Shown: positions 1 through 64,000 of the stretch, piece by piece
Numbering within the stretch: the first letter of the stretch is position 1
Layout: each line of letters opens with the position of its first letter
Assembly (NCBI GenBank): GCA_002811645.1
Contig: PDIP01000010.1
Location: 186,001 to 250,000 of the forward strand
Source: Corallochytrium limacisporum Hawaii
Lineage: Eukaryota; Protista; Pluriformea
Direction: 5' to 3'
Length of the DNA: 64,000 bases
Notes under the pieces: generated by a model
The model's database searches: none
Seen by the model: the letters and a program-made list of their open reading frames with translations, nothing else
Told to the model about the DNA's origin: nothing
Translations under genes and position numbers: made by a program

Positions 1-401
1 CGAAACGTCTTCCCATTTCCATAATTTGCTAAGTCCACTCTTGGCTCATGCACCCGACCCGACCACGCGCGGGTTTCCACACACTCCCCTCCCCCCTTTC
101 CTTCGGGGTGCCGGGGGCCCGTGAGGATTGGCTTTGACACGGAAAGGGGAGGAGCGGGGAGATCCAGATCCCGAGATACACGCCTGGGACTCGCCTTGTC
201 CGCCGTACGGTTGTTTGTTTGTTTTCCTCGGCGATTTGATAGTTTGGATATTTAAAACATCTGAATGAACTTGCAACCTGTGTAAATCATTCAGAACATC
301 ATTCAATCACAAAAAGTAGAGAATAGTAAGATATAGTTATCAATCACATACACCTAGCGTAGCAATGACGTAGAGAAGATACAGAACAGGAAGAGAAAAC
401 C

Positions 402-1562
402 ATGAAACTAGTGTCTCAAAACATCGAAAAGGACCAGACTGGGTCCGTGGCATTGATTGCAGAGGATATAGAGGATGTATGGCACGTCTTCAACTTGATC
501 CACAAGGGTGACAAGGTCAAGACATCAACTGTCCGTAAGGTCCACAGTGAGTCGGCGACCGGCTCTATCACAACAGATAAGGTCAAGATGACCCTTGTTC
601 TGCAAGTTTCGGATACGAGCTTCGACGGAGAGATAGGTGAGCTTCGTGTCAGCGGAAGGAACGTAGAAGAGTCCAAATTCGTCAAGGTCGGACAATACCA
701 CACATTCGTGATCGAACTGCATAAGAAGTTTACATTGTACAAGCAGGTTTGGGACTCAGTCACGTTGGACCGCGTTAAGTATGCCTGTGATGCTAAAAAC
801 CGGGCAGAAATTGCGGCCCTGGTAATGCAGGAAGGTCTTGCTCATCTCTGTTTAGTGACAGACAGTATGACCATCCTCAAGGCCCGCATCGAACAGACCA
901 TTCCGAAGAAGCGGAACTATAATGCGGGCCAGAGTGACAAAGCCATGCAAAAATTCTTTGCCGACATTCTGACCTCTTTTCAGAAGCATGTTGGCCTCAA
1001 CATTGTCAAGGCTGTGGTAATCGCATCCCCGGGCTTCCTCAAAGAGTCTTTCCGTGACTATCTGATCAATGACGCTGTGCGGCGCGATGACAAGCAGTTG
1101 CTGGCGGCGAAATCGAAAATCGTCCTCGCCCAAGCCTCTTCGGGACATATGCAGGCGCTCAGAGAGCTCATGCACGATCCTTCTGTGCAGTCACAGCTGA
1201 AGGATACAAAAGCAGCCGAGCATGTGCAAATGCTGGATCGATTCCAGCGCCTTCTCAACCACGATCCGGATCGAGCGTACTATGGTTATGATCACTGCAA
1301 GGCTGCCGTCGAAAAGAATGCGGTAGAAATCCTAATGGTTAGTGACGAGCTGTTTCGGTCCATGTCGATCACCACGCGGCAAAAGTACATCGACCTTGTT
1401 GACGAAGCAAAGGACAACGGTGCGGAAATCGCCATCTTTTCCTCCCTGCATCAGACCGGCAAGGAACTTTCACTCCTCTCTGGTGTCGCTGCCATCCTGC
1501 GGTTCCCGCTCCCAGAGATTGAAGAGATGGATGTGGAGGACAGTGATGATTCTGAGTCGTAA
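402..1562 (+). CDS. PELO: Pelota/Dom34 ribosome rescue factor (eRF1 family)
   Basis: 386-aa ORF with EDVWHVFNLI, VKVGQYHT, IASPGF, RAYYG and LSGVAAILRFP pelota motifs. Confidence 0.97.
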   Translation: MKLVSQNIEKDQTGSVALIAEDIEDVWHVFNLIHKGDKVKTSTVRKVHSESATGSITTDKVKMTLVLQVSDTSFDGEIGELRVSGRNVEESKFVKVGQYHTFVIELHKKFTLYKQVWDSVTLDRVKYACDAKNRAEIAALVMQEGLAHLCLVTDSMTILKARIEQTIPKKRNYNAGQSDKAMQKFFADILTSFQKHVGLNIVKAVVIASPGFLKESFRDYLINDAVRRDDKQLLAAKSKIVLAQASSGHMQALRELMHDPSVQSQLKDTKAAEHVQMLDRFQRLLNHDPDRAYYGYDHCKAAVEKNAVEILMVSDELFRSMSITTRQKYIDLVDEAKDNGAEIAIFSSLHQTGKELSLLSGVAAILRFPLPEIEEMDVEDSDDSES

Positions 1563-2270
1563 GCAATCGCTTTGACCAATCACCAACGCTCGTCATAATC
1601 GTAGTATATCCTAGTAAGAAAACAATATCAGTTACCCTTATAGACATGATACACCCATGGTCTTATCATCGTCATCGTCACCATAAAAGAATCGCCGTGA
1701 GATTCTATTGTCTATCCCCCTGCCATGATCTTTTCCGATGCCAAGAGAACTGCCAAGCAGAATGGTCCATTTCATGCATCCCCGGTATGGCCCCGTCTCT
1801 CCATATCTCTCTCTCTCGCGCTCTCGCTGTCTCTCTCTCTCTCCTGTGCTCCCTCGCCCGCTCTCTGCTTAGTTAGGCTCCTTTGCCTTGCCTTCGCTTT
1901 GCTCCCCCACTGTTCCCAAGTGCGTACGGACGAAAGCGCGGTGTGTGACAGCGCCGCGTACAGAGGCCGAGGCGGGACGGCTCCCTCGTCGTACTCGCCC
2001 GGCAATGGCGGGTGCGGCTGGCTGAAAAGCGCCCGGGGGGAGGCAAGACGAGCCAAAACGAAAGGGCAGGGGAGCCGAGTTGGGCGCACACAGGGGAGAG
2101 AGAGCGCGAGAGAAACAGAGGGGGGGGGGGTGGAGGAGTGTCGGAATCAGAGTCAGAGTCCGGGGAAACACGACTGCGGGTTTCGGGCTCCCGCCTGTTT
2201 TCTTATGCACTGTGCGCCGGTTTTGTCCGGGACTCACTCTGCAAGCCAAGACCCCCATCTCCGGGGCAGC

Positions 2271-2486
2271 NNNNNNNNNNNNNNNNNNNNNNNNNNNNNN
2301 NNNNNNNNNNNNNNNNNNNNNNNNNNNNNNNNNNNNNNNNNNNNNNNNNNNNNNNNNNNNNNNNNNNNNNNNNNNNNNNNNNNNNNNNNNNNNNNNNNNN
2401 NNNNNNNNNNNNNNNNNNNNNNNNNNNNNNNNNNNNNNNNNNNNNNNNNNNNNNNNNNNNNNNNNNNNNNNNNNNNNNNNNNNNNN
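2271..2486. other. Assembly gap (216 N) inside a GC-rich low-complexity spacer
   Basis: Run of N flanked by G/C runs. Confidence 0.99.
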
Positions 2487-2782
2487 GGGGGGGGTGGGAC
2501 TTAAGGAAAACAGTGAGAGACGTCACGTCTTCCGGGGATTTGGTCACACTGCTTGTCATCTCGGTCTGCAGCCTCTATCTCTCTTTCCCACCAATTCAGG
2601 ATGACAGGGTCTTGTTTTCCACCCAGTCCTTCTGACAGCAACCCCTGATCAACAAAGCAAGGTAGTTCAGAGCATGGGATCTAAAGGGAATGCAACAGGA
2701 AATGTGTACGGCCTGGCAAGGGGTGGTTGTGGATTTGGAACCCGCAAGCAACTCCTGATCTAGTGGAGAGAAGTAAGCAACC

Positions 2783-5173
2783 ATGGGAACAGATAAGGTG
2801 GTGACGTCACATGCGGACTCCACAGTACGCCAAGGTGCAGACCGACCACAGTCTCACTTGGTTGGCAATGCTGATGACTCCAACGATTCCCGTCATCGCA
2901 CTGTTACAGATTTTCTACGTGCCACTGATCCGCAGCATATTGACACGTTCGCGGCATGCGAGGCAATTGCTGAGCAGTTATTGAAGAAAAAGGGAGATCA
3001 CCACGTTGACACTGACTTCCAGTTGAGAAATGCTGACATGCTGCTACGTGACGACGATGACGCACCCGCACCCGACGAGAACTCTTACAATTTGCCCAAG
3101 TCGGAAACGGTAACGCTTATGCAGAACCAGGTTGCTTACAACAGTAAGCTCATTGCCGGAAAGAAAGGTCAGGATGTGCGGGAGGTGCCAAAAGTCAAGA
3201 TTGCTCAGGAAGCCGGCCAAGTTGAGTATCAGCGTGTGAGCATTGTAAATGAGGAGTCGGTGTTGCCGAAGGAGATGCAGGGCATGGCACACCTGATTCT
3301 ATCTGCGATCCTGTTGCGACACAGCTACATGAAGGCTTCTTGCCAGGAATTTGATCTGACCTGCCTAGACTTGCTGGGTAGTTCCAAAATTCTAGAAGTC
3401 GACCAAGCGGTTTTCGAGGCGCCGGTGCCGAAGACTCCCACTGACGACTACATGGGCTCGGACCCGATGAAGGCACCGATTCCAGATGGCTCTTGGCCAG
3501 GAGTGCTGGACATGGAAACTGGTGTGGTGCTGCACTACCCGAGCCTGGATGCTCTGAGCGCGAAAAAACCCTCCCATAAGATTGTCGGACTCAATGACTT
3601 TTATCGGGACCTAAACTTCCTCCACGCCATCTTCACAGACGGCCCTTGCAAATCGTTCGCGTTTCGTCGGCTACAGTATCTCGAAGCCAAATTCAACCTA
3701 CACATTCTCATGAACGAGGTTGCGGAGCAGAGTGAACAGAAGGATATTTCACACCGTGACTTTTACAATGTACGCAAGGTTGACACCCATATTCACTTGA
3801 GTTCATGCATGAACCAGAAGCACCTGCTGCGTTTCATCCGTCGAAAGCTGGAGCAGGAACCCGATACAATTTGTATCCACAGAGACGGCAAGGACCTGAC
3901 CCTGAAGCAAGTTTTTGAGAGTCTGAATCTAACCCCATACGACCTTACGGTTGATACCCTGGATATGCACGCCGACAAGCACACCTTCCACCGCTTTGAT
4001 AAGTTCAATCTCAAGTACAATCCTGTGGGAGAGTCACGCCTGCGTGAGATCTTCCTCAAGACAGACAACATGATCAAGGGTAGGTACTTTGCAGAGCTAG
4101 TGCGCGAGGTCATTGATGAGATCGAGGACTCAAAGTACCAGAATGCTGAGTTCCGGGTCAGCATCTACGGCCGAAAACCGGAAGAGTGGGTCAAACTGGC
4201 TGATTGGGTAGCTGACAACAACCTTTACTCTCCGAACATTCGCTGGATGGTGCAGCTACCGCGCCTGTACAATATCTATCATGAAAACAGCCAAGTGAAG
4301 AACTTTCAGGAAATGTTGTATAACATATTCTGGCCGATCTTTGAAGTGACCATGAACCCTTCATGTAATCCAAGCTTGCACCGGTTTGTCAGCGCACTGG
4401 CTGGCTTCGATTCCGTTGACGATGAATCAAAGCCTGAGGTCCGCACCTTCAAAAAGTTCCCGCAGCCCAAGCTGTGGGCACATGGCCAGAACCCGCCGTA
4501 CAGCTACTACTTGTACTACATGTACGCAAACATTGCGAGCCTGAACCAATTGCGAAGAGACCGGGGCATGAATGTACTGACTTTGCGACCCCACTGCGGT
4601 GAGGCCGGATCGATCGGTCATCTGGCCGCCGCGTTCCTGACTGCCCAGGGCATTAACCATGGAATTCTGCTACGTAAGGCACCGGTGCTGCAGTACCTCT
4701 ACTATCTCACGCAGGTCGGTCTTGCCATGTCACCACTAAGTAACAATAATCTATTCCTGGATTACCACCGCAATCCCCTTCATGACTACTTCAAGAAGGG
4801 TATAAACGTCTCCATCTCCACGGACGACCCATTGCAGTTCCACTTCACTCGTGAGCCATTGATGGAAGAGTACAGCATTGCAGCGCAGGTCTGGAAGTTA
4901 TCCAACACTGATATGTGCGAGTTGGCAGTGAACAGTGTCAAGCAGAGCGGATTTGAGGAATCCATGAAGGCAAAGTTTCTCGGCCACAAGTACAAGAGTC
5001 CTGGTGTCGACGGCAACAACTGTATTAAGACCAACGTTCCTGACATTCGGGTAAGTTTCCGGCATGAAACAATGTGCAAGGAACTCGGATTGCTTACCCG
5101 CACTGTCAACCCGGAGAACGACGGCGGAATCGTTGACGAATATCGCTCGCGAGACACACTAGAAATTGCATGA
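2783..5173 (+). CDS. AMPD: AMP deaminase
   Basis: 796 aa; HRDFYNVRKVDTHIH, FHRFDKFNLKYNP, RPHCGEAG and SISTDDPLQFH motifs. Confidence 0.97.
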   Translation: MGTDKVVTSHADSTVRQGADRPQSHLVGNADDSNDSRHRTVTDFLRATDPQHIDTFAACEAIAEQLLKKKGDHHVDTDFQLRNADMLLRDDDDAPAPDENSYNLPKSETVTLMQNQVAYNSKLIAGKKGQDVREVPKVKIAQEAGQVEYQRVSIVNEESVLPKEMQGMAHLILSAILLRHSYMKASCQEFDLTCLDLLGSSKILEVDQAVFEAPVPKTPTDDYMGSDPMKAPIPDGSWPGVLDMETGVVLHYPSLDALSAKKPSHKIVGLNDFYRDLNFLHAIFTDGPCKSFAFRRLQYLEAKFNLHILMNEVAEQSEQKDISHRDFYNVRKVDTHIHLSSCMNQKHLLRFIRRKLEQEPDTICIHRDGKDLTLKQVFESLNLTPYDLTVDTLDMHADKHTFHRFDKFNLKYNPVGESRLREIFLKTDNMIKGRYFAELVREVIDEIEDSKYQNAEFRVSIYGRKPEEWVKLADWVADNNLYSPNIRWMVQLPRLYNIYHENSQVKNFQEMLYNIFWPIFEVTMNPSCNPSLHRFVSALAGFDSVDDESKPEVRTFKKFPQPKLWAHGQNPPYSYYLYYMYANIASLNQLRRDRGMNVLTLRPHCGEAGSIGHLAAAFLTAQGINHGILLRKAPVLQYLYYLTQVGLAMSPLSNNNLFLDYHRNPLHDYFKKGINVSISTDDPLQFHFTREPLMEEYSIAAQVWKLSNTDMCELAVNSVKQSGFEESMKAKFLGHKYKSPGVDGNNCIKTNVPDIRVSFRHETMCKELGLLTRTVNPENDGGIVDEYRSRDTLEIA

Positions 5174-5363
5174 GTGCCGAAGGAGGCCGACAAAGATATG
5201 GATTCAACATAATGCAAATAGACATCAATGAAGTCCATATCCCAATATTAGGCACTCGTCAAAGACTAAAGAATCGTTTTCATTCGGATCAAGTTGACCT
5301 TCTCTGACTCCTTCTATCCGGCTTTCGGCTGACCACTTACCGCCGTCCCCAACGCCCCTCCAC

Positions 5364-5520
5364 GCAGCGAGGGTCTGCGGACCGGGGGACACGTGAGGTC
5401 CTTGGTCCGCAGCTACCTCCCGCTGTAAGCCTAAATTTCCCCTCGCCCCCCCCCCCTTGCGCCTTCGGCTAGTCCTCTCCCGCCCTTCTGGAACTCTCAA
5501 GGGTTCGGGAAGGGAAGGCA
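5364..5520 (+). promoter_or_regulatory. GC-rich double-hairpin island upstream of POLR2C
   Basis: CTGCGGACC 5375-5383 pairs with GGTCCGCAG 5404-5412, extended by G-T pairs; second hairpin at ~5461-5519. Confidence 0.5.
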
Positions 5521-5805
5521 CAACAGACAAACACGCTGGCTACTTGAATATCAGGGGTATGCCATGAATGAAAGACCAGTATCATGCCTACAATGTTCGA
5601 AAATTTAGACTATCTATAATTAAACATCTGTTTACGTTGTGTTGCCATCTCACACAACACACAACACAATCTTTGGGAAGTATATATTTTTGTCGGTCAT
5701 TCAAATACATGTTGGGACATGGTTGACGTTTAAAGAAGACTAGACCAATAGAGAACGGCGCAACAGCAGTAAAAGTAGCACGGAGGTCAATAGCATAACA
5801 CAAAC

Positions 5806-6642
5806 ATGGTCGGTATGGAGCAGCCCAAGGTGACCATTACACATCTGTCACCCTCAGAATGCCATTTTACTCTTGAGAACGTCTCGATCAATACGGCGAA
5901 TGCCCTGCGGCGGGTAATGCAATCGGAAGTGCCTACCTTTGCAATTGAGCTCGTGAATTTTGAGAAAAACACAACTTTCCTACATGACGAATACATCGCT
6001 CACAGGCTAGGTCTAGTGCCCTTAAGGAGTGATGACGCCGACCACTACAATTACACCGCGGACTGTGAGTGTCTCAACGGCTGCAACAAATGCATCATCG
6101 AGTTCTACATGAATGTGCAGGCGCCTCCAGGAGCCCCCATCACCGTTACTACAGCTGATTTGAAGCCAATGACAGACAATCCGACCGTCTATCCCATTAC
6201 TCCGGAGGCGCGGACAATGGATTACACCGGAGACAAAGACACCAACATGACGCAGAGGGACATCATTCTTGTCAAAATGAAACCGTATCAGGAACTGATT
6301 TTACGGTGTACCGCACGCAAGGGTCTTGGCAAGGAACATGCCAAGTGGCAGTCCACGTCTGCAATCAGCTTTGAATATGATCCGGACAATGCGCTACGGC
6401 ACACGGTCCTACACGAGCTCGAACAGTGGCCCAAGAGCCAGTACAGCAACACACCGGGCACACACATGGTTGAGGCCCCGTACGATGCTATGGGAGAGCC
6501 TCGGGTATTCTATTTTAAAGTGGAGACCACGGGTGCATTGGCACCAGAGGATATTGTATCTCGCGGTCTAAAGGTCCTGCAGGACAAGCTCAAGATTTTT
6601 AGCGATGCCTTACAAACGGAACTGCAGATCATGCGCTATTGA
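5806..6642 (+). CDS. POLR2C: RNA polymerase II subunit RPB3
   Basis: 278 aa; ANALRRVMQSEVPT, LHDEYIAHRLGLVPL, Zn motif CECLNGCNKC, KGLGKEHAKW. Confidence 0.96.
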   Translation: MVGMEQPKVTITHLSPSECHFTLENVSINTANALRRVMQSEVPTFAIELVNFEKNTTFLHDEYIAHRLGLVPLRSDDADHYNYTADCECLNGCNKCIIEFYMNVQAPPGAPITVTTADLKPMTDNPTVYPITPEARTMDYTGDKDTNMTQRDIILVKMKPYQELILRCTARKGLGKEHAKWQSTSAISFEYDPDNALRHTVLHELEQWPKSQYSNTPGTHMVEAPYDAMGEPRVFYFKVETTGALAPEDIVSRGLKVLQDKLKIFSDALQTELQIMRY

Positions 6643-7760
6643 TGATTCCAAAGCCAAAGCGCCATCAGTGCTTTACACATATAACACGTCGTAACCAATG
6701 TCATTAAAACAAAAAACTTTCCATCCAAACTTTCTCGCAAACTCCACGGCAAGGTGCCCTGGTCTATACTAGTCGTCCCCCCGGACCATCCGGCGCTGCC
6801 GCCCGTCCGACAGCAGCGCCCTTTTTGCTCCCTCCCCACAAAATAGACTCCCCACTGCCCGCACACCCGAAAATCTTGCACCCAGTCCGCGATTAATTGG
6901 ATCCCCTCCCTTTCGCCCAACCCCCCTCTCCCGCTTTTTTGCGCATCAGGTGAACCCCCTTCCCAAGCCCCAGGAACGGCTCTATTTTTGGCTGAAAACC
7001 GTACCCGGCCCGACAAACACACCACCACCAACACCCAAATGAGAGGAAAAAAAAAACCAGCCTCCCCCGTTAAGAAGAAGGGGGGGGGGGGAAGGCAGGC
7101 GAAAATCAGAAACATCGCGCGAAGGGGGGAACGACGAAACCAATTTCTTCCCGCTTTTCTTCACCTTTATTTTATTCTCTTAGTTCCTTTCTTTTATTTT
7201 TTTTTTTGGGCCTCATTGTTCTTTATCATAGCCCCGTATCCGTCACCCAGCGGTTCCGCTTCGGTGCTTAACGCACTGGTTAATATGTGCCCATGGGACT
7301 CCCTCGCGCTTGCACGCCGAACTGAGTCGGTAGCGGAAGTACACCGACGGCAAGGGAGGGGGGGGGTGTCGCTTGGACGGGAGGGGGAGAGGGGAGGGGG
7401 AGGCTGCAGCCGGTGTAGACTAGGCCTAAGGACATCCATCGGTCCGTCGTCGGAAGCGTTAGGAAAAGGGGGGCTCGTTTGTCTGATCAAAGTTTGGGGT
7501 CCCTTATTGCATGATCCATTGAGCACCTCCAACGACAGCACCATAGTCTCATTTGCGTGGTGGTATCTCAAGAGCACTGTATAGTGTGTCGGTAAATGTT
7601 AGAATAATTGCAACATCGTCGTTGGCGATAAACGGACAAGTGGGAAGGAAGGTTGACCAGGAGGGGTGTGAGAACCAAAGGAATCCGTGTCGGCCGACCC
7701 CAGCTCCCGGATGCAGATTTCATGACATTGAAGTGACTTAGAGGAAATTTACCATTTGAC

Positions 7761-9392
7761 ATGAAACTGGAGACGGTTGTTGCCAGCGTGCTGCTGCTGG
7801 CCTCCAGTGCTACTGCGACCATATCGTTACAATTCGAGGAGATCACAGAGCAGGAAATTCAAACGCTGACGTCGTCATGGTGGAATCCGTTCAGTTGGGG
7901 ATCGAATAAGAAGAAGGAAGAGGAGGACACCTGTCTGCCCCCAGTGCTCATGATCCCGGGCTTGGCGGGCTCAGTGCTTGATATTAAGCTCGAGAAGGGA
8001 TACAAGGGCCCACACTGGATCTGCTTCTCGCAGTACTCACAAAGCTACTGGAGCAGTGGTCTGACTCGCCTTTGGCCCTCCTTGGATGCTACAGACTTTG
8101 TGTGGCCACATCTCTTCCGTGACTGCTGGGAGCATGCCATGACCGTCAGCTATAATGCCACCACAGACAAGTTTGAGCAGACACCGCACATTGAGGTACG
8201 GGGCCGCGATTGGGGAGGTGTGAGAGGAATCAGCAATCTCTTCGACATTTTCTTCGACCACGGACTGCCATCTAGTGACGTCTTCGAGGACATGGTCGTC
8301 GTACTGGAGAAACAGGGATACAAGAATCACAAGCAACTCCGCGGCGCACCATATGACTTTCGTCTGATTGTCAACGAAGACGTGCTCACGAAATATTTTG
8401 AAGACGTCAAGAAGTTGGTGGAGGAAATGTACGACTACACCGAAAAAACCTGCTCCAATACGCAGCCGAGTGATCTCGGGGAACATATCGGTATCAATGA
8501 TGACGACCCAGGCCATATCCACCGCCCAAAGAAACCCGTCCTAGCAAAGAAGGGCATCACTCTGATCAGCCATTCTCTTGGTGGCCCCGTCATGAATCTG
8601 TTCCTGTCCTCTGTCGATCAGGCGTGGAAGGACAAGTACATCAACCGCCTGATTGCAGTCAGCGCGCCCTGGGAAGGCGCCAGTCGAGCTGTACGAACTG
8701 CCCTGAGCGGGGAAACTGAAGGCCTGCCTGGTTTCAATATTTCGTTCCTTCCGATCGAGAAGTATATGTCCAGCCTGTACTGGATGTTCCCCAACCCGGG
8801 AAGCCGGAACGACACCGTTGTGAAAATCGGTGAGAAAGAGTACACGGACTCGTACGAGGACTTGGAAGCCATGTTTGCAACCTTAAATCGCACTGAGCTG
8901 GGGCCTATGATGCGCAAGCACTACCCAAAGCTCGCAAACTACAATGCTCCCCTCGTCGACTACTACGCCTACCACGGCATTGGACAACCGACTGAGCACG
9001 CATATGTCTACGATAGTGCTAAGATTGATGGTGACCCGGATCGGTACTGTCCGCCGGCGTCGGGTAAGAGAGTAGGTGACAAGGATCTGCTCTACCCAGA
9101 CGGCAAGCTCTGTAAGGCAGGAAAAGCTGGAGACGGCACAGTCTGGTACAAGAGTTTGGCAGCTTCAGATGCATGGAAAGATGCTCACACCAAGATTGGG
9201 CACGCCTACGAGCGGGTCGAGGTCGCGGGTGGTGACCACCTGAAAATTCTTCGTGACAAGGGCGTCATTAAGCATGTCGTGCAGCTGTTGGCCAGTGACA
9301 TGACCACCACTTCGCCGCCGGTGATTATGACGACCAAGTCAACCTTAGATCACTACGATGAAGACCCACAAAGTCGGTCGGTCGTTGTCTAA
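7761..9392 (+). CDS. Secreted/lysosomal LCAT / group XV phospholipase A2 family acyltransferase
   Basis: Signal peptide; PVLMIPGLAGSVL, GAPYDFR, nucleophile SHSLG, GDGTV, C-terminal His (GDHLKIL). Confidence 0.9.
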   Translation: MKLETVVASVLLLASSATATISLQFEEITEQEIQTLTSSWWNPFSWGSNKKKEEEDTCLPPVLMIPGLAGSVLDIKLEKGYKGPHWICFSQYSQSYWSSGLTRLWPSLDATDFVWPHLFRDCWEHAMTVSYNATTDKFEQTPHIEVRGRDWGGVRGISNLFDIFFDHGLPSSDVFEDMVVVLEKQGYKNHKQLRGAPYDFRLIVNEDVLTKYFEDVKKLVEEMYDYTEKTCSNTQPSDLGEHIGINDDDPGHIHRPKKPVLAKKGITLISHSLGGPVMNLFLSSVDQAWKDKYINRLIAVSAPWEGASRAVRTALSGETEGLPGFNISFLPIEKYMSSLYWMFPNPGSRNDTVVKIGEKEYTDSYEDLEAMFATLNRTELGPMMRKHYPKLANYNAPLVDYYAYHGIGQPTEHAYVYDSAKIDGDPDRYCPPASGKRVGDKDLLYPDGKLCKAGKAGDGTVWYKSLAASDAWKDAHTKIGHAYERVEVAGGDHLKILRDKGVIKHVVQLLASDMTTTSPPVIMTTKSTLDHYDEDPQSRSVVV

Positions 9393-9551
9393 ACCCGCAT
9401 TGTGTGAGGAGTTTGTCAGTATTTCGCATACAGGGAAGCTCTTGATAGATTTGCAAAATGCTAATACATGTAAAAGGATTTAATTTGTAATTGTTGATGC
9501 TAGAAAATTACTTACGCTATGAACATTATGGAAAATGTGTTGTGAAGATTC

Positions 9552-10694
9552 TTACTGCTCAGCGGACAGCTTCTTGTAGAAAGCCTGGCCATCGCGACGG
9601 TACTTGCGCAGAGTGGCGCGCTGCTTCTCGGACAGACCCTTCTTGGCAGCCTTCTTCTTCAAGTTCTCCTCCTCAGCACGGGCAGCGGCACGCTTGGCAG
9701 CCTTGGCGTAAGGGTTGAGGCGCAGCATAACGTTGATGTTCTTGAGAGGGTTCTTGCGCTGGGTGACGTGGGTGTTGTGGGTACGCTTCTCACGGACCAC
9801 AGACTGGACCTCGTCACTGTTGATGATACGGGTAATGTCGGCGTTGGCCATGATGGAGCGGGGCAGGGTGTAGCCCTTCTTCTGCTCAGAGGCGACCTCC
9901 TCAGTGCCAAAGACCTTGTCCAGAGACTCCAGAGCGGGCTGGGTCCAGATGCACAGACGACCTACGTGACCGCCAGGGGCAAGCTGTAGGAGGTTCAGGC
10001 GGTTGACGTTGCACAGTTCCACACCGGGCAGGTTGCGGAAGGCCTTGGTGATGCCATCATCGTTGGCGTAGATGACCAGAGGACCGCGACGCTGACGGAA
10101 GCGACGGTTGCGCATCTTACCCTTGCCAGTGCGGACCTTGCGAGAGTCCTTGACCTTCGCCACATCAGCGTCGGCACCAACACTCTTGAGCAGAGCAGCG
10201 GCATCCTTGGTCTTCTTCAGCTGCTCAGCACCAGCAGCAACGACCAGAGGGACCTCAGGAATGGCATCAATGCGGTGACCGCGGGCCATGACCAGGGCAG
10301 GGAGAGCAGAGGCCGCGATGGAAGACACGGTGGCGTGACGGCGCAGACCCTGGTTGATCTTGCGGTGGAACTTGCGGTAGACCTTAGTGGGAGCGAACAT
10401 GCGACCACCACGGCACATGTTACCGAAAGCACCCTGACCGGAACGGTGGGTACCTCCACCACCGACACGGGGAATACGAGCAACGGCACGACCGGTACCC
10501 CAGGACTCGGCAGAAGTCTGATGACCCGCTTCCCGGCTGACGGCAATAGCCTGGCGGCGGTTCTTGGCCATGTGAGTGTGGATGGTCTTCACAATGTCCA
10601 CACGGATGGGGGCAGAGAAGACGGCGGGCAGGTTGGCAGAACCAGCTTCGCTACCGTCGATACCCTGGACGGCGACAAGAGGACGGGCAGACAT
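9552..10694 (-). CDS. RPL4: 60S ribosomal protein L4 (uL4)
   Basis: Start placed at MSARPLV (ATG 10694); [22 protein letters not shown] and [12 protein letters not shown] motifs. Confidence 0.98.
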
Positions 10695-11582
10695 AATTAA
10701 TTTGTTTGTTTGATCCCGAGTTGTATGTACTACTATACCCGATATTAATCTCAATTCGTCTTCAGTGTTCTGCTGATGTAGCTTCCAACATCTCTTATAG
10801 CCCCATGTAGGAAAAATTGTAAGAAACCTATACGCTATCGTCCACCAGTGCCATATGTCACAAAAGCAAAGTCAAAGTGGTTCGGAAGGCTTCACTATGG
10901 GAAGCAACGCTGGTGATCGCTATTCCCAGTACAACTGGATATCGTTGGAGAGGCCGTTATCCATTACCGCGAGGCGTTAACGGTAAGTCCAATACTGCGA
11001 ACGTATGCCAGGGCCTGATTGCATTCACTCAGTACTGATCCGGAACACGAATATGTCTACTTTGGTAGCATACTCAATGTATTCATTTGGATAGATGGGA
11101 CATATATGATATGAGAATTGTTTTCTTCCCAGAAGTGTGTTTGGTTAATTTACTACCAATATGCTGCCCTCTGAGAAAACATATTTTGAAAAAAATCTGC
11201 CCAGTTTTTTTTGTTTTTTTTCGTCCCAGAATTTGTGTGTGTGTTTTTCCGGTGTCCGTGTTTGCCTTTGTTACGCCAGGGGCCTCCGCAAATGATGAAT
11301 GTGCAAGGGCACCACCCCCAACCCCGCCTGGGTGTGGGCCAGTAGTCAATATACCGCAGCCCGCCACGCTGTTGGGAGCTCTATACTTACTCTGTGGGTA
11401 GCGGGCACGTTGGCTGAGTCGCGTCGACCTCGAAATCCGTCCGTCGATCAATCCGCTTTGGACGCCGTAGCGAGCGCAGACGTTTACGATTCAGCCAATA
11501 CGTGTGTCTTCTACGTCAATGAGCATGTTAAAAAGAGTAGTTTTATTTCTGATGGACAAGTGGTTATGCGTGCTGGCATCTC

Positions 11583-14500
11583 CTACCAACTCAGTTTCTG
11601 CCCATCGTCACCACAGCCGTTGGAGGCAGCAGTGATGGGAGAGTTTGTGATGCGCCGAAGCATGGTCTTCTCGTATTTCGAGTACAGATTGATCATACCG
11701 CCACCCTGGAGCATTTTGAGCTCCACGTCGGTCATCTCGAAAGGGAACTTCTGGTTATCAATTGTCACAGTGCGGTCATGCAGGGAGATGGAAATATTAT
11801 GGCCCTCCTCGGCGAGCCAGTAGAATGTGTCATCTTTGATGACAATGCCAAGCAGGCCCATATTCGGCTGATTGCGATGGTAGATGAAAGCAAAACCGCG
11901 AGCAATGACAGCCTTGACCCCGACGCCCATCAATGCGCGGACGGCCTCCTCCCGGGAACTGCCGGAGCCGAAACCGTGACCGGCGACGATAATGCTGTGC
12001 CCTTCCTTTACGAGGTTGCGGAAGTCGGGCTTGAAGAACTGGAAGCAGTGTGTGCCCAGGTCCTCGTCGCTCTCACCAGGCATGAATTGCGCGGGGATGA
12101 TGGCGTCTGTGTCAATGTTGTCACCAAGGATCTGTGGCTTACCCACAATGGTGCTTTCAGTCGCGCCGCTTCCATCGACGGCCATGTTCTCCTTGTTCTC
12201 ATCCGTTCCGTTCGCAGCGCCATTGGCAGCAGTATCTTTGATCAGCTCGGGCTCCGGCTCAGTATACTCTATAGGACTCTTTACCGGGTTCTCGAAGATG
12301 AAGTACTTCTCAAACTTCTCCTTGTCAATTTTGTCGAGATATTTACGCGGATTCTCGATCTGCATATCGAAGGAGGAGGCACACACTGTTGCTGCACTTG
12401 CCAGGTTGCCAATCGATCCCTTACCCATGCGGTTCCGGAAGTTACGGTTCTGACTGCTCAGCCAGACCTCACCTTCACCAGCCTTATCATAGCTCACACC
12501 AACGCAGTAGCTGCAGCCAGGCGCACCTACCTCGAAGCCGGCCTTCTGGTAAATTTCCAGCAGGCCCCACTTTCGCATCTTGGCGACAATGTTCACACTG
12601 CCCGGTGTGACCCGACGCTTGCCTTCGCCTGTCGGTACGCGACCTTCCTTCATGGCAGCTTCGAGGACCAGAGCGCCGAGCACAAGGTCTTCTTCAGCGG
12701 TGGTACAGGCACCGACAAAAACACCGTCGAGTTTCTTTCCCGCCACCTTGTCCACGTGAACGACATCATCCGGGCTCGGGTACAGAGCCACGAGCGAGTC
12801 CACGTCACCGAGATCGATTGTGTACCGTTCTGCGTACTTGGCATCGTCATCGGCCTTCATATACTTGCCACCACCACGGTATTTGCCGGTCTGGCGGTTT
12901 ACAATATACTCGTGCACGACCTCGTCAGCCGGGAACACTCCGACAATGCCACCGAATTCGGTGGTCATATTGGCAATCGCAAAACGGGCATCACAAGAGA
13001 GGACATTCAAGTTACCGCCCCACTCCACTGCACGCTCAAAGGCGACAGTGTTGCGCTTAAGGTAGCCCATGACGTGGAGAATGATGTCCTTGCCGCCGAT
13101 ACCGAATGGCGGATTACCGACCAGGTCGATACGGATGGTTTCTGGCACCCGCATCCATGTCTCACCAGTGACCATTGGCATCACCACATCGGCAGCCCCA
13201 AGACCGGCGGCCCAGGCCCCCATGCTGCCCGCACTGCACGTATGGCTGTCCGCACCAATGACGATCTGACCCGGGAGCACGCGCTCACGGCAGAACTCGG
13301 TGTGCAGGATAGTCTGATTCGGGGGCTGGTATTCGGACAGGCCGGCTTCCTTGGCAAAGTTTTCGGCTTGGGTGATAAGCTTCTTCTGCTTAGGTTCGTG
13401 GTAGTTGCGTGGGTCCACAGTATGGTCGACAGCGAGCCAGAACCGGTCATTACGGAAAATCTTTGGCCTTCCCAAGGCTTCGTAGGTCTTCTCCATGCCA
13501 GGCCAAGTCAGTTCAGAGGCGAGCGTCCACTGCACCTTGAGGCAGATGACGTCACCGGGTTTGACCCAAGGGTCCTTTAAACCCACCGCATTGTGGCACA
13601 GCAGTTTTTCATTCAAATTCATAGGGATCTTTCCCGCATGTGCCATAGCAGCGGGGAGGTGTTCGATGATACGATCGGTCATCTCCGTAGTGGAAAGATG
13701 AGCCTTCGGGTCAAGGTCAGCCGTGCGATATCCTTTGGCGAGGGCCTCAAACACAGCGTTCTCGACGGCCTTGGCTTCTTCCTGCAAGCCCAGACTCAGT
13801 CGTAGTAGCATGGCGGCGCTGAGGATCGTTCCAACAGGGTTGGCAATGCCCTTGCCCGCAATGTCGGGCGCACTGCCGTGAATGGGCTCGTACAGGCCGT
13901 TCGTGCCCTGCGCAGACAGGCTCGCGCTGGGCAGCAAACCAAGAGAACCCGACAACACGGACGCTTCATCAGTGATAATGTCACCAAACAAATTCGACGT
14001 CACAATCACATCAAAGTCCTTCGGCCGCTTGATAATGTGCATGGTCGCAGCATCAATGAGCATATGCTCCAGCTCAACTTCAGGGAACTCATCCCGGATC
14101 ACACGTGTGGCAACCTGACGGAAAAGACGACTGCACGCCAGCACGTTGGCCTTGTCAATCTGCACAACCTTCTTACGGCGCTGCATAGCCAATTCACCCG
14201 CCTTGCGAACAATCCGTTCAATCTCCGGCACCGTGTACTCCATCATGTCGTACGCGTAGCCGTTCTCATCCACCTCCTGCCGCTTTCCAAAGTAGATGCC
14301 ACCGGTCAGCTCTCGCACACACACAAAGTCAACACCCGCAATGTTCTCCTCCTTCAGAGGCGACGCAGTCTCAGAGATTCCGGGGAACGCGAATGTTGGA
14401 CGAATGTTCGCAAACAGCTCCAGCTCCTTGCGCAACTTCAGCAAACCTTGCTCCGGGCGGACCTCAGACTTGGCCCACTTGGGTCCGCCAACCGCACCCA

Positions 14501-14717
14501 TGAGGATGGCATCAGCATTGCGGCAGTTGTTTAGAGTATCGTCAGACAGTGGAGAACCATGGGCATCAATTGCGCACCCACCTAGCAAATCTTTCTTGAA
14601 AGTGAATTCGTGCCCCTTCAGAACAGCAACCTCCTTCAAGACTCGAACTGCCTCTTCGGCAACTTCAGGACCGATACCGTCGCCCCCGAGGACGACGATG
14701 TTGGCTGTTGTAGGCAT
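11583..14717 (-). CDS. Fusion of 3-isopropylmalate dehydrogenase (LeuB) with aconitase-family dehydratase large (LeuC-like) and small (LeuD-like) domains
   Basis: 1044-aa uninterrupted ORF. aa 1-362: GDGIGPEV, RPEQGLLKLRK, NLFGDI, EPIHGSAPDIAGKGIANP. From aa 366: GADSHT, Fe-S cysteines GACTT and PGCSYC, NRNF. C-terminus: DNIDTDAIIPA, FGSGSSREEA. Confidence 0.93.
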   Translation of the reverse strand: MPTTANIVVLGGDGIGPEVAEEAVRVLKEVAVLKGHEFTFKKDLLGGCAIDAHGSPLSDDTLNNCRNADAILMGAVGGPKWAKSEVRPEQGLLKLRKELELFANIRPTFAFPGISETASPLKEENIAGVDFVCVRELTGGIYFGKRQEVDENGYAYDMMEYTVPEIERIVRKAGELAMQRRKKVVQIDKANVLACSRLFRQVATRVIRDEFPEVELEHMLIDAATMHIIKRPKDFDVIVTSNLFGDIITDEASVLSGSLGLLPSASLSAQGTNGLYEPIHGSAPDIAGKGIANPVGTILSAAMLLRLSLGLQEEAKAVENAVFEALAKGYRTADLDPKAHLSTTEMTDRIIEHLPAAMAHAGKIPMNLNEKLLCHNAVGLKDPWVKPGDVICLKVQWTLASELTWPGMEKTYEALGRPKIFRNDRFWLAVDHTVDPRNYHEPKQKKLITQAENFAKEAGLSEYQPPNQTILHTEFCRERVLPGQIVIGADSHTCSAGSMGAWAAGLGAADVVMPMVTGETWMRVPETIRIDLVGNPPFGIGGKDIILHVMGYLKRNTVAFERAVEWGGNLNVLSCDARFAIANMTTEFGGIVGVFPADEVVHEYIVNRQTGKYRGGGKYMKADDDAKYAERYTIDLGDVDSLVALYPSPDDVVHVDKVAGKKLDGVFVGACTTAEEDLVLGALVLEAAMKEGRVPTGEGKRRVTPGSVNIVAKMRKWGLLEIYQKAGFEVGAPGCSYCVGVSYDKAGEGEVWLSSQNRNFRNRMGKGSIGNLASAATVCASSFDMQIENPRKYLDKIDKEKFEKYFIFENPVKSPIEYTEPEPELIKDTAANGAANGTDENKENMAVDGSGATESTIVGKPQILGDNIDTDAIIPAQFMPGESDEDLGTHCFQFFKPDFRNLVKEGHSIIVAGHGFGSGSSREEAVRALMGVGVKAVIARGFAFIYHRNQPNMGLLGIVIKDDTFYWLAEEGHNISISLHDRTVTIDNQKFPFEMTDVELKMLQGGGMINLYSKYEKTMLRRITNSPITAASNGCGDDGQKLSW

Positions 14718-15940
14718 AATTCTATCCTGAGCCGAGCCAACGGATTACTTCACTTATGTGAGAGTTTGATCAAGAGACTTAGTATGTTTATGGTCGGGTT
14801 TGGTGGTGGTGTTAAATAACCTCTTGAGGCATTCGGACGTGGAAGGGTTTTTCTCCGGCTCTCATACGCCACTGCCACCGTCACTGCCCATGCAGTTGCG
14901 CCTGCCACAACGAATTTCACCCCAGATAAGCCGGTCAGCAATACATAGTGAGGGTTTAACTGTGCTTTGTAAGCTAGCGCTACCAGCAAAAAGGAAAGCG
15001 GGATTGGATTTTCCACCACCACAAAGGCTTTACAAGCCACGGATGGAGTAATCCGGATGCCATGGCCCAACGGCCGCTCAGGGAATCTTACACTTGTGAT
15101 CAGGACAATCGCAATTTCCCTCCTCTTCACCTCCTCCACCCCCACCTGCGTGCCGCTCTCCGCGCTGGCACTATCGCTTCAACCCTTCCCTCTGCTTCGC
15201 CTTTCCTCCGGTCTCCCCTCCCTCCCTCTTTCTTCCCTCTGATCGCGGAGATCAGACTTTTCCACTGCCTGCGGCTCCTGCTCTTAGGAAGTTCCGAGGT
15301 TTGGTGGTTGGTGGTTGGGTTCGAAAATGCTGACCCTCCTGCAACCCCCCTCCCCCATCGCTGGGTCTACATACCTTCCAAAAAATGGTAAGTATGCGGC
15401 GCCAACGTGTCTCCCTTGTGCGGAGACCCGGCCGGCCGGGACGGGGAAGGGTGTGTGTTTTAGTTTTCTTGTTTGGAATTATTCACTCCCCTCCCCCCCA
15501 CCAACCAACCAACACCCCTGCCTATGGGTTCCTGTCCTGTAGTTTTCGCAGCTAGTCCGCGGTGCAGCAGCAGAGCACACCAAACCCATCCGGGCTGCCA
15601 ATTACGTGTAGGGGCCTAATTATAGGATTGCTTCTCCGTCAGACCTGCCCACAGGTGGGCATCGGAGGGTTGGCACGTATGCGCAGATTGGACTGTTTTT
15701 CATATTGAGAGTTTCTATTCGATTTCGTTGTTCCTATTTCTTAACAAAGGATAAGACATGTTGAAGAGGTGTCCAGACACAGACATAGGTAGTCACAGAG
15801 TTAGAAGGAGCGATCCATTATTATACAACTCTACACCGCGGTCCATGCTCTAGCTCAAGACTCACAGTGGAGACGACTGAGACCGATGAACGCACGCCAA
15901 CATTTTCGGGTCGTATTCTCATTCAAACTGATCGACAGCC

Positions 15941-17168
15941 TCATCCACCACGGGCCATAGTGGCTTGAAGTTGTTCAATGATGCGGTCGGTCATTTCCGT
16001 AGTGGAGATGTGGGCCTTCGGGTCAAGGTCAGCCGTGCGACATCCCTTGGATAGGGTCTCAAACACAGCGTTCTCGACGGCCTTGGCTTCTTCCTGCAAG
16101 CCCAGACTCAGTCGTAGTAGCATGGCGGCGCNNNNNNNNNNNNNNNNNNNNNNNNNNNNNNNNNNNNNNNNNNNNNNNNNNNNNNNNNNNNNNNNNNNNN
16201 NNNNNNNNNNNNNNNNNNNNNNNNNNNNNNNNNNNNNNNNNNNNNNNNNNNNNNNNNNNNNNNNNNNNNNNNNNNNNNNNNNNNNNNNNNNNNNNNNNNN
16301 NNNNNNNNNNNNNNNNNNNNNNNNNNNNNNNNNNNNNNNNNNNNNNNNNNNNNNNNNNNNNNNNNNNNNNNNNNNNNNNNNNNNNNNNNNNNNNNNNNNN
16401 NNNNNNNNNNNNNNNNNNNNNNNNNNNNNNNNNNNNNNNNNNNNNNNNNNNNNNNNNNNNNNNNNNNNNNNNNNNNNNNNNNNNNNNNNNNNNNNNNNNN
16501 NNNNNNNNNNNNNNNNNNNNNNNNNNNNNNNNNNNNNNNNNNNNNNNNNNNNNNNNNNNNNNNNNNNNNNNNNNNNNNNNNNNNNNNNNNNNNNNNNNNN
16601 NNNNNNNNNNNNNNNNNNNNNNNNNNNNNNNNNNNNNNNNNNNNNNNNNNNNNNNNNNNNNNNNNNNNNNNNNNNNNNNNNNNNNNNNNNNNNNNNNNNN
16701 NNNNNNNNNNNNNNNNNNNNNNNNNNNNNNNNNNNNNNNNNNNNNNNNNNNNNNNNNNNNNNNNNNNNNNNNNNNNNNNNNNNNNNNNNNNNNNNNNNNN
16801 NNNNNNNNNNNNNNNNNNNNNNNNNNNNNNNNNNNNNNNNNNNNNNNNNNNNNNNNNNNNNNNNNNNNNNNNNNNNNNNNNNNNNNNNNNNNNNNNNNNN
16901 NNNNNNNNNNNNNNNNNNNNNNNNNNNNNNNNNNNNNNNNNNNNNNNNNNNTGAGGATGGCATCAGCATTGCGGCAGTTGTTTAGAGTATCGTCAGACAG
17001 TGGAGAACCATGGGCATCAATTGCGCACCCACCTAGCAAATCGCTCTGGAAGGTGAAAGTGTGTCCCTTGAGAGCAGCAACCTCCTTCAAGACGCGGACT
17101 CCCTGTTCGGCGACTTCGGGGCCGATGCCGTCACCGGCGAGGACAACGATATTTGCATTTGTGGACAT
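15941..17168 (-). CDS. Stand-alone 3-isopropylmalate dehydrogenase paralog (middle hidden by gap; predicted ~362 aa)
   Basis: Starts MSTNANIVVLAGDGIGPEV (ATG 17168) and ends EQLQATMARGG-stop (15941). Gap flanks are identical to the fused copy; filling with the 681-nt equivalent segment restores the frame. Confidence 0.8.
16132..16951. other. Assembly gap (820 N), probably a collapsed repeat shared with 13820-14500
   Basis: 74-nt and 91-nt flanks are identical to 13746-13819 and 14501-14591. Confidence 0.9.
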
Positions 17169-18409
17169 GATTGATGCTGAGCCAAGAGGACGTATTGCTT
17201 TACTTCCGTGATAATTGCTCACAGTTCGCTGTATCGAATGAGGTGTGTTCTGTGCTTTCTCAAATACCCCAACAAGACAAATATACACGTCTCTGGAGTT
17301 TCGCCATAAGTCAAGAGGGGCCCACCCCCCAAGACCCGCCATTGCCTGGAAGGCCAGCCCCTCACTCGCCGGACCCAAAACTAGGCACTCGATTCATTGC
17401 CCGCCAACCCCTCTTGATTCAGTTCTGCTGGCTGTTTCTACTTTCTCTGTGTTCGTTTACACGTCCAGCCCTGGCGGACAAATAACAGTCCGCTTCCTCG
17501 GAAGGAGGGCGGTTCTGGCAGTAAGGTAAGGTGCCCAGTCTTCCGACTCCGCTTGAACAAACTCAGTTCCCTGTGCTGAACCCTTTCTACACATAGTTTT
17601 CAATAGGACACTTCTGCGGTCTGTGATCTTGGAGGTGCAGGACAGAAGGGACCCACATCGAGTCCGCAAATGACCCGAGAAACTGGTTTCTTGCGCACGA
17701 AAAAAGCCAATCTAACTTTCGGACCATTTCCGTACGGTGATCCATACACAACCCCAAGCGTTTTCTTGGGGCAAGGCGTAGGGACACTTGTTGATCACTT
17801 GAGGGCTGTGTGACTGAGGAAAATTTTGGTGCAGGGCAATGGGGACAACGATCCCTCTCCTTGCATACGTGCAGGTGCAGACCCTCAGTATGGTTCGCTG
17901 CCGTCACTGGATCAACCCCACTCACAAGTCAATTTCACTAGACAATGGCAGCAGTGCTCTTTTCACCACCAGTGTGTGTGTGCGCTTTGCTGACGAAGCC
18001 TACTACCAATTCACCCCCCCCCCCCTTCTCCCTCGCTTCGACTGCGTGGTGCCAATGAAACGTGGCCGCGACGGCCGGGGATCAATTTCAAGAGCAAATT
18101 TGCGGTATAAATTAGGCCCCCGTTTAGGGTCCAGGGAGACCCGCCGGGTAGGGATGGAGCAGGGGCCCTTTTTGTTCTTTTTGCGCAAAGCGCGGGCTTG
18201 TTTTGTCTTGCGCGCTCGAAATCAGAATGATAACATACCCGTTGCCTGAAACACTATTTTGAGGTCCACAGAATTGTTGTACACGTCCAATGGTAGTGTG
18301 CAGTTACTGCGATGGATCTAGGGCAGAAGTTTATTCAGCAATAGTTGTCGAGTGCTGTGACATGTGAAGGGAACAACCAGAGCAGTCAGAAACCATTGGC
18401 CACGCGACC

Positions 18410-20068
18410 ATGGGTACCACAACAGGTCGTCCCGACGACTTTCCTCTCTGGAAAAGATATCTCCACCCGGTACCCATTTTTGCACAGTTTCTCATCTGTG
18501 GAATCATTGGCACACTTATGTCCGAAGCCTGGACATTGTGGAAGGAGAAGCATTACTGGTGGATCGTACCTCACATTGCATGGTTAACATTCGAAGCCTT
18601 CATGATACAGCTCACCTACTACCGCTCCATGGCGAAGGGACCTGGTTACATGAACAAAATTTGGCGTCCACCAAAACACAATGAAAAGCAAGTGACATTC
18701 TGCAAAATCTGCCACGTCTGGAAGGCGCCTCGCGTTCACCATTGTCGGCGGTGCGGTCGGTGTGTTTTGCGTATGGACCACCACTGTGTTTGGATCAATG
18801 ACTGTGTCGGATACCGGAATTATCGACCATTCATTGATTTTCTGCTTTGGGTTGTAGTTTCCACTACTCACGGAATGATAGCATTTTGGCTGTTGTACTC
18901 GGAGCTCAAAACAAGAAGGCGCACGTTTCTGATTGCACACCGCATGATGCTCGTGGCGGGTGCCGCGGCAATGGATACTGCGGTATTGTGCTTAGTTGCC
19001 TTCCTATTGTATGGCAATGTTGCTAATTGTCTAACGGGAGTCACAGAAATCGAAGAAGACGTTATTGATCAGGCCAACTATCATCATAAGGGCAAGGTAA
19101 GTATATGGGTTTACATCAATGGCTCGCCTCCAGTGTACTTGTATACTAACATGGGAGACTTTCTTTCCTTTTGTTTCTTTTTGCAATGCGAACCCGTGCA
19201 CGGGGAGAATCAAGCACCAACTGCTGGAATCAAACTTAAATCATTACAACTGATCGTAGCATTGTGAAGGAGTGTGCGTGTCCTAATCGTCACGTCCCTT
19301 GCAACTATGGCCAGTTTGCGCTGCCACCTTCTCTTAGCAAAGGGGAATTGTTGAATAATGGACTCCCGAACCGTTTGAGACGTTTTTCGCGCGCCACAAA
19401 CGAAGGGGTGCCCCTGTCGTCCCTGGCTAAGACTGGTGCGTGTCCGCCCAGTGGTTTCTGCTGCTTCCAGTGATTTTTTTTTTTTTGGTTGTTGAGGTTT
19501 TCCCCTATCGAGTTTTCGATTGCAAATTGAATTTATTGAGACCAATACGAAAACACAGTGGCGCTTTCCGTTCAACTTAGGCTCCTTTGGCGCAAACGCG
19601 ACGGCTTTCATGGGTCCGAACCCGTTGATGTGGTGGTGGCCAGCTTACGGGGATATGACCCGTGCGCTGAAGTTTGAGACCGTGGCCGGAACTAGTCCTT
19701 GGCAGTTAACCGAGGAAGAAATGCGGCAGAGACACGAAAGAGAGAGCACGAAGCTAATTACTAGAGCGGAGAAGGACTATAGTGGATCCCTTTTAGCTCT
19801 CAGCGAAGGTATAAGTGTAGCAATGAGGATTCCATGGGACAGTGCTGCTCGATTGAAATTTAAAGAGGGCGAGGAAGTGTGTGTAATCGCAGCAAGTGGA
19901 CCCTGGGGCTACGGTCGTTTGAAGAAGGACGGCGCGACAGGGAAGACGGGTTGGTTCCCTTTAGTCACTATCGACAAGAACTGGCAAAGCAATACGAGAG
20001 AGTCAAGGGAAAGAAAACAGCACGAGCTTGAGGCCGAAGCCCAAACTTCCAAGAAGAAGAATGCTTAA
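18410..20068 (+). CDS. ZDHHC6: DHHC palmitoyltransferase with C-terminal SH3 domain; exons 18410-19096 and 19559-20068
   Basis: CKICHVWKAPRVHHCRRCGRCVLRMDHHCVW; TEIEE; phase-0 join gives K|WRFPFNLG; SH3 signature WGYG...KTGWFP. Confidence 0.88.
19097..19558 (+). other. Spliceosomal intron (462 nt) with distal branch point and internal foldback
   Basis: GTAAGT donor at 19097; TACTAAC 19144-19150; pyrimidine tract 19159-19182; CAG acceptor at 19558 restores frame. Confidence 0.8.
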
Positions 20069-20105
20069 GTAGAGATATATAGCCCTTTACGCTTTTCACA
20101 GTATA

Positions 20106-21512
20106 ATGGCAACAGAAAATGCTCTCTTGCAGGCGGAAACAGAAAGCCCGCAAAGGTCAGTGTTGGAATCGACGACGGTAAGCCATGGAGACTTTTTCGA
20201 TCAGGTGCGAGAGATCAAAGGCATCGCAGAGGCGATCAACGAGGCCTATGCCGCGTCACAGCAATTGGTGCGCAAAGCACGGGAACCAAGCGTCCCAACA
20301 GACGGGATAGAAGCTTTTCTCAGTCCACCAGAAAATAGTGAGTACATGGATCTGCCAGTCGCCAGGGAACAATTAAACGATGGTCTCCACAGCATTGGGA
20401 CCAATACACACGGCACGAGCTTAGAATCTGACTTGGAAAGAAGGTCAACAGGACGTGCTGAAGAATCGTTACAGACTCACACTTCCAGGATCGGTATACC
20501 GCGTGCACAGGAGTCGCAGACAGACCCTGCGCAGCTCAACTTTTCACAGCTCAGTTTGGCATCCCAGATCCCAGGACAGATGCAGTCGACGCATAGTCCA
20601 GACGCAACATGTAACGTGGGCAATGGTGCCGTACTGCGGGCCCAAATTCTTCGCGAACGCAAGATCAACTCTGAGGTCGTGCAGGCACTAAAGATCGAGC
20701 TTGAAAGTGTCCAACGGTTGGCGATGGAGCGCAAAGAAGAAATCGATCGGAGGGAACGTTCCATGGCAGAGACCAAACGCGAGAAGTCAAAGATGATGAA
20801 CCAGATCCGGGCTCTGGAGAAATTTTTGAACGCAGCGCCCAAGATGGATGACTTTTTAAAGCTGCGCTCCGAACTAGACATGACTGCTGACGAGAATGTA
20901 AGGCTCAAGCGGCAAAACGCAGATCTGTCCGCACAGGTCAAGAAGTTGACCACAGTAATTGACCAACAGAATGATCGGCTGAGCTACTTGTCTGAGCAGG
21001 ATACGGAAGGGCTAAAAGGTTTGGCCAAGGAGAACTCGGATCTGTGCCTAAGGCTGGTAGCTGCAGAGAAGAAGATAAGTGAGCTCGTCGAAGAGAAGAA
21101 GATCGTCGATGCGCAATTGGCTGCGGACAACAACTACCACCGGCAACATATTCAGCGTATGGAAGAGGAGAAGGTGGTACAACAACAGGAGATGGCCGCA
21201 TTGGAATCGGAGGTGCGAACCCACCGCCAAAACAGCCAGGAACTGCAGACACTGAACCAGGAGGCGGAGCACCTAGCGCAAGAGAAAAGCCATTTGCTGA
21301 ACCTCACAGACGAAGTCAATGCATTCCTAGATGTCGTGGAGGCAATCATGGAGAATAGGGACTTTACGGAAGTCGGTGATCATACATATATGGGTGCTGG
21401 TGATCAGTTGGATATCGAGGAGCTGGTTACCCGGGTCAGCAGCACCCGCCTGCGTATTGTCAGCGAGGCGGCAGCGTACTATGCAGAGTCATCCAACTGT
21501 CAATTGCAGTGA
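20106..21512 (+). CDS. Coiled-coil protein, CEP85/CEP85L-like, ending in CxxQ
   Basis: 468 aa, long coiled coil; LEKFLNAAPKMDD and terminal YAESSNCQLQ resemble CEP85 blocks as I recall them. Confidence 0.6.
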   Translation: MATENALLQAETESPQRSVLESTTVSHGDFFDQVREIKGIAEAINEAYAASQQLVRKAREPSVPTDGIEAFLSPPENSEYMDLPVAREQLNDGLHSIGTNTHGTSLESDLERRSTGRAEESLQTHTSRIGIPRAQESQTDPAQLNFSQLSLASQIPGQMQSTHSPDATCNVGNGAVLRAQILRERKINSEVVQALKIELESVQRLAMERKEEIDRRERSMAETKREKSKMMNQIRALEKFLNAAPKMDDFLKLRSELDMTADENVRLKRQNADLSAQVKKLTTVIDQQNDRLSYLSEQDTEGLKGLAKENSDLCLRLVAAEKKISELVEEKKIVDAQLAADNNYHRQHIQRMEEEKVVQQQEMAALESEVRTHRQNSQELQTLNQEAEHLAQEKSHLLNLTDEVNAFLDVVEAIMENRDFTEVGDHTYMGAGDQLDIEELVTRVSSTRLRIVSEAAAYYAESSNCQLQ

Positions 21513-21816
21513 TTCGCAAACAACGAACTAAACGCACATGATAACATCCTATATGTTTCAAACAGAATACTCCTAAGGAGTTGTATGGAGAAAAATAAGT
21601 CATGCTTTCAAACAATGTTTTTATCACTCTTTGCAAGTCGGTGATTAAGACAATTGCTTTCAAATGTTTCGCTATGCCGATGGATAAGATTTAAATGGCA
21701 GAGATACTCTCCGCTCCCGGGAGACTGACATGGGGGAGAATTTTCACTGACCAGGTCTAGTGGATTCTGCTTCTATGTTTCTCGACTTTTTCTTTTATTC
21801 GGAACCCTATCACGAT

Positions 21817-22332
21817 TCAATCCCAGGCTTCTTCTTGACTCTTGCGCACACAGCGAGCTACCCTACGCTTGAATGCGGCCTTGTCCTCACGCCATTCCTT
21901 AGCAGCGTCCAAGTTTGCAGGCGACTCGTCGTTGGGGTCGCTAAGCATACTGATCACACTGAGCATAATGGTTTCAATGGTGTGAATGGGCAACCAGCGC
22001 TCCGAAGCTTTTTCATATCCGTACTTATCCTCACCCGGTTCGTGAAGAATAGAAATGCATACTTCTCCGTTGGAGTGCACATTGGGGTGCCAGATTTCAC
22101 TCGTAAATCGTAGCTTTGGAGGCCGCAGAGGATAATCCTTCGGGAAGGTCATATGGGCCTTGAAGAAGCCTCCCTCATAGAGCGTATCAGGTGGCCCAAT
22201 GATCATTACATCCCAGTTATAGATGTCATTGTCGTCCTGGAGACCTGCGGAAAATCCTTCAACGCCCCCCTTATTCAATTCATTCAGCTGTCGCCGAAGC
22301 AACAGAGCACTCTGCTCTGAAACTCCTGCCAT
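21817..22332 (-). CDS. UBE2G1: Ubiquitin-conjugating enzyme E2 G1
   Basis: QSALLLRRQL, GPPDTLYEGG, WHPNV, catalytic VCISILH, acidic loop PGEDKYGYEKASERW. Confidence 0.95.
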   Translation of the reverse strand: MAGVSEQSALLLRRQLNELNKGGVEGFSAGLQDDNDIYNWDVMIIGPPDTLYEGGFFKAHMTFPKDYPLRPPKLRFTSEIWHPNVHSNGEVCISILHEPGEDKYGYEKASERWLPIHTIETIMLSVISMLSDPNDESPANLDAAKEWREDKAAFKRRVARCVRKSQEEAWD

Positions 22333-24586
22333 GTTTAGGCTTTTTTCAAACCTTTTCCTTTAAGCTCTCGGTAAGTTCCCGCTCAAGTACTTCGTTGTGG
22401 CTCGCTGTTCACCGACCGGCCGGATCTATATCACACACACACGGCTCGCTGTAAAAAGTCTTTTGTCAATTCTACTCTCGTACATTCCCAGCTCCCTCCT
22501 TTCCATTTCTGTTTGTCAAATAGCCTGGCTGGTCAGCAAAGTTTTGATGCCAAAAGCGTGACCGAGAACCAGTTCTCGCGATCCTCATTCATCTTCCCAA
22601 CTCATAAACTTCTCAGAAACAAATAAAAAGGAACAGCCCCACGACGAACTGCTTCAGCCAAAAAGAAACAGAAAAAAAGATCCACAGTGGCATGATCCTT
22701 CCCTTCGCATCCAAAACACTAGCCGCTAGGACCCCCAACAGACAGACACCCATTAGGGGGAGGGGGGGGGCCTTGGAAGCGGCGACGGAGCGCGAGTTGC
22801 CAAACAGTGGCCGGGTCGGGAGTTTCTCCTGGCTTGGCGATCCGTGTACACCTTGCCTCCCCGTCATTTTTGCTTCAGTCGGATGTGTGCTGGGCAGCAA
22901 TATTGGACTTGCCTGCTTCTCCTCTTCCTCCGTTCATCGCACCGAGAGTATACGCGAGAGCGCACTTGGGGGAAGAGATACTCCAGTGACGGGGTACGAG
23001 GACCTGCTTTTCTCCCTTCCCCCTTTAATTTGTGGGCCGCCCTCTCCGGCTGGAGAAGACAGGGGTGGCCGTAACCGGGCGTGGAGACAAGGCGACAGAG
23101 TACGGAAGGGAGGGACAGAGCGCGCACGACAGCAGCCCTCCCGTTGACCTCGGTCAGGCCGCAAGCGATGTCCACGGTAAAAGCTATAGCGCGGCAGGCT
23201 GTAACTGCACTCACCAAAAGAAAAGAATTACGCCACCGACGCAACGCAAAGGGAAATGACCAACGAAAAAGAACGGGAGACCACCGTAGGCGACAGAGAA
23301 ACCGGCAGTACAAAGGGAACAAGAAAAAACTTTGGAGACAGAGCAGAGAAGCAAAAAATTGGCAAAAAAAAATGGAACGTAGAGGAATTGGCACAGAAAG
23401 AAGAGACTTTTCTGCTTGGCGATTTTTGTTTTCCCCGTTCGCGGAACGGCCTCCGGGTGGGGTGTCCATATCTGTACAAAATCGATCAATACGGACTTGG
23501 GATGGAGTTCCTCCTCCCCCCTCCCCTTTCCCCGGGGCCGGCGGAGTAGGTGTTGGTTGGTTTGTTTCAGCAGGGGGGGGGGCTTTTTTTTCAAGACAAC
23601 CTTGGGGTCACACTACCCCTCCAAACGCATAGCTCCCGAGGTTTTACACCGCTGGTTTCTCGCGCCAAAAGCTGGACGGTGAGTGGCTGCAGACTCCAAG
23701 TGTGTGGACTAGGACAGAAAAGAGCTGAAAGTTGGAGGGAAGCCCCCGGGGGGGGGGGGTTGAAAGGGGGCTCGGGAAGAAGGGAAGGGGGGAGGGGGAA
23801 GACACACAATGGGAGAGGGGCAACGACCGAGTGTACTGGTGTGTTAGAGACACAGCACTTGTGTTGCCTGAGCGGCGAGACGAGTAGACCACTTACCGTC
23901 TTTGAATTGGGATGCGCGCTCCCTTTCGAGGGGGGTTGAAGATTGAGGCAAAAGGCTAGGCCCCTCCCCGCCACTGTCCTCCACGTAGGAACAACCTGGA
24001 AAGGTTCCGCAGCTTCACTACCAAATGCAGAAGTAAAACATACGTATATCATTACAATACAATAAATAGCTAGTAGCTGGTGATTTAAAAATGTCGGTAT
24101 ATGAAACCTACTCCCCCCGAGATCGTGTTCGTCCGCCCGGTAAGTGAAACACCCGCCAGCCTCAATTGGGAAAACAGTCCTCGTCTCCCCTCCCCCCCCC
24201 GGGAGGAGGGGGGGTCACCACAGTCAAGTGACCCAGGGCAGAGGGGCGAGAGGTTGGTGGGTATAGATTTCAGATGCGTTCAGTTCACCCCGGGGTTTAA
24301 CTACCAGAGGCGTGAACTTTTTGCGCCACTGCCCTTCTGAGATCCGGTAGTGTTTGAGCGTTAGTCCCGACTGTTAGGGCCTCAGAGGGAAGAGCTATTT
24401 GGGATCGACGTCAGACTGACAGTGATCGCTTGTCGCAAAGTCACATGGTCTATTGGTTTGCGGTCTCATTCCGATGTTGGATAACAAGAAACTGGAGAAG
24501 AAATGAACATGACATGATCAAGGACAGGATCTGCATCGGGGTCTGAAAAGCGAAAGTAAACATCCATTCAATAGACCCTGGCCACC

Positions 24587-27500
24587 ATGAACCAGGAAAA
24601 TGCGCAGCAGCGGCAGGTGGTCGAGTCTGCCGCATCAGATATGCGACGGCTGTCTGCAGAGGCGAAATCGTTACGCCTAAACGATATTAGACATAGTGCT
24701 GATGACGCAGCAGTGCTGTTAAAGAAGATCATCACCTCGAATACTAGTTTTCACCTACTGTGCACGGATGTACCCACCATAACGGATCTACTGAGGCCAT
24801 TAATGCTCAGTCTGGCAAGTAAGCAACCGAAGGTGGTGAACATCGCCCTAAGTTGTGTGCAAAAGATGATTTCCAATGGGCTTATGTACGCGGAGGAGGC
24901 ACAACGGATGGCATTTTTTCGTCGACTCATTGATCACCTAAACACTTTGCAACAGGAACAAATCGAGGAAGTCAAGATCATTCAAACCCTGTTGGCTTTG
25001 CTTACGGCGCCCTCATCACGGCTGAGCGGGAATTTGCTCAGTACTGCGTTTGCAGTTTGTATACATCTAAAGAATCGGCAGGACCCGATTGTGGCCAATA
25101 CAGCGAGTGCCACCCTCAGACAGATCATTAGTGTGATATTTGAGCGTCTGCCGATGGACAAGCCCATTACGCTTACAGGATCGGACATTGCCGTGATTCG
25201 GGCAAGTACAGACTCGGGAAGGGATACTCCGCAGGCAGGAACATCTGTGGAGGACTCGCTGCTGATTGATGCGTACTGCCTCGTATATGATCTCTTGGCT
25301 GCTACACAGAACACCAAAGCGCTGTGGATTGCAGATCTTGTGCAGATGCAGCTACCGTTGGCTGTCGAATTGCTCGAGACTTGCGTCAGCAGCAATCCCC
25401 CCGCGTTCTGCTTGCACACTGCACTGAAGGAACTCATGACCAAGAATCTAGTTCATCTGTGCACTACGAACCTGAGTAAGAGCAAGAAGGGACAGCTGAA
25501 CTTCGCGGATGGCGTGCGGATATTGCGTCTCTCATCACGACTCCTTAAGATTATGATCTTGAAATGTGATGCTGATGATGTAGAGCCATTGTTGGGGGCA
25601 GTGATTGCGGCCATGGACGAAGATAGACCGTTCTGGCTGCGCATCGGGGCAACGGAAGCATGTCGTGAGCTAGTTACTAATGCGGAAATTTTGTTATCAA
25701 CATGCCGAATGTTTGATGAACAGCAAGACCGCGAGAAACTCTGCAGTGTGATGGTGCAAGCGGTCAGTCAAACGCTGAAGGTGGTGGTGCACAAAGGCCA
25801 AAAGGCGGGCAGTTCATTCAGCCTGGAGGCTCAGCATCAGGGCATGAACTCTCATCACGGAAAGATGTACGTCTTGGACTGCTTGGAGAAAGAATTGATT
25901 GACGTACCCTTGCAGGCGGCCGCAGCCGTGTGTATGAGTTTTATTCTGGGTCTGAGCACAACAGTGTGCAATCATATTTTGGGTGGGCGGTCCCAAGAAA
26001 CTGTGCTTCAAAAGAATGTGAACAAGGACGATGAGAGTTCCTCAAACGTTGATGAAACGGCAACAACATTGGTGAAAAGCGTGTGGACGGGTGTGTTGAA
26101 CGGTTTAGACAGCATTGTGGCCAGCACGGACGATGAAGCGCTACTGCAGCCAGCTCTCGCTGCGTACCAGAACTTCACGTACGTTAGTGGTGTCCTCGGG
26201 TTGGACGACTCCAGGGACGCTTTGATCCTATCGCTGATCCACAACGCCATGCCCCAGAGTGCTGTACAGTTGAGTAAGTGCTTCACCATGAAAGACGGCG
26301 GAGAACCCCCGCCGGCTTACGGATCCGATCTCATTCCTCCAGATGAGATCCTTAACCGCATGCGACTGCGAAACGTACAGAGCTTCCGGACCTTAGTGAA
26401 TATTGCATATTGCCTTGGCAATATCCTTGATTCGACATGGTTTCGTATTCTAGATACCATTCAGTGCTTGCACGACATTCTCAGTTGTTACTACCGAAAG
26501 CGGACATCTGCCAGCGTCGGTGGTGCTGACGTCAACAGTTCACCGAGCGCTGCAAACCGGGGCACACTCGGCCGTGAAGATAGCGGTAAGATGGCCGTTT
26601 TTCAAGGACTTGGGCTGGAGAGCGCACAAATTAGCATGCTCCTTGATCGCCTTTTCGAGAGCTCGCACTACCTCGACAAGGAGGCACTGCAGAAACTCTG
26701 TTCGAGTCTGTGTGAGGTGAGCGGTCGTCGGATCAGGGCGGGTGAAGCACATGCCCAAGCAGGACGGGCAGCGATGTTGAAGATTGTTCCTTTCACTTTC
26801 GCTCTGGAAAAGCTGCAGGACGTGCTGCTGTCGAATCTTGACCGGAGTGAGGCGGTTTGGTCCATGATCGCGCCACATCTGCTCAAGGCCAGTAGCAGCC
26901 CGCTATTCATTGTACGTGATGGCGCAGCACGTGTCTTGACATCACTGATCTCTACCGTTGTCACAGCGACTGATGCGGAGGAGCCCGAATCGGGAAATGG
27001 CGAGATGCTGTCGAAAAGAAAGGTTGCCCCGAAGAGTGCAGAGCAGCAGAATATGTACATTGTTCCTTTGCAGGAATTGGGTCAGAGTCCGTACGCTGTG
27101 GCGCACAAGTATCAACTGCAGTGCATGCTGCGCATTCTAGAGACCACCGATCCGTCCCGGCTAGGCCATGTCTGGCCGAGCGTCATCGATGTCATCGACT
27201 CGAGCGCGCGCAACAGTGGGGCAGGCTTGGGTAACTCATCACCCGGTAGTGGCTTGATCAGGGACTCGGGAAATGAAGAAAGCCAGATTACTCCGGACGT
27301 TCTGTTGAAGAGTGGTTTCCAATGCGCTTCTTTGGTGGTCACAGACTTTTTATCATCGTTAAGTCTGGAAAACCTACGGCTCGTTGTCGACAGTGTTGGC
27401 TGCTTCGGTAGTCAGCATCTGGATCTAAACATCAGTCTGACCGCCATTGGCATGCTCTGGAGCATCACAGACTCTCTTGTGCAGAGCCAGGCACCGGAAG

Positions 27501-29578
27501 GGCAGGGTGTAGAGAAGCTGACCCTGGACGATATTTGGCTGACCCTATACGGTGTTCTCAGCGACTTGTGTGTCGATGATCGTCCGGAGATTCGTCGCAG
27601 TGCCTCACAGACATTATTCAATGGCCTTCGGGTACACGGGAGCGCATTGAGTACCAGCGATGCAAAGAACCGCTTGATAGAGGAACTGATTCGTCTGCTT
27701 GCAAAAGTTGATGACGCGAGCCAAGCGGCCTTCAAAGCGACCGGTGCAAAGGACGAAGTGATTGTAGAAGAAGTTCAACGAGGTGGTGCTAGACACAATA
27801 TTCTGATGCATCATAGTCGCAATACTATTCCCAAGCAATGGATGGAGATCCGCCTGTTGGTCCTATCCGGTATCTGTGAGTACATTCAGACTTACATTCG
27901 AACCATCATTGAACTGCCACACTTTCTGCAGCTGTGGAAGCAGAGCCTGTCCTATATTGTCACGAGCATGGATGAGAGTTCGAAGGAGGTCTACACAAAC
28001 TCGACCGCTGCGTTGGAACTGATCTGTAAGTCAACAGTGGATGTCATCGAAACGACGAGGCAGTCTCACGATGAATTGGTGGCTAATGCATGGGAGGCGC
28101 TGCATGCATGTATCACCCAGACTGAAGGGCAGAGCATTCTACCCCAAGCGGCCCACGTTGCGCTGTTGAACAGTCTGAGTCACATCTTCAATGCCATGCG
28201 TCTGGCGGACCCACCGCGGCAGCGTCTTTTGGACTCAATGCCACATATTATGCACGGACTTATCCTACTGATCACGATTCCGCCAGAAGAGCCGTACTTT
28301 GACGTCGAACGCATCCATCCCATCCATGCTGCCGCTCGAGACCTGCTCCAGTCCGTCTGTGGCAGCCGTCGGATTGTCGAAGCTGACAAGGATGGACAGA
28401 AGGTACAAAAGGTCGAGGTGGACGGATACGGTGCACGTCCTGAAGTGTTGCGTTCGCTTGGATTGATCCTTGCGTTCTCAACAGAGCCACCGGTGCACTT
28501 ACCATCGGTGGACGGGCCGTCGGCGGAGCACACGAAGGAGCGGTCCACGACCGCGCGCTCCCATCGACCAACTGCTGGTGGCAAATTGCCGCAGTTTCAT
28601 TTCCTTGCCCTCGCATGCTGTCCACTGATCAAATCAGCACTTGAGCTTGTGTCTCTAAACACTCTGCGCAATGAAAGTGAGGACCAGCACGGTGAGACCA
28701 TGCCATTGTTCCGAGAACTATTCAATGCGATCGTGCAAATTGCAGCGAAACGCTGGCACAGCATCAGCCCGGCCCTTGGTATGGCAGCCGCCGAGGTGCT
28801 GCTCTCATTGACGCAGAAATTGCTTACGGGCATTGAACAGCATCCAGACGAGACGGAGGCGAACCACGGGCTATGGTTGGAATTGCTAGATATGCTCCGA
28901 AATTTCCTGTTCGCTCCAGAGCCGATGAGCTCTGTAACAACGGAAGATGTCGCGGACTTTGAGACAATTGATGTGCAGTTCGTCGAACTATTCTGTGCGA
29001 GTCTGATCAAATCGTTCGAGTCCATTAGTACCGAGATCACCGCCAATGCTGTCGACATATTCCAGTCGGGATCCAACGTTAGTCACCGTAATTACACCAC
29101 AGAGCACGCTAGTGGACCCGAGGATCTACACATGCGTGAAAGGTTTGCCGGTGCCTGCTTCGATGCGCTCATGGCGCTCTCAACCATTGACAGTGAATCC
29201 AAGAGTAGCCGAGTTGCGGCGAAGGGTGTAATCAATCGCTGTAGTGAGGTCCTGTCGCAATACATCCTGGAGAGTGGCATGCACGGCAACGTCCCGCTGC
29301 CTCGTGCCCGTCTTACGGAGGTTCGCGAAGTCCTGCGCACCATCGACGGGTACATCCAAGTCCTCCTTCAGAGCCCCGCGGGTACCATCAGTCATGCTCA
29401 GGTCAAGACCATCTACGATCTCTACCCAGCGGTCGTGAATTGTACCACTTGCAGCGACGCGGTCACCCAGGATTTGCTGAAGCGACTGTTGCTGAAGTTT
29501 GGCCGGTTGACCGTGTCTCTGCTAGATGAGGTGGCCAGAGGTGAGAGCCAGACTCAGGTACCGCAAAATGGCGCATGA
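24587..29578 (+). CDS. MON2: Protein MON2 (Sec7/Arf-GEF-like scaffold)
   Basis: 1663 aa HEAT-like; VANTASATLRQI, DLNISLTAIGMLW, LCVDDRPEIRRSASQTLF, LMHHSRNT..KQW, PLPRARLTE. Confidence 0.9.
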   Translation: MNQENAQQRQVVESAASDMRRLSAEAKSLRLNDIRHSADDAAVLLKKIITSNTSFHLLCTDVPTITDLLRPLMLSLASKQPKVVNIALSCVQKMISNGLMYAEEAQRMAFFRRLIDHLNTLQQEQIEEVKIIQTLLALLTAPSSRLSGNLLSTAFAVCIHLKNRQDPIVANTASATLRQIISVIFERLPMDKPITLTGSDIAVIRASTDSGRDTPQAGTSVEDSLLIDAYCLVYDLLAATQNTKALWIADLVQMQLPLAVELLETCVSSNPPAFCLHTALKELMTKNLVHLCTTNLSKSKKGQLNFADGVRILRLSSRLLKIMILKCDADDVEPLLGAVIAAMDEDRPFWLRIGATEACRELVTNAEILLSTCRMFDEQQDREKLCSVMVQAVSQTLKVVVHKGQKAGSSFSLEAQHQGMNSHHGKMYVLDCLEKELIDVPLQAAAAVCMSFILGLSTTVCNHILGGRSQETVLQKNVNKDDESSSNVDETATTLVKSVWTGVLNGLDSIVASTDDEALLQPALAAYQNFTYVSGVLGLDDSRDALILSLIHNAMPQSAVQLSKCFTMKDGGEPPPAYGSDLIPPDEILNRMRLRNVQSFRTLVNIAYCLGNILDSTWFRILDTIQCLHDILSCYYRKRTSASVGGADVNSSPSAANRGTLGREDSGKMAVFQGLGLESAQISMLLDRLFESSHYLDKEALQKLCSSLCEVSGRRIRAGEAHAQAGRAAMLKIVPFTFALEKLQDVLLSNLDRSEAVWSMIAPHLLKASSSPLFIVRDGAARVLTSLISTVVTATDAEEPESGNGEMLSKRKVAPKSAEQQNMYIVPLQELGQSPYAVAHKYQLQCMLRILETTDPSRLGHVWPSVIDVIDSSARNSGAGLGNSSPGSGLIRDSGNEESQITPDVLLKSGFQCASLVVTDFLSSLSLENLRLVVDSVGCFGSQHLDLNISLTAIGMLWSITDSLVQSQAPEGQGVEKLTLDDIWLTLYGVLSDLCVDDRPEIRRSASQTLFNGLRVHGSALSTSDAKNRLIEELIRLLAKVDDASQAAFKATGAKDEVIVEEVQRGGARHNILMHHSRNTIPKQWMEIRLLVLSGICEYIQTYIRTIIELPHFLQLWKQSLSYIVTSMDESSKEVYTNSTAALELICKSTVDVIETTRQSHDELVANAWEALHACITQTEGQSILPQAAHVALLNSLSHIFNAMRLADPPRQRLLDSMPHIMHGLILLITIPPEEPYFDVERIHPIHAAARDLLQSVCGSRRIVEADKDGQKVQKVEVDGYGARPEVLRSLGLILAFSTEPPVHLPSVDGPSAEHTKERSTTARSHRPTAGGKLPQFHFLALACCPLIKSALELVSLNTLRNESEDQHGETMPLFRELFNAIVQIAAKRWHSISPALGMAAAEVLLSLTQKLLTGIEQHPDETEANHGLWLELLDMLRNFLFAPEPMSSVTTEDVADFETIDVQFVELFCASLIKSFESISTEITANAVDIFQSGSNVSHRNYTTEHASGPEDLHMRERFAGACFDALMALSTIDSESKSSRVAAKGVINRCSEVLSQYILESGMHGNVPLPRARLTEVREVLRTIDGYIQVLLQSPAGTISHAQVKTIYDLYPAVVNCTTCSDAVTQDLLKRLLLKFGRLTVSLLDEVARGESQTQVPQNGA

Positions 29579-29636
29579 GAACAAGACTTGTTTATCATAG
29601 TAGAGTTTCTAAACTATAGTATCAGATTTTGTGTTG

Positions 29637-32600
29637 CTACTGTCGCCTCCGTTTGACTGGTCTCCTGTTGGTTCCTTCTTCCCCACCCTCATCATCATAG
29701 GAATCCTGAACTTCTTCTTGGTCAGACTCTACCTCTGATGTTCCGTCACTACTTGCAGTGTCGTCATCATTATCATCATCATTGCCATCATCACGGATCT
29801 CGTCGTCTTCCCCCTCCTCCTCCCTTGGTAGCTGACTAGAAATAACCTCGCCCGCAATGTTGCGGTGTTTAAGAGTGCCGATGCAAAGGACATCCTCATG
29901 GTTGCCCTGCTTCATCATCGCCTTGACCTTGAGGATGAGAGTCTCCAGCCGCTTCCGGATGCCCGGAATGTGTCCCATCAGTTTGGTATCCCGCATATCC
30001 TTAACGTGACCACAGGCGGACTGAATTGCGCGTGTGGCCCTCTGCATTTTCTTGAAGATGCGCTCAAGGTAGTGCTGGCTCGAGTTCAGATCCTGCAATA
30101 AGAAAGGAATCATTTCACCTGTAAGGGCGTCTAGCACGGGCGGGCACTTTGTCATAATCGTAACCAGTACATGATGGCCCGTCTGGTGCTTGACATGATC
30201 GACAGAGAGGTGCAAGATCTCACAAAGAGTCGCCACGCTCTGAAGTCTGTGAACAAAAACGGTGGATGCGGAATCACTGTTGTTACTGCTACTGTTTCTG
30301 CTTTTCTGTGACTCCTGCCGCAGTCCCTTGGCCATAGCCACGAAAGATTGGCTAAAGAGTAGGCAGAGGAGAGAATCGGCCTTGTTCCAGCTAGCATTCA
30401 GATCATCGTCAAATCGCGGTGCCTCTCCCAAAAAATTCTCTGCGAACCATTTCAGTGGTCGAATTGGAGATGGCGTGCCTTCAAGAAAGGTACGCACAAA
30501 GTCCAGACGCAGTGGTTTGGCCATGTTCGCCGTGCGAAAATTGGAATTGCTTAAGGCATCTTGCGCCTTGCTGAGAACAAAGTCTGCAATACGGTCCACT
30601 GCAGCAGGTTGCTCAGAGGTGGACGGTGCAAAAGTCACTATTATCGAAACCTTAACGCAATGGATCAGGCGCAGCTTGAGCACATAGTTCGTAGCATCAT
30701 CAATATCAAATGCAGGTAGGCAGGACAGTGCTTGGTCAACCTCCTTTGCAGTGACCGGTCTATAGTCTTGCTTGTCGGCGCTTAATGTTTCAGGATTCAC
30801 GTCGCCGGTTCTGTTCAGGAACCAATTAGAAACGATGCTGGCCACTCGCTCACGCTGAGAGCGAGAAGAGGGAGCCCCCGAACCTAACAGATTACTTTCA
30901 ATGTGCAACAAAATGACGTTCAGGACGTGCCTTAGATGCTGTTGCGAGCGACTATTATCTGGATCCATATGATTCTCGCTGTTGTCCTGATCCAGCAACC
31001 ACTTGAGCATGTCGAGCAGATTTCGCAACAGTCCAGATGTTATGCAGGCTTGCCTGCGTGCGACAACTTCTCGATTAAGCTCCTTCAGAGTGACAGCCTT
31101 AGACTTTGCAACCTCTTTCGGGTTTAGTGGGCCTTTCATGTATGCATATAACTGCTCAATGATGAACGATAGGACATTGAGGCCTTCGTCGGTAGAGCCA
31201 ATATCCTGGAACTTGTCTAGGCATCTGAAAGCGGACGGAAGCAGTGATCTGCTTAACGTTTCCGTACTGTCCCAATTTGCATTGCAGTAGGCTGGCGGCA
31301 TATCTGGAAATGCTATCCTCTGAGCTGCCATTGTCTTCATCAACAGCTTCCACCTCTGGATGACTTTGGCTTTGTAGGCCTCGTTGACTGTCACAGCAGG
31401 ACCAAAGGCGTTGAGGACTTCAACAATCCAATTGATTACTCCAGATCTCTGGCGGTAGTCACTGTTAGTAGTATTCCATGGATCCGCCATATTATCATCT
31501 TCAACAACGCTGTCACTCGCAATCTCAGGGCTGACATCCAGGCCACATCCAAGTAAGACATCGAGGGTGTTGAAGTGTTTCTTCAGGTCGTCCATCTGGA
31601 GGGCGAGACTGCAGTGGGACAGCAGACGGAATTGCGAGCACATTATGCTCAGCTCCTCAGGTGAGAGTTTCTCAATATCGACGAAAACACTGGTTTCTGC
31701 TGCATTCAGGTCGTAGGCAGGCTGCATGTCCTCATCAACTGTGTGGATAAAGCGATCCACAAAGGTATTGCGTACTGCATCCATCACACTGTAGAGGATT
31801 TGACTCTCGACTTGTCCACTGGAGTATTTCGAGGTCACTAAACTGGAGGCAATCGTGTCATTGATTAAATCCTCATTCAGCTTCCGTGCACGGCTTACGT
31901 CGAACAGCATATTGAGCACTTCTTCATGCTTAGCTTCAGCCTTGCTTTGCAAACTCGAAAAGTCGATTGAAGTCTTTCGCAGTTGTTTTGCAACGGCCAC
32001 AGCACCCCAGAGACCGCGAACTCGTAAATCTGGGTTATGATGAAATAGATTCTTTCGAAGCATTTGCATTTCGTCAGCAAGGAATTGGTACTGATCCCCT
32101 TCCCGTAAAGCTTGCATGGCCGACACCTGGGTCATGATTGTGAACAAGCCTTGTACTGCGTTCTCCTTCAATCGTATTAAATGCTCCATCATCATGTGAA
32201 TATGGAACGTGAAGGGCAACAGACAGTCAGGATTTTCTGACAGGATGGCCAGGAGAATACCTATGGTGGTCTCCACCCACTCATCTACTGCCGACGTCAT
32301 CTGATCTAGGATGCAAGTCACTGTCTGTTGACGCTGGCGTTGGTCTGACATAACAAAGTATTGGATCAACATTTGTGGTACTGGGGAGTGGACATGTGGG
32401 TGGTGGTCCTTGGCAGTCATGTACAAGTACAGTCCTCTGAGCAGATCGGTGGCCATGTCCTGATATTGGTACTGCTGTGCAATGCAGTCCAGGAATTCAT
32501 TGAAAGATTTCCTTGTTTCCTTTGACCTGGAAGATTCCGGGTTTCCATTCAGTGTCTGGGACAGAATCGAAACGACACTGTCACGTAGCAGTTCAGATCC

Positions 32601-33578
32601 GTACATGATCACCAACACTGCCCAGTCAATGCATTTCACCTCATCTCCGTCTGTTTTCTTGTTCTCGTTTCGTAGAGTTGCTAACCATGTTTGTCCTAGA
32701 CCAGAGTTGAACCGCAAAATGGAAGACAGAGTATCCAGAATCATTTTCACTGAATTGACTCTCTGTGTGTCACCATGGTCCAAGGCACAGATCATGTGAT
32801 ACAGTGGAATATTTTGACGTGTTAAGCGTATCAACTGACCATTTTCGTTAGCACCTGATGTAGACTTGAACATGAAGCGCAGTATGCTTGGAATCTGATC
32901 GATTTCATAGTCAGCAATATTCTCAGACAAGGTCACATAAAGGGCGAGCTTGCATGTTGTGTCCAGGTTAAAGAACCCGAGGGAATCAAGAATCATTCCA
33001 CACATCTCAGGGCACAGTCTAAGTTGCTGTAACAGCTTATCCGCAACAACTTCGATGCTTCTTAAATTGGTCATATAGGGTAAAAGAGCTATCAAATTCA
33101 CCTTTGTTTGACCTTCTGATACGTCCAACATGTCGAGAAGGTCATTCAATAGCCCATCATTATTGCCACTAATTGTACAGTTTCGGCAGAGCAATAGAAT
33201 CTTCCCAGAGAGATTGAGACTGTCTCCATCTGACAGTAAAGCATCGCTGAGACAGGTTTGAATCAAAAATTCCAAGACAAGTGGTTGTAACTTCCCATTC
33301 GCTAATAGAATCGACCAGAAGGAGTGCCTAGTCCGAGCCCCGTTCTCAAAAATAGGATTGAACAGCGCAGCAGAGTGACCATGCTCATCAAGCGCATTAT
33401 GTACAGTGCTTAGGAGCTCCTTGACATGCTCTTTACTTAAAACAGTAAGCCTAGAAGACACAAGGTCCTGGGTTCTGTCAACGTCCTCAGACTCCAATCT
33501 GTTACCTCGCTGTGCGGCTGACCGAAGCTGGATCATGCCGAGCACATCAGATCTCGGAACCACATCTGCGGCAGGCAT
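29637..33578 (-). CDS. FANCD2: Fanconi anemia group D2 protein homolog
   Basis: 1313 aa; DEMQMLRKNL (candidate ubiquitinated Lys at 32052-32054); MQRATRAIQSACGHVK; IGTLKHRNIAGEVISSQ; acidic tail and basic NLS. Confidence 0.85.
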   Translation of the reverse strand: MPAADVVPRSDVLGMIQLRSAAQRGNRLESEDVDRTQDLVSSRLTVLSKEHVKELLSTVHNALDEHGHSAALFNPIFENGARTRHSFWSILLANGKLQPLVLEFLIQTCLSDALLSDGDSLNLSGKILLLCRNCTISGNNDGLLNDLLDMLDVSEGQTKVNLIALLPYMTNLRSIEVVADKLLQQLRLCPEMCGMILDSLGFFNLDTTCKLALYVTLSENIADYEIDQIPSILRFMFKSTSGANENGQLIRLTRQNIPLYHMICALDHGDTQRVNSVKMILDTLSSILRFNSGLGQTWLATLRNENKKTDGDEVKCIDWAVLVIMYGSELLRDSVVSILSQTLNGNPESSRSKETRKSFNEFLDCIAQQYQYQDMATDLLRGLYLYMTAKDHHPHVHSPVPQMLIQYFVMSDQRQRQQTVTCILDQMTSAVDEWVETTIGILLAILSENPDCLLPFTFHIHMMMEHLIRLKENAVQGLFTIMTQVSAMQALREGDQYQFLADEMQMLRKNLFHHNPDLRVRGLWGAVAVAKQLRKTSIDFSSLQSKAEAKHEEVLNMLFDVSRARKLNEDLINDTIASSLVTSKYSSGQVESQILYSVMDAVRNTFVDRFIHTVDEDMQPAYDLNAAETSVFVDIEKLSPEELSIMCSQFRLLSHCSLALQMDDLKKHFNTLDVLLGCGLDVSPEIASDSVVEDDNMADPWNTTNSDYRQRSGVINWIVEVLNAFGPAVTVNEAYKAKVIQRWKLLMKTMAAQRIAFPDMPPAYCNANWDSTETLSRSLLPSAFRCLDKFQDIGSTDEGLNVLSFIIEQLYAYMKGPLNPKEVAKSKAVTLKELNREVVARRQACITSGLLRNLLDMLKWLLDQDNSENHMDPDNSRSQQHLRHVLNVILLHIESNLLGSGAPSSRSQRERVASIVSNWFLNRTGDVNPETLSADKQDYRPVTAKEVDQALSCLPAFDIDDATNYVLKLRLIHCVKVSIIVTFAPSTSEQPAAVDRIADFVLSKAQDALSNSNFRTANMAKPLRLDFVRTFLEGTPSPIRPLKWFAENFLGEAPRFDDDLNASWNKADSLLCLLFSQSFVAMAKGLRQESQKSRNSSSNNSDSASTVFVHRLQSVATLCEILHLSVDHVKHQTGHHVLVTIMTKCPPVLDALTGEMIPFLLQDLNSSQHYLERIFKKMQRATRAIQSACGHVKDMRDTKLMGHIPGIRKRLETLILKVKAMMKQGNHEDVLCIGTLKHRNIAGEVISSQLPREEEGEDDEIRDDGNDDDNDDDTASSDGTSEVESDQEEVQDSYDDEGGEEGTNRRPVKRRRQ

Positions 33579-34716
33579 CCTGCAGACGTCGCCTTCTATC
33601 GTCCATTTGTGATTATAAATTTCTTCCTGTTATAGGCCCTGAACCTTAGATCCCTGAACTAGCTTGGCCGACTTAACGTCAAACTGCCAGTCTGTGCTCA
33701 TGCAGCAACCGATGAGACCCGTAGACTTAAATTATCCGCGCCGAAAACTCTTAAACGTCCGTATGTATAATTAATGGAAAGTTCGCTCTTTGCTTCCACC
33801 GCCTTTAGCCAAGGGACACACACCTACGCAGACATGGGGGACCAAAGTGCTCAAAGGACGTCTCAAAGCAATGTTTTCGATATGTCATTTACACATTATC
33901 TCAATAATACGATTGTACTTGAGTATTAAATATGGCAATATAATCTGGCAATGCGAACCCCTTGGAACAAACAGAAGTGCTCCCCCACCGTAAACAAAAC
34001 TTTCCCCAGGGACCCATTCTTTTTCTGTTCACATCAGCTTCCATACTGAACCTCCGAGGGAGGGCGGTCTTAGTACGGTAGCACCCAGCAGTATCGAGGC
34101 AGAGAGACGAACGGCACACGGGGCAAGAAAGTTTCCCAAGCAAGAAGACACATGGGGCGTGCGGTGTGTTTGCATTGCAGGCACCACTTCGACTTACGAC
34201 GCGGTTCCTGCCATACAAAGCGGGCTGGGAGACTTCCGCAAGGGACTGGTAGCAAAACAAAGTTCAGGAGACCATGGGCGCTCAGTAGGTGTACCAATGG
34301 GGGGTTTCATCACTTGAGACAGCAGAGGCGGTCCACCTCACGGCGGGCTGGGAGATCGCAGTGTTTATTTATGCGGTACACATCCATGTTCCGGGTACTA
34401 TGATAACAAATAATATAGGAGACACGCAGGCAATGAAGTGGTTTGACTCTCTAAGGGCACACGGCAGTGCAGTGAGCTTTTGAACTGCCTTCGGAACCAC
34501 TTGGCAGAACACGCTTGATCTCCTCCTCTCCATTTTTGAAAGGTGCGCGCTGTGACATTTATTTTTTTCCACCAATTGTACACTCTATGTGCGATAACAT
34601 TCTACAACCATGCGAAAGATTTTTAGGAGGTATTAAACGATTGCATATCCAGAACTGTCGAAAATAAACGAATCTATGAATACTATCTGCGGGAACTAAT
34701 CTTACAAGTAGTAACA

Positions 34717-36537
34717 ATGTTGGGCCGCTTGATGCTTACGCGGGGACGGCCGGCCGCTGCCTTCCAGCAGCTGGTCAAGCGCAATCTGCATACTAGCCGG
34801 GTTAGCCACAAACCTGAGGGCATGAACGCTGTGACAGCCTACCAGTACCCTCAGAGTCTGTACGCTCTCCCACCCACAGAGATCACCACTCTGGGAAACG
34901 GGCTTCGCATTGCCACCGAATCCACCGCCAGCGAGACTTGTACCGTCGGTGTTTTCATTCTTACCGGTTCTCGGGTCGAGACCCCTGAGAACAACGGTGT
35001 CGCTCACTTCCTAGAGCACATGGCTTTTAAGGGAACTAACAGTCGTTCTCAGCAGGACATTGAGCTCGAAGTTGAGAATATGGGTGCTCAACTCAATGCA
35101 TACACCAGTCGGGAGCAGACAACGTACATCGCACGGGGTTTCCGCAAAGATTCTGGCAAGATGATGGATGTCCTTGCTGATATTCTGCTGAACTCCAAAT
35201 ACGATCCTGCCAAGGTTGAGGCCGAGCGCGGCGTCATTCTGCGCGAGATGCAGGAAGTTGAGAGCAACCTGGACGAAGTTACCTTTGATTACCTCCATGC
35301 TACTGCCTATCAGGGCACTGGTATGGGCCTAACCATTTTGGGGCCGTCTGAGAACATTGAGAAGATCAGCCAGGCTGATATCCTGAACTACGTGAAGACC
35401 AACTACCTACCCTCTCGCATGGTCATCGTTGGTGCCGGTGGTGTTGAGCACAACGAACTGGTCAAGCTCGCTGAGAAGTATTTCGGTCATCTTCCCCCTT
35501 CCCAATCGGTAAGTATTCATTTTTCGTTTCATATCTTGTAGTGGTAAGCATCTTGTGACAGAAAAGGGTATGTGGGTAAGTTTTGGTAGAGGAGTTGTGG
35601 TGCGCTCTACTGCGCGGCCACACCATGTACGTGATGATGGAATACCATTAGTCTTGCTTACACAGTCATGGGGAGACTTGCCTATACCTATACCATATTT
35701 GCACGTCAGTCTGATACATGTTGGGCCAGCAAGATGCCATCCAACTCTTCCCGCTTCCTCTAGTCACTCCAGAGCACTGTCACAGTCACAGGAATGCTTC
35801 TCTTTTTGCCAAAGTCATTTTTCGTGGATAGTCATGCTAACATGTTTTGTGCTTTCTTTCGTTTCTTTTTTGAGCAGGCTCCTGAGGTGTCTCCCGCCAA
35901 GTACACCGGTTCTGATGTTCGCGTTCGGGACGACGATGTCGGCCGCTGCCACATTGCTCTGGCTGTTGAGGGTCCCTCTGTGGATTCCCCAAACTACTTC
36001 CCCATCATGGTTGCCAACTCCATCATCGGCAACTGGGACCGAAGCTACGGAGGTGGCGCCAACTTGAGCTCCAAGCTGGCTCGTGCTGTGGCTCAGGGTA
36101 ACCTTGCCCATAGCTACAATCACTTCTTTGCTCCTTACAAGGACACTGGTCTGTTCGGTATGCACATGATCTGCGATCCTGTCGGCATCGATGACATGTT
36201 CTTCGCCGTCCAGAATGAGTGGATGCGCCTATGCACCGAAATCTCTGAGGCAGAAGTTGCCCGCGGCAAGCAGCAGCTGAAGGCTGCCCTGCTGATGTCT
36301 CTGGATGACACCGTCTCCATCGCTGAGGATATTGGCCGCCAGGTGCTCTTCTACGGTCGCCGTCTGCCTCCTGCAGAGCTGGACGCCCGAATTGAGGCTA
36401 TTGATGCCGATGTGATCAAGGAGGTTTGCACTGAGTACATCTTCGACGCAGACCCCGTTGTCTCTGCCGTCGGCAACGTCGAGGGTGTGCCTGACTACAA
36501 CCGTATCAAGTCTGGTCAGCGTTGGCTGCGATACTAA
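34717..36537 (+). CDS. PMPCB: Mitochondrial processing peptidase beta / complex III core 1; exons 34717-35508 and 35878-36537
   Basis: Arg-rich presequence; GVAHFLEHMAFKGT, LNAYTSREQT, EDIGRQ; phase-0 in-frame join. Confidence 0.95.
35509..35877 (+). other. Spliceosomal intron (369 nt) hosting a snoRNA
   Basis: GTAAGT donor; TGCTAAC 35835-35841; pyrimidine tract; CAG acceptor. Confidence 0.93.
35624..35720 (+). ncRNA. Intronic box C/D snoRNA, probably snR72-like (LSU rRNA A equivalent to yeast Am876)
   Basis: Terminal stem CATGTA/TACATG; box C GTGATGA 35631-35637; box D CTGA 35711-35714; 13-nt guide ATTTGCACGTCAG 35697-35709 antisense to conserved LSU CUGACGUGCAAAU. Confidence 0.88.
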
Positions 36538-36736
36538 ATCATTTGAAGGACAGCATAGTCTCAATAGAACCACAACATCATGTTTCATAATTACAGGTAA
36601 CGGAGTTTCTTGTTTTGCTGTAGCAATCAATCAGTGTAAGACAGCCGTTCAATTTGCGTTTTGAGTTCCACACTGAGCTATCTGTCACATGTCTGCTCGC
36701 CACAGGGACATGAGTGTATTGATTCTGCTCCCGCCT

Positions 36737-36760
36737 GGGTGGGGAGAGGGGTAGGGGGGG
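36737..36760 (+). other. Canonical G-quadruplex motif upstream of the RMI1-like gene
   Basis: GGG T GGGG AGA GGGG TA GGGGGGG. Confidence 0.6.
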
Positions 36761-36979
36761 ACTGTCTACTTGGCGCGAAATTTTTGTATTGGCGCTGTTG
36801 GGAGCTGGTATTCCAATTCTGTCGTTCAGACGGTCTCAACGTTTCCCCTAGACACTCCTCCAGTGGACTTGACGCAACAACACTCGCAATAACAGCAAAA
36901 CCAATACATTGCTAACAACAAGAAATAGGATCAACAAAAAGGTTTTGGTGAAGGAAAGAGTGAGGTATGTGATTTGGGG

Positions 36980-38281
36980 ATGATGCCCGGAGTTGAAGTA
37001 GGAAAGATCAAACAGGGATTTGCAAAGGCAGGCCTCGGTGTGGTTAACACACAAACCAGACAGGGATGGTTCGAAGAGAAAGCTCGGGAATACGGATCAC
37101 GAGACATCTTGTTCGAACGCGTATACAATGATTGGCTTAATGAAAGTATCAGCAATCTCAGAAACTGCAGTGGGACCAACACAGACTTAGAAAAGGCGAA
37201 ATCATCACCGATTCCAACGACATATAACGGGAAGATCTTGGTGGAGATCATAGATGCGTTCCCTGCAAACACTAGCGCTATGAGTGAACTCGAAATCCTT
37301 CGCCAGGCCACCATTGCGGATTCAAAGTATACGATTATTCGGTCAAACGAACAAGGGATGTCGGAGGACGACGAGAATGACCACAGTAATACAGAGGCAA
37401 AGTACGGGGCATTCGAAAGCCGAACCGCAACAATTGCTTTGAAGGTCACTGACGGTGCATCAGTCTTCTTATGTCTCTGTACTCAGCACGTGGAGACTTT
37501 GTCAACATTACTCCGGCCCCAGTGCAAGCTGATCATCTCATCCCCAACATTTAGTCGAGAGGTTGCTATGATCGATCCCTCTAACACGAAGGTTCTTGCC
37601 CCCGCACCGCCATCGGGGAAAAACACGGTGCGTAACATTTACAAGAAGATTTTGAAGAACCGTTTGGGGCTTTGCACAGACGAAGAACCGACGGTACCTG
37701 TTTCTCAGCCAGAGCGAGCTAGATCTCTTCGTGTCGCAGATCCCGTTGATATTCAACCAAGCATTGGTGTGACAGAGGTGGACAACAAACCATCTCTATC
37801 GCAGTCGATCATCAGACCGCGAGCAATAACAACCACCACGGCGGAGATGACAGGGGCATTGACTTTCGCAGAGATGGCGGAGGTGGCGGAGGTGGCCGCC
37901 CTTGAGGAAGAAACAGAGGAGGAGGATGACCGTTTCCGCGACTCTAATTCTTATGATATTGAAAGGGATCGGACACTACCGACCATCACAGTTGCACAAA
38001 TTGCTCAAAACAGTTACATGATAAGAAGCTTCCCTGAGGGCAAAAGCTGTGTGAAGAATCTGAAGATAAAGAAGATCGTCGACAGTAAGGATGCCGCTGA
38101 CATGCTACCCAATCACATCCTCTGCGTATGTCATGACGGTACTAAAGGCCTTCGCGTGTGCGTGAACAGCTCCTGGCAGCACCTAGTCCGGAAAACGGGA
38201 ACAGCAGGCATTCAGTGGCGCATGAACGCAGATGGAGTCATGCTGTCTCCCGTCCTGTTCAAGTTTGATCCAAGCGACTGA
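36980..38281 (+). CDS. Divergent RMI1-like OB-fold protein
   Basis: VYNDWLNESISNL and IALKVTDG...LRPQCKLII resemble the RMI1 N-terminal helical and OB1 motifs; first ATG at 36980. Confidence 0.6.
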   Translation: MMPGVEVGKIKQGFAKAGLGVVNTQTRQGWFEEKAREYGSRDILFERVYNDWLNESISNLRNCSGTNTDLEKAKSSPIPTTYNGKILVEIIDAFPANTSAMSELEILRQATIADSKYTIIRSNEQGMSEDDENDHSNTEAKYGAFESRTATIALKVTDGASVFLCLCTQHVETLSTLLRPQCKLIISSPTFSREVAMIDPSNTKVLAPAPPSGKNTVRNIYKKILKNRLGLCTDEEPTVPVSQPERARSLRVADPVDIQPSIGVTEVDNKPSLSQSIIRPRAITTTTAEMTGALTFAEMAEVAEVAALEEETEEEDDRFRDSNSYDIERDRTLPTITVAQIAQNSYMIRSFPEGKSCVKNLKIKKIVDSKDAADMLPNHILCVCHDGTKGLRVCVNSSWQHLVRKTGTAGIQWRMNADGVMLSPVLFKFDPSD

Positions 38282-40361
38282 AGAAATGTCGCACAATCGA
38301 CAGTTAAGGTCACAGTGTTCATCAGGTCCATAGATACAGCGCTAAAGAACATTTCCGTTACATATCTCTTCCGTTTCGTTGCTCTGAGAATAGTCCGAAG
38401 CCGTCTCACCTCGTCCCTTTGTGCCTTTGAAACCGCTGCTACCTCGGAAACAACGCAACTGTTGGATACCTTCCAGGAGCCCGGCAGGAACGCAAAGTCA
38501 CCTTCGCTCAAAGACCCTCTCTCTAATCAAAGCCAAAGACTCCAGAATGCAGGGCTGGAATTGAAGACCAATGCAAACGGTGACCCGGAAATTGGGGGGG
38601 ATCGATGTTTGGAGTGTGCAATCAGAATGCTGCTAGAGCGAAACATCCATTAGTTTCTGATTCAGAGTAACAAACTCCACAAAGTGGAAGAAACTATGGT
38701 CATTTGTATCCCGCTACTTTGTTCCCAAATTTATCCCTCAGCCCTAATTTGATCACGATACATATGTTTGTCCCTATGAAATCGAATCACAATTCATTTC
38801 CCGTCGCTAGAACATATTACAATCACCTTGGCCACCAAACAGTGGTTCCAATATCGTATCCATTGGAATCTGTGATGATACGCATGCAATTTATGGTTGA
38901 CCTATTTACTCAGTTAAACCCGCGTAAACTACATGTAACCAACGATAATTAATTCACTCACTCCCTTCTTAGAATGTCAAAATCATCCCGCTGTGGTGGA
39001 TTATGTTATTGATACATGAATCCTATCATTAGACACTCTGATCTGGAGAGAGTGATTAGAATAAAGCATTAGTATGCACAACTTGAATATTCTGATTGAA
39101 TTACAGCGTTCAGTTTGCGAGCTCATTCAATTTAATTGGGAAGCAATTGGATTGAGTTCGACAAACATATCCGAAACTATACCGACTATGCACTGAGTCA
39201 AAAAGTAACCAAAGCTTTTGTTGCAGGTTAATATAGCAAAGTTCACATTGGCCTTAATTTTTGTCTGGCACGGTAGATCTTTCTTCTTGAATCGCACCTC
39301 ATGCAGTATACAGAACCAACCATGAAGGTTACCCAAGCCCTGTGTTTGCGCTGTATTCTTCCTATTGAACTCACTCACACAACATTTAGGTGATGAAGGC
39401 AAACAGTTTGTGCTCAAATTGTGATTGAATTAGTTTTGTAGGACGAAGAGGATCATCTGTAGCGACACGCTTTGAGGCATCTCCCTCCCAAACCTCCGCT
39501 GAATTACAATTCTCGATTGGAGTTTGGTGAGAGGTTGGGGAAACCCACTACGAACCGGACGCCTGGTGCTGCTGGAAATCCCCTGATGATAGTTCGTTCA
39601 CCAGATACCCAACAAATTCCCCCCCTCCACTCCCACTCCCGTATCACAAAGGCACAAGAGACGTGGACACTTTCAACCTGCCGCAGCTGCGAACGAACAA
39701 GAGGAAAGTAAGACTGACAAGCCAAGATACCACCAATTTGCAATTGCCATGGGACGCCTTGGGTTTTACGGTTTAAAATACAGTTGCAAAGTAAGAGAAC
39801 GGCTTGGTTTCGTGAAACGGCCCTCAAATGAGTTCATGAACTGCTTCTATCATGTAACGTATGTGAGTTTACGCGTTACAAACTGAGGGTTTGTGTGCAG
39901 GCCTGTATAGAGTCGTTGGGGAGATAAGCCAATGTTAATGCACAAAGCATTCTTGTCTCCAAAGGATACTCTGTCCTGTGCCAAAGGGGAGCCACAACAT
40001 GGCGAAAGCCAGACAGCCCCCAGAGCCGCTCGCCGACCCTACCCGTCCTCAGCACCTCGTCCGATCCCTCTCATCGATTCTCCGTGCGTACTTCGCAAAG
40101 GAGGAGTCAAATATAGGATTCGACGCCACAGATCATTCGAATGCCTAGTCTCATTAATTGCAAGCAAACTGATGCGTCTGGGACACTGGAAGCTTATGGG
40201 CAGGTTTGACATAGGACGGTACATGAGGATCTCGACTGATTCGACCAGAACCTGTAACAAACGTGACGTCCAATGCACTCATTCCGTTGACTCGGAGAAT
40301 GTCTCCAACAGAGCAGGGAAGCATGACTGCAGGTTGACGGTACACCAATTTGTAAAGAAAC

Positions 40362-43310
40362 ATGAGGCGGTCGAATTCACCGCCGAAAAGTTGTGGTATG
40401 AGGCGTGCCAATGCGTCTTACTCATCACCAAGTCGACAGGGACTGTACAGCGCTCATAATTCGCTAAGTATGAGCATGACAAGTGATCGTGGCTTGCGGA
40501 ATACTATGCACGCTTCCGCCAGATTTGGCCCAGGAAACCCTCTTAATCGAATTAGAGTCCCGAAACGGCATGAATTTGGCACTACCACGGGGTTTCCGGG
40601 TATGAAACCCTCATTGCCAGACATTGCGGGGAGTACGGAAGACTTTGCCAGGACATTGCATGCGCCAAGAACGAACCGTAGGGGCAGTATATCGGCGGAC
40701 CACGTTTCTGTGGTTGCACCCTTGATCCGAAACCACTATGGCGGTCTTAATGGAAACGACTCAGACAGCTTCGACTATGATGACTTTGGGGACGACAATC
40801 ACTTGGGGTCCGTCGACGCACCGTCGGGTAATCTAATTAACAGTATTTCTTTTGCCGACCCCATGTTCATGGGGTTTGGGCAGCAGGGCCGTCTCTTACA
40901 CAGCATGAATGCTGGTGGAGGTCTAAGCCCAGAGAATGGTCCGAGGTCTGACTCACCTCTTTTCTCACCGAGCCTAAATCTGGCAGGAAGTTTCTCGTTT
41001 GGTCACCCTGGATTTGCGGGCACCGCGGGCAATGTTCGGAGTCCTTTCAAGGCTTTACTAACTTTGAATGCCAACAAAGAGGTTCTTATGGGTAACGAAC
41101 AAGCAGTAGAGCTATTCGGGTACCGCACGAGTGAGGAATTAGTCGGCAAGCGCATTTCAGAGCTATTTAGTTCCAAAGATGCCAGCAAGTATTCATTGGT
41201 AGTAGATCAATATGTGAAGCGGGACGGAGAGATGGTGGTCATGAATGGCAAGATTGTCGACGCGATTGATGTGGAGGGATGTGTAATTCCTGTGAGTGTA
41301 TGGTTGAAGAAGAGCGAGGACGATGATGAGGCCCGATTCGTCATGATTCTGGAACGCGTCATGCGAAAGGAAGCAACTGTCCTCATAGACCTGGACGGCA
41401 ATATCATTGCAACCAGTGGTGACTTCCCAGAGCTTTTTGGCCGTTATGGAGGGGACGAATTGTCAATGATTGGCTGTCACATATCGCAGTTCATGCCCAA
41501 TCTAGACATACCTGACAATGCTGTAATTGATGGCGAGGCGGCTATTCCCTTTCAGATGCGGAAGCAGCATGTCAGTGGTAGAACAGAGGATGAAGTAGTT
41601 TTCCCTCTGGCGGCACACCTAGAATTGCATACCGGAGGGGAGCCGCAGATCGAAGTAAGAATTCGTGTCTATGCAAACATTTCCGGCATGATCTGCTTCG
41701 ATGACCATGGAGAAATTGTGAGCACCAACCCGCACTTCGTTCAGATTCTTTTTGGTTTCCGTCAAAATGAGATTGTGGGGAGGAATATCGCCTACATTCT
41801 ACCGAATCTCTTCGAAGTAGCTGAAGCTGAAAGTTTGGTACCAGAAGACAAACCGACGGGATTGGGAAACAGTCAATGGCGTAGCATTGAGGATTTGGAC
41901 ATTACCGCCAGTGGATCTGCCATTGAAGTGCGTAATGATCGAACTGAGCATCCAATTGACCTGCCGGAGGGTCTATATCTGATTGATGGCAAACATCGGG
42001 ATGGTACCATGCTGCCTCTGGTCATTCAGACGAAGAAACTGCCATCCAATGAGTCAAGGACCCTCTATGCAGCATGGATAAGTCGAGACCCTTGTAGTCC
42101 AGATGACGAAGCCTTTGTTGACACGATGGCCTCTATTGATCTCAACAAAAGTGATAGTTTGTCGCCGCCCATAGGTGCCAAGAAAGCAAACGCTAGTGAG
42201 CTTCCAGCCGGTCCGCAGTCGGGACAGAACCCTCTTGAAGCAATCAAGGACCTGCCGAAGCCAGGCCAGCTCGTTGATACCGCTGCCTTTGAGGCTAAGG
42301 GGCCGGATATTGGTGAATTCCAGAAGCATTACAAGACTTTGCAGCAGATTGGAAAGGGAGCCTTTGGGTTCGTGAAGATGGCTATGAGCTATGCCACAGA
42401 GGAAGAAGTGGTGGTCAAATACATTCAAAAGGAGAAGGTGCTACAGGACTGCTGGGTGGATGATGAGAAGTTTGGACGATTGCCTCTGGAAGTGTCTATT
42501 CTACGAGGTCTAGACCATCCCAACATCGTTAAGCTTCTCGATGTCTTTCAGAATGATAACTTTTTCCAAATGGTGATGCAAAGGCATGGTCCAGGATATG
42601 ATCTATTTGAGTTCATCGATGACAATCCAGACATGCCTGAAACAACTGCCTGCTACATTTTCAGGCAGATTGTGTCCGGTGTGGCATATTTGCACAGTAA
42701 CAATATTGTTCATCGGGATGTCAAGGACGAGAACGTAATTCTTGACGAATTCTATAACATTAAGCTAATCGATTTTGGGTCGGCAGCCTACATGGAACCG
42801 GGCAAACTCTTCAGCACCTTCTGCGGCACACTTGAGTATTGCAGTCCGGAGGTTCTCTTGGGCAACAAGTACCCAGGACCTGAACTGGAAATTTGGTCAC
42901 TAGGTGTCACGCTCTACACCATCATCTTTGGTGAGAATCCTTTCTACGACGTCGATGAGTCCATCACTGGGCGCATTGATCCCCCGTTTGAGGTAAGTCC
43001 GTCGTGCATGAACCTCATCAGTGCGATGCTCACGGTGGATCCTAAGAAGCGGGCCATGATGGTGGAGATTGAGGCCCACCCGTGGATCACACAGGAGGTA
43101 GAACCACCGAGGGGCAAACTTGGTCCTGCGAATCATCAACCAGCGGAACAACCCTTGACCAACAGCCCTATGCTCCTCAGGCAGAGTGGAGACAAGATGC
43201 AAACCCTTGGCGGGGTCCGGGAGGACAATGATGAGCTGTCAGTGGGATCCGGTATAGGTGGTGAGGACGATCATACCAATGTGGTAGATGCCGTACAAAA
43301 ACTCGTGTAA
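40362..43310 (+). CDS. PASK: PAS domain-containing Ser/Thr kinase (true start may be 40470/40476)
   Basis: PAS-like repeats, then IGKGAFGFV, VVVKYIQKEKVLQDCW, HRDVKDENV, DFGSAAY, TFCGTLEYCSPE, GPELEIWSLG. Confidence 0.93.
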   Translation: MRRSNSPPKSCGMRRANASYSSPSRQGLYSAHNSLSMSMTSDRGLRNTMHASARFGPGNPLNRIRVPKRHEFGTTTGFPGMKPSLPDIAGSTEDFARTLHAPRTNRRGSISADHVSVVAPLIRNHYGGLNGNDSDSFDYDDFGDDNHLGSVDAPSGNLINSISFADPMFMGFGQQGRLLHSMNAGGGLSPENGPRSDSPLFSPSLNLAGSFSFGHPGFAGTAGNVRSPFKALLTLNANKEVLMGNEQAVELFGYRTSEELVGKRISELFSSKDASKYSLVVDQYVKRDGEMVVMNGKIVDAIDVEGCVIPVSVWLKKSEDDDEARFVMILERVMRKEATVLIDLDGNIIATSGDFPELFGRYGGDELSMIGCHISQFMPNLDIPDNAVIDGEAAIPFQMRKQHVSGRTEDEVVFPLAAHLELHTGGEPQIEVRIRVYANISGMICFDDHGEIVSTNPHFVQILFGFRQNEIVGRNIAYILPNLFEVAEAESLVPEDKPTGLGNSQWRSIEDLDITASGSAIEVRNDRTEHPIDLPEGLYLIDGKHRDGTMLPLVIQTKKLPSNESRTLYAAWISRDPCSPDDEAFVDTMASIDLNKSDSLSPPIGAKKANASELPAGPQSGQNPLEAIKDLPKPGQLVDTAAFEAKGPDIGEFQKHYKTLQQIGKGAFGFVKMAMSYATEEEVVVKYIQKEKVLQDCWVDDEKFGRLPLEVSILRGLDHPNIVKLLDVFQNDNFFQMVMQRHGPGYDLFEFIDDNPDMPETTACYIFRQIVSGVAYLHSNNIVHRDVKDENVILDEFYNIKLIDFGSAAYMEPGKLFSTFCGTLEYCSPEVLLGNKYPGPELEIWSLGVTLYTIIFGENPFYDVDESITGRIDPPFEVSPSCMNLISAMLTVDPKKRAMMVEIEAHPWITQEVEPPRGKLGPANHQPAEQPLTNSPMLLRQSGDKMQTLGGVREDNDELSVGSGIGGEDDHTNVVDAVQKLV

Positions 43311-45620
43311 ATTAAATTATCGTAACAATGAATCGCAAGAAGAACAGAACAGGGACCAGACATGCTACATACACTATGTTCTGGGGACTGTTCCTGCTGT
43401 GTTACGTTATCAATTCTCTCATCTGCCTTTTTGGCCCCCTCCAACCCCCTCCCGTTCTCCAGGTGGGGTAAAGGAGGGCCCGGTCTAGCGCGAGCCAGGG
43501 GGGGGTCCGCGCTTCCATCTTGGCCTGAGGGCAGCTGCTGTTTGCTACCACCGAGAGCCCGAACCTTCCCAGTATTCTTTCCGGCCTCACTATTCTCTGT
43601 GATCCAATGACCAATAGTAGCAAGGCCCCTCCCATTATGATCCTTGAAACGCTGCTGGCACTCGGACTATCGGTACCGAACGTTCTCGGACGCAAAATAA
43701 CGCCCGTCCCAATGAGATTGACCATTTCGGGCCACTGGGGGGCGGCCCTAGCGCCTGTGTACACTCACTTTTCCCTCCTCTCCCATGTATTTGCCCACAG
43801 AATCTCTAAACCAAAATGCTCGGAAGGCATTAATGGGTATATCGGAAAGCTTTTCCCAATCATCGAGAGCTATACCAGAGCTTTACGGAGCGATATGTAG
43901 ATCAACGACGAATGTAGCGTATGACCCATTATGTCAACGTTGGAGATCGAAAGGGAGGCTCGAAAGTCTCAATAGTCTTCAACCGGCTGGTAGTGTGTGC
44001 TAATGTAGGATAGCACGGAGAATTTTTTCTACCGAAGCGGTCAAGGCCGGGTAAAAAGTTCATACACTGGAACCGCAGAAACACTGTTGCGGAAAACCCA
44101 GTCCAGTTGCGAAGCTGTTTACAAGTGCCTGGTAGTGCTATCTCCGTTATGGCCAATTTTGGTGAAATCGTTCTGTGCACCCCGGATGGCTGGTCTTCCT
44201 TGTTGTCTGCAAACCACGCTGCAGAGCAACGGAGAGGGGACACGTTCCTATAGCTGGGTGCTTGTCGGACCCGACCATTGAATACGGTGCCTTGTGCGAT
44301 GCACGCCGGTTGCTGTCGCTGTTACCTTACAGAAAAATCGCAATCTACTTGTTGGTAAATTCCAAATGGTACTTTAGGTACCGTCTTCTATTCCATTGAT
44401 TCCTCAACCGAACAACTCAAGTCACCCATCAACAGAAAATTTGTTTTAAGCAGGGTATACGTTACTATTCAATTAGCGATACCTGCCTCTTGCAACAAAT
44501 ATGTCATACCTGTCCCCTTTTGTACACAAGACCGAAGTCGTTAGGTGGGGAAGCATCCAACAGCTTCCCTACGAATCTCGGCTCTTTCTAAATTGAAATG
44601 TCCTCGTTTTTATTTGTGTTTCACTCCCGGCGCACTTCCAACTTTGCCGGTCTTGCCCAGAAAAGGTGTAGCGGTGAAATTGCTTACCATGTGAGAGTGT
44701 CTTAATACTGTGACTCCCTCGAAAAAAAAAAACATCCAAAGGACAGCCCAAAGGAAAACCGTCCGAGGTTGTAGTCACGAAACCCCCAATACACCCCCCC
44801 CCCCCGCGGGAAGGCGTCGCGGAGGGGGAGCGACGAGTGCACTGTGTCTTGCCTGGGAATGTAGACGTCGATGGCATCACAGATGCCAACGCCCGCACCA
44901 GGCCGTGCTCATATATCATGGACGGAGCTTTTTGTAAGTTGTCGGTACAGACTCAAAGTTGGCTTTTCCTTAGGTCCAACCGGGTTGGCCATCGCTCCCA
45001 GTGTGGTCTTCCGCCTATGAATAACCTGTCGATTTTTCCAGCGCTGGGGCGGAACTGTCGTTGCTGCTGAGAAGAATGCTGGGAGGAAAAAGATGAAAGG
45101 GAAGCATGGATACAGCGGGTGAGAGACCAGGAGAAAACGTATCCCACTGAGTGACTATGAGAGTGGAATCACCGTTTCACCAGAACCAAAAACGACTCCA
45201 TGACAAACGGGGAAAGGCGGAGCACTCGCAAACTCGCATTAGTTTCCGCTAGCTCGTTTTCGAGGCTATCGCAAAAGGAAACAATGAGTTAGAAACAGCG
45301 ACAACAGCTTCTTCTGTTGCATATCGTACATTCCTTATTTTCAAGAAATGAGGTTGTTGTAGATACACTTTGGTGCGATACTACGAAAGCGCTCGGGGTA
45401 TAAGAACCAAGCTAGGAGAGAATCAGAGACTATTAAAAGAGACCAAACTATCCCGTCTCCAATACTGTACAAAATAGCTTTTACATCGGGTGTGTGACTG
45501 CAGCGGGATATGATAATTTTGTGGTCCACAAGAACTTAGAGGAAGTGCACGAAGCACAGCTACGAAAAAGATATTTCGACTCGTTTGATACAACCGGTGA
45601 AGAACAGTTAATCAGAGACA

Positions 45621-48284
45621 ATGGGGTTGCCTGGGGCCTACGAGCGAAACGGGCGTAATGTCCAATACGGTCGCAATAGTTTTATCAGAAATGTACCTAC
45701 CGCACTGTTCTGGTTATTGGTACTCTTCGTCTCTTTTGGACTTGTGGTGAACATGTTCGAGGGAGACTGTGTCGAAGAGGGCGATTCTTCTGTCGAGTAT
45801 GAAGCCCACTGGGTTGTCAACGACAATCGTGACGACGTGACTCAACTATGGCGTGTCGCTGGACAAGGAAACAGTCAGGTCAACAATGGTCCGGGTGAAG
45901 CACCTGAGGACTTTAAGGATCTCACGAACTACGACGTTCAGGATAATGACGGTCCTATAGTTAGGATAGACGCTGAACACAAAATTGACAAAGTTAATGA
46001 GGACTCGGATGATAGTGAGGAACCAACCAACGCTGAGAACAGGGGCAGTGGTGCAGGAATTCCTGCCTACAATCCCAACACTGGTTTTGTTGACAATGTG
46101 GACAGGTACCTTGAAAATTTGGAACCACTGGAGAATCCTCCCGAGTTCATCGTCTTCCGTGCAATTGGTAACGACTTGCCCCCACGTCACGAATTGGGCC
46201 AGACCCGCACAAACATTAAATTTGTGTTGGAGCATGAGCCGCCCATGCCAGATAACTGGGCGAAGTGGTGGGTGATAAACCGCATTACGGAAAAGGAAGA
46301 AGAGGAGGCTGTCATAAGAATGCTCGAGGAACACAACCAGCAGTATATTAACATTCCGTTTGTGCTGGAGGACTTTGCTAAACTTGATTTCCGTTTCCAA
46401 GACTTTAGCGACCCTGAGTTCCTGTATAGCAGTGCTTTCGCGGACATGGACGACAAATGGCAGGCTCTGGCGGTTGATCACATCTATCAGGAGAAGAACA
46501 AATATGTCATGCACAACAATGGTGCCAGGAACATTATGTTGCGAGCAGGAAAGAAGCTCGGTGCTACTTACATCCTTCCATTTGACGGTAACTGCTTCTT
46601 TACCAAGACCATGATGAGTGATATTGAAGAAGACATCCACAAGTACCCCCACACTAAGTACTTTGTGACTCCTATGGCCCGCTATAAGAGCAATGAAGAT
46701 CTGGTAGAGGACAAGAATCAGCCTGCCCCGAATCAGGAGCCTCAGATTATTTTCCGCTGGGACTCCGAGCAGGAGTTTGATGAGCAATTCCGCTACGGTC
46801 GTCGTCCTAAGGTTGAAATGCTTGTGCGTCTCCGGGTTAAGGGACCATGGGACAATTGGCCTACGAATGCCTGGGAGTCTAAGTGCAACGGTGGCTTCAA
46901 GCCCCTCAAGAAAATTAAGCCTAACGATGTAAAGGTTGCTGGCTGGATTGCTCGGATGTACAGCGGACGCGCACATCTTGAGGATCAGATTGTGGACCGT
47001 GGTATAAGTCGTTACGAGGGTATCCAGAGACTTCTGGACAAGCAGGACCAAAAATGGGCGAGTCGGGTTTGGGACGCGGAAAACCTGTTTATGTACAACG
47101 AAGATATCCTCTCGAAGGAGAAGGAAAAGTATCGGTCGGGAAGCGCGAATGAGCACCTCTCTGGGCTACTCGAGGAACTCCGTAGGACTGCCGAGGACTC
47201 CCTCAAACACGGACCTTTCAGTGTGGTGAATAAGAACAAGGCCCCTCCATCGAACGATAAGCATGACTACTACAATCCTGCCCCGTACTTCTGGCCCAAC
47301 CCGGAGACAGCGGATGGCATGCCTTATGTCTGGCGCGATGGTGAGCGTGTGCCTGGCACTGAACTTTATGGTGAAGGTTCCGATGACTATGATCGTACAC
47401 GTCTACAGAGCTTCTACGGCAACACCACTGCCCTAGCCCTCGGTTGGTACTTCTTTGATGTCGATGAGTACGCCGTCAAGGCAGCCGAGAATATTAAGGT
47501 CTGGTTCGTGGACGAGGAGACGCGCATGAATCCTCGTCTGATCTATAGTCAGATTCGCTGGGGCCACAATGGTAATGTTGGCAGCGCTTCTGGTGTCATT
47601 GAGACCAAGGACTTCTATTTCGTTCTCGATGCTGTGCGTCTGATCCACCGCAGCGGCAATCTTGAAGAGACTGACATGGAAGCCATCCACACCTGGTGCG
47701 CCAACCTGCTGAAATACCTGCAGGAGGAGAAGCAGGGCAAATCTGAGCGCGGGACCAACAATAACCACGGCACCTTCTACGATCTTCAGACCGCCTCACT
47801 GGCTGCCTTCATCAACGATTTGCCTACGTTCCTTCGCATTGTCAACTGGTCCAAGATGCGCATCGCCGCACAGTTCGAGGCGGACGGTAGTATGCCTCAC
47901 GAGTTAAAGCGTACCACCTCGTTCCACTATGCTATGTTCGCATTGCATGGATGGTACTGCCTGGCTCGCTACGCCGAGGGTGCTGGTGTAGATCTCTGGA
48001 ACTATTCCGTCCCAGATCGCGAGGAACCCATATTTAAAACGGCCTTGAAGTGGATTGTGCCGTACTATAAGGAGCCTTGGGAGCGTCAGCAGATTGATCC
48101 GATCGACATTGAGCGTGTTTTGCCTTTGTACTACATGGGTGTCGCACATTACCCAGAGATTCGGGATGACCTCCAGGCCGCCAGCGGACCGTTCCCTCCA
48201 AAATATGCCATCAAGCCTCGCTTCTTTGAACACAATGGTATCCACCTGTTCTGGAACCTCGGTTTGAACGACGTTGAGGAATGA
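45621..48284 (+). CDS. Type II membrane protein: N-terminal domain of unknown function plus alginate-lyase-family domain
   Basis: TM helix at ~aa 28-46; FRAIGNDLPPRH and PFDGNCFF domain; lyase motifs KHDYYNPAPYFWP, RDG, WF...TRMNP, NNHG, QFEADGSMPHELKRT. Confidence 0.85.
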   Translation: MGLPGAYERNGRNVQYGRNSFIRNVPTALFWLLVLFVSFGLVVNMFEGDCVEEGDSSVEYEAHWVVNDNRDDVTQLWRVAGQGNSQVNNGPGEAPEDFKDLTNYDVQDNDGPIVRIDAEHKIDKVNEDSDDSEEPTNAENRGSGAGIPAYNPNTGFVDNVDRYLENLEPLENPPEFIVFRAIGNDLPPRHELGQTRTNIKFVLEHEPPMPDNWAKWWVINRITEKEEEEAVIRMLEEHNQQYINIPFVLEDFAKLDFRFQDFSDPEFLYSSAFADMDDKWQALAVDHIYQEKNKYVMHNNGARNIMLRAGKKLGATYILPFDGNCFFTKTMMSDIEEDIHKYPHTKYFVTPMARYKSNEDLVEDKNQPAPNQEPQIIFRWDSEQEFDEQFRYGRRPKVEMLVRLRVKGPWDNWPTNAWESKCNGGFKPLKKIKPNDVKVAGWIARMYSGRAHLEDQIVDRGISRYEGIQRLLDKQDQKWASRVWDAENLFMYNEDILSKEKEKYRSGSANEHLSGLLEELRRTAEDSLKHGPFSVVNKNKAPPSNDKHDYYNPAPYFWPNPETADGMPYVWRDGERVPGTELYGEGSDDYDRTRLQSFYGNTTALALGWYFFDVDEYAVKAAENIKVWFVDEETRMNPRLIYSQIRWGHNGNVGSASGVIETKDFYFVLDAVRLIHRSGNLEETDMEAIHTWCANLLKYLQEEKQGKSERGTNNNHGTFYDLQTASLAAFINDLPTFLRIVNWSKMRIAAQFEADGSMPHELKRTTSFHYAMFALHGWYCLARYAEGAGVDLWNYSVPDREEPIFKTALKWIVPYYKEPWERQQIDPIDIERVLPLYYMGVAHYPEIRDDLQAASGPFPPKYAIKPRFFEHNGIHLFWNLGLNDVEE

Positions 48285-48413
48285 CGGGTCTCTCACTTTT
48301 GCAAAAACTATCCATTTCCATTTCCATTACATATTCGTAGAAACAATCCCAAGATAGACTTGCCGTGTTTATGTATATACTATGTAAGTGAGTCGATGGT
48401 GGGTTAAGAGGTT

Positions 48414-49493
48414 TCACATTACGACAGTAGGCTCCGCAATGGTTGCTGAAATGCCCTTGTGAGGTAAGACCTTGCCTCCATTAATATAGACCTCGTCGCT
48501 GACCGATACGTCCTCTCCCAGGACAGAAACGCCCTCCATGCGCACCCACCGTCCAATTCGGCTGCGCCAGCCGATAATGCAACCGTTGATCCAACTATGC
48601 GACTTGATGTGAACACCTTCTAGAAGAACTGCCCGACTGATGCGCACCCCATCCTCGATCACTACATTCGGTCCAATAACAGCACCTGGTCCGATCTTAC
48701 AATTCTTCCCAATCTTCGCGGTTGGATGACAGAGATTGTTTCCGATGAAGGCCTCGCCCTCAGCCAGGGATACAATACCTCGTTCCCGATAGCTCCTTAA
48801 CAGTAGACCCGTACCGGTGAGGTAATCCTTGGGCTGGCCCACATCCATCCAGAAGCCTTGAAGATCCATGCAGTACAACTGGCCATCTGAAGCCATTCCC
48901 GGGAAGGTTTCCTTTTCTATTGAAGTGGGCCTCAGCTCAATGCGATCAAGGGCCTTTGGGGAGAGCAGGTAAATGCCAGCATTGATCCGGTTACCGACAT
49001 AGACCTGTGGTTTTTCAACAAAACGAGAGATTTTACCGTCCGGTGCGCTCACAACCACTCCATATTTTGAGGGCTCCTCGACCTTAGTCACCATGATTGT
49101 ACCCTCTGCACCGTGGGACTTGTGAAATGCGACGAGGTCCTTGAATGGAAACTCGCAGCTAACGTCACTGTTGAGGACAAAGAAAGGTTCACCGTCCTGT
49201 CCAAGGATGTCCCGAGCGAGTGCAAGGGGGCCAGCCGTTCCCAAGGGCTCATTCTCCAGAGAGATGGAGATCTTTACCTTGTAAGTCTCCTCAAAGTCCC
49301 TGAGCCGTCCCTCCATAACGTCTGCACGATAGTTCACTGCCAACACTATGTGATCAACTCCAGCGTTGGCAAGCGCTTCCACCTGATGCTCCATCATTGC
49401 TTTGTTACAGAATTCCACAAGAGGTTTTGGAGTACTCAAGGTGAGGGGCCTCAAGCGGGTTCCAAACCCACCGACCAGAATGAGAGCCTTCAT
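48414..49493 (-). CDS. GMPPB: Mannose-1-phosphate guanylyltransferase beta
   Basis: [31 protein letters not shown] (ATG 49493); [23 protein letters not shown]; hexapeptide tail. Confidence 0.97.
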
Positions 49494-51321
49494 ATTTTGC
49501 GGTTGTGTTATTCTTGATGTCCCGAACAGACGTGAAAATGATACATGTCCGTTAGAAGCCTGAGTAGAATACTGGCACACCATCTGTAAATACCACAACC
49601 CGTTCATTGCCCCATGTCAGTTCAAGAACAAGCACGAGAGGACTCATTTTGCGCCGCCATTGAAAACAGTTCCATAACTGTGTTCAACGCCCGCTGCCCA
49701 CGTATCCCTGTGCTCCTTCCGACCCCCTTCTGAACAGCCATCGGAGCAACTGCTGCCCGGATCAAACTTCCAAAAGGGCGGAAAACAGTAACAATAGCAG
49801 GTTCGTGTTTAAGGCGCCACGAACCGGGCCGGTGTCTGAGGAACCGGAATGCCAAGAATTTCGTCAGCGTTTTCAATAGTTATGTATGCAAAAACAACTT
49901 CACGGGACCGAAAAAGGGTTACGGATATGCACAAAAGGGGAGTTAAAGGGTTCATAATCTGATGGCGTGGGCACAGCCGCTACGACTCTTCCTTGCAATT
50001 TGCGTGGACTACTTGGCCCACTAGCTTTGCTGCGGCCGGGTCACAAAGGAGTCCGAGCGGAGCACCTTAATACTCGCAGGAGAATCTAGTACCTCTGGTT
50101 TCCGTCTCCCCTACCCTCCCCCCCCCCGGGGAGGAGGAGGGCCCGCGGGGCAAGTTCAGTATTTGCAAGCAAATACTGCACTCGTGCTGTAAGCTGAGCC
50201 GTGTCCGGATTGCTATAGTGAAATAATCAGAGGAAAGCAAAGCAATTTCGTGGACTGGGAAGCTGTGTTCGCACGGGGTGAATAGACAGGGTGGGAGGCG
50301 GGCGAGTGCGTTCGGTCGCCCGTAGAGATCCCAAGTGACGGACAGGGGCCGCGAGTACTCGGAGCCCAAATTATCAAGGTACGTTAATTTCATCTATGTA
50401 CATTGACTTTGAGAGCCAAACACAATCTTTTCTGATATATGTGTGGTTTGCTTACATGACCGGATGTGACAACTCGGGTATGGAGGAATGATGGCAAAAG
50501 TACAGTCTACCGAATCATGAGTCATCTCAAATCGGAACAGTAAACCGCCCAGCTTCTGATGACCATGGAATCTTGGTTGAAAGAGCAGATCGAGGGATCC
50601 AGTCCAATATTTGCTCCGACGTCTGACGATTGAGAACAATAGACGGTACCGAGCAGCGACCTCTCGCCAGCAGCAAGATGGAAACGTTGCCGGGAAAGTG
50701 AGCCTTAGCTGGGGGCCTTACATGCGATCAAAGTCAAGTGCTGCAGCAAGACAATCTTTGAGTCTCACGAAACAGACAGAAATAGATTTAACTGCAGAAA
50801 ATCAATCGAATAGAAGGTCACCGACCAAGGTACACCATTCAGTTAGGACGGAATGGCCCAAACGCGCAAGACCATTTGAGACTTCAGCTCCGACACCAAG
50901 GCTCGGCGCTATCAGACATGCCTCCTTGGACAGCGCCATCAGTAAAGAGGCCGGGATACCACGAGTCTTCAATGATGATTCAAAGTCGTCTTCTTATGCT
51001 GATCAGGACGAGGACGAATCGAAGACTTCGGACAGATACAAACCCAGAGCTCGAATGCGAAGGGTGTGCTGATACCAGCTGTGCAAGGAATTCTAGTGAA
51101 GGGCATCGACCAGGACACCATGTATCTAAAGTCGAAAATGAATTATCGGGTGAGTTAGAGACCGCGCAGACGTACAGTGGGGTCAACATATTGGAGATCC
51201 GAAGGACGATAGACGTCGAAATATGTTTCTTGCTGGCATAATGATTATGTATGGAATTTAATATAGTAACATGTGAGTGACTGTGAGGGTGTGAGATGTA
51301 AATCGTAACAAGAGAGAGTCG

Positions 51322-51954
51322 TTATGCCTTTAGGGCCTCCAGACGCGCCTTCATGTCTTCTTCTTCTTCTTCCTCTTCCTCCTCGGGTTCAGGGTTGACC
51401 TTGCTGACTTCACCCCCTGCGGACAGAATTCCCTCTGTCAGTTCGCGCATGACTGCTTCAACTTCCTCATCCGCAGCCTCTTCAATATCTTCGTCATCAA
51501 ACTGCAGAGTTTCATCGAGCATTTCTTCTATAATGCCAGCCTTCATCATTTCTTTCTGCATTTCTTGCATCTGTTTGCTGATTGCGGGGAGCTTTACTAA
51601 CTTATTCATGGCTTTCATGACGTCCGTACTCTTCTGTAATTGACCCGCCATCTTGGCCATACTAAGTTGATTCTGCATTTGCATGCTCACACTGTGCATC
51701 TGTGCCTTCGTTGTATGCAACTTATTCACTTGGCGACGGCTGTTTACTACCTCCTTGGCCAAGATACGACATGATGTCTTGTCGCCCTTCTTTGCAGCAA
51801 TCTTCATTGATTGTTTCACTTTATTTTCTTCCCGCTGAATGTCACGAATTTGACGGTCTATTTGGCGCTCCTCCTGTCGCAGCTTGCGCTGCCATTCGCG
51901 CACCTTCTCCTCCGGTGTCTTCGATTTTCCAAAGAGCCCCATGATTCCCGACAT
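51322..51954 (-). CDS. CHMP3: ESCRT-III subunit Vps24 (start at 51954 or 51942)
   Basis: MGLFGK, LQKSTDVMKAMNKLVKLP, EMMKAGIIEEM, terminal MKARLEALKA. Confidence 0.95.
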   Translation of the reverse strand: MSGIMGLFGKSKTPEEKVREWQRKLRQEERQIDRQIRDIQREENKVKQSMKIAAKKGDKTSCRILAKEVVNSRRQVNKLHTTKAQMHSVSMQMQNQLSMAKMAGQLQKSTDVMKAMNKLVKLPAISKQMQEMQKEMMKAGIIEEMLDETLQFDDEDIEEAADEEVEAVMRELTEGILSAGGEVSKVNPEPEEEEEEEEEDMKARLEALKA

Positions 51955-52394
51955 GTTTATCGTTCCGTCACACAAATGACCCACTCTATCATATCAGCAT
52001 TTCAGGACTTGGCAAAAATGCGACTTGATTTGAGATCGCACACTTGAAATAATTTAAGGACCTTGGTCGAGGAAACACGACTCCAAGCCACAAAGCACCC
52101 AAGAGCAACCTACAACCGCTACTTTTCGAGGCCAAATCACCCTGATCGCACCAGAGGAGAAACCTCTCCTAGCAGTTCTTTCACCGCAACTCGACCTGAT
52201 TGAAACGCTCCGTATGTACTTTAGCAGGATCTCCTAGTTCCCTCCACAGATGTTTCCCCTCTGCCAGACATCAGAATCGCCTCGTCAAAGTCTAGACCAC
52301 TGAAAGAAATGGACCCTGTCATTTGCCTTAGAGAGCGAGCACGGGCGCCTCAGTAATCACGACGTGGGCTGGTCCCATCGGAATCCCTCCCTAT

Positions 52395-52398
<4 letters not shown>

Positions 52399-52457
<59 letters not shown>

Positions 52458-52545
52458 NNNNNNNNNNNNNNNNNNNNNNNNNNNNNNNNNNNNNNNNNNN
52501 NNNNNNNNNNNNNNNNNNNNNNNNNNNNNNNNNNNNNNNNNNNNN

Positions 52546-52607
<62 letters not shown>
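52399..52607. repeat. (CA)n microsatellite spanning an 88-N gap (52458-52545)
   Basis: About 29 and 31 perfect CA units on either side of the gap. Confidence 0.98.
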
Positions 52608-52608
<1 letters not shown>

Positions 52609-53124
52609 CCCGGCTAGCGCTTGCTGACTTTCTCTTCGAGACTACCAAATACTCAAAGCGTGCCACAGAGTGATCACCCACAGGAACACATCGAATGACT
52701 GACTACGCGGACGAGCAGGTGAATGCAAATAGAATGGGAGAGACTCTCGAACAAATTCCATGCAGTCACTAGAGCTTCAAGAATCCGCCCGCATATTCCA
52801 CCGCAGTTTCTCTAGCCGGAAACACATCGGAAAGGGGGCGCGGGAAGGAACGCAAGAAGAATCGACATTTGGGAAGGGGGGGTTTTTTCGGTTATGGTCC
52901 CACTTCGTCAGTCGGAGCGCTTTGCGGACGATAGGGTCCAGCGGAACTGGTATGTCCTTGCCGAACTGGTTTACAGTTTAGCGAGGAGCAAGTGCTCCTA
53001 TTTGAGAAAATGATCAACATGTTTTCAAACAATGAATTCCCTTCACTAACTGCAGCAAGAATTCGTTTGCGGGTTGCGGGACAACAACAGCAGACAAACA
53101 GGAATGTAATTGCTTGAGTACAAA

Positions 53125-54030
53125 ATGTCAACTAACAGAACACCTGATGAAGTCGTCAGTACAGGCACTGGCGACGTGGCATTAGCACCTGCACAAATTG
53201 ATCATGAAACAGCGGAACAGCCAACCGTGGACGTTGAGCAAATTTTGCACGGGGAAGACAATGCCAGCGAAGTAGTTGCACACAATCGGTCATCCGAAGA
53301 CAAAGGTAAAGACCCTGCGCCGTTAGCGCATGACTTGTTAGATTCCTCGGCGGAAGAAACTGAAACAGAACAACGGCCACAGAAACGACAGCGGACACTA
53401 GAGCAGACAGAACAACAGCAGGAAGATGCTATTGACCTCACTACTGTCGCTGATACACAGCCCACTGCGTCGGTAGCGGACGAAGTGATCGAGATCATTG
53501 ACGACGATAATGATGACGATGATGATGTAGTAGTAGTCCGGGTAGAGGAAGGACCAGCGCCACGCCGGTCTGCGAGGCTTCAGAACCATCCTCTTCTTGC
53601 CGCCATTCAAAGTGGGCGAGGCCTCAGGACTGGTCGGAGACCGGTCGGAAGCAATTCCATGTTCGGCTTCTTCCATCAACTAGTAGGCTCGCCCATGGAT
53701 CTCACGTCATTACGTAATATGTACCCTGCCCCTACGCGATTTGAAAGCTCTGCTCCAGATCCAGAGCCCGTAGAAAACGCACCACCGAGACCCGAGGATC
53801 CTGAAATTGCCAAGATGAATGAAGAGGCAGGTCTCTCCAACAGAAAGCTAGGCAAGGGGGGTGGTCTCACCTGTCCCATTTGCAAGAGTGAGCCCACTAA
53901 TGTATACTCAACGTGGTGCGGACACATATTCTGCTACGATTGTATCTACAACATGGTCAAGATCAACAAGAAGTGCGCAATTTGTAGACAGAAAGTGACC
54001 ATGAAACAGATTCATCCGTTGTACACATAG
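53125..54030 (+). CDS. RNF4-like SUMO-targeted RING ubiquitin ligase
   Basis: SIM-like AIDLT, VIEIIDDD, DVVVVRVE and MDLT; C-terminal RING CPIC...CGHIFC..C...CAIC...IHPLY. Confidence 0.8.
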   Translation: MSTNRTPDEVVSTGTGDVALAPAQIDHETAEQPTVDVEQILHGEDNASEVVAHNRSSEDKGKDPAPLAHDLLDSSAEETETEQRPQKRQRTLEQTEQQQEDAIDLTTVADTQPTASVADEVIEIIDDDNDDDDDVVVVRVEEGPAPRRSARLQNHPLLAAIQSGRGLRTGRRPVGSNSMFGFFHQLVGSPMDLTSLRNMYPAPTRFESSAPDPEPVENAPPRPEDPEIAKMNEEAGLSNRKLGKGGGLTCPICKSEPTNVYSTWCGHIFCYDCIYNMVKINKKCAICRQKVTMKQIHPLYT

Positions 54031-54138
54031 GTAAGGCATGACTATCATCATCTATACATGACCATATAACATACTGTTTATCCATGAGAATTTATGCTCA
54101 AGCGCGCTGTACAATTAAAATTTGTGTGTAATCTACAT

Positions 54139-54624
54139 CTATTTCACAGTGCGGAACTCCGATTCAATGTCGCTGATCATGGTCGGTTCATTATTCTTTT
54201 CGTCATATTCTGCCCAATCACCCTCAGTGAGGTCGACATCTTCAAAAGGAGTACCGGTCTCAGCACCCTTGCACTTCCATCCATCGCGGACTTCGAATAC
54301 CACCGGTTCAATGCCCCGGCAATCCATCACTAGAATGCAGGCCGGAGATCCAGAGTGGTCCTCGGTGTATGGCTTGACGGTGTCGGGCAGAATGTCAATT
54401 GAAGATTGCCGGCTGCAAAGTTTGCATTTGTAGACAAAGTTTGCCTCACCGCGGCTGCCAGGTAATTCAAAGGTCTCGGTCTTGTTAATTCCGACAAACT
54501 TTTCGCTTTCTTCCCCACAATTACCGCACTGTACCTTGAACATATAGTTGAAGTCCTCGCCATCCGGCTGAAGATCTGTCACGTTGGTCAGAGTGGCGTT
54601 GAAGTACAAACCAACTTTCACCAT
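54139..54624 (-). CDS. CZIB: CXXC zinc-binding protein (DUF866/C1orf123)
   Basis: FKVQCGNCGE, GSRGEANFVYKCKLC, DCRGIEP, GDWAEYDEK. Confidence 0.93.
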   Translation of the reverse strand: MVKVGLYFNATLTNVTDLQPDGEDFNYMFKVQCGNCGEESEKFVGINKTETFELPGSRGEANFVYKCKLCSRQSSIDILPDTVKPYTEDHSGSPACILVMDCRGIEPVVFEVRDGWKCKGAETGTPFEDVDLTEGDWAEYDEKNNEPTMISDIESEFRTVK

Positions 54625-55179
54625 GACTCCGCGGTTACAACAATACAGACAGACACACGTTTAACATTCCTTGGTTTGCCGCCATGTTACTGGATTGGTG
54701 CAGATATGCACGACTGGAAATAGCTCTTGAATTACTTTGTATGCCCAGAGACTTGTTGGTCTGCAACAAGTGGCTGTTGAACGACTTAGCCCCTTCGATT
54801 GTGAAAGTCCCGTATATTGTACGCTTCGTGTCCATAGTCAAAAAATGGTCGGGGACGGGTTTTCGATAGTGGATGTGCCAGTGCGGGAGCCAGACACATA
54901 GACCCGCCTGCCTCCGCAATCAATAAGTTTTCTCGCTTCCTTACACCGCCTTCAAGCCCCCAGGGGCGTGCACGCGGGTCGTGTGGAATCTTAACTTGGG
55001 TCTCATTTGGGGATGATGCTACTTCGAATCTGTAGGTGAGTTTCCTTTGGTGCATGTTTATAAAATATGGAGACATCTTAGCACCATTACACAGAACCTC
55101 TTTTCATCCGCAGAAATTAATCCGGATAAAGCCTCTGTCACTATGTAAGTCATCGCCCTTGGACACCAACGCGGCAGCA

Positions 55180-56442
55180 ATGGAAGATACAATGAAATCA
55201 GGAGTTCCTGCGTATAGAATATGTGTCGCACCCATGATGCGGGTCACGCACTCGCATTTCCGTCATGCCATGAGGCTGATCACGCACAGGACCCTTTTGT
55301 ACACAGAGATGTATACATCGGCGGCCATTTTTCACAACCCAGCATTCAGAGAGGAGAAATTGGCATTTGACATCAAAACACAAAATCCGATTGCTTTGCA
55401 GCTCGGAGGAAGAGATCCGGAAGAGATGGCCATTGCTGCAAGCTACGCAGCGCCGTACGGATACGACGAGATCAATGTCAATGTCGGCTGTCCAAGCTCA
55501 AAGGTTGCAGGAGGGAAACAAGCGTTCGGTGCGGCACTAATGCTTGAACCGGAATTGGTCAAAAACATTACCTACGAAATGTATCAAAAGGTCAGGCTCG
55601 CGGCACCCAGCACACCGGTGACGGTGAAATGTCGCATTGGGGTGGATCACCAGGACGACTACGAAACCATGCGAGAATTTGTTCGAACGGTAAGTAGCAA
55701 CGGTGTCGTTAGTCACTTCCAAATCCATGCACGCAAAGCCTGGCTGAATGGTCTAAACACACGCAAGAACAGGACCGTGCCACCACTGAAGTATGACTAT
55801 GTATATCGATTGATCGAAGACTTCCCCGACCTCAAATTTTCTATCAACGGTGGCATCACCACCAACACACAGATACAGAGCATGCTGGACCACGGCGTCG
55901 ACGGCGTCATGATTGGGCGGGGAGCATGGAACAATCCTTGGATGTTCTGGGATGTCGACCGGCGGTACTACGGCTGCAGCCGCAATCCTGCAGACTGTCC
56001 TGGCCAGGTCATCCGCGGATACCAAAAGTACCTAATCGATTTGATCGAGAAAACGAAGAACGAGCCTCAGGGCGACTGGGCAGAGGTCAATAAGGCCATT
56101 GGTACCTTCTGTATTCTGCTGACGGGGGTGCGTGGCTCCCGTCGGGCCAAGGCATTGTTACTGCAGCAGAGCACGCAGCAGCGGAGGAAAAATCCGGACC
56201 TCCTCATTGACAACGTTAAAGCCGCAGTGGAAGCCCTGACAGACTGGGACATTGAGAAGCCATTTCATCTACGACAATTGACTCGCCTGGATGGCGAGGA
56301 ATCCACCAATCACAATGCCAACATTGCCGCTGATGACCAGGAGCAAGGGAACCACAGCAACTTCGGTGGCAGCGATCGCAGCGAGACCAGTGACCAGCCA
56401 TTCGATGACGCAGAGGCGAACATTACTCGCCTGGCAGGCTGA
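55180..56442 (+). CDS. dusA: tRNA-dihydrouridine synthase, DusA-type
   Basis: VAPMM, LYTEM, NVGCPS, VTVKCRIG, DusA-type HARKAWLNGL..NRTVPPLKY, NGGI, GVMIGR. Confidence 0.85.
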   Translation: MEDTMKSGVPAYRICVAPMMRVTHSHFRHAMRLITHRTLLYTEMYTSAAIFHNPAFREEKLAFDIKTQNPIALQLGGRDPEEMAIAASYAAPYGYDEINVNVGCPSSKVAGGKQAFGAALMLEPELVKNITYEMYQKVRLAAPSTPVTVKCRIGVDHQDDYETMREFVRTVSSNGVVSHFQIHARKAWLNGLNTRKNRTVPPLKYDYVYRLIEDFPDLKFSINGGITTNTQIQSMLDHGVDGVMIGRGAWNNPWMFWDVDRRYYGCSRNPADCPGQVIRGYQKYLIDLIEKTKNEPQGDWAEVNKAIGTFCILLTGVRGSRRAKALLLQQSTQQRRKNPDLLIDNVKAAVEALTDWDIEKPFHLRQLTRLDGEESTNHNANIAADDQEQGNHSNFGGSDRSETSDQPFDDAEANITRLAG

Positions 56443-58486
56443 CTAGTCTATTCCATGATTCCTTTGTGTCGATATTCTGCTTTTCATCATCTGCAAAGAT
56501 TAGAAATGTTGCATCATTCTCGTCGAACCCCGACTTGTCCTCGTTGTCTGGTGCAAGTGACTTTCGGAAGAAGTCGTAACTCAGAGACGGCCTGTATGCT
56601 TTGAGCATGGCCCGTACACCGTGATCCCGGACTCTTACGCTAAAGTTCTTCATGATCACCACGTTCATGTTGGCCTTGTCCAAATCTGGATTATCACGCA
56701 TCAAATTAAAGAATCCATAGTAGTTATCCGTCATGAGACAGTCCAACACCTTGAAAGCATGACGCACCTCCATAGACTGGGCAATGCTCGGTTGCATACG
56801 CTTACGGATCGACATAGCTTCAGCGTATTGCTTTGTATAGCAATGGTACAGCACGGAGTAACCGGTAAACTCTGCTTCATGCGGATGCACAGGTCTAGAG
56901 TCCTGCTGCGTGGTCGTGTTCTCAACTTGATCTTGAGCTCTAAGTTGAGCACCGGTACGGACAGATCCCTTTTTCTTCTTTTTCTTCGTCCTGCTTGATG
57001 CCGCTCTTGGTTTAATGTCCTCATCAGGCTTAACCACAGCGTAAAGGTGACGCAGCTGACTCAGGCACTGATGCAGTTCCTCCATGTCATGGTTCTCGAG
57101 GGATATCCGTGCGTTCTGCTCGTAGACGTAAATTGTAAATGAATGGCGAATGCACTGCACCGTAAGATCTTGTCGGATGCTCTTCAACTGCTCTCCAGTG
57201 TACTCGTAGCTCTTCTGCTCTTTGTATCGCTTCAAGTGGAATTCCATTGCAGTTTTCAAAACTTCTTCACTACGCACGTCCTCTGGGTGCGGCGGTGCAG
57301 TCAAACGGAAGTATTTCTTCTCCAGGTTCTGTCCGGTACCAACAATGGCCAGATTGCTCCAGTCAACTTCATCCATGCCACTGATATCCACCTTCTGTTC
57401 ATGCGCCTGCGCAATCGCGAAATTTGGATGGGCAGTCATTAAATGCCCAGCAGACCGTCTGGGGGTGTCCGTTAATGACTTGGCGAAGCGATTTGCCCTG
57501 GCATTCTTTGTTTCATGGTCCTCCTGGAGCACACCGCTAGTGATGCTTGTAAGGGGTTCGTTGCTGATGGCTTGGCCACCCTTTGCTTTCTTAGGCTTTG
57601 GGGATTGCCGCGGTGTGGTAGTTGGCGAAGGTAGCGAATCCAACGGCAGGACTGTAACCTTTGGCTCCCTCTTTGAAATATGCTGCAAGGTGTCCAGGGT
57701 CCGCTGTTGGGGTAGGACTGATGTGGTCCCCGGCAATGATGAAGATGTCTTATTAAGGGTTCTTGTTGCACCGTTTTCAACCGTCTTGTCCTCGGGCGGT
57801 GGAGTCGCAAAGCGGCGCCTCTTACGTTTCTTTGTCGGTTGCTGCTGTGGCGTAGTGGTTGCTTCGTCCAGTGCGATACTGAGTCCTTGTGTAGTCCGTT
57901 TGTTCCGCAGAATCGGCGGCTCAAGATCCCAGTCCCTGGTCTGAATGTCCCCGCGAGCGTAAGCAGCTTCCAAGATTTGTTCAAGGGCCTTCTCAATTTC
58001 ACTTTCTTTGCCCTGCGCCTTGGCAGCTTCAAAGGATCGTGCTACGTAGTTTTTCAAGGATTCTGGCCACCCATCTTCGGCATTGTCGTTTTCGCTCTTA
58101 TTGATCTGGGCTTTTCCCTTGCTGTGTGCCGAAACGGATGAGCTGGTGGTGGTTGTCTTTTGACTTCCTGCTAGACCCTTTCGTCCAGCTGATTTCCGGT
58201 TGGTGGCAGCTACCGGGGACTGCGATAGAGTTGTTCTACGTCGTCCTGGCATGATACTCGAGTATGTTGGCGCCTGAACTGGAGAATCATTCTTCGCTGA
58301 GAAAGAAGACTGCAGAGACGCCTGCTGGCTGTGGGCAACCGATGCTGGCCGCGCTGCGGTGGAGGCACCAGCCGCGTATGGATTCGCTGGTGGCCACATC
58401 CCTGTCTCCGCAGCGTATTTGGCCCTCCATTCATTGTATTCACGCAGATATTTCGCCCACGCAGCAGCATTATCTTCCGTGCCCAT
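56423..58486 (-). CDS. LENG8: SAC3/GANP/THP3 family protein, LENG8-like
   Basis: WPESLKNYVARSF, RDWDLEP, IVGTGQNLEKKYFRLT, QLKSIRQDLTVQ, VYEQNARISLE; start at MGTEDN (58486). Confidence 0.88.
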   Translation of the reverse strand: MGTEDNAAAWAKYLREYNEWRAKYAAETGMWPPANPYAAGASTAARPASVAHSQQASLQSSFSAKNDSPVQAPTYSSIMPGRRRTTLSQSPVAATNRKSAGRKGLAGSQKTTTTSSSVSAHSKGKAQINKSENDNAEDGWPESLKNYVARSFEAAKAQGKESEIEKALEQILEAAYARGDIQTRDWDLEPPILRNKRTTQGLSIALDEATTTPQQQPTKKRKRRRFATPPPEDKTVENGATRTLNKTSSSLPGTTSVLPQQRTLDTLQHISKREPKVTVLPLDSLPSPTTTPRQSPKPKKAKGGQAISNEPLTSITSGVLQEDHETKNARANRFAKSLTDTPRRSAGHLMTAHPNFAIAQAHEQKVDISGMDEVDWSNLAIVGTGQNLEKKYFRLTAPPHPEDVRSEEVLKTAMEFHLKRYKEQKSYEYTGEQLKSIRQDLTVQCIRHSFTIYVYEQNARISLENHDMEELHQCLSQLRHLYAVVKPDEDIKPRAASSRTKKKKKKGSVRTGAQLRAQDQVENTTTQQDSRPVHPHEAEFTGYSVLYHCYTKQYAEAMSIRKRMQPSIAQSMEVRHAFKVLDCLMTDNYYGFFNLMRDNPDLDKANMNVVIMKNFSVRVRDHGVRAMLKAYRPSLSYDFFRKSLAPDNEDKSGFDENDATFLIFADDEKQNIDTKESWNRLVSLPGE

Positions 58487-58975
58487 TGCTAATCTATAGT
58501 GGCACCGAGTGTTCGGTTGCTTTGACTCCTGTTGTCTACTACTCCACCATTGTGGTCGCCCATTCGCGTAGTGTAATGCTATGTTCACATCGTCAAAACA
58601 GTGTGGTATACCCCAAAAAGGAACCACAACATATTTTACATGGCTTCAAACTGAAGGTTCAGACTTCCACTGTCCAAGTACCACCAGTGTCGGGAAAGGC
58701 TTATAAACGACATGTCACCGAAATTGAATGCCGCACTCAGCCCACCCTCCTCCAGACCGTGCGGTGCCTGCTCCCGTCGTTTCCCTCCCCCCCGTCCCGA
58801 CGGTACGCTTGGCAAAGGCGCCAGGCAAGGAGGCGCTCGCACGAAGAGTTCGCTGTCAGTGGCTATTTGAGACGAAACGATGTACTCGAACTTCTTATGG
58901 TATGAGCAAAGTTGCCACAAGGTCGGCAATCAAGGCCAACACTTTTTTCTTGTATTATAAAACAACAAGGTACAC

Positions 58976-58990
58976 ATGATCTTCGTCTGA
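58976..58990 (+). promoter_or_regulatory. Candidate uORF (MIFV-stop) whose TGA overlaps the first RNase H1 ATG
   Basis: ATG ATC TTC GTC TGA, overlapping as TGATG. Confidence 0.55.
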
Positions 58991-59943
58991 TGCTTTCGCT
59001 CTTACGCACCTGTAAAACCGTCGCGCCAAGCAGTCATCATTTAGGTTGTGTTTGTGTGATGGGTCGTGTGTCAAAAGGCAAAGCCTCGTACTATGGCGTG
59101 CGAAAGGGTCGAAAACCAGGCATCTATCGTGTCTGGGCCGATGCAGAAGCGCAAGTGAAGGGATTCACGGGAGCCGTGCACAAGAAATTCCCTAGCGAAG
59201 CGGAAGCACAGGCTTTTGTCTACGGACCAACTGGACAACATGCGACACAGGCAATGAAGTCCGGCACCAAGCTTCCATCCACAAAATCAGCACGAGCAAA
59301 GCCCAAGCCTTTCAGTAGACAGAGCGGGAATTTAGAGGTTGACTCGGTTTTGTCCAAGATCAAACTGATTCCCGACCAGGACAGCGACAGAGCCAAACCT
59401 GTCTACCTTCTTGGACGATACGTCGCGGGAAAGGGCAGCTTTTTAATCCACAAGGAAACCGACGCGGTTCACATTTGGACTGATGGTGCCAGCAGCAATA
59501 ATCAATACCAGGATGATCGGAGAAGGGCTGGCTACGGTGTCTTCTGGAATGAGAACCATCCGTGGAACACCAGTGAGCGACTGGCTGGGCCATGGAAGGT
59601 CCAAACAAATCAGCGCGCCGAGCTGATGGCCGCCCTCGATGCCATCGAAAGGGCCTCTGAACTTGATCGGGACTTGGTTTTGGTCACGGACTCGAACTAT
59701 GTCATCAAGGGCATGACGGGAGAATTCAAGAGCATCCTCAACAGTGTCAGTGCAGAGCGACTGGCACGGTCGGATCAGAGAGTCGAGGCGGTGGTCAACG
59801 GTGATCTTTGGCTGCGCATGTTTGCGTTGCTCAAGTCATCAAAGCGACAGATCAGTGTACAGCACGTGAAGGGCCACAGTGGTGCCTTTGGCAACGTAGA
59901 AGCGGACGATTTGGCAGTGAAAGGAGCGGCGAAATCGCAGTGA
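58990..59943 (+). CDS. RNASEH1: Ribonuclease H1 with hybrid-binding domain; second in-frame ATG at 59059
   Basis: HBD YYGVRKGRKPGIY..W...HKKF; catalytic WTDG, TNQRAEL, TDS, HVKGH, GNVEADDLA. Confidence 0.93.
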   Translation: MLSLLRTCKTVAPSSHHLGCVCVMGRVSKGKASYYGVRKGRKPGIYRVWADAEAQVKGFTGAVHKKFPSEAEAQAFVYGPTGQHATQAMKSGTKLPSTKSARAKPKPFSRQSGNLEVDSVLSKIKLIPDQDSDRAKPVYLLGRYVAGKGSFLIHKETDAVHIWTDGASSNNQYQDDRRRAGYGVFWNENHPWNTSERLAGPWKVQTNQRAELMAALDAIERASELDRDLVLVTDSNYVIKGMTGEFKSILNSVSAERLARSDQRVEAVVNGDLWLRMFALLKSSKRQISVQHVKGHSGAFGNVEADDLAVKGAAKSQ

Positions 59944-60076
59944 AGAACCTAAAGAAAGACAAACGTATAATAGTCACTACATAGTACCAGCAATGTCATT
60001 GTTTGAGAGAAATAGATACATTAGTGATCTGTATTTTAGTTGATTCTTTAACAATGCATTTTAACATCGGACATTC

Positions 60077-62152
60077 TCAGAGATCGGATTCACTCGTAGT
60101 GTGCACGCTTGTGGATGATGACTCCGCAGGATCTGCTGATACTTCCTGTTCGTGGTTGTCAGACTGTGTCACTGCATCCGGCGATTGTGCCTGGTGTTGG
60201 AGGATTGCCGCGTCGGTGGCTGACGAAACACGGGTGGGCGAATGCGATCCTTCCGACCTACGCAGATTGCGCCGGGTGGCCTCCAATTCACGTACAGAGA
60301 TCCTTAAGTGATTATCCGGTGAAGGCTCTCCCGTGCTAGTGCTACCAGAGTTTCGGACATTTGGGGATGCCTCACGCCTGTCGACGGAAGAGGGTTGAGG
60401 TGGTGCGTCGAGCAACTCCTTGAGTTCCAAAGGAGTGGTGGGTTCGGGCGTGGATATCTCCGGGCGCATTCTCCGCGATTCTAGCATGTCCTTTGCCAAA
60501 TGGTACAATTTAATTGCAATTAGGACGAGTCCCCGCCAGAGCAATCTTGCAACCAATTGGATGTACCTACGACCAGGACCGTAGCCATTCGCCAGGAGGG
60601 CAATGAAGGTGACGTTGAACACTAGTTTGGCAATCGGATTCTCCAAAATAGATAATCCGTAGTGTTCCTGGTTGAGGATCACCTGCTCCAAAGCATGAAT
60701 ACCAACCGCCCGTCCCAGCAGTGGCTGTGAGGTGGTTAGCAAGAGGAATGCACTAAGCACCACCAGTAGTCTGTCGAAGGAACGTTCGTCATGTTTCTTG
60801 AGCATCTTTTGGGTAATGTCCAATCGCCAGAAGCCGTACAAGGTAGCCAGAAGAATGTAGACCATCATGGTAACCTGTAATCCAACTGCAATTGGCGGAA
60901 TGAAGCGCCAAATGACTAATTGACTCAAACCGGCGGCCTTCAATGCCTCATCCGCATACCGATCGAGCTGGCGTATGACCGGGTTCACAGCTCCCCAGAG
61001 CATGTGCAAGGCAAACAGGGTGACCGCAATATAGTTGAATACAACGTGCATAGTGTGCACAGTCCTGGGGATACGGAAGGCAGGCATGCGTTCAAGTCCT
61101 GTGGCTTCTTGGGCGTTGTGCCGCATCTTACGGTATTCGTAGCTCTTCCGGAAGTCCTTACCCTGTAGCCTGCTAGAATACACGACCTTCACCTCGCCCT
61201 CGATTTCGTCAGCTTCATACCGGCCTTCCCCTTTGCTATCTTCTGGCACCATCATCAACATAGCAGGGTCTACTGCAACCTCATACTCCACACTGTATCG
61301 ATTGGTAACACTGGGAAGGGTCCTGAAGCCGTCCGGAGCGCACCACGCGAACATTGCAATACCCGCGAAACTGACCAGCAGTTGTAAAACCATAGGTACA
61401 GACTGCCAACTCAAACCGATGGTCCAGGTCGCGACTGCGGTAATTCCAAGAACTAGTGCAGCAATCTGAGCAATGACCACTATAGTTTCCAGCATGTACC
61501 CCCAGAACCCCTTTATGATAATCCCTTCCGCCTCGCGAATCAAGTACGCAAACGGCAACAGCGCAAACATACATATGTTGCTGCTGAGCAGTACTGCTTC
61601 CCAAACTCCAGAAATGAGATCAAAGGTCAGCCAATTGAGGTAATCCGACCCTTGGTTGTTGTGCAGAATGAAATAGCAGATGATTGTCATCGGTTGCAAC
61701 ACGGCCAGGAGAATGGATGTGGCTAGTGTATATGACGCAATGATTCGTTGGATCATGCCAGTGATCCATCCATATTCGGTTGACCGATTTCGATCATGCA
61801 AGACACGCCGCAATGCTGCGTTTTCTTCCCGTGACTGTGATCGTTTGTATTCGCTTATCGATGCTTCTCCTGTAGCCTGACTGCTTCTACGCCTTTGCTG
61901 AATCCGTTCAGTAAACACATTGTATTGCAGGACAATTAGATAGGACACCAAGAAGAGGATTACGTAAAGCGTCCCCAGTACTGTCTTTTCACGCACGCCC
62001 TCATCAAATTCCTGGCCATCAACAATATCATCATTAGTGTCATTTACTCCAGGTACACAGATGGATGACCCGTCGATATTGTTAAACTCGTCTGAGTTCC
62101 CGGCGCAAGATTGGCCTTCCTGTACCAAGTACGGCAATGCGAAGGAGCTCAT
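60077..62152 (-). CDS. LMBR1/LMBR1L-family multipass membrane protein
   Basis: 691 aa, multiple TM helices; YLNWLTFDLISGVW...SNICMFALLPFAYLIREAEG matches the LMBR1 block. Confidence 0.8.
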   Translation of the reverse strand: MSSFALPYLVQEGQSCAGNSDEFNNIDGSSICVPGVNDTNDDIVDGQEFDEGVREKTVLGTLYVILFLVSYLIVLQYNVFTERIQQRRRSSQATGEASISEYKRSQSREENAALRRVLHDRNRSTEYGWITGMIQRIIASYTLATSILLAVLQPMTIICYFILHNNQGSDYLNWLTFDLISGVWEAVLLSSNICMFALLPFAYLIREAEGIIIKGFWGYMLETIVVIAQIAALVLGITAVATWTIGLSWQSVPMVLQLLVSFAGIAMFAWCAPDGFRTLPSVTNRYSVEYEVAVDPAMLMMVPEDSKGEGRYEADEIEGEVKVVYSSRLQGKDFRKSYEYRKMRHNAQEATGLERMPAFRIPRTVHTMHVVFNYIAVTLFALHMLWGAVNPVIRQLDRYADEALKAAGLSQLVIWRFIPPIAVGLQVTMMVYILLATLYGFWRLDITQKMLKKHDERSFDRLLVVLSAFLLLTTSQPLLGRAVGIHALEQVILNQEHYGLSILENPIAKLVFNVTFIALLANGYGPGRRYIQLVARLLWRGLVLIAIKLYHLAKDMLESRRMRPEISTPEPTTPLELKELLDAPPQPSSVDRREASPNVRNSGSTSTGEPSPDNHLRISVRELEATRRNLRRSEGSHSPTRVSSATDAAILQHQAQSPDAVTQSDNHEQEVSADPAESSSTSVHTTSESDL

Positions 62153-64000
62153 TGTGTTACAGTGTTGTTCATGTATTCAACTACATCGTACAACTTTTGC
62201 TTCTTACATTTTCTTAAACTGCCCAACGGCAGGCTTCAGGCTCTGAATCAGCTCATGGTGAAATCTCAAGTCGTTTCATGCACCAAACGATTTCGCAGTA
62301 ACCCTTCCCAGACTCGCCGGTTTCTCCAATAGCAAGCCTTGCTCTATGGCTTCATCAATTACATTTATAAGATCTTCTCGTTAAAAAACCTTTTTTTTGT
62401 AAATTGAACCTTCACAAAGGTGATAAGTGCTGCCAAGAATCTGATGGTCTCTTGCGCTTTCTTTGTGCTCGTCCCGAGTTCGTTTGCTTGCTGTTCCCTT
62501 CCGGGACCCCGTCCCTTTGCGCATCACAGTCCCACAGGTCAATACTCAATATATGAGTTTTTGCGCAACCCACGCGAGACAGGGCGAATTTGAACCGGGC
62601 GACGATACTCTTCGGAGTCTTCGGCAAGACGCGGACCCTGAGGCAGACTATCGTACCCATACCATAGGACTCGAAATCCAAAGCTTTCCAAAGAATATTT
62701 TCTTGTACCACGTACTCAGAATGGGTCCCGTCCTGCATCAGAAAGGGAAACCAGATTGAAAACTTCTCCATAAGAGTTACCTGGGACCTCTTCGTGCACA
62801 CGTTCGCTTGAAGCCCCAGTTTTCATTAATTTCCCGCTTGAAAATCTGACACGAATCTTCAGTGTTCCCGAAAGTTTCCCCCGGTTTCCCATAGTAGACC
62901 TATGAGGTGTCCGGGGTCATAGTGTTTACTCCCATCATTTGTGAACAGCTGTCGGTGATGGGATCCCCTCTTGGTATATAATAGTCGTTTGCACTGGGGA
63001 TGGGAAGGCTAGGGCCGATGAGCCCCTCCCACCGCCTCCCCTTCCTTGCGGGGTTGGGGAGAGACCCGCTCCAGCAACAGTCGATGTGCGGCCCCTCCTC
63101 ACTCCCAAAGCTGTCCCCCTCGTATCATAGACTCACTATGAAACACTGTTTCTGGTCGAGAAGCAGAAGACCGACAAAACTGGGGAAATGAAAGCCCACC
63201 ACCACAGCGGGGGTTTGTCGTTTGGGTTTGCGTAGGACAGGGTTTTGGGCGGGAGTCCAAATTTGGGAGTCCAATTAGAATATCTGCCCTAGAACCGCCA
63301 TAGTCAGGAAGAGTGGACGCACCGTTATCGTTCTACGCCTCGGTGGAGAGATGAGGGCGACGCGAAACTAGGCCCCCGGAAGCGCCTCACGATGATTCGG
63401 GAACAGAGGATTTCAAAGATAAACCGAAAGTATATTGAATTTACGCCAACTTTGCACGTTCGGACTCTGGTGAATGTCGCCCCGTTGTGGTACTTTCAGT
63501 ATAGCCGGGACTGGCGAAAAGCCAGTTTTGCCTCGCCACCCAATTGTTGTGATGGGGGAGCGGATAGCCATAGTCACAGATTCCTTCATGAATGAGAAGG
63601 GCTGGATTTGGAGACCGGTGGTGACGACGAGGAAAACGATAGCGGGTTGATGGACTAAGCCACAGTCGCACAGTGTTGCGAACGTATTGAATGTGGTGTT
63701 GCTGATGTGAAAACGGGATTGCCCATTACATCTCATACCGAGACGGCCTCAATAAGCTAAATAGCATCTTCTGCTTAGGGGTTGGTTGGAAAGCTTGGTG
63801 ATCAATCAGATTAGAAATAGAGGAGTTGCTTCTCAGGTGCAGTAGTTCCGCAAATAATCAACTATGTCGGGGAGTCTGTACCAGTTGAGTAGAACCCTCC
63901 AGGGACATGAACAGGATGTCCGATGCTGCTGTGGTAGTACAAGTGGCGACGTTGCCACCGGTTCACGGGATCAGTCTGTTCGCCTCTGGACCGCAAGTGA

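What the first reader, a model, noticed from the sequence alone, without database searches (positions are those of the whole stretch)
11583..14717. Single-chain LeuB-LeuC-LeuD fusion: two consecutive leucine-pathway steps in one protein
Seen: one intronless 1044-aa ORF joins an intact dehydrogenase directly to an aconitase-family large domain (three Fe-S cysteines) and, via a low-complexity linker, to a swivel domain. The RPEQGLL motif points to isopropylmalate dehydrogenase rather than isocitrate or homoisocitrate dehydrogenase. Known: bacteria use three genes, and fungi fuse only LeuC and LeuD (Leu1) while keeping Leu2 separate. Inference: the dehydratase half (WTLASELTW, IFRNDRFWLAVDH, GACTTAEEDL) looks more like the poorly characterised fungal AcoC-like clade than Leu1. 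If so, the fusion is Rosetta-stone evidence for that clade's function and could channel 3-isopropylmalate. I do not recall this triple fusion being described.
Basis: partly seen in the sequence, partly recalled or inferred. Interest (0 to 1): 0.8.

Follow-up and report, generated by a model that had tools for sequence, protein, structure and literature searches.

The report
Fused leucine-pathway dehydrogenase–isomerase gene
A real, intact gene in the protist Corallochytrium joins two consecutive leucine-synthesis enzymes in one protein, but the same fusion is widespread in early-diverging fungi and other protists and already sits, unstudied, in public protein databases.

Summary
Window 11583-14717 (-) is one uninterrupted 1044-aa ORF with three parts: a full LeuB (above NCBI's LeuB equivalog cut-off), a 13-residue junction, and a single-chain archaeal/bacterial-type aconitase-family dehydratase (large domain, disordered linker, swivel domain).

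The rarity claim fails. At least 113 of the 120 best database clusters carry Iso_dh+Aconitase, from chytrids to Glomeromycotina, Neolecta, some Fusarium, an ichthyosporean and Physarum. Seven add a LeuA-type synthase. The exact 1044-aa model is already in EukProt. I found no paper describing the fusion.

Function is inferred, at about 0.7. The genome has LeuA, IlvC, IlvD, a separate homoaconitase and homocitrate synthase, but no Leu1/LeuCD-type isomerase. So the fused module or a paralog must isomerise isopropylmalate. Bacterial relatives often sit beside LeuA-like and LeuB-like genes.

New here: the genome also holds split copies, both derived from fused genes. A tandem LeuB-only copy keeps a relic of the dehydratase start. 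A dehydratase-only copy on another contig keeps the fusion's upstream region. All are under purifying selection.

AcoC membership could not be tested. The finding is moderately interesting and not unique. The scan's index held no other note on this architecture.

The parts
11583..14717 (-). Whole CDS of the fusion (1044 aa plus stop)
   Evidence: the exact protein is present in EukProt as P0121
13668..14702 (-). LeuB (3-isopropylmalate dehydrogenase) module, Pfam Iso_dh aa 6-350
   Evidence: TIGR00169 leuB equivalog 478.8 bits against cut-off 353.2
14439..14459 (-). RPEQGLL substrate loop of LeuB (aa 87-93)
   Evidence: nearly invariant in non-Dikarya fusions and invariant in four-domain relatives, degenerate in the Dikarya fused clade
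13623..13661 (-). Junction HLPAAMAHAGKIP (aa 353-365) between the LeuB C-terminal helix and the first helix of the dehydratase module
   Evidence: same junction position in holozoan, Physarum and Allomyces fusions; pLDDT 84-85, not predicted disordered
12318..13622 (-). Aconitase-family large (catalytic) module, aa 366-800 (Pfam Aconitase aa 428-783)
   Evidence: best PDB matches are the M. jannaschii isopropylmalate/citramalate isomerase and homoaconitase large subunits, E about 1e-60
13239..13256 (-). GADSHT catalytic motif (aa 488-493)
   Evidence: aligned to 4nqy; coordinates
12699..12713 (-). GACTT with Fe-S ligand Cys671
12504..12518 (-). GCSYC with Fe-S ligands Cys735 and Cys738
12429..12458 (-). 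SSQNRNFRNR substrate-binding motif (aa 754-763)
12150..12281 (-). Low-complexity linker between the large and swivel domains (aa 813-856)
   Evidence: pLDDT below 50 for aa 829-850
11676..12143 (-). Swivel (LeuD-like small-subunit) domain, aa 859-1014
   Evidence: TIGR02087 LEUD_arch 119.3 bits against cut-off 108.95; PDB 2pkp and 3vba
12075..12086 (-). FMPG specificity loop (aa 878-881), at the position of YLRT (homoaconitase) and YLVY (isopropylmalate/citramalate isomerase) in M. jannaschii
   Evidence: FMPG marks the LeuB-fused clade; bacterial relatives and the C275 clade have GEF(C/L)H
15017..15301 (-). Upstream region of the fusion that is also conserved upstream of the dehydratase-only paralog on contig C82
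   Evidence: BLAST 74% over 301 nt; alignment
15941..17168 (-). Tandem LeuB-only paralog (CDS interrupted by scaffold gap 16132-16951)
   Evidence: flanks 87-89% nt identical to the fusion; dN/dS 0.19 over 130 codons
15913..15940 (-). 3' UTR of the LeuB-only paralog holding a roughly 20-nt relic of fusion codons 366-371 (MNLNEK)
   Evidence: the BLAST match runs past the stop codon; alignment

Best explanation
The gene encodes a cytosolic bifunctional enzyme of leucine biosynthesis. The C-terminal single-chain [4Fe-4S] dehydratase, of bacterial/archaeal LeuCD type and not Leu1 type, isomerises 2-isopropylmalate to 3-isopropylmalate. The N-terminal LeuB module then oxidatively decarboxylates it to 4-methyl-2-oxopentanoate. 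Because LeuB enzymes are homodimers (established knowledge), the likely assembly is a LeuB dimer core carrying two isomerase modules on short, ordered connectors, which places consecutive active sites in one particle. Shown here: the architecture, intact catalytic motifs, LeuB family membership, the pathway context and the evolutionary conservation of the fusion. Inferred: the substrate of the dehydratase half, the quaternary structure and any channelling. The fusion is old (fungi, holozoans, Amoebozoa). In this genome it has recently been duplicated twice, and each extra copy lost one module, giving a parallel split enzyme pair.
For: (1) The LeuB half passes the TIGR00169 equivalog cut-off (478.8 against 353.2) and keeps RPEQGLL. 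(2) The dehydratase half keeps the three cluster cysteines, GADSHT and the SxNRNFRxR motif. Its swivel loop FMPG has no Arg, unlike the YLRT loop of homoaconitase. (3) Pathway hole: the genome has LeuA (TIGR00973 663.6 against 598.7), IlvC and IlvD over their cut-offs, but no LeuC or LeuD of Leu1 type (best 111.9 against 560 and 59.7 against 116). The lysine branch has its own homocitrate synthase, homoaconitase (764 against 530) and HICDH-like gene. The only LeuB genes are this fusion and its truncated copy. (4) Seven relatives add an IPMS-type catalytic domain in front of LeuB and the dehydratase. (5) 30 of 80 bacterial single-chain relatives have LeuA-family and/or Iso_dh-family genes within 6 kb, some abutting on the same strand. 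(6) The two module trees share the same clades, and the junction position is conserved, including in transcriptome-derived proteins. (7) Lysine-branch and TCA enzymes carry basic, acid-free N-terminal extensions; the fusion, its paralogs and LeuA do not. (8) Purifying selection: dN/dS 0.12 and 0.19 against the paralogs. (9) AlphaFold2 gives mean pLDDT 86 and pTM 0.73, with junction pLDDT 84-85.
Against: No experiment exists on any family member. No RNA evidence was obtainable. The large-domain scores lie below every NCBIfam cut-off (306.7 against 385 at best). The FMPG loop matches no characterised isomerase, so specificity cannot be read from it. Two paralogs (C82 at 93% identity, C275 at 55%) could fill the pathway hole instead. 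The bacterial neighbours are divergent synthases and borderline LeuB-type dehydrogenases, so their substrate is open. The Dikarya fused clade has a degenerate LeuB loop and a transporter/methyltransferase neighbourhood in Fusarium, which suggests the family is not always used for primary leucine synthesis. pTM alone does not prove a fixed inter-module geometry.
Confidence: 0.7

Rival explanations
1. The fused dehydratase serves a different 2-alkylmalate (for example citramalate for isoleucine, or another 2-oxoacid chain-elongation cycle), and the C275 paralog is the main isopropylmalate isomerase. The LeuB half would then be promiscuous or dual-purpose.
For: Two ancient eukaryotic paralog clades coexist in this genome, and C275 keeps the bacterial-like loop GEFLH. 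The closest solved enzyme is itself dual isopropylmalate/citramalate. The bacterial triads have non-canonical synthases. The four-domain proteins lack the leucine-regulatory domain.
Against: The fused partner is an equivalog-level LeuB, and it is the only LeuB lineage in the genome. No citramalate-synthase-type gene was seen among the four HMGL-family loci. The IPMS-type domain in the four-domain relatives scores best against IPMS models.
Confidence: 0.15
2. The fusion works in the lysine alpha-aminoadipate pathway as homoaconitase plus homoisocitrate dehydrogenase.
For: The dehydratase half scores almost as well on homoaconitase-family models as on isomerase models (TIGR01343 283.8). The best small-subunit PDB hit is the homoaconitase subunit 2pkp.
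Against: The genome has a bona fide Lys4 (764 bits), a homocitrate synthase and an HICDH-like gene, all with presequence-like N-termini that the fusion lacks. The loop has no Arg. The dehydrogenase passes the LeuB model and fails the homoisocitrate dehydrogenase models.
Confidence: 0.03
3. The fused ORF is not expressed as one protein: either it is a misassembly between paralogs, or the dehydratase is made separately from an internal start at Met366.
For: Near-identical paralogs and a scaffold gap lie next door. Met366 is conserved and the C82 copy starts just upstream of it. No RNA data could be obtained.
Against: There is no stop, no N and no repeat at the junction. The identical junction occurs in more than 100 other proteins, including transcriptome assemblies. 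The paralogs differ from the fusion by 8-13% at the DNA level, so assembly collapse is unlikely. The EukProt gene model is fused. The two standalone genes carry relics of a fused ancestor.
Confidence: 0.05
4. Only one module is catalytically relevant, and the other is a scaffold or pseudo-enzyme.
For: Low-confidence loops around the cluster-binding region in the model (aa 741-767). Standalone copies of each module exist.
Against: All catalytic and ligand residues are conserved in both modules across 74 fused homologs. dN/dS is 0.12-0.19.
Confidence: 0.05

Closest known systems
Unnamed database family with Iso_dh + Aconitase + Aconitase_C architecture (for example Nk52_evm35s222, or Allomyces, Rhizophagus, Piromyces and Neolecta proteins auto-named '3-isopropylmalate dehydrogenase' or 'putative aconitate hydratase')
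   Same: Same three-module order and the same junction. 52-62% identity outside Dikarya. RPEQGLL and FMPG are conserved. The window's protein falls in the clade holding all three-domain fusions, beside the ichthyosporean on the LeuB tree.
   Different: Nothing essential. The linker is shorter than in most fungi. This genome additionally holds split derivatives.
Fungal Leu1 (LeuC-LeuD fusion) plus separate Leu2, as in S. cerevisiae
   Same: Same two reactions are proposed. The large and small dehydratase subunits are likewise on one chain. The LeuB loop is Leu2-like.
   Different: The dehydratase belongs to a different subfamily (TIGR00170 148 bits against cut-off 560). The dehydrogenase is covalently attached. 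No Leu1-type gene exists in this genome.
Methanocaldococcus jannaschii isopropylmalate/citramalate isomerase (PDB 4nqy, 4kp1, 3vba) and homoaconitase (4kp2, 2pkp)
   Same: These are the closest solved structures. The Fe-S ligands and catalytic motifs align.
   Different: The archaeal enzymes are two-subunit and unfused to LeuB. Their specificity loop is YLVY or YLRT, against FMPG here.
Bacterial single-chain relatives (Myxococcota, Planctomycetota, Ktedonobacterales, KSB1, Zixibacteria and others)
   Same: 44-52% identity over about 660 aa, with large and small domains on one chain. Frequently next to LeuA-family and Iso_dh-family genes.
   Different: Not fused to the dehydrogenase. The loop is GEFCH. 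The neighbouring synthases and dehydrogenases are non-canonical, so the substrate is unknown.
Four-domain LeuA-LeuB-dehydratase proteins (P0065, P0067, P0069, P0071, P0073, P0074, P0076; unidentified eukaryotes)
   Same: They contain the same LeuB-dehydratase pair and keep RPEQGLL.
   Different: They carry an extra N-terminal IPMS-type catalytic domain without the regulatory domain. They form a separate clade with an xML loop.
Aspergillus fumigatus AcoC (XP_747512), named in Fazius et al. 2012, PMC3556520
   Same: Also an uncharacterised third aconitase-family protein, only about 15% identical to mitochondrial aconitase. A close relative, A. thermomutatus, has a fused family member (P0102).
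   Different: Relationship untested, because the AcoC sequence was not retrievable with these tools.

Membership tests
3-isopropylmalate dehydrogenase (LeuB, TIGR00169) | Full-length match above the curated equivalog cut-off | tested here: met
   478.8 bits against 353.2, profile positions 1-348 of 349
3-isopropylmalate dehydrogenase (LeuB, TIGR00169) | Hydrophobic substrate loop E-x-G-L-L (Glu87/Leu90/Leu91 in Thermus numbering, recalled from memory) in place of the Arg/Ser-Asn of homoisocitrate and isocitrate enzymes | tested here: met
   RPEQGLL at aa 87-93; the genome's HICDH-like protein has GYSSPIV at that position
3-isopropylmalate dehydrogenase (LeuB, TIGR00169) | NAD-dependent oxidative decarboxylation of 3-isopropylmalate | not testable with these tools
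   needs an enzyme assay
Archaeal-type LeuC/HacA large subunit (PRK00402, TIGR02086, TIGR01343) | Score above the subfamily cut-off | tested here: not met
   306.7 against 385; 283.8 against 410.15; 283.8 against 385.7. Best family but sub-threshold, so a related and distinct clade.
Archaeal-type LeuC/HacA large subunit (PRK00402, TIGR02086, TIGR01343) | Three Cys ligands of the [4Fe-4S] cluster plus the Asp-Ser-His and Asn-Arg substrate motifs | tested here: met
   Cys671, Cys735, Cys738, GADSHT and SSQNRNFRNR align to 4nqy
LeuD/DmdB small-subunit family (TIGR02087) | Score above the subfamily cut-off | tested here: met
   119.3 against 108.95
Isopropylmalate isomerase (functional class) | Small-subunit specificity loop of a characterised isopropylmalate type (YLVM/YLVY) and not the homoaconitase type (YLRT) | tested here: inconclusive
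   The loop is FMPG: no Arg, hydrophobic, but unlike any characterised loop
Bacterial/fungal LeuC-Leu1 (TIGR00170) and LeuD (TIGR00171) | Score above the equivalog cut-off | tested here: not met
   148.1 against 560.25. Genome-wide best 111.9 (LeuC) and 59.7 against 116.25 (LeuD)
Fungal homoaconitase Lys4 (TIGR00139) | Score above the equivalog cut-off | tested here: not met
   219.5 against 529.9. A different gene on C271 scores 764.4
Iso_dh-Aconitase-Aconitase_C fusion family (database architecture) | Same domain order, collinear full-length homology and a shared junction | tested here: met
   98-100% query coverage at 52-61% identity with dozens of members; junction alignment; trees
Fungal AcoC-like clade (Fazius et al. 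2012) | Orthology to A. fumigatus XP_747512 | not testable with these tools
   Only the accession is given in PMC3556520; the sequence was not retrievable

The most novel reading that the evidence does not exclude
A bacterial-type single-chain isopropylmalate isomerase fused to LeuB is the ancestral leucine-pathway enzyme of opisthokonts and perhaps of Amorphea. It was later displaced by Leu1 plus Leu2 in Dikarya and Mucorales, and in some protists extended to a LeuA-LeuB-isomerase protein covering three consecutive steps. Corallochytrium shows gene fission in progress: fused and split versions, all derived from the fused gene, coexist under purifying selection. That gives a natural system for measuring what fusion (channelling of 3-isopropylmalate) is worth.
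Probability: 0.3. Interest if true: 0.6.

Novelty: new variant of a known kind. Interest (0 to 1): 0.45.

Why it matters
If the inferred function holds, a large part of the fungal tree (chytrids, Blastocladiomycota, Zoopagomycota, Mortierellomycota, Glomeromycotina) and several unicellular relatives of animals make leucine with a different isomerase from the textbook Leu1, and that isomerase is covalently tied to the next enzyme. This would correct automatic annotations: these proteins are variously named 'isopropylmalate dehydrogenase', 'aconitate hydratase' or 'homoaconitate hydratase LYS4'. It would assign a function to an uncharacterised aconitase-family clade in eukaryotes and bacteria. 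It would also bear on leucine biosynthesis as an antifungal or anti-oomycete target. The coexistence of fused and split derivatives in one genome is a clean natural control for testing whether fusing consecutive enzymes gives a kinetic benefit. The finding is not unique, so its value is comparative.

Tried and rejected
(2) Biosynthetic-cluster idea (homo-amino-acid pathways such as hty-type genes): rejected for this locus, because the neighbours are housekeeping genes (Dom34/eRF1-like, AMP deaminase, Rpb3-like, LCAT-like, RPL4, DHHC, Mon2). (3) RIP-mutated pseudogene idea for the 31% GC stretch: rejected, because the low GC is an artefact of an 820-nt N run. (4) 'Clim_evm5s82 is a truncated model of this gene': rejected, because it is the separate paralog on contig C82 (exact match). 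(5) Gene-conversion tract between the LeuB copies: the visible flanks are only 87-89% identical with dS 0.36 and the middle is a gap, so there is no support. (6) Single-break fission: rejected, because about 8 codons around Met366 are present in both partial copies. (7) Literature: eight full-text searches and five papers read found no description of the fusion. Leonard & Richards 2012 (PMC3535628), the most likely place, is not held. (8) A first rooted tree with the mixture model was killed by the sandbox and was rerun with LG+G4. (9) Rooting with Lys4 gave a very long outgroup branch and was replaced by bacterial relatives. (11) I could not test whether fusion-bearing fungi lack Leu1: no tool here searches eukaryotic genomes by taxon.
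Full report
OBSERVATION. Window 11583-14717 (minus strand) is a single ATG-initiated ORF of 1044 codons with no stop, gap or N. Pfam finds Iso_dh (aa 6-350, E 2.9e-135), Aconitase (aa 428-783, 8.5e-70) and Aconitase_C (aa 905-961, 1.6e-13).

ORGANISM AND CONTEXT. The assembly has 24.1 Mb in 286 contigs, and the window is C11:186001-250000. Proteins encoded elsewhere in it are identical to EukProt entries prefixed 'Clim_' (exact match). I read that prefix as Corallochytrium limacisporum, a free-living unicellular relative of animals; the meaning of the prefix is from memory. The neighbours are housekeeping genes, not a metabolic cluster.

WHAT EACH HALF IS. The N-terminal 357 aa pass NCBI's LeuB equivalog model (478.8 bits against a cut-off of 353.2). 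They fail all isocitrate, homoisocitrate and tartrate dehydrogenase models. The RPEQGLL loop is the LeuB type; the genome's HICDH-like protein differs at that position.

The C-terminal 687 aa are a single-chain large-plus-small dehydratase. It scores best on archaeal-type LeuC/HacA models but below their cut-offs (306.7 against 385). It scores far below the Leu1-type LeuC model (148 against 560) and the fungal homoaconitase model (219.5 against 530). The swivel part passes the LeuD/DmdB subfamily model (119.3 against 109).

The closest solved structures are the M. jannaschii isopropylmalate/citramalate isomerase and homoaconitase. Cys671, Cys735, Cys738, GADSHT and SSQNRNFRNR align with their catalytic apparatus. 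At the small-subunit specificity loop the homoaconitase has YLRT and the isomerase has YLVY. This protein has FMPG: no arginine, so a tricarboxylate substrate is unlikely, but the loop is not a characterised type. The role of that loop is recalled from the M. jannaschii literature.

HOW COMMON IT IS. A word-based search of 5.8 billion proteins returned 113 clusters with Iso_dh+Aconitase among the best 120. They cover:
- chytrids, Blastocladiomycota and Neocallimastigomycota;
- Kickxellomycotina, Entomophthoromycotina and Zoopagomycotina;
- Mortierellomycota, Glomeromycotina and Endogonales;
- Neolecta, and a divergent set in Fusarium, Clonostachys, Pestalotiopsis and Aspergillus thermomutatus;
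- the ichthyosporean isolate Nk52, Physarum, and several transcriptome-only protists.

Seven of these clusters carry an additional N-terminal HMGL-like domain. That domain scores best against 2-isopropylmalate synthase models over profile positions of about 4-380 and lacks the regulatory domain. The exact 1044-aa sequence is already in EukProt. Several homologs are derived from transcripts, so fused mRNAs exist in other species.

Eight literature searches found no description of the fusion. AcoC is merely named and set aside in PMC3556520. PMC2904702 notes that the Mucor leuA marker encodes the isomerase, but says nothing on fusions. The library is incomplete, and the most relevant paper is not held.

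FUNCTION FROM PATHWAY CONTEXT. The genome encodes seven aconitase-family genes:
- two mitochondrial-type aconitases;
- one true homoaconitase (764 bits against 530);
- one AcnA/IRP-like protein;
- three members of the present clade: the fusion, C82 (93% identity) and C275 (55%).

The genome has a bacterial-type LeuA (663.6 against 598.7), a homocitrate synthase, an HICDH-like gene, and IlvC and IlvD over their cut-offs. No locus approaches the Leu1-type LeuC or LeuD cut-offs. The only LeuB genes are the fusion and its neighbour. So if the organism makes leucine, the isomerase step must be carried out by this clade.

The lysine-branch and TCA enzymes all have basic, acid-free N-terminal extensions. 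The fusion, its paralogs and LeuA start at the catalytic core. This is a soft argument that the fusion belongs with the leucine branch.

FUNCTION FROM RELATIVES. A scan of 185,579 prokaryotic genomes found 215 single-chain relatives at 44-52% identity over about 660 aa. They are mostly Myxococcota, with Planctomycetota, Ktedonobacterales, KSB1, Zixibacteria and others. In 30 of the 80 loci kept, a LeuA-family (24 loci) and/or Iso_dh-family (14 loci) ORF lies within 6 kb. Several abut on the same strand.

Those synthases are divergent and lack a regulatory domain. The dehydrogenases sit at the edge of the PRK03437-type LeuB model (373-397 bits against 393). This independently couples the dehydratase clade to a synthase/dehydrogenase triad, but it leaves the bacterial substrate open.

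PHYLOGENY. With bacterial relatives as outgroup, the eukaryotic proteins are monophyletic (100). They fall into the four-domain clade, a standalone clade (C275, Colp12, oomycetes) that keeps the bacterial-like GEF(C/L)H loop, and a large clade (98). The large clade holds every three-domain fusion plus nested standalone lineages; FMPG is its near-universal loop. That tree used LG+G4 with a quick search.

The LeuB-module tree recovers the same groups: early-diverging fungi (96), Blastocladiomycota, Dikarya on a very long stem, the four-domain clade, and Corallochytrium with Nk52 (83). So the modules have been inherited together. The Dikarya clade has only 30-41% LeuB identity, a degenerate loop, and in Fusarium an MFS-transporter and O-methyltransferase neighbourhood. 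It probably has a different role.

A FISSION CAUGHT IN THE ACT. Immediately upstream lies a LeuB-only gene (15941-17168, minus strand), broken by an 820-nt scaffold gap that replaces about 682 nt of coding sequence. The window has two other N runs. Its visible parts are 87-89% identical to the fusion (dS 0.36, dN/dS 0.19). Homology continues past its stop codon into a roughly 20-nt relic of fusion codons 366-371 and then ends.

The dehydratase-only gene on C82 is 92% identical over 2090 nt. The match runs from about 40 nt past the stop codon to 11 nt before the Met366 codon (dS 0.27, dN/dS 0.12). About 155 nt further upstream, C82 resumes homology (74% over about 300 nt) with the region 300-580 nt upstream of the fusion's ATG.

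Both standalone genes are therefore copies of a fused gene that each lost one module. The shared stretch of about 8 codons shows these were two separate events and not one break. On the tree the fusion's terminal branch is much shorter than C82's (0.0085 against 0.097).

STRUCTURE. AlphaFold2 with 74 fused homologs gives mean pLDDT 86 and pTM 0.73. The LeuB C-terminal helix (aa 343-361) leads, through a junction with pLDDT 84-85, into the first helix of the dehydratase (aa 368-375). The large-to-swivel linker (aa 829-850) and the C-terminal tail are disordered. This is compatible with a fairly rigid tether. No PAE was available, so the inter-module geometry and channelling remain inference.

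LIMITS. There is no experimental function for any family member. AcoC membership is untested. I could not test whether fusion-bearing fungi lack Leu1. The support values come from quick searches.

VERDICT. This is a genuine, conserved, probably bifunctional isomerase-dehydrogenase of leucine biosynthesis (about 0.7). What remains interesting is comparative: a non-Leu1 isomerase clade tied to LeuB across much of the eukaryotic tree, with three-step super-fusions, bacterial triads, and a natural fused-versus-split pair in this genome.

Noticed in passing
window 15941-17168 (-), gap 16132-16951: Tandem LeuB-only paralog of the fusion, interrupted by a scaffold gap. It keeps a roughly 20-nt relic of the dehydratase module's first codons after its stop codon.
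   Followed up: yes
G000 contig C82:13052-15118 (L005:349-2415, minus strand): 689-aa dehydratase-only paralog (identical to EukProt Clim_evm5s82), 93% identical to the fusion's C-half. Its upstream region is homologous to the fusion's upstream region. The contig ends 438 bp upstream of the gene.
   Followed up: yes
G000 contig C275 (L003:712-2805, minus strand): Third family member, 698 aa and 55% identical. It belongs to a standalone clade shared with oomycetes and Colp12 that keeps the bacterial-like GEFLH loop. Its role relative to the fusion is unknown.
   Followed up: partly
P0065, P0067, P0069, P0071, P0073, P0074, P0076; L022:585-5261: Four-domain proteins (IPMS-type catalytic domain without the regulatory domain, then LeuB, then the dehydratase) of 1340-1819 aa from unidentified eukaryotes. 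That is three consecutive leucine-pathway steps on one chain.
   Followed up: partly
L023-L102 (bacterial loci): Bacterial single-chain relatives, mostly Myxococcota. They are often flanked by a divergent LeuA/HCS-family synthase and a borderline LeuB-type dehydrogenase, forming an uncharacterised 2-oxoacid elongation triad.
   Followed up: partly
L021:10001-13444 (Fusarium keratoplasticum): The Dikarya fused clade has a degenerate LeuB loop and long stems in both module trees. In Fusarium it sits between a TRI12/MFS transporter and an O-methyltransferase, so it may serve specialised metabolism and not primary leucine synthesis.
   Followed up: partly
G000 contig C173 (L011:1504-5298, minus strand): 1265-aa AcnA/IRP-like protein. 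The aconitase match starts near residue 300 and is split by insertions, and it scores just below the AcnA cut-off.
   Followed up: no
window 2271-2486 and 52458-52545: Two further N runs (216 and 88 nt). The first lies inside the 259-aa ORF 1725-2504, which has no Pfam match.
   Followed up: no
L018, L004, L013 (contigs C256, C271, C176): Homocitrate synthase, homoaconitase and the HICDH-like protein all carry presequence-like N-termini. This suggests a mitochondrial alpha-aminoadipate lysine branch in this holozoan.
   Followed up: partly
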